Below are positions 1-64,000 of a DNA stretch of 64,000 nt, piece after piece. The notes under the pieces are model-generated. The model was not told where the DNA came from and made no database searches. It was given only the letters and a program-made list of their open reading frames with translations. Location of the stretch: positions 1,984,001 through 2,048,000 of the forward strand of contig CAXXVS010000003.1 in assembly GCA_963674755.2 (NCBI GenBank), in the 5' to 3' direction. The translations under genes were made by a program, and so were the position numbers. This DNA comes from Desulfobacterales bacterium. GTDB lineage: Bacteria; Desulfobacterota; Desulfobacteria; Desulfobacterales; UBA5852. The first letter of the stretch is position 1. The number at the start of each line of letters is the position of its first letter.

Positions 1-2
1 CC

Positions 3-80
3 GTGCTCTATCTGGTTTCCGATGCGGCCTCGTATACCACCGGGACAACCATCGTGTGTGATGGGGGGGTATTGGCCTGA
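3..80 (+). CDS. C-terminal end of a short-chain dehydrogenase/reductase (partial, window edge)
   Basis: Own translation VLYLVSDAASYTTGTTIVCDGGVLA*, a typical SDR C-terminal (..TG..I..DGG) motif. Confidence 0.8.
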   Translation: MLYLVSDAASYTTGTTIVCDGGVLA

Positions 81-177
81 ATCGGTGTTGGGGGACGTAT
101 CTTGGGTGACCAGCGTTTTCTCCTAAACGGATTTGTGGAGCAGTTGAACAAGCCATCAATATAAGAGGTGACGTCTT

Positions 178-963
178 ATGAATATGGAAGCCAAAGTCGT
201 CGTGGTGACCGGTGGGGCTGAGGGGATCGGGGCCGCGCTTTGCCGCCGGGCCGCCAGGGAAGGCGCCAAGGTGATGGTGGCCGATATCGATGCCCCGGGG
301 GCCCAAGCCCTGGCGGATGAAATCGGCGGGGCCGCTTTTAAATGCGATGTGGCCCGGGAGGCGGAGGTGATCCGGCTGGTGCAGGAGACCGAAGAAAAGC
401 TGGGGCCCATCGATTGCTTTTTTTCCAACGCCGGCATCATCGTCATGGGCGATCTGGACGTCACCAATGCCGACTGGCAGCGCATCTGGGAAATCAATGT
501 CATGGCCCATGTCTATGCGGCCCGGGCCGTGGTTCCCGGCATGCTGGCGCGCGGCGGCGGCTGGTTCGTCTGCACGGCTTCGGCGGCCGGCCTGCTTAGC
601 CAGATCGGCTCGGCCCCCTATTCCGTCACCAAGCATGCCGCTGTCGGCCTGGCGGAGAATTTGGCCATCACCTACGGTGACTTGGGCCTCAATGTGGCGG
701 TGGTCTGCCCCCAGGCCGTGCGCACCCGCATGACGGCCCAGGGCGGCGGTGTGGCCGCCGTGGACGGCATGATGGCGGCCGAACAGGTGGCCGATTGCGT
801 CATGGCGGCGTTGCAGGAGGGGCGCTTCATGGTGCTGCCCCACCCGGAGGTCAGGGACTACATGCAGCGCAAGACGTCCGACTACGATCGCTGGATTCTT
901 GGCATGCAGCGCCTCAAAGGTCGCTTTCAGGCAGCGGCGCCCCCTGCCGGCGCCGAACCGTGA
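178..963 (+). CDS. SDR family NAD(P)-dependent oxidoreductase
   Basis: TGGAEGIG Rossmann motif, NAG, YSVTK catalytic YxxxK. Confidence 0.95.
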   Translation: MNMEAKVVVVTGGAEGIGAALCRRAAREGAKVMVADIDAPGAQALADEIGGAAFKCDVAREAEVIRLVQETEEKLGPIDCFFSNAGIIVMGDLDVTNADWQRIWEINVMAHVYAARAVVPGMLARGGGWFVCTASAAGLLSQIGSAPYSVTKHAAVGLAENLAITYGDLGLNVAVVCPQAVRTRMTAQGGGVAAVDGMMAAEQVADCVMAALQEGRFMVLPHPEVRDYMQRKTSDYDRWILGMQRLKGRFQAAAPPAGAEP

Positions 964-1099
964 TCTATGATTTTCAGGCGGCTGGATATGACGAATTAGG
1001 TTGCCTGCCGGCATCCGGACCGGATACCGGCCGCGGCCATTGATCGGCGGGGGCTCACCCGTCATCGTCCCACACACCCTATCTATCCCAGGAGGTTTC

Positions 1100-1864
1100 A
1101 TGGAACCGATACTCGTGGAGAAAAACGCGCATACCGCTGTGGTCACTATCAATCACCCCCCGGCCAATACCTGGAATCTGGCCACCATGGTGGCTTTCGA
1201 GGCCTGCCTGAACGACCTGGAAACGGACAGCGAGGTGCGCGTCATCATCCTTACCGGCGCCGGTGACCGTTGCTTTTCCGCCGGTTTCGACGTCAAGGAC
1301 GCGGCCAACGGCTCCAAGATCGGGGCCCTCGGGCGGCGTTTGTGGACGCGCCTCGACCGCTTGGCCAAACCGGTGATTGCCGCCATCAACGGGTTTGCCC
1401 TGGGCGGCGGATTGGAGCTGGCCCTGTCCTGCCATTTTCGCATCATGGCGGATGCGCCCAAGATCTTCATCGGGCTTACCGAATTGAATCTGGGCATCAT
1501 CCCCGGCTGGGGCGGCACCCAACGTCTGACCCAGGTGGTGGGCAAGGCCAAGGCCCTGGATATGATCCTTTTCAGCAAGACGGTCGGCGCCCAGGAGGCC
1601 CTGGCCAGCGGGCTGGTCAATCGGGTAACGACCCCTGACAAGCTGATGGAGGAGGCCCTGGCGTTTGCCGACCAACTGGCCCAGCGCCCGCCGATTGCCG
1701 TGGGCTGCGTCCTCAAAGCCATGTCCACCGGGATCTATGAAGGCCTGGACCGCGGTCTGGCGGTGGAAAGCGAGGGCAGCCGCACCGTGCAGGCCACGGA
1801 AGACTGCCTGGAGGGTTTTACCGCTTTCCTCGAGAAGCGTCCCCCGGTCTTCAAGGGCAAATGA
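1100..1864 (+). CDS. Enoyl-CoA hydratase/isomerase
   Basis: FSAGFD, ALGGGLELA, ELNLGIIPGWGG crotonase motifs; start moved to ATG 1100 after GGAGG RBS. Confidence 0.95.
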   Translation: MEPILVEKNAHTAVVTINHPPANTWNLATMVAFEACLNDLETDSEVRVIILTGAGDRCFSAGFDVKDAANGSKIGALGRRLWTRLDRLAKPVIAAINGFALGGGLELALSCHFRIMADAPKIFIGLTELNLGIIPGWGGTQRLTQVVGKAKALDMILFSKTVGAQEALASGLVNRVTTPDKLMEEALAFADQLAQRPPIAVGCVLKAMSTGIYEGLDRGLAVESEGSRTVQATEDCLEGFTAFLEKRPPVFKGK

Positions 1865-2031
1865 GACCGCCTCGCGGTGTCTCCGGCGCCATGGGGATGC
1901 AGGTGTCGCTTTCCTGTTCTGGCCGCTCGTGATTGAAGCCCCCGGCGACTGCGGTGCCACTATGGACGGGGGCCGGCGGCCGCTATCGGGGATGTTGTTT
2001 CCGCGCCGGATGCTAAGGTCGCGGCCAAGGT

Positions 2032-2061
2032 GATCCCGATCCCGATCCCGATAGCGATTTC
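2032..2061 (+). repeat. Short hexamer tandem repeat (GATCCC)x3-GATAGC-GATTTC
   Basis: Directly visible in the intergenic sequence. Confidence 0.7.
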
Positions 2062-2116
2062 GAGGACATCGACGCATTTTTAGGCCGGCATGATTTGCCA
2101 AGGAGGTTTTCCATCG

Positions 2117-3922
2117 ATGGCATCCAAATTCGTCAGCAAACGCAACCTGCACTTTATGCTCTACGAAGTTTTCGACGTCCTTTCCCTGACGCAATACCCC
2201 TATTACCAACAGCACAACAAAAAGGCCTTCGATCTCATTATCGATGCCAGCTTGAAGATGGCCAAGCAGCTGCTCTTCCCCCTTTTAGAGGAAATGGACC
2301 GTAAACCGCCGGAGTTGGAAAACGGCCACGTGAAAGTGCACCCTGCGGTCCGCACGGTTATGGAACAGTTCGGCGACGGCGGGTGGATCGCCGCCCAGTT
2401 CGCGGAGCGCTTCGACGGCGAACAGCTGCCGTACATGATCGCCGACTGCTGCCAGTTTGTCTTCTCCGCGGCCAACTACTCGGCCGTGACCTTCCCGGGA
2501 TTGACCGCCAAGGCGGCCCACCTGATCACTTCCTTCGGCAGCCAGGCCCAGATCGACACCTATGTGCCATCCATGCTGAGCGGTCGGTGGCAGGGCACCA
2601 TGGCGCTGACCGAACCCCAGGCCGGCAGTTCGCTGGCCGACATCACCACCAGCGCCGTGCCATTGGAGGGAGACGCCTATCTGATACACGGCCGGAAAAT
2701 TTTCATTTCAGCCGGCGACCACGACGGGGTCGACAATGTGGTGCATCTGATGCTGGCCAAGATCGAAGGGGCACCGGCCGGGGTCAAGGGCATTTCCCTC
2801 TTTATCGTGCCGCAGCAACGTCCCGACGGCCGCGGCGGCTTCGTGCCCAACGATGTCACCGTCTCCCAGATTTTTCATAAGATGGGGTACAAGGGCAGCC
2901 CCATAACGGAATTGAGCATCGGTGAAAAGAACGACTGCCGGGGGTATCTGGTGGGCGAACCCCACAAAGGGCTGGCCTATATGTTCCAAATGATGAACAG
3001 CGCCCGGCTCGGGGTCGGCGCCGGCGCGGCGGCCATTTCCACGGCCGCCTATTATGCGGCCCTCGAATACGCGCAATCGCGGCCCCAGGGACGCCTCCTC
3101 ACCGAAAAGAATCCGGCCGCCCCCCAGGTGCCGCTCATCGCCCACGCCGACGTGCGGCGCATGCTGCTGTTCCAGCGCTCCTTCGTCGAAGGCGCCCATG
3201 CCCTGCTGATGCAGTGCTGCCGGTATGCCGATGAAGAGATCGTCCTGGAAGGGGAGGCCAAGGAGCGGGTCTCCCTCCTGTTGGATCTCCTGACCCCGGT
3301 GGCCAAATCCTATCCTTCCGAGACCAGCATCCTTTCTACCAGCCTCGCGATCCAGTGCCTGGGGGGCTACGGCTATTGCGACGATTTCCCGGTGGAGCAA
3401 TACTTCCGGGACACCCGCATCCATCCTATCCACGAAGGCACCACCGGCATCCAGGGGATGGATCTTTTGGGCCGCAAGGTCCGAATGCAGGATGGCAAAG
3501 CATTCGCCCTCTTTGTGGACGAAGTGCAGGGAGCGATTACCGCGGGGCGGGCCCACGATGCCACGGCGCCCTTGGCCGACACGCTCCAGCGCGCCCTCGA
3601 GGAACTGGCGCAGGTCACCGCTGCCCTGCAAGCCCGTACGGCCGACCGGGGGATTGCCGTCTATTTGTCCGACGCCACGCTTTACCTGGAGTATTTCTCC
3701 CTGGTGGCCGTGGCCTGGCAATGGCTGCGGCAGGCGATTGCCGCTGCCAAGGGCCTGGCGGGCAAGCCTTCCAAAGCGGATGTCAACTTCTACAACGGCA
3801 AGTTTTTCAGTGCGCGCTACTTTTTTCAATACGAACTTCCGAAGACCAAGGGCCTGGTGACCCGACTGCTGGATACCGATACCGTGACCCTGGACATGGA
3901 TCCGGCTTTTTTTCAGGATTAG
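2117..3922 (+). CDS. Acyl-CoA dehydrogenase (long form)
   Basis: MALTEPQAGS, KIFISAG, LGGYGY, IHEGTTGIQ motifs; AGGAGG RBS upstream of ATG 2117. Confidence 0.95.
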   Translation: MASKFVSKRNLHFMLYEVFDVLSLTQYPYYQQHNKKAFDLIIDASLKMAKQLLFPLLEEMDRKPPELENGHVKVHPAVRTVMEQFGDGGWIAAQFAERFDGEQLPYMIADCCQFVFSAANYSAVTFPGLTAKAAHLITSFGSQAQIDTYVPSMLSGRWQGTMALTEPQAGSSLADITTSAVPLEGDAYLIHGRKIFISAGDHDGVDNVVHLMLAKIEGAPAGVKGISLFIVPQQRPDGRGGFVPNDVTVSQIFHKMGYKGSPITELSIGEKNDCRGYLVGEPHKGLAYMFQMMNSARLGVGAGAAAISTAAYYAALEYAQSRPQGRLLTEKNPAAPQVPLIAHADVRRMLLFQRSFVEGAHALLMQCCRYADEEIVLEGEAKERVSLLLDLLTPVAKSYPSETSILSTSLAIQCLGGYGYCDDFPVEQYFRDTRIHPIHEGTTGIQGMDLLGRKVRMQDGKAFALFVDEVQGAITAGRAHDATAPLADTLQRALEELAQVTAALQARTADRGIAVYLSDATLYLEYFSLVAVAWQWLRQAIAAAKGLAGKPSKADVNFYNGKFFSARYFFQYELPKTKGLVTRLLDTDTVTLDMDPAFFQD

Positions 3923-4060
3923 GACCGGCCGCGAAATGGGATGGCCGGCCAGCAGCTGGCGAATGGTTTTCGACCAGCCATTGGCGGACAGGGAATCCCG
4001 CCGGTTCGTCCGGAAAACCAACGATATTGAGTGAAACCCGAACGACCACAAGGAGAGACA

Positions 4061-5269
4061 ATGTCGCAAAGAGAAGTAGTTTTTGTGGATGGTGTGAGGA
4101 CCGCATTTGGCCGCATGGGCGGCACGATCCGTGATATCGGGGCCTCGCGGCTGGCCGGCATCGGTATCCGCGGCCTGGTGGCGAAAACCAAGATTGCGGA
4201 AAAGGGGAAAGTGGACTGCGTTTTTCTGGGTAGTGCCGCCCACTGTTCGCTGGCCTTCAATCCGGCCCGCTGGGCCACCCTGGATGCCGGCCTGGGCTAT
4301 GAAACCAGCGCCTCCTATGTGGAGATGCAGTGCGGTTCGGCCATCGACGCCGCCAACCACGCGGCCTGGAAAATCATGGCCGGGGCGGCCGATGTCATCA
4401 TTGCCGGCGGGATGGAGTCCTACAGCCAGATTCCGGCCCGTTTTTCCATGTCCACGCCGCCCTATCGCCTGATTCCGCCCATGCCCCTCAATATGACCCT
4501 TTCGCCGGTGGAGGAAGAACAGATCGGCATGGGGCTGACGGCGGAAAATTTGCAGGCCATGTACGCGATCCCCCGGGAGGCATCCGATGAATTCGCTTAC
4601 CACAGCCAGATGCGGGCCAAGACAGCCTGGGAAAAGGGCTATTTCGAAGGGGAGATCGTGCCCGTGGTGATCCCGGCCACCCGCAAGACACCGGAAATCG
4701 TCTTCGACAAGGACGAACATATCCGGGCGGATACGACCCTGGAAGGACTGGCCAAATTGCGGCCGGCTTTCAAAAAAGATGGCACGGTCACGGCCGGCAA
4801 TGCCTCGGGTCGTAATGACGGCGCCGCCTTTCTGCTTATGATGAGTGCCGCTAAAGCTGAGGAGCTGGGCTATACCCCCCTGGCCCGCTGGGTGGCCGGC
4901 GCCGACTACGGGGTGGACCCCAAGATCATGGGCATCGGACCGGCCCATGCGGTGGTCAAGGCGCTCAAACAGGCCGGGCTGACCCTGGCCGACATGGACG
5001 TTATGGAGTGCAACGAGGCCTTTGCCGTGCAGAACCTGGCGGTGATTAAGGAGCTCGAAAAGCAGACCGGCACCACCGTGGACATGAACAAGTGGAACCC
5101 CCTGGGGGGGGCCATCGCTTACGGCCATCCCAACGGCGCCTCCGGCGCCCGGGTCGGCATGTTCGCCATGCGGGAGTTGATCCGGCGGGGCGGGCGCTAC
5201 GGGTTTTTCAGCTCCTGCTGCGGCGGGGGGCTGGGGGTGGCGACGATCATCGAGAATTTGCAACAATAA
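4061..5269 (+). CDS. Acetyl-CoA C-acyltransferase (thiolase)
   Basis: QCGS, NEAFA, GHPNGASG, CCGGG thiolase motifs; AGGAG RBS before ATG 4061. Confidence 0.95.
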   Translation: MSQREVVFVDGVRTAFGRMGGTIRDIGASRLAGIGIRGLVAKTKIAEKGKVDCVFLGSAAHCSLAFNPARWATLDAGLGYETSASYVEMQCGSAIDAANHAAWKIMAGAADVIIAGGMESYSQIPARFSMSTPPYRLIPPMPLNMTLSPVEEEQIGMGLTAENLQAMYAIPREASDEFAYHSQMRAKTAWEKGYFEGEIVPVVIPATRKTPEIVFDKDEHIRADTTLEGLAKLRPAFKKDGTVTAGNASGRNDGAAFLLMMSAAKAEELGYTPLARWVAGADYGVDPKIMGIGPAHAVVKALKQAGLTLADMDVMECNEAFAVQNLAVIKELEKQTGTTVDMNKWNPLGGAIAYGHPNGASGARVGMFAMRELIRRGGRYGFFSSCCGGGLGVATIIENLQQ

Positions 5270-5330
5270 GTATGAGCAGGACAGATCCAATGCATAGCGC
5301 GCCAAGAGCCTATCGATCATCAATGGGCGT

Positions 5331-5560
5331 GTTCATTTTCTTCCACGTGGAAGAAAACGAACCAATCACGCCTCGGCGTGACAGGCTTCAGACGCCCGTG
5401 TCCCGCTTGATCCTGCGCGTCGTCGACACGGCCGGAGCACGCGCAAACTCGCCCCGCTTCGAGCGGGACTCAGACCCGCCTGCGGCAAGCCTTCGGCGGA
5501 CAGGCAGGCGCCGCGTCTTTTTCGCCCGCCGACGGGATGCTCGGCGCGGGACAAAGGGAA
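5331..5560 (+). repeat. Dispersed intergenic repeat family A, copy 1
   Basis: TTCATTTTCTTCCACGTGGAAGAAAA hairpin ... CGGCGCGGGACAAAGGGAA shared with copies at 33128, 35291, 48039. Confidence 0.9.
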
Positions 5561-5660
5561 TTGGCATTAAAACCCAATTCATGATGTCGATTTGATTATG
5601 AAACCATAATGCTTCTGTTTTCAGGAGTCATTCGATTAACTATTTTGAGGAGCGAAGAAA

Positions 5661-6533
5661 ATGAATATCGACGATGTGAAAAGCATTTGCGTGGTGGGTG
5701 CCGGGAATATGGGGCACCAGATTTCGACCCTATGCGCCATTCAGGGGTTTACGACCACCTGCACCGATATCAGTGCCGAGGTGCTCGCCAAGGCGGAAGC
5801 CTTTGTGGACCAGTATCTGTCGGGCCGGGTGGCCAAGGGGCGTCTAAACGAGGAGCAGGCCAAGGCCGCCCGTGCGCGCATCCGCTTTACGTCCAACCTC
5901 GAAGAGGCGGCCGCCTCGGCCGATTACGTGATCGAAGCCGCCATCGAGGTGCTCGACATCAAACGCAAGGTCTTCACCGATCTGGATCGGATCGCCCCGG
6001 CGCATGCCATCCTGGCGACGAACAGCTCGGCCATCGTCAGCTCCCGGATCGCCGATGCCACCAAGCGCCCCGACAAGGTTGTCAACGTGCATTTCTTCAA
6101 CCCGGCCCTGGTGATGAAGCTTGTGGAAGTGGTCCAGGGACCGCACGTGTCCGATGAAACCGCTGCTATTTCGCTGGACCTGTGCAAGCGGCTCGACAAA
6201 GTGGCCGTGCACGTAAAAAAAGAGGTGGAAGGCTTTCTCCTCAACCGGATCTTCCGGGTCATCAACCAGGAAGCCAAATGGATGCTCGAGATGGGGGTGG
6301 CCTCCCACGAGGATATCGACAAGGCCTGCGTCTACGGCGCGGGGCACCCCATGGGGCCTTTCCGCCTGGAGGATCTCACCGGGATCGATCTGACCTATAC
6401 CATGTGCATGGAGCGCTTCAAGCGCACCGGCAATGAGGCCGATTATCCGTCACCCCAGACCGTGGCCCATTTCATGCGAGGGGAATATGGGCAGAAGACC
6501 GGCAAGGGCTGGTACGACTATTCGAAAAAATAG
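5661..6533 (+). CDS. 3-hydroxyacyl-CoA dehydrogenase
   Basis: GAGNMG, IEAAIE, TNSS, HFFNP, GHPMGPF motifs. Confidence 0.95.
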   Translation: MNIDDVKSICVVGAGNMGHQISTLCAIQGFTTTCTDISAEVLAKAEAFVDQYLSGRVAKGRLNEEQAKAARARIRFTSNLEEAAASADYVIEAAIEVLDIKRKVFTDLDRIAPAHAILATNSSAIVSSRIADATKRPDKVVNVHFFNPALVMKLVEVVQGPHVSDETAAISLDLCKRLDKVAVHVKKEVEGFLLNRIFRVINQEAKWMLEMGVASHEDIDKACVYGAGHPMGPFRLEDLTGIDLTYTMCMERFKRTGNEADYPSPQTVAHFMRGEYGQKTGKGWYDYSKK

Positions 6534-6612
6534 ACGGATAGCGGAGGGGGTTGCCGCAAGATGGGGTGCGTTCGTCCATCTTTCGGTATAGGCGCTTTCC
6601 TTTTTGGAGGTT

Positions 6613-6648
6613 CGGTTGCGTTTCTTTCCTGTGCAAGAAACGCAACCG
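6613..6648. repeat. 14-bp inverted repeat hairpin, possibly a divergent family A head or a terminator-like element
   Basis: CGGTTGCGTTTCTT-N8-AAGAAACGCAACCG; resembles the GGTTACGTTTCTT..GAAAAGTAACC head at 35291. Confidence 0.55.
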
Positions 6649-6810
6649 GAAGAAAAGACCCCTGTCACGTGACCCTTCGGGTTCGCCCGCGTATCGAGTT
6701 GGCGGCCGGGTGCGCCGTCACTCCGGCAAAATCGTCGCCGCGGGGCCGGATCAGGCCCCATGCTGAACGCGTTCTTGCGCAAGACCTGTCTCGGGTTGTA
6801 ATATGCCCCT

Positions 6811-7818
6811 ATGACAACCATCCACCGGATACCCTGCCCGATACCGTTCCCGTTGAAAACGGTCAACTGCTACTATATCCATGACGCCTGTCCCACCTTG
6901 ATCGACAGCGGGGTCAACACTCCGGACAGCATGGAGTGCATCGAAGCCGGCATTCGTCAGGCGGGGGGCCGCCTGCAAGCCGTCCGGCGGGTGATCGTCA
7001 CCCACGCCCACACCGATCATGTGGGACTGGCCGGCCGCCTGGCAGACACCTCGGGCGCCGAGGTGTTTATCCACCGCCGGGACTATCCCAAATTCATCGG
7101 CACCGATATGCAGCAAAGCAGGGCCCATTTCCAGCGGTTTAGACAATTTCTCGATTTTTGCGGCGTTCCTGGACCCGAAGCGCAAGCCCAGGCCGATGCC
7201 TTCCGGGCGCGGGTAATGCATCTGGTCGTTCCCCTCAAGGCGCCTCAACTGCTGTCGGGCGGCGAGACGTTCGCCTTCGATGATTTTGAACTCCAAGTGG
7301 TCCACACCCCAGGGCATAGCGCCGGATCGATTTCGCTCCTCAATGCGGTCGACGGAACGTTATTTTCAGGCGATTTCCTGCTGGAGCACATCACACCGAA
7401 TCCGGTGGCGGAATTCAGTTCGCCGGAGGGGCAAAACGGCTACGGCAGCCTTGCCCGGTTCACGTCCAGCCTTCAATGGCTGGTGGCGCAGGATGTCGTT
7501 CAGGTTCTGCCCGGCCACGGTTCCGCTTTCGCCCATGCGCGGCAAAGGGGCGTCGCACTTCTGAACCATTTTGTGCGGCGCCGTAAACAGGTCATCCGCC
7601 TGATGGCCCGCGAACAAGCCGGACTGCCCGGGGATCACGGGGTAAACCTGTTGCAGCTGGTCCGGCACATGTTCCCCGGTCTCAAAGAGATGGCGGTGTT
7701 TCTGGGGCTTTCCGAAGCCTATGCCTACCTTCAACGCCTCGAATCCGAATCCTTGATTGATGCCTGGTGCGAGCAGGGCATCGGCCGCTATCGACTGAAG
7801 CAAGAAGCCCTTCCTTAA
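6811..7818 (+). CDS. MBL-fold metallo-hydrolase
   Basis: THAHTDH, TPGHS, SGD, LPGHG metal-binding motifs. Confidence 0.93.
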   Translation: MTTIHRIPCPIPFPLKTVNCYYIHDACPTLIDSGVNTPDSMECIEAGIRQAGGRLQAVRRVIVTHAHTDHVGLAGRLADTSGAEVFIHRRDYPKFIGTDMQQSRAHFQRFRQFLDFCGVPGPEAQAQADAFRARVMHLVVPLKAPQLLSGGETFAFDDFELQVVHTPGHSAGSISLLNAVDGTLFSGDFLLEHITPNPVAEFSSPEGQNGYGSLARFTSSLQWLVAQDVVQVLPGHGSAFAHARQRGVALLNHFVRRRKQVIRLMAREQAGLPGDHGVNLLQLVRHMFPGLKEMAVFLGLSEAYAYLQRLESESLIDAWCEQGIGRYRLKQEALP

Positions 7819-7994
7819 AGTCGTACGACCGCATAACGATTTTACAGTTTAATCTCCTTAAGTTACAAAAAAGTTTCATCAACTTTAACAAATAACAGTA
7901 TTGTAATTATAGACCGGCTTCCCTCCCTATCGCCGATTCGGCATATTATTAATGATGTAAGATGGTTAGCAATATAATCGGGCATTGCGCCGAC

Positions 7995-8010
7995 TGGCAC
8001 GGATGTTGAT
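7995..8010 (+). promoter_or_regulatory. Putative sigma54 -24/-12 promoter for nifA
   Basis: TGGCAC-GGATG-TTGAT; the -12 element deviates from TTGC. Confidence 0.55.
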
Positions 8011-8122
8011 AGACTCCTTTCTTGAATCTTCCCCGGTCCTGTCGGGGCAAGCCCGGCGTTGCCGGCCATGGCGACAGGCCGAATGAACCGCAGGCGAAGA
8101 CACCTGGAAAGAAAATGCGCTA

Positions 8123-9673
8123 ATGGAACCCTCGATATTCGAACTGGAGTTAAACGTCTTATATGCCATCAGCCGAAAGATCGGGCGGGTTCTCGAACTG
8201 GATCAGACCTTGTCCGCCATTCTTGAAATTCTTTCCACCAACCTGTCCATGGAACGGGCCACCGTCACCCTCAAGGACGGCAAGACGGGCCTGTTGAGAA
8301 TCATTGCCTCCCACGGGCTGGATCCTACGGAACAAAAGCGTGGGATCTACGCTCCCGGAGAGGGGGTGACCGGCGCTATTTTCAAGACGGCCCAACCGTT
8401 CGCCGTACCGGACATCGGTCGCGAACCGTTGTTTCTGAACCGCACCCAGGCGCGCAATCTCAGCAAGAGTCACCTGGCGTTCATCGGCGTCCCCATCGTG
8501 CTGAACAACGACCCCATCGGGGTGCTGAGCGTGGATCGCCTCTTCGGGCCCGAAGTGGACTTCAAGGAGGATATCCGCTTCCTGACCATTGTCGCGACCT
8601 TGATGGCGCAATTCGTGGATCTCAATCGCGAAGTGGAGCGGCGGGAGGAGACCCTGATTACGGAGAATCGAAGCCTGCGGGCGGAGGTGTCTGCCAAGTA
8701 CAACCACTTTTTCGCCGTCGGTGTGAGCCCGGCCATGCAGCATCTGAACAAGATGATCCGCAAAGTGGCGCCCAGCCGCGCTTCGGTCCTCCTGTTGGGA
8801 GAGTCCGGCACCGGCAAAACCCTGACAGCGCGAATCATCCACGAACTGAGTCAGCGCCGTCGGAATCCCTTCACCAAGGTCAATTGCGCCTCCCTCCCGG
8901 ACAATCTGATCGAATCGGAATTGTTCGGCCATGAAAAGGGGGCTTTTACGGGAGCCACCAGCCAAAAAAAAGGACGGCTGGAAGAAGCCGACAGCGGCAC
9001 GGTCTTCCTGGATGAAATCGGGGAATTGCCCATGGCGGTGCAGGCCAAGTTGTTGCGTTTTCTTCAGGAACGTGAGTTCGAGCGCCTGGGGAGCACGCAA
9101 ACACAAAAGGTGGATGTTCGCATCATCGCCGCCACCAATGTGGATTTGAACGAGGCTGTAGCCAACGGACGATTTCGCGCCGATCTTTTCTACCGTTTGA
9201 ATGTATTCCCAATCGCCATACCGCCTTTGCGCAAGCGCAAAGCCGATTTGCCGCTGTTGATCGATTACTTCATCACGAAGACGTCACGGGAGTATGGCGA
9301 ACAGTTCACCTTTTCGGAAGAGTGCATGGAAATTCTCTCCGGTTACGACTGGCCGGGAAATGTGCGGGAACTCGAGAATCTGATCGAACGCATGGCGATT
9401 ATGGCGGAGACGCCCAGGATCGACACCAAGATGCTGCCCAGCTATCTGTTTCGGGGAAGCGAAAGCTGTGCGTTTGCCGTCTCGGAGAGTAAAGGACAGT
9501 CCCAGCTGGAGATCATGGAAAAAGAAACCCTCCTGTCTTCTCTGGCCCGCAATGATTGGATTCAACAGAAAGCCGCCCGCGAGATCGGCCTGACGCTTCG
9601 CCAGATGGGGTACCGTGTGAAGAAATACAATCTCGGGCAAATTATTCGTGAAAATAAACGTCTGCGCGCTTAG
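8123..9673 (+). CDS. nifA: NifA-type sigma54-dependent activator (GAF-AAA+-HTH)
   Basis: N-terminal GAF, GESGTGKT, ESELFGHEKGAFTGA, C-terminal HTH; directly upstream of nifH. Confidence 0.9.
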   Translation: MEPSIFELELNVLYAISRKIGRVLELDQTLSAILEILSTNLSMERATVTLKDGKTGLLRIIASHGLDPTEQKRGIYAPGEGVTGAIFKTAQPFAVPDIGREPLFLNRTQARNLSKSHLAFIGVPIVLNNDPIGVLSVDRLFGPEVDFKEDIRFLTIVATLMAQFVDLNREVERREETLITENRSLRAEVSAKYNHFFAVGVSPAMQHLNKMIRKVAPSRASVLLLGESGTGKTLTARIIHELSQRRRNPFTKVNCASLPDNLIESELFGHEKGAFTGATSQKKGRLEEADSGTVFLDEIGELPMAVQAKLLRFLQEREFERLGSTQTQKVDVRIIAATNVDLNEAVANGRFRADLFYRLNVFPIAIPPLRKRKADLPLLIDYFITKTSREYGEQFTFSEECMEILSGYDWPGNVRELENLIERMAIMAETPRIDTKMLPSYLFRGSESCAFAVSESKGQSQLEIMEKETLLSSLARNDWIQQKAAREIGLTLRQMGYRVKKYNLGQIIRENKRLRA

Positions 9674-10030
9674 CAACATAAGATTTGTTAAAATGATTTA
9701 AGCCTCGTATGCCGTGGCGTTCATGAGGGCATTTGGTCGAATCGCAAAAATTGCCGGTTCCCAGCAGCCCTTGGAATAGGGGGAAAGCACGGATTGGAAC
9801 GGGATCCCCCCTATCCCTCTTGCCTGAATAGCGTCACCCTAAGTTCTCTTCTCCTCCAAAACACCTTTCAGTTTACTCCCCTCAAACGAAAACCAATCCA
9901 AAGCCGCTTACGTGCACGGACAGCCTGTGTGGGGTACCCAGGAATTGCAGATCAAAACGGTTTTCCTTTTTTGATGGTATTCAACCGCTCCGGGGGTGAG
10001 AAAAAAAGACAGACAAGCGCTTTCCAATCG

Positions 10031-10065
10031 ACACTATTGTGGGTTGATATCTACAGGATTGTAGA
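10031..10065. promoter_or_regulatory. Two ACA-N4-TGT palindromes, candidate activator binding sites upstream of nifH
   Basis: ACACTATTGT (10031) and TCTACAGGATTGTAGA (10050), 22 bp apart, ~120 bp upstream of the sigma54 site. Confidence 0.5.
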
Positions 10066-10174
10066 TGGAGGGCAGGCCTTTAGCGAGCACCCGAAGAAGG
10101 GCACAATGTCGATGGAGAAATTTTCGGGAAGAAATTAAAGATGTTACTCGAATTTCGCAACGCCATAATCGTGG

Positions 10175-10191
10175 TTGGCACATCAGTTGCT
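10175..10191 (+). promoter_or_regulatory. Sigma54 promoter of the nifH operon
   Basis: TTGGCAC-ATCAG-TTGCT, a consensus -24/-12 match. Confidence 0.9.
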
Positions 10192-10231
10192 CTACAGGAA
10201 GAACACAGGCTGTTGGAAGCCTGCACTATAA

Positions 10232-11083
<852 letters not shown>

Positions 11084-11151
11084 GACGATCGGTGCCGGCG
11101 CGATGCAAAGGTCCTGGTAAGGAAAGCTATTTCAGCAAGGAGAAATTAAAA

Positions 11152-11508
11152 ATGATTATGATTCGATCCATCGTTCGTCCCGAAAAGGTCGACAATGTCC
11201 TGGCCGCTTTGATGGAGGCCGGTTTTCCCGGCGTTACCAAAATGTCGGTGGTTGGCCGCGGTAAGCAGCGCGGCATCAAAATCGGGGAAATCACCTATGA
11301 TGAAATTCCCAAGGAAATGCTGCTGACCGTCGTCAAAGACAACGACAAGGAGTTTGCCATCCGCACGATCATCAAGGCCGCCCGCACCGGGGACAAAGGC
11401 GCCTTCGGCGACGGTCGCATCTTTATCGTGCCGGTGATGGAAGCCTACACCATCAGTTCGGGCATGAAGGAAACCACGGACGGCGTTACGGAAGAGGTGG
11501 CGATATGA
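11152..11508 (+). CDS. nifI1: P-II family nitrogenase regulator NifI1
   Basis: MIRSIVRPEK...GRGKQRG..GDGRIF P-II motifs between nifH and nifD; RBS AAGGAG. Confidence 0.92.
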   Translation: MIMIRSIVRPEKVDNVLAALMEAGFPGVTKMSVVGRGKQRGIKIGEITYDEIPKEMLLTVVKDNDKEFAIRTIIKAARTGDKGAFGDGRIFIVPVMEAYTISSGMKETTDGVTEEVAI

Positions 11509-11885
11509 AAGAGCTGGTGGCCATCGTACGCATGAACATGATGAACAAGACCAAACGCGCGTTGGCCGAGGCCGGTTTGGGCTCGATTACGGCCCGCGAT
11601 GCGCTTGGCCGGGGGAAAGGGATTGTCGATCTGCAACTGCTCCAAGGGGCCGAGCATGGCTACGAGGAAGCGATCGCTCAACTCGGGCAGAGCCAGCGGC
11701 TGATACCGAAACGGGCGCTTTTGATGGTGGTGAACGACGACCTGGTGGAGAAGGCGGTCAAGACCATTATCAAGACCAACCGCACCGGCAAGTCCGGGGA
11801 CGGTATGATCTTTGTGTTGCCTTGTACGGAAGCTATTCGCGTGCGAACCGGCGAGCGGGGTGAGGACACGCTTGATGAAGGTTGA
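11505..11885 (+). CDS. nifI2: P-II family nitrogenase regulator NifI2
   Basis: GRGKG..GDGMIFV..RVRTGE; ATGA overlap with nifI1. Confidence 0.92.
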   Translation: MKELVAIVRMNMMNKTKRALAEAGLGSITARDALGRGKGIVDLQLLQGAEHGYEEAIAQLGQSQRLIPKRALLMVVNDDLVEKAVKTIIKTNRTGKSGDGMIFVLPCTEAIRVRTGERGEDTLDEG

Positions 11886-11944
11886 CGCATATTCGGCAAA
11901 ATCCCTCATCAATCATTTTTTGTTTTAAGACAGGAGATTTTCCC

Positions 11945-13609
11945 ATGGCTATGGGTGCTGATAAAAAAGAAAATGGAAGCCCTAAACTGGACAACCACGA
12001 TCCGGAAAAGGTGAAAGCCAGACTGCTGGCCAAATATCCTCCCAAAGTGGCCCGCAAGCGCGCCAAACAGATCGTCGTCAACAAGATCGATCCGGACGGC
12101 AAGGCGCCGGTCATCAGTTCCAATGTCCGCACCGTACCGGGACTCATGGGGCAGCGTGGGTGCTGCTATGCCGGCTGCAAGGGCGTGGTCCTGGGGCCGA
12201 CCCGGGACATCATCAACATCACCCACGGTCCCATCGGATGCGGTTTCTATAGCTGGCTGACCCGCCGCAACCAGACCGATCCGGAGAGCACCCCCGACGG
12301 CCACAACTTCATGACCTATTGCTTTTCAACGGACATGCAGGATGAAGAGATCATTTTCGGCGGGGAGAAAAAGCTCAAACAGGCCATCCAGGAAGCCTAC
12401 GACAATTTCAAGCCCAAGGCCATTGCGGTTTTCTCGACCTGCCCGGTGGGGCTGATCGGCGACGATGTGCATTCCGTCTGTCGCGAAATGAAGGCAAAAT
12501 TAGGCATCAATGTTTTCGGATTTTCGTGTGAGGGCTACAAAGGGGTCAGCCAGAGCGCCGGGCACCACATTGCCAACAACGGCATCTTCAAGCACGTGGT
12601 GGGCCTGGACGACACCATCGGCGACGGCCAATACCGCATCAACCTCCTCGGGGAGTACAACATCGGCGGCGACGCCTTCGAGATCGAGCGCCTGTTCGAG
12701 AAATGCGGCATCACCCTGGTGGCCTCCTACAGCGGCAATTCGAGTATCGACGCCTTCGCCAATTCCCATACGGCCGATCTCAACCTGATCATGTGCCACC
12801 GCTCCATCAATTATGTGGCGGAGATGATGGAAACCAAGTTCGGGGTGCCCTGGATCAAGGTCAATTTCATCGGGGCGGCGGCCACGGCCAAATCCCTGCG
12901 CAAGATCGCCCAGTATTTCGACGAACCGGAACTCACCGAAAAGGTGGAGCAGGTGATCGCCGCGGAGCTGCCGGCGGTGGAGAAGGCCTGCGCCGAAATA
13001 CGGCCGCGCACCGAAGGCAAGCGCGCCATGCTGTTCGTGGGCGGTTCGCGCGCCCACCACTACCAGGAATTGTTCAAAGAGATGGGGATGACGACGCTTT
13101 CCGCCGGCTACGAATTCGGACACCGGGACGACTACGAAGGTCGCAAGGTGCTCCCGGATATCAAGGTCGATGCCGACAGCCGCAACATCGAGGAATTGGA
13201 GATCACCCCCGATCCGGAGCGTTTCAATCCCCGCATCAGCGAGGACCGCAAAGCCGAATTGGAAGCCAAGGGCCTGCAGTTCGGCGAATACGACGGCATG
13301 ATGCCGGAAATGCCCGAGGGGTCCATGGTGATCGACGACCTCAGCCAGTACGAGACTGACGAGTTGATCAAGATCTTCAAGCCGGACCTCTTCTGCGCCG
13401 GCATCAAGGAAAAGTATGCGGTGCAAAAGCATGGCATTCCTTTGAAGCAGCTGCACAGCTACGACTACGGTGGGCCATACGCCGGTTTCAAGGGCGCCAT
13501 CAATTTCTACAAGGAAATCGACCGCATGGTGAACAGCAAGGTCTGGCAATACATGCGGGCGCCCTGGCAGGATCATCCGGAGTTGTCGGCGACCTATGCC
13601 TGGGAATAA
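11945..13609 (+). CDS. nifD: Nitrogenase MoFe protein alpha chain (long, clostridial-type insertion)
   Basis: GCCYAGC, HGPIGC, STCP P-cluster Cys; CHRS and LHSYDY cofactor ligands. Confidence 0.98.
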   Translation: MAMGADKKENGSPKLDNHDPEKVKARLLAKYPPKVARKRAKQIVVNKIDPDGKAPVISSNVRTVPGLMGQRGCCYAGCKGVVLGPTRDIINITHGPIGCGFYSWLTRRNQTDPESTPDGHNFMTYCFSTDMQDEEIIFGGEKKLKQAIQEAYDNFKPKAIAVFSTCPVGLIGDDVHSVCREMKAKLGINVFGFSCEGYKGVSQSAGHHIANNGIFKHVVGLDDTIGDGQYRINLLGEYNIGGDAFEIERLFEKCGITLVASYSGNSSIDAFANSHTADLNLIMCHRSINYVAEMMETKFGVPWIKVNFIGAAATAKSLRKIAQYFDEPELTEKVEQVIAAELPAVEKACAEIRPRTEGKRAMLFVGGSRAHHYQELFKEMGMTTLSAGYEFGHRDDYEGRKVLPDIKVDADSRNIEELEITPDPERFNPRISEDRKAELEAKGLQFGEYDGMMPEMPEGSMVIDDLSQYETDELIKIFKPDLFCAGIKEKYAVQKHGIPLKQLHSYDYGGPYAGFKGAINFYKEIDRMVNSKVWQYMRAPWQDHPELSATYAWE

Positions 13610-13749
13610 TTTCCATTCAGAAATGGTCTTTTTGCCCAATCTCTGCGTCAATCGGCAGCATTGCTTGTGCGGCGTAGCGGGTTACGCCTCCGCGCAATGC
13701 TTTGATTTCCTTGACCTTGAGCAAAAATCCTCATTTCTGAATTGGAAAT
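13609..13749. repeat. ~140-nt long-hairpin repeat family B, copy 1 (nifD-nifK)
   Basis: Terminal IR ATTTCCATTCAGAAATG / CATTTCTGAATTGGAAAT, nested stems, apical GGCGTAGC-GG-GTTACGCC. Confidence 0.8.
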
Positions 13750-13843
13750 GAGATAACCACTTTAAAAGTTCTATCGAGTTATAGCTGACGCATAGATCGT
13801 CTCATCAGCCATGCAACAGCTCAAGAACAGGAGACAAATAGAT

Positions 13844-15223
13844 ATGCTACTGCGACATACCCCCACTGAAATCAAAGAACGCCGTGCCTTGACCGTCAAC
13901 CCGGCCAAGACCTGCCAGCCCATCGGCGCCATGTATGCCGCCCTGGGGGTCCACGGCTGCCTGCCCCACAGTCACGGCTCCCAGGGCTGTTACGCCTATC
14001 ATCGCAGCGCCCTGACCCGCCATTTCAAGGAGCCCGTGGTGGCCGCCACCAGCGCTTTCACGGAAGGGGCTTCGGTTTTCGGCGGCCAGGCGAACCTGGT
14101 GCAGGCCATCGACAACATTTTCGCGGTCTACAACCCGGAGGTCATCGCCGTGCATACCACCTGCCTGTCGGAGACCATCGGCGACGACGTGCCCCAGATC
14201 GTGGCCAAGGCCAAGGCGGACGGCAAGGTCCCCGAAGGTAAGTACGTCTTCCATGCCAACACCCCCAGCTATGTGGGATCGCATATCACCGGGTTTGCGA
14301 GTATGACCAAGGCCATGGTGGACTATTTTGCCGAAACCAACGGTCACAAGGCGAAGACCATCAATCTGATTCCCGGTTATGTGGAACCCTCGGACATGGC
14401 TGAAATCAGGCGCATCGCGCAGATGATGGGCATTGCCACCATCATGTTCCCGGACACCTCCAAAGTGCTCAACGGTCCCCTGACCGGCAAGTACAAGATG
14501 TTTCCCGAGGGGGGCGTCACCATCGATGATCTCAAAAAGAGCGGCAGCAGCAAAGGTACCATCGCGTTGGGCCGGACGGCCTCCCTGCCGGCCGCCCGGG
14601 CCCTGGACGCCAAGTGCAAGGTCCCCTGTGAAATCCTGGGGCTGCCGGTGGGACTGCACGGCACCGACGCCTATGTGGATACGCTGCGGCGCATGGCCGG
14701 GGTGAATGTTCCGGACAAGCTGAACCTGGAGCGCGGTCAGCTGGTGGACAGCATTTCCGACTGGCACCAATACCTCTACGGTAAACGGGTGGCGGTGGTG
14801 GGCGACCCGGATCAGGTGCTGGCCATGACGAAGTTTTTGGTTTCTCTCGACATGCAGCCCGTGCATATCGTTACGGGATCGCCGGCCGGCAAGAAATATG
14901 AAAAATCCTTACGGGAAGCGGTGGCGGAAGTTCCCGGCGAGGTGAATATCAAGGTGCCCGGCGACATGCTGCTCTTCCACCAATGGATCAAAAACGATCC
15001 GGTGGACCTCATCGTCGGCAACACCTACGCCAAATACATCGCCAAGGACGAGGACATCCCCCTTGTGCGTTACGGGTTCCCGATCTACGACCGGCTGGGC
15101 CACAGCTACTTTTCCACCATGGGCTACCGCGGCGGCCTGCGGCTGCTGGAGAAATTGCTGGATGCCATCCTGGACCGCAAGGACCGCGATGCGGATGACA
15201 TTACCATGGAGCTGGTCATGTAA
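13844..15223 (+). CDS. nifK: Nitrogenase MoFe protein beta chain
   Basis: NPAKTCQPIGA, HGSQGC, TTCLSETIGDD; RBS AGGAG. Confidence 0.98.
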   Translation: MLLRHTPTEIKERRALTVNPAKTCQPIGAMYAALGVHGCLPHSHGSQGCYAYHRSALTRHFKEPVVAATSAFTEGASVFGGQANLVQAIDNIFAVYNPEVIAVHTTCLSETIGDDVPQIVAKAKADGKVPEGKYVFHANTPSYVGSHITGFASMTKAMVDYFAETNGHKAKTINLIPGYVEPSDMAEIRRIAQMMGIATIMFPDTSKVLNGPLTGKYKMFPEGGVTIDDLKKSGSSKGTIALGRTASLPAARALDAKCKVPCEILGLPVGLHGTDAYVDTLRRMAGVNVPDKLNLERGQLVDSISDWHQYLYGKRVAVVGDPDQVLAMTKFLVSLDMQPVHIVTGSPAGKKYEKSLREAVAEVPGEVNIKVPGDMLLFHQWIKNDPVDLIVGNTYAKYIAKDEDIPLVRYGFPIYDRLGHSYFSTMGYRGGLRLLEKLLDAILDRKDRDADDITMELVM

Positions 15224-15257
15224 TGTTTTTCCGGAAACGTCGTTTCCGGAAAAACAT
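15223..15257. repeat. Perfect 17-bp inverted repeat with 1-nt spacer after nifK
   Basis: ATGTTTTTCCGGAAACG-T-CGTTTCCGGAAAAACAT. Confidence 0.85.
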
Positions 15258-15350
15258 CATAAAAACCATTTTGATCCGGCCCAGTCGTTTGGATTTATGC
15301 GTGCCATGTCCAAACGGGCGGTTCCAAGCATCCAATAAAAGGAAAAGGTC

Positions 15351-16700
15351 ATGTCTTCCATCCCTATTCTTGAAGAACGGCAGGGCCAGATTCACTGCAA
15401 GGGCGAGGCCCCCTTTGCGATGACTTGCGGCCAACACAGTCTGGCCGGATCGGTCAGCCAGCGGGCCTGCGTGTTCTGCGGCTCCCGTGTGGTGCTCTAT
15501 CCCATCGCCGATGCCTTGCATCTGATCCACGGCCCCATCGGCTGTGCCGCCTATACCTGGGATATCCGCGGCGCCCTTTCTTCGGGGCCGGAGCTGCACC
15601 GTATGAGCTTTTCCACCGACCTGCGGGAGAAGGATGTCATCTTCGGCGGCGAGAAGAAGTTGGCCGCAGCCCTGGACGAGTTGATCGATACGTATAAACC
15701 CGAGGCCGCCTTCGTCTATTCCACCTGTATCGTCGGCATCATCGGCGACGATGTGGCCGCGGTGTGCCGCAAGATGGAAAAAGAAAAGGGCATTCCGGTG
15801 CTGCCGGTCCATTCGGAAGGCTTCAAGGGGACCAAGAAGGACGGCTACAAGGCGGCCTGCGATGCGCTTTTCGAATTGGTGGGCACCGGCGCCACCGACG
15901 CCATCCCGCCGGTCAGCATCAATATCCTGGGGGAGTTCAATATCGGCGGCGAAGCCTGGCTGATCAAGCGATACTACGAACAGATGGGGGTCAAGGTGGT
16001 GTCCATTATGACCGGCGACGGCCGGGTGGACCAGATCCGGCGCAGCCACGGGGCGGCCCTCAACGTGGTGCAGTGCTCGGGCGCGCTGACCTTTCTGGCC
16101 GATATGATGAAGGCGGAATACGGCATTCCCTACATCCGGGCCTCCTATTTCGGGATCGACGACATGGCCAAGGCGCTCTACGACGTGGCCGCGCATTTCG
16201 GCGAGCAACCCGAAGTCCTGGCCCGCACCCGGGAGATCGTGCGGCGGGAGATCGAAGCCATCATGCCCGAGATCAACCGCCTGCGGCGCGACCTGACCGG
16301 CAAGCGCGCGGCCATCTATGTGGGGGGCGCCTTCAAGGCCTTCTCCCTGATCAAGGCCCTGCGCTACCTCGGCATGGCGGTGGTGCTGGTGGGCTCCCAG
16401 ACCGGCAACGAAAGCGACTACGCCACCCTGCGGGAGATGTGTGCCGACGGGACCATCATCCTGGACGATGCCAATCCCCTGGAACTCTCCAAGTACATCA
16501 TCGAAAAGAAGGCCGATCTCTTTATCGGCGGTGTCAAGGAGCGCCCCATCGCGTTCAAGATGGGGATCGGGTTCTGCGACCACAACCACGAGCGCAAGAT
16601 GCCCCTGGCGGGATTTGCCGGCATGCTGCAGTTCGCCCGCGAGGTGCACACCTCGGTGACCAGCCCGGTGTGGCAGTTCGTCCCGGCCCGGGCGTCCTGA
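15351..16700 (+). CDS. nifE: FeMo-cofactor scaffold NifE
   Basis: SQRACVFCG, HGPIGC, STCIVG, VVQCS. Confidence 0.96.
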   Translation: MSSIPILEERQGQIHCKGEAPFAMTCGQHSLAGSVSQRACVFCGSRVVLYPIADALHLIHGPIGCAAYTWDIRGALSSGPELHRMSFSTDLREKDVIFGGEKKLAAALDELIDTYKPEAAFVYSTCIVGIIGDDVAAVCRKMEKEKGIPVLPVHSEGFKGTKKDGYKAACDALFELVGTGATDAIPPVSINILGEFNIGGEAWLIKRYYEQMGVKVVSIMTGDGRVDQIRRSHGAALNVVQCSGALTFLADMMKAEYGIPYIRASYFGIDDMAKALYDVAAHFGEQPEVLARTREIVRREIEAIMPEINRLRRDLTGKRAAIYVGGAFKAFSLIKALRYLGMAVVLVGSQTGNESDYATLREMCADGTIILDDANPLELSKYIIEKKADLFIGGVKERPIAFKMGIGFCDHNHERKMPLAGFAGMLQFAREVHTSVTSPVWQFVPARAS

Positions 16701-16713
16701 AGAGGAGAGAAAG

Positions 16714-18093
16714 ATGAGTACAACGACCGATCTGCGACCCGAACATGCCACCGCCACCCAGAATGCCTGCAACCTGTGCGCCCCTCTCGGGGCGGCCCTG
16801 GCCTTCAAGGGCGTCGCCAACTGCGTGCCGCTGCTGCACGGCTCCCAGGGGTGCTCCACCTATATCCGCCGCTACATGATCAGCCACTTCAAAGAACCCC
16901 TGGACATTGCCTGCTCCAATTTCGGCGAGCAGACGGCGATCTTCGGCGGCGGGGCCAACCTGAAGCTGGCCCTGGACAACATCCGCAAGCAGTACAGCCC
17001 CGATCTGATCGGCATCGCCACCACCTGCCTGTCCGAGACCATCGGCGACGACGTGCCCATGTTCATCAAGTCCTATCAGGCGGACAATCGAGACGAGGCG
17101 TTGCCGGCTCTGGTGCATGTGGCCACCCCCAGCTACCAGGGCACCCACATGCAGGGCTTCCACGGAGCGGTGCGCGCCCTGGTGGCGGCACTAGCCGAAT
17201 CCGGCGCTACCGAAGGGGCTGCGGTCAATCTCTTTCCCGGCATGGTATCGCCGTCCGATCTGCGCCACCTGAAAGATATTCTGGCGGCCTTCGGCTTGGA
17301 AGGCATTCTGGTGCCTGACTACAGCGATACCTTAAACGGCCCTTTATGGAGCGAATATCAGCGCATCCCCGAAGGGGGCACACCCGTCACGGCCCTGCGC
17401 CGTACCGGCCGGGCCGCCGCCAGTATCGAATGCGGTCTTGTCCTGGCCGGCGGTAAGGACACCGCCGGCACCTGGCTGGAGACCCATCGGGATATCCCTC
17501 TGCACCGGCTGGGGCTGCCCATCGGAATCCGCCAGACGGATCGATTTTTGGAAATCCTGTCCACCATCAGCGGCCGTCCGATTCCCGGGAAATACACAGG
17601 CCAGCGGGGGCGTCTGCTGGATGCCATGGTGGATGGCCATAAGCACCTGAACGGTGTGCGGGCCGCCATCTTTGGCGAGGAAGACCTGGTGGCCGGTTTG
17701 GCCGGTTTCTGCAGCGAAATCGGCATCGTTCCGGCGCTCTGCGCCACCGGCGGCGGCAAGGGATGCTTTGCGACGGCGGTGAAGGGCGTAGTGCCCGAGC
17801 GCTACCACGCTGAGATGCAGATCCTGGAAGACGTGGATTTCGTGACGATCGAAAAGACCCTGGAAGCCGCCGGCAACGTAGATCTGCTCATCGGCCACAG
17901 CAAGGGCTACACCATGAGCCGTCGCTTGAAACGTCCCCTGGTGCGGGTGGGCTTCCCGGTGCATGACCGGGTGGACGGCAGCCGGCTGCTGCACCTGGGC
18001 TATCGCGGCGCCCAGCAGCTTTTCGATCGCATTGCTAATACCTTGATTGAAGAGAAGCAGAAGAACAATGCGGTCGGCTATACCTACTATTGA
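16714..18093 (+). CDS. nifN: FeMo-cofactor scaffold NifN
   Basis: NACNLCAPLGA, HGSQGC, TTCLSETIGDD; follows nifE. Confidence 0.93.
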   Translation: MSTTTDLRPEHATATQNACNLCAPLGAALAFKGVANCVPLLHGSQGCSTYIRRYMISHFKEPLDIACSNFGEQTAIFGGGANLKLALDNIRKQYSPDLIGIATTCLSETIGDDVPMFIKSYQADNRDEALPALVHVATPSYQGTHMQGFHGAVRALVAALAESGATEGAAVNLFPGMVSPSDLRHLKDILAAFGLEGILVPDYSDTLNGPLWSEYQRIPEGGTPVTALRRTGRAAASIECGLVLAGGKDTAGTWLETHRDIPLHRLGLPIGIRQTDRFLEILSTISGRPIPGKYTGQRGRLLDAMVDGHKHLNGVRAAIFGEEDLVAGLAGFCSEIGIVPALCATGGGKGCFATAVKGVVPERYHAEMQILEDVDFVTIEKTLEAAGNVDLLIGHSKGYTMSRRLKRPLVRVGFPVHDRVDGSRLLHLGYRGAQQLFDRIANTLIEEKQKNNAVGYTYY

Positions 18094-18121
18094 CGGTTTC
18101 GAAAATTGAGAGGGACGTACC

Positions 18122-19396
18122 ATGAATATCGACAACCATCCCTGCTTCAACCCCGGTGCCTGCAAATCCTTCGGGAGGGTTCACCTGCCGGTGGCGCCGC
18201 GCTGCAATATCCAGTGCAAGTTTTGCAACCGCCAATTCGACTGCGTGAACGAGACGCGGCCCGGTGTGACCAGCGCCGTGCTCTCCCCGGCCCAGGCCAT
18301 GGTCTACCTGGAGGAAGTCTTCGCCCGCAAGGGGAACATCTCCGTGGTGGGGATCGCCGGCCCCGGCGATCCTTTTGCCAATCCCCGCGAGACGCTGGAG
18401 ACCTTGTCCCGGGTGCGGGCCCGCTACCCCGAGGTGATGCTGTGCGTGGCCACCAACGGCCTCAATCTGAGTCCGTATATCGATGAGCTCGCGCGGCGCC
18501 AGGTGAGCCATGTCACCGTCACGGTCAACGCCGTGGATCCGGCCGTCGGCGCCCGGATCTATGCCTGGATGCGACCGGGCAAGCGGGTGGTCCGCGCCGA
18601 GGAGGGGGCCCGCCTCCTGCTCGAACGCCAGTTGGAGGCCATTCAGGGGCTCAAGGCGCATGGCATCATCGTCAAGGTCAACAGCATCATCCTGCCCGGC
18701 ATCAATGAGGACCATATCGAGACCGTGGCCCGGAAGATGGCCGGCCTGGGGGTGGATCTCTTCAATGCCATGCCCTACTACCCCAATGCCGGTTCCGACT
18801 TCGAGCATTTGGAGGAGCCCGGCAAGGATACGGTGGCGGCTATCCGTGAAAAAGCGGCCCGCCATGTCAAACAGATGCGCCATTGCACCCGCTGCCGGGC
18901 CGACGCGGTGGGACTGCTGGGGGAAGCGCCGGACAAGGAGCTCATGAACACCCTGACGGCCTGCCGCCGCTTGGAAGTGACCAAGCCCCGCGCCGGCCGG
19001 GTATCGCCGCGTCCCAACGTGGCCGTGGCCAGCATGGAAGGGGTCCTGGTGAACCAGCATCTGGGAGAGGCGGAAAAACTCATGGTTTACGGCGAGAAGG
19101 AGGGCCGGATCCAGTTGCTGGACGTACGGGCCGCCCCGGCCCGGGGCGGTGGCCAGCAGCGCTGGCAGGCCATGGCCGAAACCCTGGCGGACTGCAGCAC
19201 GCTGCTGGTCAGCGGGGTGGGGGCCAATCCCCGGAAAACCCTGACGGCTTCGGGCATGGAAGTGCTGGAGATCGAAGGACTCATCGAAGAAGCCCTGCGG
19301 GCGGTCTTCGCCGGCGAGAACCTGAACCACATGGCCAAGCGGTCGCTGACAGCCTGTGGTTCGGCTTGTGGCGGCAACGGTATGGGATGTGGTTAG
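18122..19396 (+). CDS. nifB: Radical SAM protein NifB with C-terminal NifX-like domain
   Basis: HPCF, CNIQCKFC, ETRPG, AGPGDP, TNG, CTRCRADA; C-terminal VNQHLGEA. Confidence 0.97.
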   Translation: MNIDNHPCFNPGACKSFGRVHLPVAPRCNIQCKFCNRQFDCVNETRPGVTSAVLSPAQAMVYLEEVFARKGNISVVGIAGPGDPFANPRETLETLSRVRARYPEVMLCVATNGLNLSPYIDELARRQVSHVTVTVNAVDPAVGARIYAWMRPGKRVVRAEEGARLLLERQLEAIQGLKAHGIIVKVNSIILPGINEDHIETVARKMAGLGVDLFNAMPYYPNAGSDFEHLEEPGKDTVAAIREKAARHVKQMRHCTRCRADAVGLLGEAPDKELMNTLTACRRLEVTKPRAGRVSPRPNVAVASMEGVLVNQHLGEAEKLMVYGEKEGRIQLLDVRAAPARGGGQQRWQAMAETLADCSTLLVSGVGANPRKTLTASGMEVLEIEGLIEEALRAVFAGENLNHMAKRSLTACGSACGGNGMGCG

Positions 19397-19541
19397 GTTG
19401 GCCCGTTAGGGCAGGCATCTTTCGCTCCTGGGCGGTGTTCTCGCCGATTGGTGATCCTCGACGTAGCGCGGCTACGCCTGCGGTCACCAATCGGATGCGG
19501 CCTTGCCCAGAAGCAAAATCTACCCGCCCTAACAGGCCAAC
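19397..19541. repeat. Family B long-hairpin repeat, copy 2 (nifB-ferredoxin)
   Basis: IR GTTGGCCCGTTAGGGC / GCCCTAACAGGCCAAC; apical CGTAGC-GCG-GCTACG. Confidence 0.85.
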
Positions 19542-19588
19542 AGTGTTGATTGAAATACAGTTTTTTCAGCTAATGAAAGGAAGAAAAA

Positions 19589-19894
19589 ATGGAAAAACCG
19601 GAACACCATATTTTTGTCTGTGCCAGCTTTCGGGCCGACGGCGATCCCAAGGGGGTTTGCCACAAAAAGGGATCGGCGGCCCTGCTGCCCTATATCGAGA
19701 ACGAAATTCTCGACCGGGGACTGGATGCCCAGATCACCGCCACGGGGTGCATGAAAGCCTGCGACTACGGGCCGGTCATGGTGATCCAGCCCCAGGGGCT
19801 GTGGTACGGCAATGTGGACGGTGAAGAGGCCGTGGACGAGATCCTGGACGCCCTGGAAGACGGGGCCGTGGTGGATGAGCGGCTCATTTCATAG
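19589..19894 (+). CDS. Thioredoxin-like [2Fe-2S] ferredoxin, nif-associated
   Basis: HIFVC...GVC...TGCMKAC.YGP..VIQPQGLWY pattern. Confidence 0.9.
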   Translation: MEKPEHHIFVCASFRADGDPKGVCHKKGSAALLPYIENEILDRGLDAQITATGCMKACDYGPVMVIQPQGLWYGNVDGEEAVDEILDALEDGAVVDERLIS

Positions 19895-20089
19895 AAAACA
19901 GCTCAAAAAAGTTTTTTCGCCCGATATCGGCGTTGATGCCTCTTCTCAAGTCCTTGACCTACTTGAGTATGCCGGCGGCATTGATCCTCGGCTTCGCCTT
20001 GATCTCGAACGAAAACCCAAATTTTGAGATATCTCCTATTCACAAAAAGTGTCATGAACGCGACCGATTCGCTCAAAGGGGCTTATCCC

Positions 20090-20515
20090 ATGCAAATTCT
20101 TTCTTCGATCACCGATTGGCAGGACCATGTCCAGGCCGGAATGAAGTATTTGAAGACGGCCGGCAACGGCTTGAACCGTCGCGCCGTGTTCAACAATGAA
20201 TTGATTTTTCAGTTGGCCGCCATGGCCATCGAAAAGATTATTGTCGGCATCTGCCAGTATCACGGACAGATGCCGACGGATCATACCCTCTCCGGCCTGG
20301 TGGAGGCGCTGGGGCCGGTATGCCCCTTGAGTGACGACCTGGCCGGCATGATACGACGTGTCGAACAAGTGGATGACATGTGTTCGCTGAGTCCGGACAA
20401 TCGCCTCCCGCCCGGCGATGTCGAGATCGAAATCGCCTTGCTGGCGGGCCGCGAAGTGGCCTGTTTTGCCAAACAGCACATCCCCTTGCAAGATATGGCG
20501 ACGGCCGCCGCCTGA
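20090..20515 (+). CDS. HEPN-like domain protein
   Basis: QLAAMAIEKIIVG...PTDHTLSGL resembles HEPN QQAVEK..THDL..L; purine-rich RBS before ATG 20090. Confidence 0.6.
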   Translation: MQILSSITDWQDHVQAGMKYLKTAGNGLNRRAVFNNELIFQLAAMAIEKIIVGICQYHGQMPTDHTLSGLVEALGPVCPLSDDLAGMIRRVEQVDDMCSLSPDNRLPPGDVEIEIALLAGREVACFAKQHIPLQDMATAAA

Positions 20516-20627
20516 GGCCGTGCGATGCTTTAGCCGTGTTTGTCCGGAGCGGCATCTTGCGGCCCTGGCCAAAACCCGAAGCGACCCCTTCGGGACGGAC
20601 ACCATTATTTACGAAAGGCCCCCCTTT

Positions 20628-20879
20628 ATGAAAGCTACCTGGGAGAAAATTTTTGAATACGCCTCCATGCCCCTGCACGGCACCATGTCGCGCAAATTGC
20701 GCAAGGGCATGCGGCTGCAGATCAACGAAGGCAAAGTCTACGAGGCGGCGGTACTGTTTCTTAACGACAAATTCGTGCGGCTCACCGAAACCGATGCGGA
20801 CGGCGGTGCCATCAACACCTATTACGACATGGACAAAATTGCGTCCATCCGCACCTTGAGCCCGGGCGAGAAGACATGA
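20628..20879 (+). CDS. Small hypothetical protein (83 aa)
   Basis: GAAAGG RBS, protein-like composition, co-directional with the nif operon. Confidence 0.75.
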   Translation: MKATWEKIFEYASMPLHGTMSRKLRKGMRLQINEGKVYEAAVLFLNDKFVRLTETDADGGAINTYYDMDKIASIRTLSPGEKT

Positions 20880-20950
20880 CCGTTTGCAGGCAACTTCAGA
20901 CCCGACGGATACCGCCTTCCAGCGGTCCCGCGGGATGGCGTTGCCGGGAG

Positions 20951-21433
20951 ATGCCAATGGATACCACGGGGCTGGTGATACGTCCTGCCCGGCAGGACGA
21001 CCTGGACGCGATGGTTGGGCTGTTGCAGGCCCTGTTTGCCATCGAGGAAGATTTCGTCCCGAACCCGGAGCGCCAGCGGCGGGGCCTGACCCGCTTTCTG
21101 GACGGTTGCGGCAGGCACCGCTGTATCCTGGTGGCGGAGGCCCAGGGACAGGTGGTCGCCATGGCCACGATTCAGATCCTGATTTCCACCGCCGAGGGCG
21201 GACCGGTGGGACTGGTGGAAGACGTGGTGGTACGGGAAGACTGCCGCGGCGTCGGGGTTGGCCACCGCCTGATGGCGGTCCTGGTGGCCTGGGCGGTGGA
21301 TCGTCAATTGACCCGGCTGCAGCTGCTGGCCGATCGTACGAACTTCGAAGCCCTGGATTTTTACGACCGTATGGGCTGGCTGCCCACACGTCTGATCTGC
21401 CTGAGGAAAAAAGGTGGTTCCAACCGACGTTAA
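20951..21433 (+). CDS. GNAT family N-acetyltransferase
   Basis: VEDVVVREDCRGVGVG acetyl-CoA motif A, N..A..FY..MGW; start uncertain (20876/20951/20957). Confidence 0.9.
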   Translation: MPMDTTGLVIRPARQDDLDAMVGLLQALFAIEEDFVPNPERQRRGLTRFLDGCGRHRCILVAEAQGQVVAMATIQILISTAEGGPVGLVEDVVVREDCRGVGVGHRLMAVLVAWAVDRQLTRLQLLADRTNFEALDFYDRMGWLPTRLICLRKKGGSNRR

Positions 21434-21799
21434 AGATTAATTCCCCGAAGCCGCCCAACCCCACCAAACACCAAAAGGCCAATTGATGAAACTTGTCAGA
21501 TGGTCCTTTGCGGCATCGTGCCCATCCCGTGGTGGTCGATCTCGGTTTCCGGCATGTCCTGATCACCAGTATGCAAAGCAAACCTTTTTCTGAAGCTGCC
21601 CAGCGGGCGTTTCCAACGGCGCGATTAGCAGAAACAGGGAAACCGCCTTGCCAAGCTGAACCAAATCAATTTATAGTCCCCTTTCACGGGAAGGATACCC
21701 GTTTAGACGGCGCTTATCCTTGCCGACAACACACTAGAAGAACCCTCTTCCGGCCGTTTTTTTAGGACCCGGTAGTCTTTAGCCATCGAGGAGTATGAT

Positions 21800-22648
21800 A
21801 TGAAGAAAATCACGCTGTTTCTGTCCGCCCTGCTGATCGTGATCGCTTCCTGGCAGCCATGCCTGGCCGAGACCGATTTGGAAATCCTCAATCGTGTCGA
21901 GCTGGAGGCGACCCCGCTGGATGTGGCCGTATCCGACGACGGCCTGTGGGTCTACGTGCTGACCGACTCCGCCCGTCTCTACATCTATAGCCTGGAAGGC
22001 AAGCTGCAGGGTTCGGTGGCGGTACCGGAAGGCTCCCGGCACATTGCCGTGAGCCCGGTTCAGGACCTTCTCATGATCACCAATTCAGTTGACCGGACGC
22101 TGCAGGCGGTCCGGATCAATCTGGAGCATACCTTTTCCTTGGAAGACTCCCCCACCTTGGGGCCTGCGGACGCGCCGGTGACCATCGTTGAATTTACCGA
22201 TTTCGAGTGCTCGTATTGCGCCCGTCTGGCACCTGTGCTCGAAGAGGTGCACCAGGCCTTTCCCGAAAAGGTTCGGATCGTATTCAAGAACTATCCCCTC
22301 GTGCGCATTCATCGCTTTGCCGTTCAGGCCGCCCTGGCGGCCCTGGCCGCCCAGGACCAGGGCAAGTTCTGGCCCTTCGAAGAGCGGCTTTTCCAGAATT
22401 ACAACCGACTCAATCCCCAGAAGATCGAGGAAATCCGGAAGGAACTCGGACTGGATGCCAAACGCTTCAACGCCCGCATGAACGATCCGGCCCTCAAGGA
22501 CCTCATCCGCCGGGACATGCAGGACGGCAGTGCCGCCGGCGTCAACGGCACCCCCACCGTTTTTATCAACGGCAAGAAGTACCGGGGACAGCGGTCGTTG
22601 GAGGGGTTCCGGGAGGCGATCGAAGCCATTTTGAAAGGAAAAAGTTAG
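21800..22648 (+). CDS. Exported DsbA/thioredoxin-domain protein with N-terminal beta-rich domain
   Basis: Signal peptide, EFTDFECSYC CxxC, GVNGTPT cis-Pro loop. Confidence 0.9.
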   Translation: MKKITLFLSALLIVIASWQPCLAETDLEILNRVELEATPLDVAVSDDGLWVYVLTDSARLYIYSLEGKLQGSVAVPEGSRHIAVSPVQDLLMITNSVDRTLQAVRINLEHTFSLEDSPTLGPADAPVTIVEFTDFECSYCARLAPVLEEVHQAFPEKVRIVFKNYPLVRIHRFAVQAALAALAAQDQGKFWPFEERLFQNYNRLNPQKIEEIRKELGLDAKRFNARMNDPALKDLIRRDMQDGSAAGVNGTPTVFINGKKYRGQRSLEGFREAIEAILKGKS

Positions 22649-22800
22649 CGGTGGTGCAATGCCGCCGTTGCTGATCGGCATACAACGGCCAGACCCTGAC
22701 TTGGAAAAGCGTGGTGTGTCGGATTTCGAACCTGAGGGGCGGAACCCGGCGCTCAGGAACCCTGTACGGCAGATGGTGTCAAGCATCCAGGCCAACAGGA

Positions 22801-22862
22801 TATGAACGACTCCGCCGCAAAGCAGCGGGGAATTAAACCCTGGTCCACCTTTGGCGGATTAA
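22801..22862 (-). repeat. Short palindromic repeat family C (IS200/IS605-end-like), copy 1
   Basis: Reverse complement TTAATCCGCCAAAGGTGGACCAGGGTTTAATTCCCCGCTGCTTTGCGGC aligns with 27910-27957. Confidence 0.65.
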
Positions 22863-22963
22863 GGGGCAAGGCGGTGCTTGCGAGGGGAGAAGCCGGCCGT
22901 CATTCCCTGAGGGATGCCTGATAGGCGACGGATGGCACTGCCCTGCCAGGTGAAGCGGCCGCT

Positions 22964-23662
22964 TTACTTGAAGGCCAGGATCACTTCCGAGGGGAAGAGC
23001 ATTTGCTGGTGATATTCGCGTTGCACAACGGTAAACCCGTTTCGTTCCAGCCGGTCCCTCAAGCGGACCCCCCGGCAGCCGCCCATCGTCCTGGGTGAAA
23101 TCCGGTAGATCCGGTCATAGAGCCTGCTTCCGAAGCGCTCACCTTCCGTCATATTGACCAATACGAGTTTCCCGCCGCGTTTCAAGACGCGTTTGAATTC
23201 CGCAATGATGCTGTCCATATCCTCATATGGAATGAGGTCGAACATATAGTTGTTGACCAGGGTGTCGATGGTTTCATCCCCGATGGCCAACTGGAAAGCC
23301 GAGCCGATTTCCAGGGAATAGTTGGCCGTCGCAAACCGGCCGGCCCGTTTCCTGGCCCGGGCGAGCATGCCTTTTGATAGATCGACGCCGATCGAGGTGC
23401 CCTTAGGATTTCTTTTGAGGATTTCGCCAAAGGCGATGCCCGTCCCCACGGCCACTTCGAGAACGGATTGCCCATCCTGGATATCGGCCAGGGCGATGGC
23501 CCGATCGCGGGCGCGCGTTTCGGTCAGTCTTCCCCAGACATCATAGAGCGGGGCAATCCTGTTATACACAGCGGCGATGTCTTCCTGGCCGACGCGTGCA
23601 TCCTGATACTGTTTGCTGGTGCCGCAGCACGAAAATCCGCAGCAGGTGAATGGAATCCCCAT
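22964..23662 (-). CDS. Class I SAM-dependent methyltransferase
   Basis: VLEVAVGTG motif I, GVDLS, RVLKRGG; AAGGGGAG RBS before ATG 23662. Confidence 0.9.
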   Translation of the reverse strand: MGIPFTCCGFSCCGTSKQYQDARVGQEDIAAVYNRIAPLYDVWGRLTETRARDRAIALADIQDGQSVLEVAVGTGIAFGEILKRNPKGTSIGVDLSKGMLARARKRAGRFATANYSLEIGSAFQLAIGDETIDTLVNNYMFDLIPYEDMDSIIAEFKRVLKRGGKLVLVNMTEGERFGSRLYDRIYRISPRTMGGCRGVRLRDRLERNGFTVVQREYHQQMLFPSEVILAFK

Positions 23663-23813
23663 GGCTTGCTCCCCTTTCGTAATACGCCTTTGGATGACGC
23701 CTATCGCCTCGCGAAGCAAAGGCGCACTCGCTTAAAATGGCGGCCTCCCGGGGTTGGCCCGGTCCGGCATGGACGGTGCCCTGGCCGATTGGGGTCGCTT
23801 AAGGAAGCCGGCC

Positions 23814-25619
23814 TTACCCGGCCGCGGGCAGATCGATATTGAACCGTGTAAATTCGCCCGGCGAGGTCGCCACATCGATTTCCCCGCCGTGGTCCTTCAC
23901 GATGCTGTAGATGATCCACAGGCCCAGGCCGGTGCCTTTTTCAGCCGGTTTGGTCGTAAAAAAGGGCTCGAATATACGTTCCCGCACATCATCGCTGATC
24001 CCTGCCCCCCGGTCCTCGATGATTGTCCGCACAAATGCCTGCCCGGCCCTGTGGATGGTCCGGGCGGTGATGAGAATCTTCTTGTCATCGTCATAGCCGG
24101 GGTATTCCCTGTTCAGCGCATCCCGCGCATTGGTCAGGAGGTTCATGATAACCTGCTGAATCTGTTGTTTGCGGCACAGGATGCGGGGCAGGCCGTCGGG
24201 GATATCCACTTGGATGGCAATCTGATCGTGGCGCATGATGGTCTGAACCAGCGAGAGCATCGAGGCCACGATGTCGTTTATCGTTTCAGTCGTTTTGTCC
24301 GGCGAATCTTCCTTGCGTGCAAAGCCGAGGAGATTCTGTACGATGGTGCGGATGCGTTCCGTCGCAGACTTTATCTCCGAAGCATACGCGATGATCTCTT
24401 CGCCTTCGAAGGCCTCCTCGGCGATCAGCTCGGCGTAGCCGGAGATGCCTGAAATCGGGTTGTTGATTTCATGCGCCACACTGCTGGCGAGCGTACCGAT
24501 CGCTTCGAGCTTCTGGGACTGGCGCAATTGGGCCTCCATCGCCAGCCTTTCACTGATATCGCGGGCGGTACCCTGGATACCGATGGCGCGGTTTTGGCTG
24601 TCGAAGAGGATCTTGCTGAGGATCTCGACGGGCAAAGGCGACCCATCTTTGCGCAAAACCTCGGTTTCGATGGGCGTTCCGGTGTCCCGGATCCCTTGCG
24701 CAATGCCCCGCTCGATGATGTGCAAGAGTTTCGCATACACATCCCTATGGCAATGTTCCTGAAGGGAGGTGCCGATAAACGCTTCGGGCGCGTACCCCAG
24801 CATCGGCACGACGGCCGGATTGACGTAGGTGAATTCGTAATCCATGTTCATCGTCCAGATCATGTCCAGGGTGTTGTCCGCCAACAGACGATAATGCTCT
24901 TCGCTTATCCTGAGCGCTCGCTCTGCTTGCACTTGTCTGGTCATATCGCGCACGATGCTCACCACGCCGCTTTGCCGTCCGGCCGCACCATCCAACGCGA
25001 TGACCGTGTTTTCGGTCTCGATGAGGACGCCGTCTTTGCGTTTCATCCGATAGCGGGTGCGGTAGGCCATGTTTTTTTGGAGCGCCGCTTCGCTGGAACA
25101 GCCAATCGCTTCAAATGAGGCACGATCCACGTGCAGGATCTCGGTACGCCTGCCTGTCAGTTCGGAAGGGGTGTAACCGAACATGGGGGTCACGGCAGAA
25201 TTGCACCTTTGGATGGTACGCGTGGGGAGATCGACAATAAAGACCGCTTCACCCAGGTTGGCCAGGACCGTATCGAACATGTTCTGGGAATGCGCCAGCT
25301 GACTCTGCAGAATGTCACGCTCCGCCCCGCGAAAGGCACGCAGCGCCAGCCAATACACGAGGGCGGTTGTCAGGACGACATAGAGCACGCCCTTGAACGT
25401 CTGCGCCACAAAAGTGGCACTGCGCTCCGCGATCAGCCAGTCCACGGCCTTGTCCGAGAGCAAAATCCAGGCAATGCCGGCCGCGGCATAGATGGCGGCG
25501 ATGCGGATGGCCCGGGCATTTAGAGACGGCCCTTTGGTTGATGATGGAATGTCTTGCGGGGATGCCTTCTGCGTCACGGCTGGTGTCCTTTGTTTTCTCC
25601 GTAAGCTGTCGTAAATCAA
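23814..25619 (-). CDS. Membrane PAS-PAS sensor histidine kinase (no adjacent response regulator)
   Basis: Two TM helices, two PAS/PAC, AHEINNP H-box, NARDA, DRGAG, PFFTTK..GTGLGL; start uncertain. Confidence 0.93.
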   Translation of the reverse strand: MIYDSLRRKQRTPAVTQKASPQDIPSSTKGPSLNARAIRIAAIYAAAGIAWILLSDKAVDWLIAERSATFVAQTFKGVLYVVLTTALVYWLALRAFRGAERDILQSQLAHSQNMFDTVLANLGEAVFIVDLPTRTIQRCNSAVTPMFGYTPSELTGRRTEILHVDRASFEAIGCSSEAALQKNMAYRTRYRMKRKDGVLIETENTVIALDGAAGRQSGVVSIVRDMTRQVQAERALRISEEHYRLLADNTLDMIWTMNMDYEFTYVNPAVVPMLGYAPEAFIGTSLQEHCHRDVYAKLLHIIERGIAQGIRDTGTPIETEVLRKDGSPLPVEILSKILFDSQNRAIGIQGTARDISERLAMEAQLRQSQKLEAIGTLASSVAHEINNPISGISGYAELIAEEAFEGEEIIAYASEIKSATERIRTIVQNLLGFARKEDSPDKTTETINDIVASMLSLVQTIMRHDQIAIQVDIPDGLPRILCRKQQIQQVIMNLLTNARDALNREYPGYDDDKKILITARTIHRAGQAFVRTIIEDRGAGISDDVRERIFEPFFTTKPAEKGTGLGLWIIYSIVKDHGGEIDVATSPGEFTRFNIDLPAAG

Positions 25620-25905
25620 TACCGTATGCGGGAGAGACGGCCCTTGTCTGTCCCGGCCTGTCGGTTATCTCCGACGGTTTACCCCCCACTTCCGGAAGCT
25701 ATCGCCTCCCGCCGGTTTTAAAAACGAATGGCCACCCGGCAGCCAGGACAGCCTATTGTCATCGAATTCAGATCGGTTTTGTACAGGGGTGTGACTCGAA
25801 TAGGGAAAGTTAAAGATATAATCGTCGTTTGTCCAATGGAGGGGGTTGAATCCATTTACACCAGCCGTTTTATCCGGCAGCTGTGTCGTCTTGCCCGACT
25901 CGTCG

Positions 25906-25934
25906 TTGTTCATCCCCACGCCTGTGGGGAACAC
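25906..25934 (-). CRISPR. Single type I-E CRISPR repeat (no spacers)
   Basis: Minus strand GTGTTCCCCACAGGCGTGGGGATGAACAA versus I-E consensus GTGTTCCCC..GGGGAT(A/G)AACCG; last 2 nt degenerate. Confidence 0.85.
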
Positions 25935-26034
25935 TCTTCCTGGAATTCCCTGAAATCCGGAAGGCTTTTTCGTTGAAAATTTTCTACCGGATATTTTGAC
26001 TTTCCGGGATACAGCTTTCAAATTGTCAAAGAGC
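25935..26034 (-). promoter_or_regulatory. Type I-E CRISPR leader
   Basis: AT-rich; minus strand GCTCTTTGACAA...CCGGTAGAAAATTTT...AAGA abutting the repeat, like enterobacterial I-E leaders; lies between the cas2 remnant and the repeat. Confidence 0.75.
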
Positions 26035-26109
26035 TTCATCATTTTCGGTTATTTCGGGTTCAGGCGGTAAAAAAGATACGAGTCGGAGACCGTCACAGTC
26101 AATCGGGAT
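26026..26109 (-). pseudogene. cas2: 3' remnant of type I-E cas2
   Basis: Own translation IPIDCDGLRLVSFLPPEPEITENDEAL*, matching the E. coli Cas2 C-terminus PVDLDGLRLVSFLP; the upstream frame loses similarity and hits a stop. Confidence 0.88.
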
Positions 26110-26231
26110 TGTCTGAGCACCACAAAGATCCCTTTGACCGCATGCTTGTTTGTCAGGCGCTCGCCCATGGCCTTGTATTACTCACCCCGGATGAGATGAT
26201 CCGACAATACCCTGTACGAACCATCTGGTAA
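26109..26231 (+). pseudogene. vapC: 3' remnant of a PIN-domain (VapC) toxin
   Basis: Own translation LSEHHKDPFDRMLVCQALAHGLVLLTPDEMIRQYPVRTIW*, with the HxDPFDRxLxxQA PIN motif; N-terminal part absent. Confidence 0.85.
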
Positions 26232-26602
26232 GCGCATCCTGCCAGCCCTCAATTCAGTAACTCCGGGACGAAGCCTCAGGAGTTGATCCAGCGAAATTCA
26301 TAGTTGCCGGACATGATAGCCGACGGCACTGGAAGATCTTGCAGGAGATTTCGGATCTCTGCGCCAATGTGGCGGCCCTAAGGAATGGGAGCGTTGCGCC
26401 GTATTGCGCTCAAGCGGGAGAAAAACAGCCGTAACAGGACTGATTGTCATTGTACCGGGCGGCGGCCGTCCGATATCCGCGTTTAGGCGGGAGCGCGCGA
26501 GTCTATTGTGGATGACCATGCCGCCCTGAAATGGATCTGAACAATGTGCTGGCTTAAAATAAGTCGCGCTAATCGGTGTGCCGCACCAGGCGGCATCGCC
26601 CC

Positions 26603-26770
26603 TCACGTGCCGTGACAGCAACAGGCCGCATCGTCGACCTGGTCCACATCAAGAACGAAAACCGGATCGGCGGTAAAGACCTGCTCGCAGAATTCACAAA
26701 GGGTGCGCGTGCCTTCGATTTCATCGGGCACTTCGAAAAAGCGGTCGCAATAAGGGCATACCGTTTCCAT
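26603..26770 (-). CDS. 55-aa zinc-ribbon microprotein (absent from the ORF track)
   Basis: GGAGG RBS; METVCPYCDRFFEVPDEIEGTRTLCEFCEQVFTADPVFVLDVDQVDDAACCCHGT*, two CxxC pairs. Confidence 0.75.
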   Translation of the reverse strand: METVCPYCDRFFEVPDEIEGTRTLCEFCEQVFTADPVFVLDVDQVDDAACCCHGT

Positions 26771-27174
26771 GGAGACCTCCAGAAGATGATACCACTACAA
26801 GTTGTTCGGCCGCACAGGCAGCGCTGTGTCACATCTGTTGGTTAAATTGTGCCGGCTTGAAAGAGGGTAACGACAACAGCACTGGCCTGGCGTCCGGTGG
26901 GCGGAATGATAGCGTAACCGGGGGACGACGAGGCCGGCTCTGCGTTTCTATCGCATTGTGCGTTGTCTATGCGCCCGGCGGTCGGTCACGGTTGCCGGCT
27001 TTTGGCTAAGAGGGGGGCCTTGGGGGGGGAATGACAATGCCGTGTCCGATGCCTGTCCGTGACATGACCTATGGCAGATTTGTCGAGCGAATGCAAGGGG
27101 GTGACAGGTTTCCCACAGTCGCTATCGCTATGCTATGTTCGACATGATGTCTTCCGTGCTGCCGCACTTCCTGT

Positions 27175-27317
27175 CAGGCCTTGGATAAATGGCGTCTAAG
27201 GCCGAAATGCAGCGTTGCCGCCCTCGCCAAACGGTACGACAACCCTAACGGTTGATGCGCTTTTCGCATCGGCCGGCGCGTTGCCTTGCGGCCTGATTCT
27301 TGTTTATCCCAGGCCTG
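27175..27317. repeat. Family B long-hairpin repeat, divergent copy 3
   Basis: IR CAGGCCTTGGATAAA / TTTATCCCAGGCCTG, 143 nt, keeps AAATGG..GCGTT..CCTTG landmarks. Confidence 0.55.
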
Positions 27318-27435
27318 CCGGCATCCCGGGGATGGGCCGACCCCGGCAGAACTTGGATTGACAGACCGGAGGTAATTTATTAAGTGATTTCAGCATAAAA
27401 AACAGCCATTCCGATAACGCGACAGAGCCGAGGGC

Positions 27436-27825
27436 ATGATGGATACGACAGAAAAATTACGCACAACGGCCGTCGCCCTGTTTCCGGAAGGGACAGGGGA
27501 GGAAGATTGCCGTGAGATCATGGACCGGCTGGGCACGGATAGGGACCTGGCCGGCTTCCGGACCCTTCTCAGGAGCACGATCCTATCGGACGGCAGCCGG
27601 AGGACCTTTATCAAGTTTACCAAAGTGGTCCCGCTCAACGACCTTGGCACCGGATGGGTGATCAACATCACCGCTAAACTGTTCGACGCCGGCTACGAGG
27701 ATGTGGCCTGGCGGCTCACCCGGCTCAAATCGCCCGCCGAGGACGGGGATGACACGACCGAATCGTTTCCGGCGGAGCTTTTCAAAAAGGCTTTGGCGGA
27801 TGACGACGAGGATCCGGGGGAGTAG
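27436..27825 (+). CDS. Hypothetical protein with acidic C-terminus
   Basis: GAGGG RBS, host-like codon usage, no recognised motif. Confidence 0.65.
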   Translation: MMDTTEKLRTTAVALFPEGTGEEDCREIMDRLGTDRDLAGFRTLLRSTILSDGSRRTFIKFTKVVPLNDLGTGWVINITAKLFDAGYEDVAWRLTRLKSPAEDGDDTTESFPAELFKKALADDDEDPGE

Positions 27826-27909
27826 CACCGGATCCTATCACTCTGGTACGAGCATCGTTACAGGTTATTCCCCGTTCGCCCCGTCCCGGAGCCTATGGCC
27901 TGCCATTGT

Positions 27910-27957
27910 TTCATGCGCCAAAGGCGGGCAGAGATTTGATTCCCCGCCCCTTGCGGC
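27910..27957 (+). repeat. Short palindromic repeat family C, copy 2
   Basis: TTCATGCGCCAAAGGCGGGCAGAGATTTGATTCCCCGCCCCTTGCGGC. Confidence 0.6.
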
Positions 27958-28158
27958 ATTTCATGGTCGCTATCGATACCCCGCTGTTGTGCGGCGGGGC
28001 CGTTCATTATCCGCTCATCCCTGTCACACCCGGTTGCGTCGGCACGGCCCATGCGATCCGATGAACCTTTGCCGCTGCTGCCGGTACCAAACCCTATAAT
28101 GGCTCAACGATCGAACGCGATCCCTATCCACCCCGCTCATTGAATAAGGAGAGCAGTC

Positions 28159-29781
28159 ATGCGGTTTCCGACAACGGTTCTGGTGCTGGCCCTGAGTCTT
28201 TCCCTTTGTTCCGGCATGCTTATGCGCGTAAATGCCGGTGAACCGGCGTCTGTCAGCAGAAGTGACAGCCTGCCGCCGGTCAAGGCGACCCAAGCGACGT
28301 CCCCTGCTATATCAGTCCCGGCGGCGATGGGGTTTTGCTGCGCCAACGGAAAGGTGACGGCCTCCAAGGCGGCGGATTGCGCCGCCCGGAACGGCCGTTT
28401 TTTCACTTCGGCCGTCGCCGCGCAGCAAGCCTGTCAGAAATACGGACAGCCCATGCCGGTGCATCCCACAGGAAAGGTGAACCCCTTGACGAAAAAGCCC
28501 GTTGGCAGCACGCCCAAACCCGTTCCCGGGAAAATCCAACCGATGGCACCCGGCTTGCCGGGAGGTGTCACATCTCAGCCCCCGGCGGCCAACGGTCCTG
28601 ATTTGCGGACCACCGGTTGGCAGTGGTCGGCCTCCCCCAGGGTAGGCGCCCCCATCGGTACGGGGGCTATCCTGACGTTCACGATCACCAACCAGGGAAC
28701 CCAGTCGGCGCCGGCCAACCGGATTGCCATCGGCGTTGAATCGGCACCGGACGGCGCACCGGCCGCCGAGCTTGCGGCCGTATTTGAATGCCCCCCACTG
28801 GCACCGGGGAAGTCCATGTCTTTCGCATGGCCGTCGGCGTCCGGGGACACATGGCAAAAGGGGATCTATCGCTTTTCGTTTGCGATCGACAAAGACAATG
28901 CGATCGCCGAATCGAACGAACTAAACAATCAACGCATCTTTACGGTCGAGCCGAAAGCACTGGCCGTGGTGAACCCGGCGATTCAGGTGCAGGGTGGTGT
29001 ATCCCAGGTGGGCCTTCCCGACCTGGCGATCGTGTCGGCGCCGGACTGGCCGCAAAAAATCGTGCTGGCGGACCTCGGGGAGAAGGTGACCTTTCGGGCC
29101 AAGGTGACCAACACCGGCATAGTGGCCTCTTCGCCCACCACGGTGCGGCTCTCCCGGGTCAATCCCCAGAACAACGCTACCGCTTCGATGGGACAGGTGC
29201 CCCTGCCGTCGCTCGCCGTCGGCGCGAGCGTGGTCGTTCAGATCGAGGGGGCGCTGCCCCCGACCAAAAGAGCAGTGGGGACGCACCACCTGCGCATGGT
29301 GATCGATCCGATGATGGATCTGTTGGAGGTGACGCGGGACAACAATTTTACCGATGTTATCCCGGTGGAGTACATTCTCAAGTCGGACCTGACCCTGTTC
29401 AAGCCGGGCGAGGCCCGGGTTTTCCCGGATCGTATGGTAGCCGTGGATAAACCGGTCAAGATGGTGTTCACGGTGTATAACATGACCCGCGAAAGTTCTT
29501 CGGGGCCGATTACCCTGACCCTGACCTGTCAGGGGCAGCCGGCCGGCGTCGAGAGCTACACTGCGCTCGGGGGCGGCCACGACGGCAGCACCGACGGCTG
29601 CGACGGCCAGGGCCATGGCTGCCATGTCTTCAGCTTCACCCGGACCTGGTCGACTCCCGGGGTAAGACAATGCGAAGTCAGCGTGCGGCACCAGGGAGGT
29701 GCGGAGTACGAAGTCGACCCCGCCAACAATCATGCCGATTTCCGTGTGAATGTGCATCCGGACTGGGCGTCGCCCAATTAG
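28159..29781 (+). CDS. Secreted CARDB-repeat surface protein
   Basis: Signal peptide, PDL...N.G...ESNELNN and EVTRDNN, EVDPANN Ig-like repeats; AGGAG RBS. Confidence 0.8.
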   Translation: MRFPTTVLVLALSLSLCSGMLMRVNAGEPASVSRSDSLPPVKATQATSPAISVPAAMGFCCANGKVTASKAADCAARNGRFFTSAVAAQQACQKYGQPMPVHPTGKVNPLTKKPVGSTPKPVPGKIQPMAPGLPGGVTSQPPAANGPDLRTTGWQWSASPRVGAPIGTGAILTFTITNQGTQSAPANRIAIGVESAPDGAPAAELAAVFECPPLAPGKSMSFAWPSASGDTWQKGIYRFSFAIDKDNAIAESNELNNQRIFTVEPKALAVVNPAIQVQGGVSQVGLPDLAIVSAPDWPQKIVLADLGEKVTFRAKVTNTGIVASSPTTVRLSRVNPQNNATASMGQVPLPSLAVGASVVVQIEGALPPTKRAVGTHHLRMVIDPMMDLLEVTRDNNFTDVIPVEYILKSDLTLFKPGEARVFPDRMVAVDKPVKMVFTVYNMTRESSSGPITLTLTCQGQPAGVESYTALGGGHDGSTDGCDGQGHGCHVFSFTRTWSTPGVRQCEVSVRHQGGAEYEVDPANNHADFRVNVHPDWASPN

Positions 29782-29814
29782 ACGGCGCCCGCTGGCAAAG
29801 GACGGCCTGCGGCC

Positions 29815-31383
29815 TCACATGGCCGGATATCCGGTAATGTCCCGGATATGGTTGTAGATAGGCTTCAGCCGACGGTAGAGCTTGCAGTAGACCCTTTCGA
29901 AAAGCGCCCGGTAGAGATCCCGGTTGGCGGGGATGGGCTCGAAGACGTCCGCCACCCGGGTCATGGCCTCTACGGCGCTGTCGAAATCAGAGTGCAGCTT
30001 GAGGCCCACGGCCGCATCGATGGCCGCCCCCAGGGCCGAGGTTTCATAGGTGTGGGGCCGCTCCACGGGCAGGTCGAAGATATCCGCCGTGATCTGCAGG
30101 GCGGCGTCGCTCTGGGCGCCGCCGCCGGAGACCCGGAGCGACGTGATGGGGACCTTGTTGCGTTTCTGCAGCACTAGCATGCCCTCCTTGAGGCCGTAGC
30201 CCAGGCCTTCCAAAATCGCCCGATAGATATGGGCCCGGGTGTGCACGTCGCCGAAGCCGATGATGGCGCCCTTGGCATCCGCATCGGTGTTGATACCCGG
30301 CGACCAGTAGGGCTGCAGGGTCAAGCCCATGGAACCGGGGGGAACGTCCCGGATGAGCTCGTCGAAAAGGGCTTCCGGCGCGATCCCGCGCTCCCGGGCG
30401 ATCTGCTGCTCCCGCAGGCCGAACTCCTTTTTGAACCAGCTCACCATCCAGAACCCGCGATAGACCATGACCTCGGTGTTGTAGGTCCCCGGCAGGGCGC
30501 CGGGGTAGGGCGGCACGAAGGGTTTGATCTCCACGTACTTCGGGTTGGCCGTGTTCACGGTGGCCGTGGTGCCGTAGCTCAGGCAGGCGGTTTCCGGTGA
30601 TCGGCAGCCAACCCCCAGCACTTCGCAGGCCTTGTCCGTGGCCGCGGCGATCACCGGCAGGCCTTCGGGGATACCGGTCTCTTGGGACGCCTGGCGGGTG
30701 ATGTGGCCCAGGAGGCCGCCCGGCGGCACCAGCTCCGGCAGGAGCGAGGGGGCCATGGGAAAGAACTTCCACTTGAGATCCCGCGGTCCGGCCCAGCAAT
30801 GGCGTTTGTAGTCGAAGGGCACATAGCCCACCTGGCTGCCCACGGAATCGCGGTATTCACCGGTCAGACGATAGATCCAGAAGCCCGACAGGAAAAGAAA
30901 CTTGTGGGTTTTTTTCCAGATCTCGGGCTGGTTCTGGCGCAGCCAGTTGGCCTCGCACTCCCGGATAGCCTTCTCCACGACGCCATGCTGACCGAGGGCT
31001 TTCAGGGCTCCGGAGACGAGCGGGGAGAAATTGCGCTCCATCGCCGCCTTGCGCTGGTCGAGCCAGAGAATGGCCGGCCGCAGGGGGGCGCCGTTTTTAT
31101 CCAGATTGACCATGGTGTTGCGCTGGGAGGTGACGGCCACCCCGGCGATGCGGGCGGAATTGACCCCTGCGGTACTGAACAGCTCGCGGGAGGTGGCGGT
31201 GAAATGCTGCCAGTAGAAGTCCGGCTCCTGCTCGGCCCATCCGGGCCGGCGGGAGAAATAGGGCTCGAAGGGTGTTTTGACCATGTGCTGGATCACCCCC
31301 CGGGGATCGATCAGGGCCGCCCGGATGGACTGGGTGCCGGCATCGAACACCAGGATCAGCTCGTCTTGTGCAGCGGCGCTCAT
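29815..31383 (-). CDS. FGGY-family carbohydrate kinase
   Basis: FDAGTQSIRA, ILWLDQR, SYGTT, RAILEG, VSGGGAQS, SALGAA. Confidence 0.93.
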   Translation of the reverse strand: MSAAAQDELILVFDAGTQSIRAALIDPRGVIQHMVKTPFEPYFSRRPGWAEQEPDFYWQHFTATSRELFSTAGVNSARIAGVAVTSQRNTMVNLDKNGAPLRPAILWLDQRKAAMERNFSPLVSGALKALGQHGVVEKAIRECEANWLRQNQPEIWKKTHKFLFLSGFWIYRLTGEYRDSVGSQVGYVPFDYKRHCWAGPRDLKWKFFPMAPSLLPELVPPGGLLGHITRQASQETGIPEGLPVIAAATDKACEVLGVGCRSPETACLSYGTTATVNTANPKYVEIKPFVPPYPGALPGTYNTEVMVYRGFWMVSWFKKEFGLREQQIARERGIAPEALFDELIRDVPPGSMGLTLQPYWSPGINTDADAKGAIIGFGDVHTRAHIYRAILEGLGYGLKEGMLVLQKRNKVPITSLRVSGGGAQSDAALQITADIFDLPVERPHTYETSALGAAIDAAVGLKLHSDFDSAVEAMTRVADVFEPIPANRDLYRALFERVYCKLYRRLKPIYNHIRDITGYPAM

Positions 31384-33098
31384 GGCAGGCTCCTTTTGCG
31401 GTCCGGGTCCAGGTCGAGCCCCAGTTGGCCGCCCGGGTTCATGATGTCGTGGGGGTCGAAGTGCGTTTTCAAGGCCCGCAGGACCGCCATCTGTTCCTTT
31501 CCCAAATGGGCTTCGATCCAGGGGGCGATCATGCGGCCCACGCCGTGGTGATGGCTTAAGGACCCGCCGTATTGTTGGATCCGGTCGAGGATGCCGGCCT
31601 GGAAGGCGCGGTAGTCGTCCACCTTATCGAAGCGGCCGATGAAAATGAAGTAGAGATTGGTGCCCTGGGGATAGAAATGGGAGGCGTGGGTCATGCAGAT
31701 GGTCTGCGGGCGCGCCTTGATGTAGCGCCGCACGCCCTGGTGCAGGCGGTGCAGGTTGTCCCAGGCCACGGAGGTTTCCAGGGTGTCGATGATGATGTCG
31801 TAATCGTGCAGATCTTCGCGCATGTAGGGCTCGCTGAAACGGGTCTTCTCCCATTTGCGGCTGCCGTAGCCCCCCAGATAGATGGCGCCGTGCCGTTGGG
31901 CGAGCTTGTGGATCTTGCGTTTGACAAGCCGGGTGTAATCCCGGTCACCTTCCACCGTCCCCAGGCACAGGCAGCGCTGCATGGGGCGATAGCCCCGCTT
32001 GATCAGGAAGCGATCGACCGGGGAAGGCATGCCGTAGAGTTTTAGCCCCCGGTCGGTTTCCTCGGGGTCGGAAATCCGATAGACGGCCGGCCGTCCGAAT
32101 TGCCCCTGGACCATAGCGCGGCTGGCCTCCACGGCCGCCTCCCAGGTGGGAAACATGAAGCTGAAGTAGCGCCGGTTGCGCGGCATGTAGCGGAAGACCT
32201 TCAGGGTGAGTTCCACCAGCACGCCGAAGGTGCCTTCCGACCCTTTCAGGATGTCGTTGACCTTGGGGCCTGTGGCGGCCGCCGGAAAGTCCAGGGTTTT
32301 AAAGGCGCCGGTGGGCGTCACGTATTCCTGGCTTACCACGAGGTCGGCGGCATCGCCATAATAGGTGGAGGCCTGGCCCGAGCCCAGGGTTACCACCCAG
32401 CCCCCGACGGTGGAATATTCGAAGGACTGGGGAAAGTGGCCGCCGGTATAGCGTCCCTGGGCGTGAAGCACTTCGGGCGCCCGGTTGAGGGCGGTTTCGT
32501 AGGCCGGGCCGAACATGCCCGGCTGCACCCGGGCGGTCTGGTTGGTCTCGTTCAAGGCCAGGAGCTTGTTCATGTGGGTGCTCATGACCAGGGTGACCCC
32601 GCCCCGGGCCGGGCGCAGCCCCAGGTTCACCGACGACCCGCCGGAGAAGACGTAGACCGGTATTTTTTCTTCATGACAAAAGGCCACGATGCGGCCCACA
32701 TCTTCCTTGTGGCGGGGGTGCACCACCAGATCGGCGATCTCCCGCACCAGGCCCCGGCCCAGTTCCATCATCTCCTCGGCCGTTTGGCCGTAGGCGTAGC
32801 GGGCCCGCTGGAAGACATCGGCGGAGGAGTTTTCCGGGCCGACGATCCCGGCCAGGGCCTCGACCTGGGCGGCCGTAAGATTGCCGGGACGCTCCAGCGC
32901 CACCGGCTGGCGGCCTTCGGCCTGTTTGGTCCGGAAATCATCGTCGCGCATCCCGAACTCCGCCTTGAGCATGGCGACCCACTGGTCGCTGGGATGCTTG
33001 AAGCGGTCCGGGGCGCCATATTTGAAAAGGGCCCGGTAGGTTCCCGCGGCCGGCGGAATTTCGCTCCAGTCTGGTCGGAAGGGTTTTTTATTGGGCAT
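31380..33098 (-). CDS. FAD-linked oxidoreductase, alkyl-dihydroxyacetonephosphate synthase-like
   Basis: GHFPQSFEYSTVGGW, GSEGTFGV, CMTHASHFYPQG, SLSHHHGVG, IMNPG. Confidence 0.85.
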   Translation of the reverse strand: MPNKKPFRPDWSEIPPAAGTYRALFKYGAPDRFKHPSDQWVAMLKAEFGMRDDDFRTKQAEGRQPVALERPGNLTAAQVEALAGIVGPENSSADVFQRARYAYGQTAEEMMELGRGLVREIADLVVHPRHKEDVGRIVAFCHEEKIPVYVFSGGSSVNLGLRPARGGVTLVMSTHMNKLLALNETNQTARVQPGMFGPAYETALNRAPEVLHAQGRYTGGHFPQSFEYSTVGGWVVTLGSGQASTYYGDAADLVVSQEYVTPTGAFKTLDFPAAATGPKVNDILKGSEGTFGVLVELTLKVFRYMPRNRRYFSFMFPTWEAAVEASRAMVQGQFGRPAVYRISDPEETDRGLKLYGMPSPVDRFLIKRGYRPMQRCLCLGTVEGDRDYTRLVKRKIHKLAQRHGAIYLGGYGSRKWEKTRFSEPYMREDLHDYDIIIDTLETSVAWDNLHRLHQGVRRYIKARPQTICMTHASHFYPQGTNLYFIFIGRFDKVDDYRAFQAGILDRIQQYGGSLSHHHGVGRMIAPWIEAHLGKEQMAVLRALKTHFDPHDIMNPGGQLGLDLDPDRKRSLP

Positions 33099-33127
33099 GA
33101 CCCGCTCTCCTTAGTTGCGATATAAGC

Positions 33128-33488
33128 CCTCCAACTCTGGTGGAGGACCCGGAGCGATTCTACCGATCCGGTGTGATGAGTTTATAGGGATTCTTCATTT
33201 TCTTCCACGTGGAAGAAAATGAAGCAATCACGCCACGGCGTGACAAGCTTCAGACGCCCGTGTCCCGCGTACCCTGCGCGTCGTCAAATCGGTCGATGAC
33301 GCGGCGCCTCGCTACGCCCGGCGCCTTGCCTGGCAGCACAATGCCTTGCGGCATCGACCGATTGAAGCGGCCTGAGCGCGCGGAAACGCGCTTCGCTCAA
33401 ACCCGCCTGCGGCAAGCCTTCGGCGGACAAGCAGTCCGCGCGCTTTATTCCGCCCCCATCGCCGATGCTCGGCGCGGGGCAAAGGGAA
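33128..33488 (+). repeat. Family A repeat, copy 2 (longest)
   Basis: 5' module CCTCC..CTCTGGTGGAGG..GATTCTACCGA shared with 48039; core shared with 5331. Confidence 0.9.
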
Positions 33489-33612
33489 ATTCAAACCCAA
33501 AACCTCTAAAACCGTTTTCAAGCCCCTTCGGAGAGGGCTTCCCGAGACCTCCCGCTATGTGGCAGGAGTCTCACTCTGTAACAGGTCTATTCCCATCTTC
33601 AGATGAATCCAT

Positions 33613-35256
33613 TCAATCCGCCGGAATTTTCAGAAAGGCTGCGGTCTTGCTCACCTCTTGTTGAATCCGGGTGTTGTCCCAGCCCAGGTCGGGGGCGACG
33701 GCCTCGGCCACCCGCTGAAGGACTGCCTCACCGGGGCTGCCAATGGTGGCGATACCGGTGCGGCGCAGGACAATATCGTTCAGGGTAAACACCATCTCAT
33801 GCCGGGCGGCATAGACCGCCTGGGCCAGGATATCGCCCTGGGCGTTCATCGGTTCCGCCAGGGCCTTGTCCTGCCGGGCCAAATCCAGAATCGCCTGGAT
33901 GTCCGTGCCGTAAATCTCTCCCAGATAGGTGATGGTGCTTTCCGCAAAGTCCCGGTTCGCGGCGACGGTCCGGCGGCGAAACGTATGCATGCCCCGGATC
34001 GCCGATCCCGCGAGGTATTGGCGCTCGGAAATGGAAGGCGGGATGGGCAGAACGGTTTTTTCCCGCACCAGATCGATGACCTTTTCAGCCAGGTGGCGGC
34101 TGGTGGTCCATTTGCCGCCTTCTACGCTGATCAGATGGTCTAACCCGTCCCGGTGGTGATCGTGGATCTCGTACTTCCGGGAGGACTTATACGTCTCCGT
34201 GGTCTGGGTCTCCACCAGCGGGCGCAGGCCGCCGTAGCAATGGCGGACGTCGGCCAGCGTCAGGGACAGACCGTCAAAGGAGGCATTGACGGCTGCGATC
34301 AGTTCCTCGATGCTGGGGCGGGTGACCCGGTAGTCGTCCGGGTGGCCTTCGTAGGGTTTGTCCGTGGTACCGATCAGGGTGTGGCCCCGCCAGGGAATCA
34401 GGAAGCAGTGGCGTCCGTCCGGGGTGATGGCACTGACCGCGCTGTTCTCGTTGATGATGGGGGCGGTGATGATGTGGATGCCCTCCGAACGCCGCATGTG
34501 CCGATTTTCCCGTCCGCGGTGCGCCAAGCTTAGGACGTTGTCCACCCAGGGGCCGGCGCAGTTGAGCGTAATGGCACTGCGCACCTCATAGGAACGGTGG
34601 TGGATCAGGTCGCGTACGGTCACGCCCTGCACGGTCGCCCCGTGTCCATCGAAAAGGAACCCCGTAACCCTGGCATAGTTGGCCGCCTGGGCACCGTGGG
34701 CTATGGCCGATTTGACGAACGCCAACGCCAGCCGCTCGGGGCAAACGTTCAGGCAATCATAGAAAAGCGAGGCACCGCTCAGGCCCTCGTGCTTCAATAG
34801 CGGTTGGACCTGCCGTGCTTTGAAAGCCGAGAAGGTGGTGTGGTTCGGGATTCTTTGGCCCGGATCCCAGGTGCGGCCCTTGTCGAAAGCCAGCAGGTCG
34901 TAGAGGGTCAGGCCGGTTTTGACCAGCCACTTGTTGCTCTTGAGCTGGGCGCGGTAATGGGGAAACAGCATGGGCAGGGGATGGACGAAGTTGGGGGCGA
35001 TATTTTCCAGCACCCGGCGTTCCCGCAGGGATTCGCGTACCAGGCCGTATTCCAGGTTGGCAAGGTAGCGCAGGCCCCCGTGGATGAGCTTGGAGGAGGC
35101 CGCCGAGGTGGCCTCGGAAAAATCGCCCTTCTCGAAGAGGGCGACCCTGAGACCGCGGGTGGTGGCTTCATAGGCGACGGCGGCTCCGGAGATCCCGCCG
35201 CCGATCACGATGACATCGAATGTGTCGTCTCCGTCAGAGCCGGTATAGCGCTTCAT
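33613..35256 (-). CDS. glpD: Glycerol-3-phosphate dehydrogenase/oxidase (GlpD/GlpA family)
   Basis: IGGGISG, SSKLIHGGLRYL, GLRPL, GGKWTT; start set at ATG 35256 because the upstream extension is repeat sequence. Confidence 0.9.
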   Translation of the reverse strand: MKRYTGSDGDDTFDVIVIGGGISGAAVAYEATTRGLRVALFEKGDFSEATSAASSKLIHGGLRYLANLEYGLVRESLRERRVLENIAPNFVHPLPMLFPHYRAQLKSNKWLVKTGLTLYDLLAFDKGRTWDPGQRIPNHTTFSAFKARQVQPLLKHEGLSGASLFYDCLNVCPERLALAFVKSAIAHGAQAANYARVTGFLFDGHGATVQGVTVRDLIHHRSYEVRSAITLNCAGPWVDNVLSLAHRGRENRHMRRSEGIHIITAPIINENSAVSAITPDGRHCFLIPWRGHTLIGTTDKPYEGHPDDYRVTRPSIEELIAAVNASFDGLSLTLADVRHCYGGLRPLVETQTTETYKSSRKYEIHDHHRDGLDHLISVEGGKWTTSRHLAEKVIDLVREKTVLPIPPSISERQYLAGSAIRGMHTFRRRTVAANRDFAESTITYLGEIYGTDIQAILDLARQDKALAEPMNAQGDILAQAVYAARHEMVFTLNDIVLRRTGIATIGSPGEAVLQRVAEAVAPDLGWDNTRIQQEVSKTAAFLKIPAD

Positions 35257-35290
35257 GGATGGTTCCTGTTCAAGAAGGTGAATTATTGCT

Positions 35291-35414
35291 TTGGTTACGT
35301 TTCTTCCGCGTGGCAGAAAAGTAACCAATCACGCCTCGGCGTGACAGGCTTCAGACGCCCGTGCCCCGCTTCTTCCTGCGCGTCGACGACGGGGTCGGCG
35401 CGGGACAAAGGGAA
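35291..35414 (+). repeat. Family A repeat, internally deleted copy 3
   Basis: ACCAATCACGCCTCGGCGTGACAGGCTTCAGACGCCCGTG identical to copy 1, joined after a short stretch to CGGCGCGGGACAAAGGGAA. Confidence 0.88.
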
Positions 35415-35502
35415 AACCAAAACTTAAAAAACCGTTTTCAATTCTCTATCGCGAGATCACATAGGTCCTTCCATTCTGCCAGGACAGTTACATTAAAGCT
35501 TA

Positions 35503-35517
35503 ATTGGTTGAACCAAT
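35503..35517. promoter_or_regulatory. FadR/PdhR-type operator upstream of glpD
   Basis: ATTGGTTGAACCAAT palindrome (TTGGT-N3-ACCAA). Confidence 0.75.
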
Positions 35518-35524
35518 CATGTCT

Positions 35525-36289
35525 TTATGCCTTGCGTGACGACAGCCCCCCGCGGGGATCGGCTGCCGTTTCCTGTCCCAATGCGTCGTAAACGGCCCGT
35601 TCGGCATACTGGAGGGCTTCCCGCATGACATCCCGGGCCACGCCCGCATTCTGATCGCGGATGGCATTGAAGATCGCCCTGTGAAACCTTGCCGAACGGC
35701 GGCAATTGGCCTCCCGGGCGAAATAAAGGTGCCCGAAATCGTCAAAAAAATCCTGACAGAAATTGGTCATGAGCACATGCAGGATATTGCCGCTGGCCCG
35801 GCTGATGATCCGGTGGACGTGCTTGTCCCGTTCCATTATCGCGATTTCTTCGTCCGGAAAGGCCGCCTGCTGCAACTGGCGCAGATGGTCCGGGGAGCGC
35901 TTCAGGGCGGCGGCGTAGGCGATCTCGGGGCTGTTGATGCGCCGGATTTCGAGCACCGCAGCGAGCACCTCGCGGCGCAGGCCGGTATCCACCCGCAGCA
36001 TGGCTTTGGCCGTTTCGAGATTGCGGCTTTCCAGGAAATGTTTGGCGTAGGCCCCGTCCCCCTGCCGGACGGCAATTAGATCGAGATGCTCCAAATAGCG
36101 CAGTGCTTCCCGCACGGTGGCGCGGTTGACGGCGAACGTCTCGGCCATGGCCCGTTCGGTAGGCAATTTCTCCCCGGGGGCGATCGTGCCGCGGAAAAGG
36201 TCGCCCAGCAGGGCGCGGGTCACCTTTTCGTGAGTCCGGCCGGGCCGGACGGATGGGGAGGATGTTTTTTTCAGGTCGTGACCTCGCAA
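35525..36289 (-). CDS. GntR/FadR family transcriptional regulator
   Basis: PGEKLPTER..F.VNRATVREAL..RQGDG wHTH plus FCD domain. Confidence 0.93.
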   Translation of the reverse strand: MRGHDLKKTSSPSVRPGRTHEKVTRALLGDLFRGTIAPGEKLPTERAMAETFAVNRATVREALRYLEHLDLIAVRQGDGAYAKHFLESRNLETAKAMLRVDTGLRREVLAAVLEIRRINSPEIAYAAALKRSPDHLRQLQQAAFPDEEIAIMERDKHVHRIISRASGNILHVLMTNFCQDFFDDFGHLYFAREANCRRSARFHRAIFNAIRDQNAGVARDVMREALQYAERAVYDALGQETAADPRGGLSSRKA

Positions 36290-36310
36290 CAGAGAATGAC
36301 TGAAGTCTCA

Positions 36311-36355
36311 AATTGGTTCGACCAATAAGTACAGCGCATCCGCCTCTGTTGTCAA
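36311..36355 (-). promoter_or_regulatory. Operator and putative sigma70 promoter of the gntR gene
   Basis: AATTGGTTCGACCAAT at 36311-36326; minus-strand TTGACA-N18-TACTTA abutting it. Confidence 0.7.
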
Positions 36356-36430
36356 GCACCGATTGCGGTTTGCCTTTGAACTTGACATTCCCGGTCGGAT
36401 GGCCAAAGGACAGCAGAGGAGTCGATCTCC

Positions 36431-37819
36431 ATGCCAAAAATTCTGTTCACGCTTTTGCTTCTGACCTTGACGGTGATTCCTGCCCGGGCGGCCGACCAGA
36501 AAGACGGCGACAGAGGCATTCCCGACGGCAAGGTCCGGCACATCATCGTCATGATCGCCGATGGCTGTGGCTACAACCACGTCGACGCTGCCAGCCTCTA
36601 TCAGTACGGCCATACCGGGGCTCAGATCTACGAGCACTTCCCGGTCAAACTGGCCATGTCCACCTACCCGTATGGCGGGGACTACGATTCAACCGCCGCC
36701 TGGAAGGATTTCGATGATGTCCGGGATGGGACCACGGATTCGGCCGCCGCCGCCACCGCCATGAGCACAGGGGTAAAAACATACCGCGGCGCCATCGGTG
36801 TCGCGGTCGACCGGGCATCCCTCAAACACGCCATGGAATGGGCGGAAGACAGGGGGATGGCTACGGGTGTCGTGACCACGGTGGAATTCAGCCATGCCAC
36901 GCCGGCCGGGTTTGTGGCCCACAATGTTTCGCGCCGCAACTATGCTGCCATCGCCAACGAAATGATTTATCAAAGCGCCCTGGAGGTGATCATGGGGGCC
37001 GGCGCACCGGATTACGACGACAACGGCGATCCGGGCCGGATGGATGCCCGATATGTCGGCGGGCCGGAAACGTTTGCCGATCTGACCGACGACGGCACGG
37101 CCATGGGGGTGGATGCCGATGGTGACGGCAGGGCCGATGCCTGGCAGGTGATTCGCACCCGCCGTGACTTTCAGGCCATGGCCACGGGACCCACCCCCCG
37201 GCGCGTGCTCGGGCTGCCCTTCGTCCACGAAACCCTCCAACAGCGCCGTTCCGGCAATCCCAATGCGGCCCCTTACGCGGTGCCGCGCATCGAATCCGTT
37301 CCCACCCTGGCGGAAATGGCCCGGGCGGCCCTCAATGTGCTCGACAATGACGCGGATGGCTTCGTTCTGATGGTCGAAGGCGGGGCAGTGGACTGGGGGG
37401 CACATGACAATCAGTCCGGCCGGATGATCGAAGAGGAAACCGACTTTAACCGCGCGGTCGAAGCGGTGGTCGGCTGGGTGGCGCAAAACAGCGACTGGGA
37501 CGAAACCCTTCTCATCGTCACCGGCGACCATGAAACCGGATATCTCAACGGACCTGTGGCCGACGCCGAAAATCCCACCAGGAAAGCCTTGATCAACAAC
37601 GGGGAGGGGGTTCTTCCGGGCATGGCATGGTACAGCAAAGACCACACCAATCAACTGATCCCGTTTTTCGCCAAGGGTTCCGCCGCCCGCCTGTTCACGT
37701 TCGAGATCGCGGGTGAAGACCCCGTGCGCGGCCCCTACATCGACAATACCGCCATCGGCCGGGTGCTCATCGGCACCCTGCAAAACGGACAGTATGGCCT
37801 AAAACGGACGGAACCCTAA
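36431..37819 (+). CDS. phoA: Alkaline phosphatase (exported)
   Basis: Signal peptide, MIADG, TDSAAAATA, HATPA, EGGAVDWGAH, TGDHETG. Confidence 0.92.
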   Translation: MPKILFTLLLLTLTVIPARAADQKDGDRGIPDGKVRHIIVMIADGCGYNHVDAASLYQYGHTGAQIYEHFPVKLAMSTYPYGGDYDSTAAWKDFDDVRDGTTDSAAAATAMSTGVKTYRGAIGVAVDRASLKHAMEWAEDRGMATGVVTTVEFSHATPAGFVAHNVSRRNYAAIANEMIYQSALEVIMGAGAPDYDDNGDPGRMDARYVGGPETFADLTDDGTAMGVDADGDGRADAWQVIRTRRDFQAMATGPTPRRVLGLPFVHETLQQRRSGNPNAAPYAVPRIESVPTLAEMARAALNVLDNDADGFVLMVEGGAVDWGAHDNQSGRMIEEETDFNRAVEAVVGWVAQNSDWDETLLIVTGDHETGYLNGPVADAENPTRKALINNGEGVLPGMAWYSKDHTNQLIPFFAKGSAARLFTFEIAGEDPVRGPYIDNTAIGRVLIGTLQNGQYGLKRTEP

Positions 37820-37884
37820 TGGAAGGGGCGCCGTTTTTTTACCGGAAAATCTGGTTCAATACAAAAGCCGTCGGACGTCGCTGG

Positions 37885-37912
37885 AAAAAAAGAGGAGAGG
37901 CCGCGCCTCTCC
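37885..37912 (-). terminator. Intrinsic terminator of nhaD
   Basis: GGAGAGGC-N3-GCCTCTCC stem followed on the minus strand by a T7 run. Confidence 0.7.
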
Positions 37913-37940
37913 CCTTATGAGAATGTTGTATGCCGTGGCG

Positions 37941-39794
37941 CTACATCAGCCCGGCATTGAGCCAGAGATGGCAGAGGATGCTGGCGCCGTAGCCCAGGGC
38001 GATCACCGGGGTCCATTTCAGATGGGCGCCGAAGGTGTAGGTGCCCCGGGCCGTGCCCATGAGGGCCACCCCGGCGGCGGAACCAATGGCCAGCAGGCTG
38101 CCGCCCACGCCGGCCGTAAGGGTGGCCAACAGCCACTGGCCCAGTGACATGGCGGGGTCCATGGTCAGCACGGCGAACATCACGGGGATGTTGTCCACGA
38201 TGGCCGAGAGGATGCCCACGAGGGTGTTGGCCACGGTGGCCCCCAATCCGGTGTAGGCGTATTCGGAGAGCAGGGCCAGGTAGCCGAACTGGGACAAGCC
38301 GCCGACGCACAGGATGACCCCGTAGAAAAAGAGGAGGGTGTCCCACTCGGCCCGGGCGATTTTTTTCATCAGATCGAAATGCTCCGCCTCCCGCTGCTTT
38401 TCCGACACCTCGCGGATGACTTCGACGGCGCCTACGGTCCGGCCGGTTTTATCCCTGACGGGGGCGGCGGAGAAGGTCAGCCATTGACCTTTTTCCCCGA
38501 TGGTGGGGAAATAGTCGGCGGCATCGTAGGTCGCAGCGCATTCGGGACAGGCCCGATGCCGGCCGGGATAGTGGCGGTCGTAGTCCTCGTCCGGCATTTC
38601 GTCCACGATGAGGTCGGCCAGGATGCGGCGTTTTTTCTCATAGAAGGGCGCCCAGTGCTCACCGGTGCCCACCCGTTCGGAGGCCGGCACGCCGGTGAGA
38701 CGTTCCATGCCGGCGTTCCAGCAGGTGATGCGGTGATCGGCATCGATGGCAAAGGCGGCATGGGGATGGTTCTGCACGAGTTGGGTAATGGTGTTGTCGG
38801 CGGCGCTTTCCGCCAGGACGCTTTTCACGGGTTGGTCGTATTTGGCACCCAGGATGCGATCATAGCTCAGGGTGCGCCCCTCATGGCGTTTGACGTGATA
38901 GGAAAAGAGACCTAAATAGCCCAACCCCAGCATCATGCCGGCGGCCGGCGGCAGGTGCAGGAAATTATGAAAGCAGACCGCCGTGGTGATGGTCAGCAGG
39001 AAGAGACCCATCATGATCTTGGCGCCGTATTTCATCCGGATCTGTTCATTGAGCTTTTCCGGTGAAGCCTTGCCGATGGCAAAGCTCATGCAGGCCGCGG
39101 GGACCAGCCAGTTGACCAGGGAAGGGAAGAAAATGCTGAAAAACTGGGTGAAGTGCACTTTGCCGGCCTGCCACACCATAAGGGTCGTGATATCGCCGAA
39201 GGGCGAAAAAGCCCCGCCGGCATTGGCGGCCACCACGATGTTGATGCAGGCCAGGGTGATGAAGCGTTTATTGCTGCCCCCCACGGCCATGACCACCGCG
39301 CCCATCAACAGGGCCGTGGTCAGGTTGTCGGCCACCGGCGAGATCAGAAACGCCAAAAGGCCGGTGATCCAGAAAATTTTCTGCAGGGAAAAGCCCCGCG
39401 ATACCAGCAACGCCCTCAGGGTCTGGAACACGTTGCGCTCTTCCAGGGCGTTGATATAGGTCATGGCGGCCAGGAGAAAGAGAAACAGCTCGGCATATTC
39501 GAGCAGGCTTTCCTTCAGGGCGATGTGGGCGCTGTGGGTGTCGCCGATACGGGCATAGGCCACGGCCACCAGCACCCAGATGATGCCGGCCGCGAACAGC
39601 ACGGGCTTGCTCTTGCGCAGGTGAATCGTGTTTTCCATGGGGACCAGGGAATACGCCAGAACGAATAGGACCAGGGCCGCGATTCCCCAGAGGGTGCCGG
39701 TCATGGCACCGGCCGCAGCAGACGGGTGGGCGCTTTCCGCCCAGGCCAGGGCCGGAACGGTCAAAAACGAGAGAGTGAACAGGCATTTTTTCAT
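37941..39794 (-). CDS. nhaD: NhaD-family Na+/H+ antiporter with internal PAS domain
   Basis: LRKSKPV, SPVADNLTTAL, ANAGGAFSPFGDITTL, SAIVDNIP, GSAAGV; PAS/PAC insertion at ~38400-38790. Confidence 0.92.
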   Translation of the reverse strand: MKKCLFTLSFLTVPALAWAESAHPSAAAGAMTGTLWGIAALVLFVLAYSLVPMENTIHLRKSKPVLFAAGIIWVLVAVAYARIGDTHSAHIALKESLLEYAELFLFLLAAMTYINALEERNVFQTLRALLVSRGFSLQKIFWITGLLAFLISPVADNLTTALLMGAVVMAVGGSNKRFITLACINIVVAANAGGAFSPFGDITTLMVWQAGKVHFTQFFSIFFPSLVNWLVPAACMSFAIGKASPEKLNEQIRMKYGAKIMMGLFLLTITTAVCFHNFLHLPPAAGMMLGLGYLGLFSYHVKRHEGRTLSYDRILGAKYDQPVKSVLAESAADNTITQLVQNHPHAAFAIDADHRITCWNAGMERLTGVPASERVGTGEHWAPFYEKKRRILADLIVDEMPDEDYDRHYPGRHRACPECAATYDAADYFPTIGEKGQWLTFSAAPVRDKTGRTVGAVEVIREVSEKQREAEHFDLMKKIARAEWDTLLFFYGVILCVGGLSQFGYLALLSEYAYTGLGATVANTLVGILSAIVDNIPVMFAVLTMDPAMSLGQWLLATLTAGVGGSLLAIGSAAGVALMGTARGTYTFGAHLKWTPVIALGYGASILCHLWLNAGLM

Positions 39795-40210
39795 CGGGGT
39801 CGCATCCTCATCTGTGGTCTGCCGGGGTGAACCGCCGGCAGGTTGGGCGGCATTCGGGCCGTCTTCAGCAAAGTCCGGGGCTGCGATCATCCATCCGGCG
39901 GCAGCATTTGTACCTGTTACCAACGGTCGGCGCCCCTCGCCAGATGGGTGCCGGCTGCTGAGAACGACCGGAACGGATCGTGCCGTAAGCCATGACGGCC
40001 CAGCGTCCATGCAACGCTACGGGCCAAAATTTAGCACAAAAGCGCAAAACTGGCATATGGGAGCGGTTGTTGTCAACGATTTCCGGTGAGAATCAGGATA
40101 GGAAAGCCAGGGAGCGGATTTTCCGGGCTGTGATCGGCCGTGCTGCGGATGTGTTCCGAATCCGATGTTATTTCAGACGGGCCCCTCTTGAATGCTGCCG
40201 GACGTCAGTT

Positions 40211-41227
40211 TTAGGCTTTAAAGGCAACGGCCTCGGGCGATTGGACGTCGGGCAGCGCGGCCTCCAGCTGTCCGGCAAACCGGACGATGCGGGCTTCGTG
40301 CCAGAAAAGACCGTTCCAGACCCGCGGCAGAAACCCGACATGCCCGCCGGAGCGGGGGGTTTCCAGAAACAGCTGGGGATTGCGACGGGCGGCGGCGTAG
40401 GGGAAACAGGCGCCGTCCAGAAATGGATCGTTCCGGGCGTTGATCACCAGGGTGGGCACCCGGATGCGGTCCAGGAAATTCAGGGCGCTGCAGCGCCGCC
40501 AGTAGTCCTCGGCATCCCGGAAGCCGTGGACCGGGGCGGTAAAGAGATCGTCGAAGGCCCTGAGGGTGTGGGCCGCGGCCAGCTTGGGCAGGTCGATGAC
40601 GCCCGGGTAGCGGCGGGCTCTCCAGAGGGCTTTGGCCTTGAGGGTGCGCAGAAAACGCCTGGTATAGATCCGGTTGACGGGCAGGTCGAGCCGGCGGGCG
40701 CTGGCCGCAAGGTCGCAGGGCACCGAAACCGCGGCGGCCCAGTGCTGTTTGGCATCCAGGGCCGGACCGTTTTCGCCGAGGTATTTGAGCACCAGATTGC
40801 CCCCCAGGCTGAAGCCGATCCAGCCCATGCGACGGCAGGCATGGTGTCCGGCCAGGTGGCGGTGGACCGCGGCCAGATCCTCGGTGGCACCGCTGTGGTA
40901 GGCCCGCAGGCGGCGGTTGTCCTCCCCGCTGCAGCCCCGATAGTTGTAGGCGACAGCATCCCAGCCGGCCCGGTTGAAGGCCCGCGCCATGCCCCGGATA
41001 TAAGCCGCCTGGGAGCTGCCTTCCAGACCGTGGCAGAGGACCACCAGAAGGCGGCTGCCGCAACGGGCCCAGTCCAGGTCGATGAAGTCGCCGTCGGCGG
41101 TTCCGATGCGTTCCCGCTGATAGGTGACGCCGTTGACGCGGCGCAGGAGGGACGGCAGAATCGTCTGCAGATGGCCGTTGGCCATCCCCGGCGGGGGGCA
41201 ATAGGTTGAAGGCGAAACGATGGGCAT
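40211..41227 (-). CDS. YheT-family alpha/beta hydrolase
   Basis: NGHLQTI, HGLEGSS, GFSLGG nucleophile elbow, NDPF, GGHVGF. Confidence 0.92.
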   Translation of the reverse strand: MPIVSPSTYCPPPGMANGHLQTILPSLLRRVNGVTYQRERIGTADGDFIDLDWARCGSRLLVVLCHGLEGSSQAAYIRGMARAFNRAGWDAVAYNYRGCSGEDNRRLRAYHSGATEDLAAVHRHLAGHHACRRMGWIGFSLGGNLVLKYLGENGPALDAKQHWAAAVSVPCDLAASARRLDLPVNRIYTRRFLRTLKAKALWRARRYPGVIDLPKLAAAHTLRAFDDLFTAPVHGFRDAEDYWRRCSALNFLDRIRVPTLVINARNDPFLDGACFPYAAARRNPQLFLETPRSGGHVGFLPRVWNGLFWHEARIVRFAGQLEAALPDVQSPEAVAFKA

Positions 41228-41425
41228 GGCCTTTTCCCTGCAAATCGTATAGAACCCATCCCGAACGAAAACCGTGCTTTTAAGACAGGTTCGAACCTTT
41301 TAGCCCCGCCTGATCCCGAAGGCAAGCCGCCGCTGCAAAAAGGGGGCGTTTTTTCGGTCCGGTCAATCAGACGCCGAACGATCCGCGTGCCGGGCACGAA
41401 GCGGCCCGGCAGGAACAGGGATGAA

Positions 41426-42238
41426 ATGGACCATCGCAAGCCCCCTAACGTACTGACGGTGGCCGCGGCCGGCGACGGCTGGCTGGTGGTGGACAAACCG
41501 GCCGGGATCAGCGTGCACAACGACCCCGGACATGATTTATGCGCCCATGTAGAGCGCCTCCTGGCCGCCGATCACCAGCTGGCGGACCGGACGGGCTTTG
41601 CCGGGGACGGCAGCATCCATGCGGCCCACCGCCTGGACCGGGATACCAGCGGGCTGGTGCTGCTGTGCTGCCAGGCAGCGGCCCTGGCGTTCTATGGGGC
41701 GGCCTTCCAGGCTCGGGGCATTGGCAAGTGTTACCTGGCTGTTTTGCACGGACAGCTCGACGGGCCAGATGGGCCCGGCGTGTGGTCGTTTGCGCTGGCG
41801 CGCTCCGGCGCCGGGCGAAAGCACCCCGCTGGCCGGGGTAAGCGGGTGGCCTGCCGCACCGCCTTCCGGGTGCTCTTTCACAGCGACCACTACACCCTGG
41901 CCGCCTGCACCCCTTTGACCGGGCGTCCCCACCAGATCCGGCGCCACGCCAAACTGGCCGGTCACCCGGTGGTGGGGGACCGGCGCTATGGGTCACCGCG
42001 CTCCCTGCGCTACCTCAAGGAAGAGGCGGGCTTTGCGCGCCTGGGGCTGCATGCCTACGGTCTGGACCTGCCGGTGCCTGACCGGACGGACCGCCGGGTG
42101 GTGGTGTCCGGATCGCCCCTCCAGGCTTTCCTCCGGCTGCTGGCAGGAGACGGCGGACCTCCCGGCGCCGCGGTGGCGGATGCCCTCCGGGAACTGGCCG
42201 ATCCCCGCTGTTGGCCGGGCCACAGTGCCCATCCATAA
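41426..42238 (+). CDS. RluA-family pseudouridine synthase
   Basis: DKPAG, HRLDRDTSG, TGRPHQIRRH, GHPVVGD..YG, LHA. Confidence 0.93.
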   Translation: MDHRKPPNVLTVAAAGDGWLVVDKPAGISVHNDPGHDLCAHVERLLAADHQLADRTGFAGDGSIHAAHRLDRDTSGLVLLCCQAAALAFYGAAFQARGIGKCYLAVLHGQLDGPDGPGVWSFALARSGAGRKHPAGRGKRVACRTAFRVLFHSDHYTLAACTPLTGRPHQIRRHAKLAGHPVVGDRRYGSPRSLRYLKEEAGFARLGLHAYGLDLPVPDRTDRRVVVSGSPLQAFLRLLAGDGGPPGAAVADALRELADPRCWPGHSAHP

Positions 42239-42368
42239 ATGGTATCTTTTGGTCCCTGGCGGCGTTCTCGCCTCCTGTCGGTCCTCGGCGTAGCCGGGCT
42301 ACGCCTGTGGGCGCCAGTCGGCTGCGGCCTTGCCAGAAACCAAAATCTACCATCTCTGGATGGGCACT
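42224..42368. repeat. Family B long-hairpin repeat, copy 4
   Basis: IR AGTGCCCATCCA / TGGATGGGCACT; apical GGCGTAGC-CGG-GCTACGCC. Confidence 0.88.
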
Positions 42369-42483
42369 CTCTAAACCAGCTATTTCATTTGACAAGGTTT
42401 TTGGTTTCATCATACCTTGCCCGTGTTTCAAGGATGGATCCCGTTTTCGCGCCGCCTGGCCCGCCGTATTAAGGTACCGTTGC

Positions 42484-43581
42484 ATGAATCAGCTCTTTCG
42501 CGATTTGATCGACCGCTATTTTTCGAACCCCCAGGTGCTGATCCTGTGGTTTCTGCTGATCCTGGGGTTTACCCTGGTGTTTTTCCTGGGCAACATGCTG
42601 GCGCCCGTGCTGGCGGCCATCGTGATCGCCTATTTGCTGGAAGGCCTGGTGGGCCTGCTTGAACGACGCAAATTCCCCCGCCTGGCGGCCGTGCTGGTGG
42701 TCTTCCTCTTTTTTATGGTCAGTCTCCTGGCCCTGCTCGTCATTCTGCTGCCGCTGCTGTCCCGCCAGCTGGGCCAACTGCTCCAGCAGCTGCCCACCAT
42801 GTTCGCCAAGGGCCAGAGCCTGCTGATCCAATTGCCAGTGAAATATCCGGGCTATGTCACCGAAGAGCAGATCCGTCAGGTCATCGCCTCCCTCAGCTCC
42901 CAGATAACGGGTCTGGCCCAGCAGATCCTGTCCTTTTCCCTGGCTTCGGTCCGGGGCTTGATCGCGAGCATCATCTACCTCATCCTGGTGCCGCTGATGG
43001 TGTTTTTCTTCCTCAAGGACAAACGGCTGATCACGGACTGGGTCAAGGGCTTTTTGCCGGACAATCGCGGCTTGGCCCGGGAAGTCTGGGTCGAGGTCAA
43101 CCATCAGTTCGCCAACTATGTGCGCGGCAAGATCATGGAGATCATCATCGTCGGGGTGATCGCCTATATCGTCTTTGTTTCCATGGGGCTGCAGTTTTCC
43201 ATGCTGCTGGCCCTCCTGACCGGGCTTTCGGTGCTGGTGCCCTATATCGGCGTGACGGTCATCTTTTTCCCGGTGGCCCTGATCGCCTTTTTCCAGTGGG
43301 GGGCCACGAGCGCCACCCTCTGGGTCATGATCGCTTACGGCATCATCCAGATCTTCGACGGCAACCTCCTGGCCCCCCTGCTGCTCTCCCGGGTGGTCAA
43401 CCTGCACCCGGTGGCGATTATCGTGGCCGTTCTGGTGTTCGGGGGGTTCTGGGGGATTGTGGGGTTGCTGTTCGCCATTCCCCTGGCAACCCTCTGCCAG
43501 GCCGTCATCCGGGTCTGGACGGGAAGCCTGCAAAAGGACGCTTCCTCATCGGAATCCTCACCCCCTCCCGACGACGTTTGA
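42484..43581 (+). CDS. AI-2E (PerM-like) family transporter
   Basis: Multiple TM helices, FFLKD, VPYIG, DGNLLAP, LHPVAII, AIPLA. Confidence 0.92.
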   Translation: MNQLFRDLIDRYFSNPQVLILWFLLILGFTLVFFLGNMLAPVLAAIVIAYLLEGLVGLLERRKFPRLAAVLVVFLFFMVSLLALLVILLPLLSRQLGQLLQQLPTMFAKGQSLLIQLPVKYPGYVTEEQIRQVIASLSSQITGLAQQILSFSLASVRGLIASIIYLILVPLMVFFFLKDKRLITDWVKGFLPDNRGLAREVWVEVNHQFANYVRGKIMEIIIVGVIAYIVFVSMGLQFSMLLALLTGLSVLVPYIGVTVIFFPVALIAFFQWGATSATLWVMIAYGIIQIFDGNLLAPLLLSRVVNLHPVAIIVAVLVFGGFWGIVGLLFAIPLATLCQAVIRVWTGSLQKDASSSESSPPPDDV

Positions 43582-43730
43582 ACCGATGCCGGCCGGCATC
43601 GGCCCGGGCGGGCCCCGCGTCCGCCCCAACGCTCATTCGCATCCCGGTTGATCCTCCTTTTTCGAATTGCAAAAAAAAACAGATGCGCTATGTTACGCGC
43701 CAATCCAGAGGGTCGGCCTTTCGCAGGTAA

Positions 43731-45671
<1,941 letters not shown>

Positions 45672-45717
45672 GACGGCCGGCAGCGCGTTGCCGGCCCTGC
45701 AGTGAGGAATGCTACGC

Positions 45718-48006
45718 ATGAGATCCAACGGGATCAACGATACCGTGGAACGCCAGCCATTGGCGGTGTTTACCGAAAAGGCCTACCGCGACTACGCCAT
45801 GTACGTCATTCTGGACCGGGCCCTGCCGCATATCGGCGACGGGCTCAAACCGGTCCAGCGGCGCATCATCTACGCCATGTCCGAGCTGGGGCTCAAGGCC
45901 ACGGCCAAGTACAAGAAGTCCGCCCGCACCGTGGGCGACGTGCTGGGCAAGTTCCACCCCCACGGCGACAGCGCCTGCTACGAGGCCATGGTGCTGATGG
46001 CCCAGCCCTTCTCCTACCGCTATCCCCTGATCGACGGCCAGGGCAACTGGGGCGCCCCGGACGATCCCAAATCCTTTGCCGCTATGCGCTATACCGAAGC
46101 CAAACTCTCCCCGACCGCCGAGATGCTGCTGGCCGAGATCGCCCAGGGCACGGTGGACTGGATTCCCAATTTCGACGGCACTCTGGAGGAACCGGCGGTC
46201 CTGCCGGCGCGCCTGCCCCATATCCTGATGAACGGCACCACTGGCATCGCCGTGGGCATGGCCACCGATATCCCGCCCCACAACGCCCGGGAACTGGCCG
46301 GGGCCTGCATCCACCTGCTGCAGGACTCCCAGGCCGATCTGGACGCCTTGATGGATCATCTGCCCGGACCGGATTTTCCCACCGAGGCGGAAATCATTAC
46401 ACCCCCTGAAGATATCCGGCAGATTTACGAGACCGGCACGGGCACCCTGCGCATGCGGGCCCGGCATGACTTCGAAAACGGCGATATCGTCATTACGGCC
46501 CTGCCGCACCAGGTCTCCGGCGCCAAGGTGCTGGAGCAGATCGCCGCCCAGATGCAGGCCAAGAAACTGCCCATGGTGGCCGACCTGCGGGACGAGTCCG
46601 ACCATGAAGACCCCATCCGGCTGGTGATCGTGCCGCGTTCCAACCGGGTGGACCGGGATGTGCTCCTGGCCCATCTCTACGCCACCACCGATCTGGAGAA
46701 GACCTACCGGGTGAATCTGAACGTGATCGGGCTCAACGGCCGCCCCCAGGTGAAGAGCCTGGTGGGCCTGCTGACGGAATGGCTCGAATTCCGCACGGAA
46801 ACCGTGCGCCGCCGGCTGCAGCACCGCCTGGATAAAATCAGCCGCCGGCTGCACATCCTCGAAGGGCTTCTGATCGCCTATCTCAATATCGACGAGGTGA
46901 TCCGTATTATCCGCACCGAAGACAAGCCGCGACCGGTGCTCCAGGAACGGTTCGGTCTGAGCGAGGAGCAGGCCGAGGCCATCCTGGAGATGAAGCTGCG
47001 TCACCTGGCCAAGCTGGAGGAAATCAAGATCAAAGGGGAGCAGGCGGCGCTGGCGGCCGAGCGCAAACAGCTCGAGGCGGTGCTCGACTCCCCGGCCCGG
47101 CTGCGCACCCTGATCCGCAAGGAAATCGAAGCCGATGCCAAGCTCTACGGCGACGAGCGCCGTTCCCCCATCGTGCGCCGCCAAGCGGCCCAGGCCATTA
47201 CCCACGAGGAGATGCTCCCGGTGGAGAACATCACCGTGGTCCTTTCCCAGGGGGGCTGGATCCGCTCGGCCAAGGGCCACGACATCGACCCCGACGGCCT
47301 GAGCTACAAGGCCGGCGACCAACATTTAGCCAGCGCTCACGGACGCAGCAACCAGCAGGCGGTCTTTCTGGATTCCACCGGCCGGAGCTACGCCCTGCCG
47401 GCCCACCAGCTGCCTTCCGCCCGGGGCTACGGCGAACCCCTGACCGGGCGGCTATCCATCGAAACCGGCGAGCGCTTTGTGACGGTGTTGATGGGGGACG
47501 ACCAGGCGCGCTATCTCCTGGCCAGCGATGCCGGATACGGCTTCGTGGTCAAATTGGAAGATATGATTTCCCGCAACCGCAACGGCAAGGCCCTTTTGAC
47601 GCTGCCGCCGGGCGCCGCCCCCCTTATGCCGCTTCCGATAGAGGATGTGGCCACGGAGCGGGTCGTGGCCGTGAGCAACGAGGGCCGCATGCTGATCTTC
47701 CCGCTGCAGGATTTGCCTGAACTGCCTCGCGGCAAGGGCAACAAGATCATCCAGATTCCCAAAGAGCGGGCCAAACGCCATGAGGAATATTTATCCCAGC
47801 TCTTTCTCCTGCCCGACGCCGCCGATCTGGTGGTGCACGCCGGCAAACGCTTCGTCACCCTGAAAGGGGCCAGCCTGGAAGCCTTCGTAGCGTTGCGCGG
47901 CCGGCGCGGCCGCAAGCTCCCCCGGGGTTTCCGCAACGTGGACCGCATGGAGGCCCTAGTGACGCCGGCCGCGGACGTGGCGTCCGAGCCAGCAGATCCG
48001 CAATGA
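45718..48006 (+). CDS. parC: DNA topoisomerase IV subunit A
   Basis: [35 protein letters not shown] catalytic Tyr; E. coli ParC-like; start 45709 or 45718. Confidence 0.96.
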
Positions 48007-48038
48007 TTCCCTTGCGCTAATTTTATTTCGATCCAGAT

Positions 48039-48272
48039 CCTCCGTCTCTGGTGGAGGGTCTGGAGAGATTCTACCGAACTGGGACGCTTTCTCCTAAATG
48101 GACGCTTCATTTTCTTCCACGGGGAAGAAAACGAACCAAAAGAAGACGCCCCGGTCCGGCTTGATCCTGCGCGTCGCCGACAGGGGCGGCGCGTGTCGGA
48201 ACGCGCTTTACGCAGACACGCCGGCACGCTTTTTCCGCCCCGTCGCCGATGCGCGGCACGGGACAATGGGAA
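48039..48272 (+). repeat. Family A repeat, copy 4
   Basis: Shares the 5' module with 33128 and TTCATTTTCTTCC..GGAAGAAAACGAACCAA, CTTGATCCTGCGCGTCG, GGGACAATGGGAA. Confidence 0.85.
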
Positions 48273-48437
48273 ACCTGAACATCAAAGACGAAAACACCGA
48301 TTTCAGGCCCCTATATAGGGGATGGTTGGAGCCCCACGCTCTACGCGGGGGCACGCATTAGGATAGCTTCACAGCTGGTGGAGCACCCTAAACATTTCGT
48401 CCGCGCCGGCAAGCTGCTTATCCGCCGGAGCTTTTAT

Positions 48438-51400
48438 TCATGCCGGGGATGCCGTCTGCCACAGGCCGGCCAGGGCCACGCCGAGGGCATCGAGGACCAA
48501 CGGCAGGTGCAGGTCGGCGATGGGGTCACCGGCCACCGCCGGCAGGATCAGCAGGTTGCTCACCGGAAAGCTGAAGACGGTTTCGGCTCCCGCCTGCCGG
48601 AGGCGATCTTCCTGGGTGATCACAACGAGCCGCGGCACCCGGCTGCCCAGCAGGGAAAGTTCATCGAGCATGGCGGGCAGGGCCCGCTCGCCGGTCATGT
48701 CGAGAATGATCAGATTGTCCTGGCGGGTGTCATAATCCGGCTGCAGGACCGGCAGATACCAGCAGTGGCCGGCATAAAACGGCATCTGCGGTTTCAGCAG
48801 GGGCGTGGCCGGCGGCCGGGCCAGGAACGCATCGACCGATCTTCCCCCCAGATACGCCGCTTCCCAACGGGCAACGGCGGCTTCCCCGTAACATCCCACC
48901 ATGTCGTCGCGCAGGGTCAGACCGACGAATTTCCCATCGGCATGGCCGTCGATGGTGACGATGGGGCCATGACCGGACGTGCCGGGCGCATGGTGGACCA
49001 TCATCAAACGTCCGGCGGCGTCGAAGGCCCTTTCCCATACCCGGCCTGGTCCGGCGAAGGGACTGATGAAAAAGGCGGATCGATAGCGGGCGTTATCGGT
49101 GGCCACCTTGCGCAGGCCGTCCAGGAGGCCTTCGTCCTGCAGGATCGCCTCCAGCGCCTGGCCGGCGGCGTGCATGTGGCCTTCAACGATCGTGGCCCTT
49201 TGCGGGGCGTGCCGGTGCCAGGCGCGGGCCAGCAGAAGATTCAGGCCGGCGTACACCCGGGCCGTCGCGCCGCAGCTCCCGGCCGACGGTAATCTAAAAC
49301 GTGCGATCGCCGTCGTGGCGGCCGCTTCAGTAGGCGGAGAAGCCGCTCCGATCCAGACGAATTTGCGCCCGGTTAAGGCCGTCCAGTCGTTTGCTGCCGG
49401 GGTCGGGGCGGCGCCCGTGGATGTGATCAGAACCAGTTCGTCTTCGGAGACGTGTCGTGGCCATTCTCCGGCCGGAAGTGCCCGGATGGGCAGCGTGATC
49501 AACCGTCGCCAGAAAACCGCGGCATCGTGGACGGCGGCGCGGGCCGCAGGGTCGAGGGATAGGGCGAGGATGCCGTTGATTTCGGAGCGCGTGTCGAAGA
49601 GGCAGCGCCCCAACTCCTGGAGGCCGTCCTCTCCGCATGCGCCCAGAGCGACCAAAGGATCTTCCTGTTGGAGCTGCCCGGCCAGGCGGCGTAGACCGCC
49701 AAGCGCTTCCTGTGCTGCGGGCGCCCCGAGCGCCGCTTCCCATGGCGTCATGGATGTCATGGGGTGCGGACCGTCGGCAACCCTCTTGCCGGCTGTTGCC
49801 GCAGCGATCCGCTTGAGCTCGGCGGCCGGCGACCGACCCGTCTTGGGCTGGGAGCGCGTAACGGTGGACGATTTGGTGCGGTTGCGGGGAGCGACGCCGG
49901 CCCCGTGGCCGCAGGCCAGGCCGACATCGAGGGCCAGCCGGAAATAAAACGCCAGATCGAGATAGGCCTGGCTGATGTCGTCCTGCCACGGCAGCACGAG
50001 GCAGCGCCCTGCGCAAATCTGCTGCATGCGTTCCTGATGCCGGTTGGGGCAGGTGACCACCGCCAGGTCGATGCCGGCGGCGGCCAGCTTTTCAATCACC
50101 GCGGCGGCGGCATCGATGCGGCGCCGGCGGGTAGCGTGGACGATGACAAAGCGCCCCGGCGACCATTGGCCGGGTTCCATGGCGAGAATGTCGTCATAGG
50201 TATGCCACCGTCCCGGGGCATACCAGCTGGCTTCTTCGATTTTGAGGGCCATTTCGTTGCCGATACCGGCCGCTTCGGGGGTACTCACGGCGATAATGGC
50301 GCTGGCCCCGGCAATGGCGTCCGCCGTCCGCCGGGAAAAGGCGATGACGTCGGGGTCGTCGTTGAGCCGGTCGATGCGTTCGGGCAGATCGTTCACGATG
50401 CCCAAAATTGGGTCGAGGCTTGTCAGCATTTGCTTCTGTACGCCGATCCAGGCGGTCAGCAGATGGAGGCACAAAAGGGTGCACAGCGCGCTTTTGATGC
50501 TGGCGATGGTCACTTCTTCGCCGCTGAAAACGGGCATCACGCCGGCCGATTTGGCCGCGGCCAGGGCCATGTCGGCAAACCGTTTTTCGGTGATGCCCAC
50601 CATGAGGATCTTGTCATGGAGCAGCTGCTGGGCCAGCTGGACCATTTCCGCCGTGGTGGAAGACCAGCTCAGCATGACGACCAAATCCTGCTGGGGAAGG
50701 ATCTGGCGGCGAGGGGTTTCGATCGCGCCGGGTCGCCATACATCGACGGCCATTGCGGGCATCAGATCCAGCAGAAAACTGCGGACGATGATTGCCATAT
50801 GAAGGTTGCTGCCGGTTCCCACCAGAATCAAGCGGCGCAGCCCCTCCAGGTGGGGTCCGAAACGCCGGTGAAGGGTGCGGATATGGAGGGTATCGGCCGG
50901 TCCCCAGGAACCGGCGCCGGGACTGTAGATATCGAGGATATAGCGAAAGCGTTCCGGAATTTCGCGCAGGTGGGTTTCGTGAAACGAGCGGTCTCCATCC
51001 TTGCGAACGGTCACCGGATCGAGCCGGGTTTCGAAGGGCTCCACATCCGGTAAGGGGTTGCCGTCAAAATCGCTGATCGTCACCGCCCGGCAGACGCTGC
51101 CCTCTTCCAGGGCGGTTTCGATCCGAGCGAATATCTCCTCGCCGTCGAGGGGATGGACTTCTACGGCGAAGGGCGCCAGCAGCCGGGCACGCTGCGCGGC
51201 AAAACGGGCCTGCGCGGTGCGCCGTGCATTGGGTTCGTCCCCCGCTTGCGTTTTTTGGGCCAGGGTTGTCCGGCGGCGCTGCTCCAGGTTATCCAAGGCG
51301 TTGATGGTGGTCTCGATGAGGCTTTGGGGAAAGAGTCCCAGGGCGGCATTGATATCGGAGACCACCATGAAATCATCGTTTTCGAGACGCCGCACCACGA

Positions 51401-52970
51401 ATACCGGTCTGTTGTGGCTGGCCACGAACAGCTGCCGGGGCGATACCAGACTGATGCCGACAACGGCGATCTGTCCCCCGTCTTTGACGATCTGGCGGGC
51501 GGCCGCCACAAAGGCCATCCGATCCAGTTCGCTCTCCGAGCGGCCTCGCACCCGTTGAACGACCTGGTAGTCGATGGAATGGCTGCCGATGGCGATATCG
51601 GTCATATCGTTGTCCACCTGCCGGCGCACGACCGCGCTGTGCTGCTGCTCGTAGTAGAGCTGGTCGTAAAAATAGCCCCATAAAATCGCCGCATACTCGG
51701 CGGAGTTCTCGCTGCGCAGCCGGTGGCCGGCGACGGTCTCGAGGAAGGTCCGCAAGCGGGCCTCAACACGGCTGTCGAACTGGCCGTTCAAGGCCAGCGC
51801 CCGCCGTAGGCGGGCATCCGGAAAGGGATGGGCATTTTCAACGGTGACGGCCGACTGCATCGCCCAGCGGCCGTGGGCGATAATGGGGGTGGCCAGGTAA
51901 CGCAGCACCTGGGGGTCGGTCCGGCCGGGCACCATGGATTCGGCCGTCATCAGGGCGCGGCGCTGCATTTTTGGGGTGGCGGCCGGGACGAAAACTTCCT
52001 GCTGAAGGTAGGTCAGGGCGGCGGCGCCGGCCCAGCCATAGACGTTAAGACTTTTTTCGGCGGCATACAGGGTCCGCCAGTCGACCCGCCGGGGGCGCCG
52101 GGAAGGCAGCCACATGGTGTCCAGGGCCCGGTCGAGCGCTTCGGTCAGCGTGGGATCGCCGGCCATGCGGCTGAGCAGGACGGCGTCCAGCAGGCGAAAC
52201 AGACAACAGACCCCGTCACGATTGTAGTCCGCGGGAATCCGCACGACGGTCTCGATAAGATTCTGCCAGAGGGCTTTGCGGGCGTTGGGCGGTTTGGGAA
52301 CACCCGGGGGGAGGGGCTTGCGGAGCTGCTTGACCCGCGCTCCGACCCGGGTGGCTTCGAAAAGGTCATCGAAGGCGGTTAGAATATCACTCTCGACGGC
52401 GCCGACCGCATCGCTTGTCCGCCGTCTGGCGATAGTGCCTGCCAAGGCGCCGCGGACCAGGGAGTGGATCACCAGGGGCGACATATCATACGCATCGATC
52501 AGGGCCTGGATCAGCGTCGAGAGGTCTTTGCGCGAGCGAATGCGGTATTCGTCCCGAAACAGGGCTTGGCCCGGCGATCCGGGCGCGAGGCGGGCCGGGT
52601 CGGGATTTTCCAGGTCGACCAGGGCATCGAAATCCGGGGACGCCGTGCGGTCGTTTCCTGCCGGGCGTTCGAAACCCTCGAAACGGAGCAGGGCCTGCTG
52701 CCGATCTTGCAAATCCCGTGCGCTGCCGTGGGGGGACAGCAGGCGGGTCATGACGGCCTCGGGGCGCACGTAGACCGGCTCCGTCTGCAAGGCATCGAGC
52801 AGCTGCAAGACCGACCCTAATGATTTGCGCAGCCGGATCGGTTCCCGGTCGTCACCGAAAAGGCCGATGCCGGTGCTGTCGGGGGCCCGGTAGATGATGG
52901 CCGACATGCCGGTCAGGATACGTGTGAGAGGGTTACCCGCACCGCCGAAATAGGCCACGATACCGCACAT
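48438..52970 (-). CDS. Giant GlmS-like protein: class II glutamine amidotransferase with insertions plus duplicated SIS modules (1510 aa)
   Basis: MCGIV, YRAPDSTG, IAHGRWA, NAHP, LNG; SWSSTTAE, EMALKIEE, PRNRTKSSTV; extra C-terminal region with GHGPIVTID. Confidence 0.85.
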   Translation of the reverse strand: MCGIVAYFGGAGNPLTRILTGMSAIIYRAPDSTGIGLFGDDREPIRLRKSLGSVLQLLDALQTEPVYVRPEAVMTRLLSPHGSARDLQDRQQALLRFEGFERPAGNDRTASPDFDALVDLENPDPARLAPGSPGQALFRDEYRIRSRKDLSTLIQALIDAYDMSPLVIHSLVRGALAGTIARRRTSDAVGAVESDILTAFDDLFEATRVGARVKQLRKPLPPGVPKPPNARKALWQNLIETVVRIPADYNRDGVCCLFRLLDAVLLSRMAGDPTLTEALDRALDTMWLPSRRPRRVDWRTLYAAEKSLNVYGWAGAAALTYLQQEVFVPAATPKMQRRALMTAESMVPGRTDPQVLRYLATPIIAHGRWAMQSAVTVENAHPFPDARLRRALALNGQFDSRVEARLRTFLETVAGHRLRSENSAEYAAILWGYFYDQLYYEQQHSAVVRRQVDNDMTDIAIGSHSIDYQVVQRVRGRSESELDRMAFVAAARQIVKDGGQIAVVGISLVSPRQLFVASHNRPVFVVRRLENDDFMVVSDINAALGLFPQSLIETTINALDNLEQRRRTTLAQKTQAGDEPNARRTAQARFAAQRARLLAPFAVEVHPLDGEEIFARIETALEEGSVCRAVTISDFDGNPLPDVEPFETRLDPVTVRKDGDRSFHETHLREIPERFRYILDIYSPGAGSWGPADTLHIRTLHRRFGPHLEGLRRLILVGTGSNLHMAIIVRSFLLDLMPAMAVDVWRPGAIETPRRQILPQQDLVVMLSWSSTTAEMVQLAQQLLHDKILMVGITEKRFADMALAAAKSAGVMPVFSGEEVTIASIKSALCTLLCLHLLTAWIGVQKQMLTSLDPILGIVNDLPERIDRLNDDPDVIAFSRRTADAIAGASAIIAVSTPEAAGIGNEMALKIEEASWYAPGRWHTYDDILAMEPGQWSPGRFVIVHATRRRRIDAAAAVIEKLAAAGIDLAVVTCPNRHQERMQQICAGRCLVLPWQDDISQAYLDLAFYFRLALDVGLACGHGAGVAPRNRTKSSTVTRSQPKTGRSPAAELKRIAAATAGKRVADGPHPMTSMTPWEAALGAPAAQEALGGLRRLAGQLQQEDPLVALGACGEDGLQELGRCLFDTRSEINGILALSLDPAARAAVHDAAVFWRRLITLPIRALPAGEWPRHVSEDELVLITSTGAAPTPAANDWTALTGRKFVWIGAASPPTEAAATTAIARFRLPSAGSCGATARVYAGLNLLLARAWHRHAPQRATIVEGHMHAAGQALEAILQDEGLLDGLRKVATDNARYRSAFFISPFAGPGRVWERAFDAAGRLMMVHHAPGTSGHGPIVTIDGHADGKFVGLTLRDDMVGCYGEAAVARWEAAYLGGRSVDAFLARPPATPLLKPQMPFYAGHCWYLPVLQPDYDTRQDNLIILDMTGERALPAMLDELSLLGSRVPRLVVITQEDRLRQAGAETVFSFPVSNLLILPAVAGDPIADLHLPLVLDALGVALAGLWQTASPA

Positions 52971-53006
52971 GAGACGCTCCCTTTCACTTGGCGCTGCTGA
53001 AAGATA

Positions 53007-54344
53007 TCATACCTGGGGGCGGTTTTGGGCAAGTTGAATCAGGATTCGGGCGTCAGGACGATCTTCCATGGTCCAGATCGTGGATACCAGCCGATCACAT
53101 TTTCGGCGACCCAACACCGGATCGACCAGCCAGTGAAATTTGGCTTCCAGTTCGTGGTCCGTAGGCAGCGTGTCGGGCGGCTCCCACCGGGCTTCGATGC
53201 GCCCGGAGCGGAAGTGTTCGCCGGCCACCGTTTCCACCACCACTTCGGCCGGAGCCTTGGCCGGGAATTCGGCCTCGAATTCAGGGGCCGCTTCGGTGGA
53301 TACGCGGTCCACGAGGGCAAGCAGTTCGGGGGCCTGCAGCCGGGGCGGCAGCACCTGGGCCGGCCCCACCTCGCCGTCCAGCAGGGCGGCCGCCACTGGA
53401 AAGGCCAGGCTGTACTGGGCGGCCTCCGTGTCGCGCGGCGGACCTTTGGGCAGACGGGTGGCGGCTTCGAACGTACGCACGCGGATGTGCCGGATCTGAT
53501 CCGGCCGCAAGCGGTTCTCCCGCACGATCTTGAGGGCGCCGTCGATGGCCGGTTGTCCCCAGCGGCAGGCGGCGTAGGGCTTGAAATAGAGGTTGCGCAT
53601 TTCCCACGCGCGGCCGAGATTTTCAATCCATGCCGGATCAGGGGCGTCGTCGAACAGGGGACCGATGCCGGTGAATCCGTCCCGGGCCATGAGGGCCGCA
53701 AGGACTGCCACCATGCAGCCCCAGCCGATACTGTCCTTGCCCATGGAGGGGGTGTCGATGCCCTTCATCATGGGGGCAATGGGGGCGTGGTACTCGGCGG
53801 CCCCCATGGCATGCCGGAGCTGCCGGGCATCCAGACCCAGCAGCCGGCCGGCGGCCGCGGCCCCGGCGATAGCCCCCCAGCTGCCGGAAGAATGGTAGAC
53901 CGTGTAGGTCGCATGGCGGATGACCCCGGCCCGGATGCCCAGTTCGTAGGCGATCACCAGAGCGGTCAAAAAATCCCGGCCGCTGCATTCCGCGGCCAGC
54001 TCCGCCGCGGCCAATACCGGCGGCAGGGCGCAGGCCCCGGGGTGCCCCTTGACGTTGCGGTAGCCATCGTCGATGTCCAGGGCGTTGCCGAAAAACCCGT
54101 TGGCCAGGGCTGCTCCGGCCGCGGACACGCGCTCCCCGGAGACCATGAGGGTGGCCTGATCACCGCCGAACTGTTCCCGGGCGGTCTTGCGCATGATGCC
54201 GGCCACCGGCGTCTGCGATCCGGCGACAAGGGCCCCCAGGGTGTCCAGCAGGCAGCGTTTGGACTGGTGCTGGGTCTCCGGGGGCAGGTTTTCCCAGAGA
54301 GTCCCCAGCGCAAAACCGATGGCATGATCCGTCAAAGAAGGCAT
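53007..54344 (-). CDS. MmgE/PrpD family protein
   Basis: LLDTLG, NALDIDDG..GHPG, FKPYAAC, AQYSLAF. Confidence 0.92.
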   Translation of the reverse strand: MPSLTDHAIGFALGTLWENLPPETQHQSKRCLLDTLGALVAGSQTPVAGIMRKTAREQFGGDQATLMVSGERVSAAGAALANGFFGNALDIDDGYRNVKGHPGACALPPVLAAAELAAECSGRDFLTALVIAYELGIRAGVIRHATYTVYHSSGSWGAIAGAAAAGRLLGLDARQLRHAMGAAEYHAPIAPMMKGIDTPSMGKDSIGWGCMVAVLAALMARDGFTGIGPLFDDAPDPAWIENLGRAWEMRNLYFKPYAACRWGQPAIDGALKIVRENRLRPDQIRHIRVRTFEAATRLPKGPPRDTEAAQYSLAFPVAAALLDGEVGPAQVLPPRLQAPELLALVDRVSTEAAPEFEAEFPAKAPAEVVVETVAGEHFRSGRIEARWEPPDTLPTDHELEAKFHWLVDPVLGRRKCDRLVSTIWTMEDRPDARILIQLAQNRPQV

Positions 54345-54425
54345 CCGCTTGTATCCGTCTATCGCTTCTAAAACCTAGTCCAACCCGGTTGGCATTGCCC
54401 TTCTCCGCAAGGCTTTTTTCCAAGC

Positions 54426-54869
54426 TTATCTGTCTGCCCTTGCAAAGCGTTCGTCATGCTGGACCAAGTCATCGGTGATCGCGTAGTAGTCCCCCTTCTG
54501 GGAGACCCAGACATGATCGGTGGTCCGAAGGCCGGTAGGCGGATCCAGGGCGCCTGCGGCAATGGAAATGCGTGGCTTGCCGCGGGGATCCCAAAACAGG
54601 CTGGATCCGCAGTTGCCACAGAACCCGCGGTGGACATGCGGTGTTTCGTCGGTGGGGGAGCGAAACCACTTCAGGGTATCCGCCTGAACCAGAACCAGGG
54701 CTTCCCGCTCCGTCGCGGTGTAGGCGCCCACATGTCCGTGAAAACGCCGGCACTTGCTGCAGTGGCAGTCGATCACATCCATCAAGGTACCATGGATTTC
54801 AAACCGGACCCCGCCGCAGAGGCAGCCGCCCGTTGCGGCAGGTGTTGCTTGTCGAGGCGTCATCGGCAT
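54426..54869 (-). CDS. GFA (CENP-V) family Zn-binding protein
   Basis: GGCLCG, CHCSKCR, FCGNCGS. Confidence 0.93.
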   Translation of the reverse strand: MPMTPRQATPAATGGCLCGGVRFEIHGTLMDVIDCHCSKCRRFHGHVGAYTATEREALVLVQADTLKWFRSPTDETPHVHRGFCGNCGSSLFWDPRGKPRISIAAGALDPPTGLRTTDHVWVSQKGDYYAITDDLVQHDERFARADR

Positions 54870-55000
54870 TTCATCCTATAGCAAGCCCACGATAGGGGTG
54901 CGTAAAGGGCAACTCCACGGGCTATGGCGCTGCCCGGAGGAAACCCGCTTGGAAGCGTCCCGGCAGGACGGCCGGTCGCCGCCATGCCGGGAATGGATCG

Positions 55001-55897
55001 TTACAGCAGACCTTGGGACTTCAAGAAATTCTGCGCCACTTCCGTGACGGACTTTTTCTCCACATCGACCTGGGCGTTCAGGGACGACATGGTCGCGTCA
55101 TCGAAAAGCCCGGACAGTTTGTTGAGATCATCCGCAAGGTCCGGATGCGCATCCAGGGTTTCCTTGCGGATGGTGGGCGTAATGGCATAAGCGGGAAAGA
55201 AATTCTTGGTATCCTTGAGCACGACGAAGTTGAAGGCGGGGATGCGTCCGTCGGTTGCAAAAACGAGACCCACATCCACATCGCCGTCTTTCAAGGCCTT
55301 GTAGACCAGCCCGGTGTCCATACGCTTGACATCCGCGCGGGGGAACTCGAAGCCGTAAGCCTTTTGGAGGGGTTTCAAGCCGTCGTCCCGCTTATAGAAT
55401 TCGATGTTGCACCCGAAGGTCAAATTTTCGCCGGCATTGAGTTTGGCCGCCAGATCTTCCAGTGTCCGGAGCCCCTTTGCTTCGGCATCGGCTTGGCGGA
55501 CCGCCAGGGCATAGGTATTGTTGGCAGCCGAGGGGTTCAGCCAGACAATCCCCATTTTCGCATCCTCGGTTTTGACCGCCTTATAGATCTCCTCGGCCGA
55601 TTGATTGGCAAACTTGTTCTTGTGGAAGGTTAAGAAGGCCGTGCCCGTGTATTCCCAATACAGGTCGACCTGCTTGTTTTCCAATGCTTTGCGCACCAAG
55701 GAGGTCCCCATGCCGGTTTTGAGCTCCACCGTATACCCCTTGGCGGCCAGGTACTGACCGGTGATTTCCGCCAGGAGCAGTTGTTCGGTAAATCCTTTGC
55801 CGCCGACCACGACGGATGCCGCCGATGCCGTTTGAACGGTGGACACGGCGATCAGCAGAATCGCCACGATACTGAATAGTTTGAATGCCTGTTTCAC
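55001..55897 (-). CDS. Glycine betaine/osmoprotectant ABC substrate-binding protein (OsmX/OpuCC-like)
   Basis: Signal peptide, GGKGFTEQ, YWEYTGT, NNTYA, FATDG; GTG start after AGGAGG. Confidence 0.92.
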   Translation of the reverse strand: MKQAFKLFSIVAILLIAVSTVQTASAASVVVGGKGFTEQLLLAEITGQYLAAKGYTVELKTGMGTSLVRKALENKQVDLYWEYTGTAFLTFHKNKFANQSAEEIYKAVKTEDAKMGIVWLNPSAANNTYALAVRQADAEAKGLRTLEDLAAKLNAGENLTFGCNIEFYKRDDGLKPLQKAYGFEFPRADVKRMDTGLVYKALKDGDVDVGLVFATDGRIPAFNFVVLKDTKNFFPAYAITPTIRKETLDAHPDLADDLNKLSGLFDDATMSSLNAQVDVEKKSVTEVAQNFLKSQGLL

Positions 55898-55919
55898 GGT
55901 CTTGTCCTCCTTTGGGTGG

Positions 55920-56705
55920 TTACTCTTGTGCAAACCGCTGTGGGTTTACGCCTTTGGGTAAGAACCAGTACTGTAGTTTTGACAAAACGAAATCCATCAC
56001 GATCGCCAAAGCGGCCACCGACAGGGAACCGATCAAAAGGGAATTGAACTCGTTGAGTTGAATGCCGGTGAAGATGTATTCTCCCAGGCTGTCGGCGGCG
56101 ATCAGGGTGATCAGAGGGCTGGTGCCGACATTAAGGGCAAAACCGGTGCGGATGCCCGCCGAAATGACGTAAAGGGCGTTGGGAAGCTGGACTTTCCACA
56201 GAATCTGCTGATCGGTCATCCCCTGACCGCGGGCCGCTTCGATCATGTGCTCCGGGACTTCGCTGATTCCCTGATAGGTGTTGCGCACGACCGGCAAAAT
56301 CGTGACGGTAACCAGACCGATAAAGGCCGATTTGAACCCCAGCCCGGTTAGGGTCATGATAATTGCCAGAATCGCCAGGGTGGGCACCGCCGAGAGAATG
56401 TTGAAACCCTGGGAAAACATTTCCGAATATCGCTTGAACCAGGGGCGCGTCATCAGGATGCCGGAAGCAATTCCCAACAACGATGCCGTGATTCCGGAGG
56501 AAATGACGATCGCAATCGTCTGGCGCAGCAGATAGACCCAGTCTTCGTATGAGTCTACGAATTCCTTGATCAGACCGGTCGACTCCGAGAAAACCCCGGA
56601 CAGATAGATCAGCGCCAGCAGGACATACAGCGCAAACATCTTGCTTCTTTTGATGAGTTCGATGACATAGTTTGTCCGTCGATCTTTCATGGGGCCATAT
56701 TTCAT
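55920..56705 (-). CDS. Osmoprotectant ABC permease
   Basis: VPTLA, RNTY.G, EAARGQGMT EAA loop. Confidence 0.92.
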   Translation of the reverse strand: MKYGPMKDRRTNYVIELIKRSKMFALYVLLALIYLSGVFSESTGLIKEFVDSYEDWVYLLRQTIAIVISSGITASLLGIASGILMTRPWFKRYSEMFSQGFNILSAVPTLAILAIIMTLTGLGFKSAFIGLVTVTILPVVRNTYQGISEVPEHMIEAARGQGMTDQQILWKVQLPNALYVISAGIRTGFALNVGTSPLITLIAADSLGEYIFTGIQLNEFNSLLIGSLSVAALAIVMDFVLSKLQYWFLPKGVNPQRFAQE

Positions 56706-56714
56706 GGGTCGATC

Positions 56715-57854
56715 CTATGCAATGTTGTCGCCGTGTTTGCGGGGTGCTTCACCAAGAAGGCTGGCGATGATGTGTTGGGTGGTGTAGCCTTTATAAGTGC
56801 CCTCATCGTCCACCACCGGGAGCCAGTCGCAGGCGTGGGCGTACATCTGCGATACGGCATCATGCAGGCTGTCATTTTCGTGGATCGTGCCGGGTATCGG
56901 ATCGATGAGATCACTAATCATGCCGCTGACGCCCCCTTTCATCTCCTCCTTGGTGATGTAGCCCCGGGCGCGGCCCCGGGGGCCGACGACAACGGCAATG
57001 TGGGCGTTGCGGCCACGCATTTTTTCGGCGACCTTTTCGGAAGAGTCGTCCGGTTGAACCGCCATGCGAAACGGCATGATCGCATCGCTGACTTTGATGA
57101 GTTTGAGTCGCTTCAGGGCACGGTCCGAGCCGACAAATTCTTTGACAAACTGGTTGGACGGATTGGCCAGGATTTCATCGGGGGTATCGCATTGTTCGAG
57201 AACCCCTTCGCGGAAAATGGCGATTTTGTCCCCCATTTTAATGGCTTCGTCGATGTCGTGGCTGACAAAGAGGACGGTTTTACCCAACTCGGCGTTCATT
57301 TTTAAGAATTCGTCCTGAATCACTTCCCGGTTGATGGGATCGATGGCGCCAAAAGGTTCGTCCATCAGCATGACCGGCGGATCGGCGGCCAAGGCCCGGA
57401 TCACCCCGATGCGCTGTTGCTGGCCGCCGGAAAGTTCCCGGGGATAGCGTTTTAAAAAGATGCTGGGATCGAGGTTGACCATCTCCAACAGTTCGCCGGC
57501 CTTTTTACGGCTTTTCTTCCGGTCCATTTTCAGCAGATCGGGCACCACGCAAATGTTGCCCTCGATGGTCATGTTCGGAAACAACCCGATTTGCTGAATG
57601 ACGTAGCCGATTTCACGTCGCAGGGTGATGGGATCCAGACGGTCCGTATCCTGGCCGTCGATATAGATCTTGCCGGATGTCTTGGGGATCAGCTTGTTGA
57701 TCATCTTTAAAGCCGTCGTTTTCCCGCACCCCGACGGCCCCAGGAAGATGCAGATCTCGCCTTGGCCGACTTCCATGGAAATATTGTTGGCGGCAATCAC
57801 CGGCTCTTTGCCTGGTACTTCGAAATGCTTGGTCAGATTTTCAAGCCGAATCAT
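56715..57854 (-). CDS. Osmoprotectant ABC ATPase with CBS pair
   Basis: GPSGCGKT, LSGGQQQR, LMDEPF, C-terminal CBS; ATGA-coupled to the upstream permease. Confidence 0.95.
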   Translation of the reverse strand: MIRLENLTKHFEVPGKEPVIAANNISMEVGQGEICIFLGPSGCGKTTALKMINKLIPKTSGKIYIDGQDTDRLDPITLRREIGYVIQQIGLFPNMTIEGNICVVPDLLKMDRKKSRKKAGELLEMVNLDPSIFLKRYPRELSGGQQQRIGVIRALAADPPVMLMDEPFGAIDPINREVIQDEFLKMNAELGKTVLFVSHDIDEAIKMGDKIAIFREGVLEQCDTPDEILANPSNQFVKEFVGSDRALKRLKLIKVSDAIMPFRMAVQPDDSSEKVAEKMRGRNAHIAVVVGPRGRARGYITKEEMKGGVSGMISDLIDPIPGTIHENDSLHDAVSQMYAHACDWLPVVDDEGTYKGYTTQHIIASLLGEAPRKHGDNIA

Positions 57855-58513
57855 GACGTTGCTCCCCGTAGCCCTTTGGGTGTCAGTAATTTTTGAACGA
57901 ACAGGAACAGATAGTCGGCAATGATCGCCAGCAGGGAAACCGCGACGGCGCCGACGATAAGTTTGGTACTGTTGGTGCCGGTAATCCCCTCGTTGATGAT
58001 GGTGCCCAGTCCTCCGGCTCCGATGTAGACGGCAATCGTCGCCACGGCGATATTCATGACCACCGCCATGCGCACCCCGGCCATGATGACGGGGACCGCC
58101 AGCGGGATTTCCACTTTCGCCAGTCGCTGCCAATCGCTCATGCCCATGCCCTTGGCGGCTTCGCGAAGGGCCGGGTCGATGTTGTTGATGGCGGTATAGG
58201 TATTGCGGATGATGGGCAGTTGCGAGTAGAGGAAGATCGCAATGGCGGCCGGCCAGAATCCAATGCCGCGGTTAATCAGCGACAGCAGGGGGATCATCAG
58301 GCCGAACATCGCAATGGAAGGAATGGTGATGATGACCGAGGCCAAATATAAAATGGCGTCGGCCAGATTTTGATCTTTGGTGATCAGGATTCCGATCGGC
58401 ACCCCGGTAAAAATCGCGACACCCACCGATACGCTCACCAAATAGAGATGTTCGATGGTCAGCCTGACGATGGTCGGATAATTGCCCACGACGTAGTGGA
58501 TGATGTCTTCCAT
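57851..58513 (-). CDS. Osmoprotectant ABC permease
   Basis: TIPSIA, EAAKGMGMS, GAGGLG. Confidence 0.93.
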   Translation of the reverse strand: MEDIIHYVVGNYPTIVRLTIEHLYLVSVSVGVAIFTGVPIGILITKDQNLADAILYLASVIITIPSIAMFGLMIPLLSLINRGIGFWPAAIAIFLYSQLPIIRNTYTAINNIDPALREAAKGMGMSDWQRLAKVEIPLAVPVIMAGVRMAVVMNIAVATIAVYIGAGGLGTIINEGITGTNSTKLIVGAVAVSLLAIIADYLFLFVQKLLTPKGLRGATS

Positions 58514-58534
58514 GGGTCACCTAAGTTTCGTTAA

Positions 58535-58680
58535 TAGCGCCCATTCATAGATGGCATCTTTCAGCCCCAGCCGGTGTTCTCGCTTTTTGAGAATCCTCGC
58601 CGCAGCCAGCTGCGTCTGCGGCTCCCAATTCGCTGGAGCCTTGGCCTAAACCGAAATCTACCACCACTGGACGGACCCTA
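58535..58680. repeat. Family B long-hairpin repeat, degenerate copy 5
   Basis: GGTGTTCTCG..TCCTCG-CCGCAGC-CA-GCTGCG..CCTTG..AAATCTACC landmarks. Confidence 0.75.
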
Positions 58681-58760
58681 AATGGCAGTGTCGCCAACTG
58701 GCGCAGGGGAAGATCAAAAATTCCCCCCAATGTATCGTCCTATTCTCCTCCCTATAGCGA

Positions 58761-60026
58761 TCACAGTCTATGGGCCGGAAGTGGTTGCCCGGAAAGACTG
58801 CCCATACGGTTCAGGGTGTGATCGTCGCGCATATAATTCGGACGGCCGGCATTGCGCTGGATGGCCGCCAGTCCGTGATCGTCGAACGGCTCCACCACCG
58901 GTGCCGGGAATTGCCCCGGTTGGCTGGCGGTGCACAATTCGATGTGGTGCAGAAGTTTGCCGATGGAAAAGGACACCAGGTCTTTGAGAAACCCGAAGGC
59001 ATGGCGCATCTGGTGAAAGCCGTAAGTCTTCAATAAAGAGAAGGCGTAGACGGCGTCACCTTCCGCCTGGGCGCCCGGCTTGGCGGCATTGGTGGTGCCG
59101 GCCGACTGGATGGACGGCAGTCCCAGACGCCGGTTGACCTTTTCCATCAACAGATTGGCCAGATGGTGGGCCGGATGGCCCAGGTCAACGGCGTAGTTCT
59201 TTTCGATATTGGCGATGGCCGGCAGGCCGGCGTGGACCGTCATGATCCCGGGATTGACCAGCTGGGCCAGGGTGATCCCGAACAGGGCCTCGGCATGGGT
59301 CAGGGTCAGCAGCCCGGACATGGAATAGGGCGCCGAAAGGCCGGCCATGGGCATGGTCGACACATAGACGGGAAGGCCCTTGCGCAGGCATTTCAGGAAG
59401 GGCGGCAGCATGTCGGGGATGACATTCAGCGGACTGTTGATGATGGAAAACTGGAGGGTCATCCGGCCGCGTTGGCGGAAGAGCATTGCGGCCTTTTCCA
59501 GGCCCGCATCGGTCACGGCGGCAACATATAGAGGCTTGCGGCAATGGGCCGCGAGGGTCTCCATCACCGCCACTTCCTGACCGGGAACGAGCACCCCGCG
59601 GGCCATGAAGGCCACCGGCGCGGAGCGGTCCGCGATGCGGGCGATTTCGGCCACATGCGTCAGGGTGGGCGGCACCAGGTCTTCCGTCATGTCGTCGAAG
59701 ACGAAGGGCGCCGTGCCGCCGATGCCGAAGGCGTTTGGCGGAACGAAGAAGGCATCGCGGCGGGGCGCCGTCGTCAACGCCTGGGTGATCAATTCAGGAA
59801 GGATATGGATATGACCGGTGGTGTCATCGAAGGCCGCCAGGCCCGTATCCTCGAAAATGCGTCGGACTTCTTCATTCCGGCAATGGACGCCGGTTTCTTC
59901 CAGAACCGCCAATGCCTCGGCATGGATCCGATCGGTCCAGGCGGCGTCCACCAGCGGCTGAAATGACCGACGGGGCGCTTTTGCGGAGCCTTGCTGCGAT
60001 GCTGCCATCATACCCACTGCTTTCAC
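58761..60026 (-). CDS. MttB (trimethylamine methyltransferase) superfamily protein, non-pyrrolysine
   Basis: IHAEALAVLEETGV, INSPL, MPMAGLSAP...HAEALFG..LAQL..PG; no in-frame amber codon. Confidence 0.8.
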   Translation of the reverse strand: MKAVGMMAASQQGSAKAPRRSFQPLVDAAWTDRIHAEALAVLEETGVHCRNEEVRRIFEDTGLAAFDDTTGHIHILPELITQALTTAPRRDAFFVPPNAFGIGGTAPFVFDDMTEDLVPPTLTHVAEIARIADRSAPVAFMARGVLVPGQEVAVMETLAAHCRKPLYVAAVTDAGLEKAAMLFRQRGRMTLQFSIINSPLNVIPDMLPPFLKCLRKGLPVYVSTMPMAGLSAPYSMSGLLTLTHAEALFGITLAQLVNPGIMTVHAGLPAIANIEKNYAVDLGHPAHHLANLLMEKVNRRLGLPSIQSAGTTNAAKPGAQAEGDAVYAFSLLKTYGFHQMRHAFGFLKDLVSFSIGKLLHHIELCTASQPGQFPAPVVEPFDDHGLAAIQRNAGRPNYMRDDHTLNRMGSLSGQPLPAHRL

Positions 60027-60038
60027 CGGCGATTTACA

Positions 60039-61253
60039 TCAGTTGACAAATACCTTCCCGATATTGGCCGTCGTCAAGGGATCGTCCAGATACATGCCCA
60101 GCCCGGTGCGCCGGATGGAAGCCATGCCGCGCTCGTCGTAGACCGGCATCTCGAGCTCCGGCGCCTCGTCGGGCGAGACTTCTTCGGCGATGCGAATCGC
60201 CGCTTCCAGTTTGGCAAAAGAGAAATCCACCAGGTGTCGCAGGAACGCGAAGGCATGACGAATCATATGAAAGCCGTATTTCTTGCACATGGCCTGCCCG
60301 ATGCGGGCGTCTTCCAGGGCACGTTCGGTGAGATGTTCCTCGTTGGTGGTGCAGGCGCTCTGGAAAGTGGGCAGATCGAGCATCATGTTCAAATGGGCCA
60401 TGAGCAGGTTGAGCAGGAAATGGCTGCGCAGGCCGTAGTTGGGATTGTATTCGAAGCGCGGGTCGGCGATGGTCGGGAAACCGGCGTGGATACAAGTGTG
60501 GCCGGGCCGCAGGAGCTGGGCCGCGCAGATGCCGAAGAGCACCTCGGCGTGGGTCATGGCCAGCACACCGTTGTAGCTGTAAGGCGCGCTGATGCCGGCC
60601 ATGGGCATGGCCGAGATGAACACCGGAAGACCGGCCCGGACGACCTTGACGAAGTGCTCCGAGAAGTTCTCGTTGACCTGCAGGCAGGGGCGTGTCAGGC
60701 AAAAGACGATCATTTCCCGGCCGCGCCGGGCATGGATTTCCACCGCACGATCCAGGGCCCGGTCGGAGGTCACGGCGTAGTACATGGGCTTGGCGCAATG
60801 GGCGGTCATGGTGTCCATCTGCTCCACTTCGTCCTTCAACTTGAGGCCGCGCCCCATACCGGCCACGATCGGGCTGGCGTCGGCGATGGCCGCAATACGG
60901 GCCACATGCTCGGCGGTGGGCATGACGCCCCCCTGTCCGGCGGCATCGTCGTAGACATAGGGGGCTGTGCCGCCGACGAAGAAGCTGTTGCGGGGCACGA
61001 AGAAATCGTCGATCCCCGGGGTCCGGGCCAGGCATTCTTTGACCAGGTCTTCGGTCACATAGACCCGGTTCTCATAAACGATGGCCTTGCCGTCCTCTTC
61101 GTACTGCCGGAAGGCGGCCAGCATGTCCGGCTGGGCGCAGCCGACCCCCATGTTCTCGAGCATCCAGAGCGCGTCTTCATGGACCTGCAGGAGCATGTCC
61201 ACCGTGGGAGACCCCAGAACATTGCGGGAAGTCTCCACCTGTTTCGTGTTCAT
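60039..61253 (-). CDS. MttB superfamily protein, non-pyrrolysine (paralog)
   Basis: VHEDALWMLENMGV, MPMAGISAP...HAEVLFG..AAQL..PG; no in-frame amber codon. Confidence 0.8.
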   Translation of the reverse strand: MNTKQVETSRNVLGSPTVDMLLQVHEDALWMLENMGVGCAQPDMLAAFRQYEEDGKAIVYENRVYVTEDLVKECLARTPGIDDFFVPRNSFFVGGTAPYVYDDAAGQGGVMPTAEHVARIAAIADASPIVAGMGRGLKLKDEVEQMDTMTAHCAKPMYYAVTSDRALDRAVEIHARRGREMIVFCLTRPCLQVNENFSEHFVKVVRAGLPVFISAMPMAGISAPYSYNGVLAMTHAEVLFGICAAQLLRPGHTCIHAGFPTIADPRFEYNPNYGLRSHFLLNLLMAHLNMMLDLPTFQSACTTNEEHLTERALEDARIGQAMCKKYGFHMIRHAFAFLRHLVDFSFAKLEAAIRIAEEVSPDEAPELEMPVYDERGMASIRRTGLGMYLDDPLTTANIGKVFVN

Positions 61254-61274
61254 TGTCGTCCTCATCGATGAAGG

Positions 61275-61946
61275 TCATTGTCGATGGTTGGGGCCCGCCT
61301 GATGCCTATCCAGGTCGGCCAGCCAGGTTTTGAACCGGTTTTCACCCGCAGGCCTGAGGCCATGGGCGGCGCCCGCGGAGAGAATGACGTGGACCATGTC
61401 GTGGGCATAGCCCCGGGAACAGGCGAGCAGCATCCCCCCGGAGCCGTCCTCACCCCGGGCCAGGACGACCGCCTGGCAGGGGACGTGCGCCAGCGGACCC
61501 TGAAGCAGGAAGGGCGTGCGGCGCTGCGGCGTCCCCAAGTCCAGGTTCGTCAAATGTTCGGTCACCTCGAAAACGCGGGGACCGAAGAGCGCCAGGAACA
61601 GCGTAGCTTCGGTCACGTCGGTGTATCCGGCGGCATCGGCCGGGACCGGTGCCGCTCCGCTTCCCAGAAACCATACCGCCGCCTGGGTGCCGTTCATGCG
61701 GTTGATCAGCAGCTGATTTTCCAGGCGGCAGGCCCCCGGCGCCTCCGGTACGGCAAGTCCGCCAGGTTGCATGTCGCCGACCCGACCGTCCTGAAGGTCC
61801 CAGCGGGGTTGGTGGCACAGATCGACCAGCCAGGGGCCCGGGCCCTCTTCATCCAAGGACAGCGCAACCTCCCAATGATCTCGCAGGTCGGTTTGCAGGG
61901 GGCGGGCAGGAAACATAACCGGTGATTGTCTCTTGATAGCGTGCAT
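61275..61946 (-). CDS. Sarcosine oxidase gamma-subunit-like protein
   Basis: GcvT-N-like fold features (LVDL, TDVT..LALFGP, SRGYA); directly downstream of the alpha subunit. Confidence 0.7.
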   Translation of the reverse strand: MHAIKRQSPVMFPARPLQTDLRDHWEVALSLDEEGPGPWLVDLCHQPRWDLQDGRVGDMQPGGLAVPEAPGACRLENQLLINRMNGTQAAVWFLGSGAAPVPADAAGYTDVTEATLFLALFGPRVFEVTEHLTNLDLGTPQRRTPFLLQGPLAHVPCQAVVLARGEDGSGGMLLACSRGYAHDMVHVILSAGAAHGLRPAGENRFKTWLADLDRHQAGPNHRQ

Positions 61947-61956
61947 GGCGGTCACC

Positions 61957-63999
61957 TCACATTTTCATCCGGGCGCCTTCGGGGTCATAGAAAGGCATGG
62001 CGACGACCCTGGCGTACCTAAGCTGACCGTCGCTCTCATCTTCGAAAATCGCCAGCCGGGTGCCCAGGCCGGCCAGCGGGGCGTCCACCAGCGCCATGCC
62101 GACGGCCTCTCCGGTGGTGAAACTTTTGCGGGCCGTGCACACGTATCCCCGGATCCGTTCGTCCACGATGATGGATCCATCCCGGGGAGCGCTGGCATTG
62201 TCTTCCATGCGAAGCCCCACCAGCTTGAGCCGATCCGCATCGTGTTCCGCCTGACGCAGCGCCACGGCCCCGACGGTTTTGGCATCCGATTTGGTGCGGT
62301 CCCAGAGGAACCCCAGACCGAGATCCAGCAGGTTGGTGCGTTGTTCCGATTCCTGCCCCAGGATGATATGCCCCTTCTCCATGCGCAGCACGTTCTGGGC
62401 TTCGACCCCGAAAGGCTTGACGCCCAAGGCCTGTCCGGCTTCTTCGAGGATCTCCCAGAGCGCCGGCATCCAGGAGGAGGCCGCATGCAGCTCGTAGGAC
62501 AGCTCGCCCACGAAGCCCAGGCGCATGGCCCGCACCGGAATTTCGCTTTTGATGGTGAACTCCCGATAGGCGGCAAAGGGGAAGGCCGTGCTGGAGACAT
62601 CCGTGTCCGCCACCTTTTCAAGCACCTGGCGGGCCTTGGGACCGGCGATGTTGACGACCCCCATGGCATCGGTGAGATTGACCAGATGAAAGGCCCAGTC
62701 GTCGTAGCGGGTGTGGTAGCGGATCCATTCGATGGTTTGACCGGCCCGGGCGGTGGAGGTGGTGAAGTAGTAGTCGTTTTCAGTGCGTTTGACGACAACC
62801 CCGTCATCGATGACGCAGCCGTCGTCGTTGCACATGGCTGAATATTTGATGCGGCCGGGGGAGAGCTTGCGCATGTCCGAGACATAGACCCGCTGGAGGG
62901 CCCTCAAGGCGTCCGGACCATGAAGGCGGAATTTGCCCAGGGTGGAGGCATCCAGCAGACCCACGTTGCGGCGCACATTGAGAATTTCTTCCCGACAGTC
63001 CTGGTCGTCGGAGAAATAGCGCGCCCGCTCCCATACACCGATACGGCGGAAGATGCCGCCGGCCGCGGCCTGGGCGTCGTGCACCGGGGTGCGCTTGGTC
63101 ATGGTGTGGTGGCGGCCGGCGTAGGTGGCCAGATAGGTGGGCACCAGGGGGGGGCGCACCGTAGTGGGTTTGGGCGTGGCTGCAGAAGCCGTCATTCGGG
63201 CGGTCACCAGGGGCAGATTGTGCCCGGGAATGCCGCCCTGGCCCGGACCGGTGCCGGCGGAGGTAAAGCGCTTGATCAGCTCGGGCACGTCGAAACCCAT
63301 GGCCACGGCCTGCTTGACGTTCTTGACGGTGGCGTCTTCGTCGAAGCAGATAAAACTCTTGCGCCCCCGCACCGGCGCTGTGACGAGTTTGCTGCCGCGC
63401 TCTGGTCCCGGCAGGGCTTCCAAAGCGGACGAAGCCTCCGCCCGTGCGGCGCCGTTGTCGGCCCCGCAGGCAGCCGCAGCCCGCAGTCCGGCATTGCGGC
63501 CCGAGGCTTCGATGGCCGCCGGATGATTGCGGCCGGTCATGCGGCCGGCGGTAAACATCTTCGCGGGCAGAGCGGTGGGAAGAAAATAGCCGGTATGGGC
63601 ATCGTAGGCCAAAGGGGCCTGGGCCAGGATCAGGGGACCGTTGACCGGTGTCAACCCGGCCGAGGCCACCAGCAGGTCGCAGGCCAGGCGGCGTTTGACC
63701 GTGCCCTCGACGGTCGCCAAGGTCACCCCCTTGACGTGCCGGCCCCCGTGCGCCTTGGCCGCCACCCATCCGGTGAGCACCGGAATGCTGTGCTCGGCCA
63801 ATGCCTGCAGGAGCTCGGGATCCTGGCCATCCTGGCGGCAGTCGGCCACGCAGTGGATCCGCACCCCAAGATCGCAGAGGTCGAGGGCCGTTTCGAGGCC
63901 CAGGTCGTGGCCCACGCTGAAGACCGCCTCCTTTCCGGGTAAAATCCCATAGGTGCGGGCCAGGCGCTGGGCGCATCCGGCCTGCATGACACCCGGGCG
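61957..63999 (-). CDS. Sarcosine oxidase alpha-subunit-like flavoprotein with GcvT domain (partial, window edge)
   Basis: CFDEDATV, KRFTSAGTG, TVRPP, DASTLGK, DDGV, GFVGELSYE, LRMEKGH. Confidence 0.88.
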   Translation of the reverse strand, partial: RPGVMQAGCAQRLARTYGILPGKEAVFSVGHDLGLETALDLCDLGVRIHCVADCRQDGQDPELLQALAEHSIPVLTGWVAAKAHGGRHVKGVTLATVEGTVKRRLACDLLVASAGLTPVNGPLILAQAPLAYDAHTGYFLPTALPAKMFTAGRMTGRNHPAAIEASGRNAGLRAAAACGADNGAARAEASSALEALPGPERGSKLVTAPVRGRKSFICFDEDATVKNVKQAVAMGFDVPELIKRFTSAGTGPGQGGIPGHNLPLVTARMTASAATPKPTTVRPPLVPTYLATYAGRHHTMTKRTPVHDAQAAAGGIFRRIGVWERARYFSDDQDCREEILNVRRNVGLLDASTLGKFRLHGPDALRALQRVYVSDMRKLSPGRIKYSAMCNDDGCVIDDGVVVKRTENDYYFTTSTARAGQTIEWIRYHTRYDDWAFHLVNLTDAMGVVNIAGPKARQVLEKVADTDVSSTAFPFAAYREFTIKSEIPVRAMRLGFVGELSYELHAASSWMPALWEILEEAGQALGVKPFGVEAQNVLRMEKGHIILGQESEQRTNLLDLGLGFLWDRTKSDAKTVGAVALRQAEHDADRLKLVGLRMEDNASAPRDGSIIVDERIRGYVCTARKSFTTGEAVGMALVDAPLAGLGTRLAIFEDESDGQLRYARVVAMPFYDPEGARMKM

Positions 64000-64000
64000 C

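Follow-up and report, generated by a model that had tools for sequence, protein, structure and literature searches.

The locus described here, which lies in a window of 64,000 nucleotides from a Desulfobacterales genome (the whole stretch of DNA that was analysed), is probably an inactive deletion scar. Sequence comparison suggests that about 10 kb, consisting of the 5' part of vapC, vapB, a DEDDh exonuclease gene and the genes from cas3 to cas2, was lost by illegitimate recombination at a few shared bases, the toxin-antitoxin (TA) pair being a likely passenger in this loss. The site descends from a type I-E CRISPR-Cas system and a VapBC pair, it is a working member of neither, and the scar represents ordinary erosion of a defence locus. 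The features of the site, with the evidence by which they were placed, are as follows:

23814..25619, minus strand: PAS-PAS histidine kinase, left flank (family scan)
25906..25934, minus strand: single type I-E-like CRISPR repeat with a 27-nt core at 25908-25934 (pattern search, fold)
25935..26025, minus strand: CRISPR leader of 91 nt, from the cas2 stop to the repeat (alignment to intact I-E loci)
26026..26109, minus strand: cas2e 3' remnant, 27 codons and TGA (tblastn, Cas2e HMM, alignment)
26107..26109, no strand: junction, where GAT is readable from either parent (loose end of run X5 at 26107, codons of 28 relatives)
26107..26231, plus strand: 3' remnant of vapC (PIN toxin), codons 89-128 and TAA (PF01850, alignment to genome G004)
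26290..26385, minus strand: 5' end of a WYL-domain regulator gene, eroded here and intact in genome G005 (comparison with G004 and G005)
26379..26385, no strand: second scar, left by a 69-bp deletion between two copies of TAAGGAA (comparison with G004 and with runs X4 and X5)
26603..26770, minus strand: small CxxC...CxxC zinc-ribbon-like gene of 55 aa, right flank (motif alone)

The initial annotation had recognised a Cas2 C-terminus on the minus strand and a PIN toxin C-terminus on the plus strand, and both identifications were borne out; as it had also remarked, neither piece appears in the list of open reading frames (at least 60 aa). The minus strand of 26029-26109 translates to IPIDCDGLRLVSFLPPEPEITENDEAL, with TGA at 26026-26028, and the consensus for this remnant is IPIDYDGLRLVSFLP with Y>C. 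When the intact Cas2e of genome G031 (a query scoring 121.5 bits with TIGR01873) was used in tblastn, the remnant was the sole match in the genome (62% over 26 aa, E 3e-4). A Cas2e HMM made from 28 distinct relatives (30 extracted), with the window excluded and the loci picked by their repeat and leader likeness, was run over the 168,237 six-frame fragments of the genome and likewise gave a single match at E<=5, which was the remnant (E 9.7e-5). Thus both searches single out 26026-26109, and the Cas2e-type sequence (PF09707/TIGR01873) expected of a type I-E origin is recognised by tblastn and by the HMM of the relatives. The piece scanned alone (26-29 aa) had no match in Pfam or NCBIfam, and PF09707 gave nothing at E<=1 across the genome, so that no Cas2e is found by PF09707. 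We take this miss to come from the small overlap of about 10 model positions, the models ending near residue 87.

On the plus strand, 26109-26231 translates to LSEHHKDPFDRMLVCQALAHGLVLLTPDEMIRQYPVRTIW followed by a stop. This piece matches positions 85-118 of PF01850 below the cut-off (E 0.0012, 19.9 bits against 23.6), and 37 of its 40 residues (92.5%) are those found at 89-128 in the VapC of G004, a sister species of the same genus with about 90% identical DNA and an unbroken vapC. Eight of the 41 codons differ from those of G004, three of them altering the residue. Since the tail carries no stop or frameshift, the remnant is probably young. A PIN toxin downstream of a Phd/YefM-like antitoxin, the arrangement that marks a VapBC origin, is provided by the remnant together with its G004 orthologue; in the window itself no working VapBC pair is present, 88 of the 128 vapC codons being missing. 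The tail is without an ATG start and without the N-terminal acidic residues which we take to belong to the PIN active site. The G004 VapB had no match by tblastn in the genome of the window, and no PIN domain was found there at E<=0.01.

The DNA 3' of the cas2 remnant aligns base for base into the repeat of the intact I-E loci L066 and L071, and leader and cas2 tail together show 67-70% identity to intact I-E loci over about 175 nt. The leader and the single repeat were absent from the initial annotation. The core of the repeat is identical to the G004 repeat, it forms a 7-bp hairpin (-13.6 kcal/mol, z -3.0), and within the 6.7-Mb genome the repeat is unique at up to 6 mismatches. Its last 2 nt differ from an internal repeat and resemble a terminal repeat, and no spacer is left. 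The order expected of a type I-E origin, cas2 followed by a leader and a 29-nt hairpin repeat, is thus present. Of a working type I-E system, cas3, cas8e, cas11, cas7, cas5, cas6e, cas1 and a whole cas2 were looked for in the genome and none was found, and an array with at least one spacer is replaced in the window by one repeat only. In the same genome (6.7 Mb, 97% complete) no Cas1 was found, 14 Cas proteins of types I-E and I-C gave no tblastn match at E<=1e-3, and our own script found no array of 3 or more repeats.

The vapC-derived letters begin at 26107 and the cas2-derived letters stop between 26108 and 26110, which agrees with the common truncation point (~26107-26110) originally assigned to both pieces. 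In run X5, vapC continues unbroken upstream of 26107 as it does in G004. Where the remnant has the cas2 codon at 26107-26109 (ATC, Ile), 15 of the 28 relatives encode Ile, 12 Val and 1 Met, and these codons suggest that 1-4 nt, most likely 2-3, were shared at the junction, a reconstructed value, the intact cas2 parent being unseen.

The join could have been made artificially from two loci or two strains during assembly, an explanation we consider hardly credible. The read evidence consists of Logan contigs from metagenome-like runs, which are not linked to each other, and run X1 may be the source data of the assembly. Nevertheless, a 9.6-kb contig of X1 spans 24500-27500 without a single difference, over 3 kb, and a 244-nt contig of X3, which comes from another study, spans 25928-26171 with 0 differences, bridging the join by about 180 and 62 nt. 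Adjacent X3 contigs diverge from the window (21 of 1434 and 7 of 522 nt, about 1.4%). Both halves are moreover expected at this site from the synteny of G004. As far as the contigs show, the join is no misassembly. A fourth run, X6, was without cover at the join, and X5 was without cover over vapB and the exonuclease gene; among the X4 pieces listed the join did not occur, which, like the gap in X5, tells neither way. Another, unlinked contig of X5 carries the 69-bp scar of the window.

The X3 contigs hold 33 extra letters, a spacer-sized insert, and a second repeat at the repeat of the window. From the junction contig, the differences in the flanks and this insert, a second strain likely has the join together with at least one spacer. 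No exact match to 27 of the 33 letters was found in viral_contigs, nor any match at up to 3 mismatches in the genome of the window. The two spacers of G004 likewise had no match longer than 17 nt in that genome. These searches give no sign of self-targeting as the cause of the loss, with nearly all spacers unseen.

Forty relatives were searched, 11 of which match part of 25500-26900, and the alignment to sister genomes at the flanks, proposed at the outset, identified the orthologous sites in G004 and G005. In G004 the zinc-ribbon-like gene is followed by a WYL remnant, vapC (128 aa), vapB (87 aa) and the DEDDh exonuclease gene on the opposite strand, and then by a Cas3 HD stub, a half repeat, a spacer, a repeat, a spacer, a degenerate repeat, fic and the truncated kinase gene. 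The vapB and vapC frames are unbroken; VapC reaches 36.6 bits with PF01850, and VapB is Phd/YefM-like (PF02604, E 5e-5, below the cut-off). In the Cas3 stub, residues 1-23 are joined to about 98-198 of the 882-aa Cas3 P0001 and fused into the half repeat, so that cas3 alone shows at least two deletions. In G004 a different deletion removed the stretch from cas3 to the array; most of the WYL gene went too, and vapB and vapC were kept. The exonuclease gene, Cas3 HD stub and half repeat (L016:12633-13582, G004:C30), with two spacers and vapBC unbroken, form an independent scar in their own right.

In G005 an intact WYL gene (WYL/WCX by Pfam) is followed by vapB without vapC, the exonuclease gene, a 37-codon stub of the same Cas3 as in G004 (P0001), a type I-C operon (cas5-8-7-3-4-1-2) and an array of about 45 repeats, with fic farther on. 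This order points to an apparent in-place swap of the CRISPR subtype from I-E to I-C. The cas8 and cas5 of this operon (L102:1609-14800, G005:C14) are divergent and score far under the I-C cut-offs.

Other members of the genus show further forms of the pair. In G001 (L104:5658-6209) an internal deletion joins vapB to codon 54 of vapC, behind which the vapC 3' end is repeated in tandem; this fusion lies some 12 kb away from the right flank that the genomes share. In G010 (L021:7871-8356) a repeat with 4 mismatches stands 120 nt from the zinc-ribbon-like gene, with a weak, eroded vapC-like piece on its far side, an order not derivable from a G004-type ancestor by one deletion. G002 has a vapC tail only, and G008 has an unbroken vapBC in another setting, its orthologous contig stopping 1 kb into the site. 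Altogether, 7 genomes of the genus show a piece of the pair; in 5 of them (G000, G001, G002, G005, G010) vapC is either broken or absent, and in G004 and G008 it is unbroken.

At the right flank of the site, the WYL remnant by itself gives a weak match (37% over 38 aa, E 1.9); in G004, the orthologous DNA matches residues 1-59 of the G005 WYL protein (E 3e-6). The 69-bp deletion took the start of the WYL remnant, and its joint, where 7 letters fit both sides, was also observed in runs X4 and X5. The 55-aa zinc-ribbon-like gene, which is shorter than the ORF length cut-off, is kept in G004, G005 and G010. At the left flank, the G004 kinase gene is 5'-truncated and separated from the array by fic. 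Related fic genes, whole or in pieces, were also seen within or next to CRISPR repeats or cas genes in L011 (G039), L075, L093, L016 and L102.

An intact I-E version of the site was sought in several ways. A degenerate Cas2-tail pattern gave 0 matches in metagenome_contigs. A repeat-leader pattern search returned 17 loci, the best leader/cas2 matches being 67-76%, and none of these had a blastn match to the flanks of the window or to the vapBC-exonuclease stretch of G004, apart from matches to the repeat and to a short part of the cas3 start. Cas2e was found in none of the 16 other genomes of the family, by a search that recovered only 1 of its 14 controls. The Cas3 stub matched 6 of the 401 genomes of the order, none of which gave an intact I-E version. 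Since neither a genome nor a contig with the exact intact I-E locus was found, the content, the size and the microhomology of the deletion are reconstructed values. A literature search made by subject, not by organism, found no paper on this locus.

Cas2e tail, leader and repeat joined to the vapC tail, together with the agreeing gene order of G004 and G005, uphold the original interpretation of the site as a type I-E deletion scar. In G004 and G005 vapB, accompanied by vapC in G004, stands just upstream of the start of the exonuclease-cas3 stretch, and so the lost DNA likely contained the 5' part of vapC, vapB, the exonuclease gene and the genes from cas3 to the 5' part of cas2. The exonuclease gene goes beyond the list of lost genes given in the initial annotation. 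The ancestor would have carried the WYL gene, then vapC and vapB on the opposite strand, then the exonuclease gene and cas3-cas8e-cas11-cas7-cas5-cas6e-cas1-cas2 in the direction of the WYL gene, followed by leader, array and fic. A deletion from codon 88 of vapC to about codon 78 of cas2 would remove 9.6-10.7 kb; three intact loci measure 8313, 9210 and 9428 nt from the cas3 start to cas2 codon 78, to which 1249 nt were added from G004. Such a deletion may have occurred by slippage or end joining at the 1-4 shared nucleotides. Recombination at short homology is suggested by the bases shared at the join and by the neighbouring 69-bp deletion between 7-nt repeats. The array was probably reduced to one repeat by recombination between repeats, likely as a separate event that postdates the divergence from the X3 strain. 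The loss of the locus may be due to drift, or to immunity having been too costly to keep.

The deletion had originally been described as one event that took cas3 through cas1, 5' cas2, the antitoxin and 5' vapC. This content is likely, and it was the single event that the other data called into question. The TA pair, or part of the cas operon, may have been broken first and a later deletion have made the join, a course of events to which we give somewhat less than an even chance. Runs X4, X7 and X9, from three studies, contain an allele that joins the middle of vapC to the region upstream of the exonuclease gene, which is kept; it skips 511 nt (L016:12025-12537) with vapB and 5' vapC, that is, the deletion of vapB and 5' vapC has already taken place. 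The two or more deletions within the G004 cas3, and the separate 69-bp deletion and collapsed array of the window, point in the same direction. However, the X4/X7/X9 allele stands on unlinked contigs and could come from a different species, the absence of a stop or frameshift from the vapC tail speaks against a long decay, and one deletion is the most economical reading. If the origin did take several steps, the scar would be uninformative on joint loss. The 8.8-kb contig of X4, which starts in vapC, departs from the G004 sequence just ahead of the cas3 start.

The remnants of the scar are likely without function: the searches of the genome yielded no Cas6 or Cascade that could process the repeat, and the VapC tail lacks both the ATG and the N-terminal acidic residues. 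It is very unlikely that the lone repeat and leader were retained as a working element, either as an orphan array served by Cas proteins in trans or as a regulatory RNA. The 244 nt at the join are identical in two strains with flanks about 1.4% apart, where 3-4 differences would be expected (chance ~0.03), the repeat still folds, and the leader contains a weak sigma-70-like site (9/12). But the divergence between these strains is patchy, and among the differences listed there is none in 24702-25197 either. The promoter-like sites number 2 against 0.8 +/- 1.0 in shuffled sequences, that is, they are at chance level, and the genome, in which no Cas1, Cas2, Cas6 or Cascade was found, offers this spacerless array no partner that we could detect. 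A scan of 22000-30000 with Rfam gave 0 matches at E<=1.

The initial annotation had further suggested that losing the toxin in the same event is what permits the loss of a TA-stabilised cas locus. This suggestion found no support: G004 lost its cas operon with vapB and vapC unbroken, and in G005 vapC is missing and a full I-C system is present. What a type II pair punishes is its own loss, the toxin outlasting the antitoxin; the loss of its neighbours carries no penalty. Since the toxin outlasts the antitoxin, a joint deletion of vapBC is what addiction should oppose, and release through toxin loss would require a toxin under Cas control such as CreTA or CrePA.

The idea that vapBC made the cas locus addictive, so that its loss was viable only if vapC was destroyed, by a CreTA/CrePA-like dependence on Cas or on the WYL regulator, appears improbable to us. 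The pair was placed inside the locus, between the WYL gene and cas3, and the 5 of 7 genus genomes with a broken or missing vapC would fit, as would the existence of Cas-repressed toxins (PMC12737573). General erosion of TA pairs would account for these 5 genomes equally well. Against addiction, G004 is without the cas3-to-array stretch and most of the WYL gene, yet its vapB and vapC frames are unbroken, which makes this genome a natural control against release from the toxin. Its antitoxin is a Phd/YefM-like protein, not a crRNA-like RNA (PF02604, as above). No extra repeat-like sequence (up to 8 mismatches) was found near the G004 vapBC, and the longest matches of the two G004 spacers to the vapBC-exonuclease interval are 9 and 7 nt, shuffled spacers giving mostly 7-9. 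Thus, of the properties that mark CreTA and CrePA, a crRNA-like antitoxin partly complementary to the toxin promoter did not emerge from the G004 repeat and spacer searches, made with the intact array unseen, and loss of the toxin gene once Cascade is gone is contradicted by G004, which apparently keeps both frames at a site devoid of Cascade. The VapC family has a Cas-query match in 1 of 42 genome loci, namely the one holding the DNA of G004, and none in the other 41, many of these loci being short. Among intact I-E loci, a WYL gene stands upstream of cas3 in three (L071, L114, L115), directly or with genes between, and a vapBC of the G004 type had no match in any of the three.

A related and likewise improbable proposal, that vapBC was wired to the CRISPR locus through repression by WYL or Cascade, and that the loss of I-E selected for the loss of vapC, would make the pair a protein type II counterpart of CreTA/CrePA. 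If this wiring were true, escape would have happened repeatedly, in the window, in G005, in G001 and in G010, with G004 as a silent or recent exception, and the I-C system of G005 would have taken over the WYL-exonuclease head of the lost I-E operon. The scar would gain in import only if vapBC turned out to be under the control of Cascade or the WYL regulator.

The preferred interpretation, an eroded defence locus with the TA pair as a likely passenger, is in line with what is known of comparable systems. Deletion of CRISPR-Cas happens frequently and may come at little cost (PMC3784566), and 12% of CRISPR arrays are orphans (PMC7145637). The site resembles the orphan or degraded loci of these two reports in that a large deletion has taken the cas genes and left repeat and leader in place, and in that no cognate cas cluster was found in the genome. 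It differs from them in having one repeat, in both breakpoints lying inside genes and being readable to a few bases, and in the relatives revealing other fates of the same site. With the intact I-E loci L071, L114 and L115 it shares the Cas2e C-terminus, the cas2-leader-repeat order and the 7-bp hairpin repeat. The intact I-E relatives have a 61-nt repeat period; unlike a working type I-E system, the site has only 27 cas2 codons, a leader and one repeat.

As for VapBC (PF02604 and PF01850), the tail shares 92.5% of its residues with a VapC whose gene is unbroken and lies behind that of a Phd-like antitoxin; unlike a typical VapBC, the pair sat between the WYL regulator and cas3 and was lost with the cas operon. 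For Photorhabdus, PMC13617665 reports that TA presence barely affects the conservation of neighbours, that chromosomal TA pairs often erode, and that 41 of the 50 validated TA systems have pseudogenes; broken vapBC copies are similarly common across the genus studied here. The likeness to CreTA/CrePA (PMC12737573) is the toxin gene inside a CRISPR-Cas locus; the differences are the protein antitoxin, the lack of any crRNA-like RNA in our searches and the toxin gene that the sister G004 retains without Cascade. The process is an ordinary one that can be followed here with unusual ease: one site in one genus exhibits several fates of I-E, which was lost with the TA pair in the window, lost with the pair kept in G004, and replaced by I-C in G005. 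The natural control offered by G004 agrees with the view in the literature that type II TA pairs on chromosomes fail to anchor their neighbours. CRISPR loss can leave a one-repeat scar invisible to ORF and array finders; reduced to one repeat, the locus of the window would be missed by array finders.

Some further elements were noticed in the window. Positions 16714-19894 of the plus strand contain ORFs which we take to resemble nifN, nifB and a ferredoxin gene. Two short dispersed elements, of about 140 nt at 27175-27318 and about 100 nt at 27908-28008, each have several copies of 73-88% in their own genome and in G004, the former being present in G008, G013 and G015 as well; we would guess that they are MITE- or REP-like. 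A perfect, loopless 32-nt palindrome with two 16-nt arms at 33193-33224 is matched in G004 and G010.
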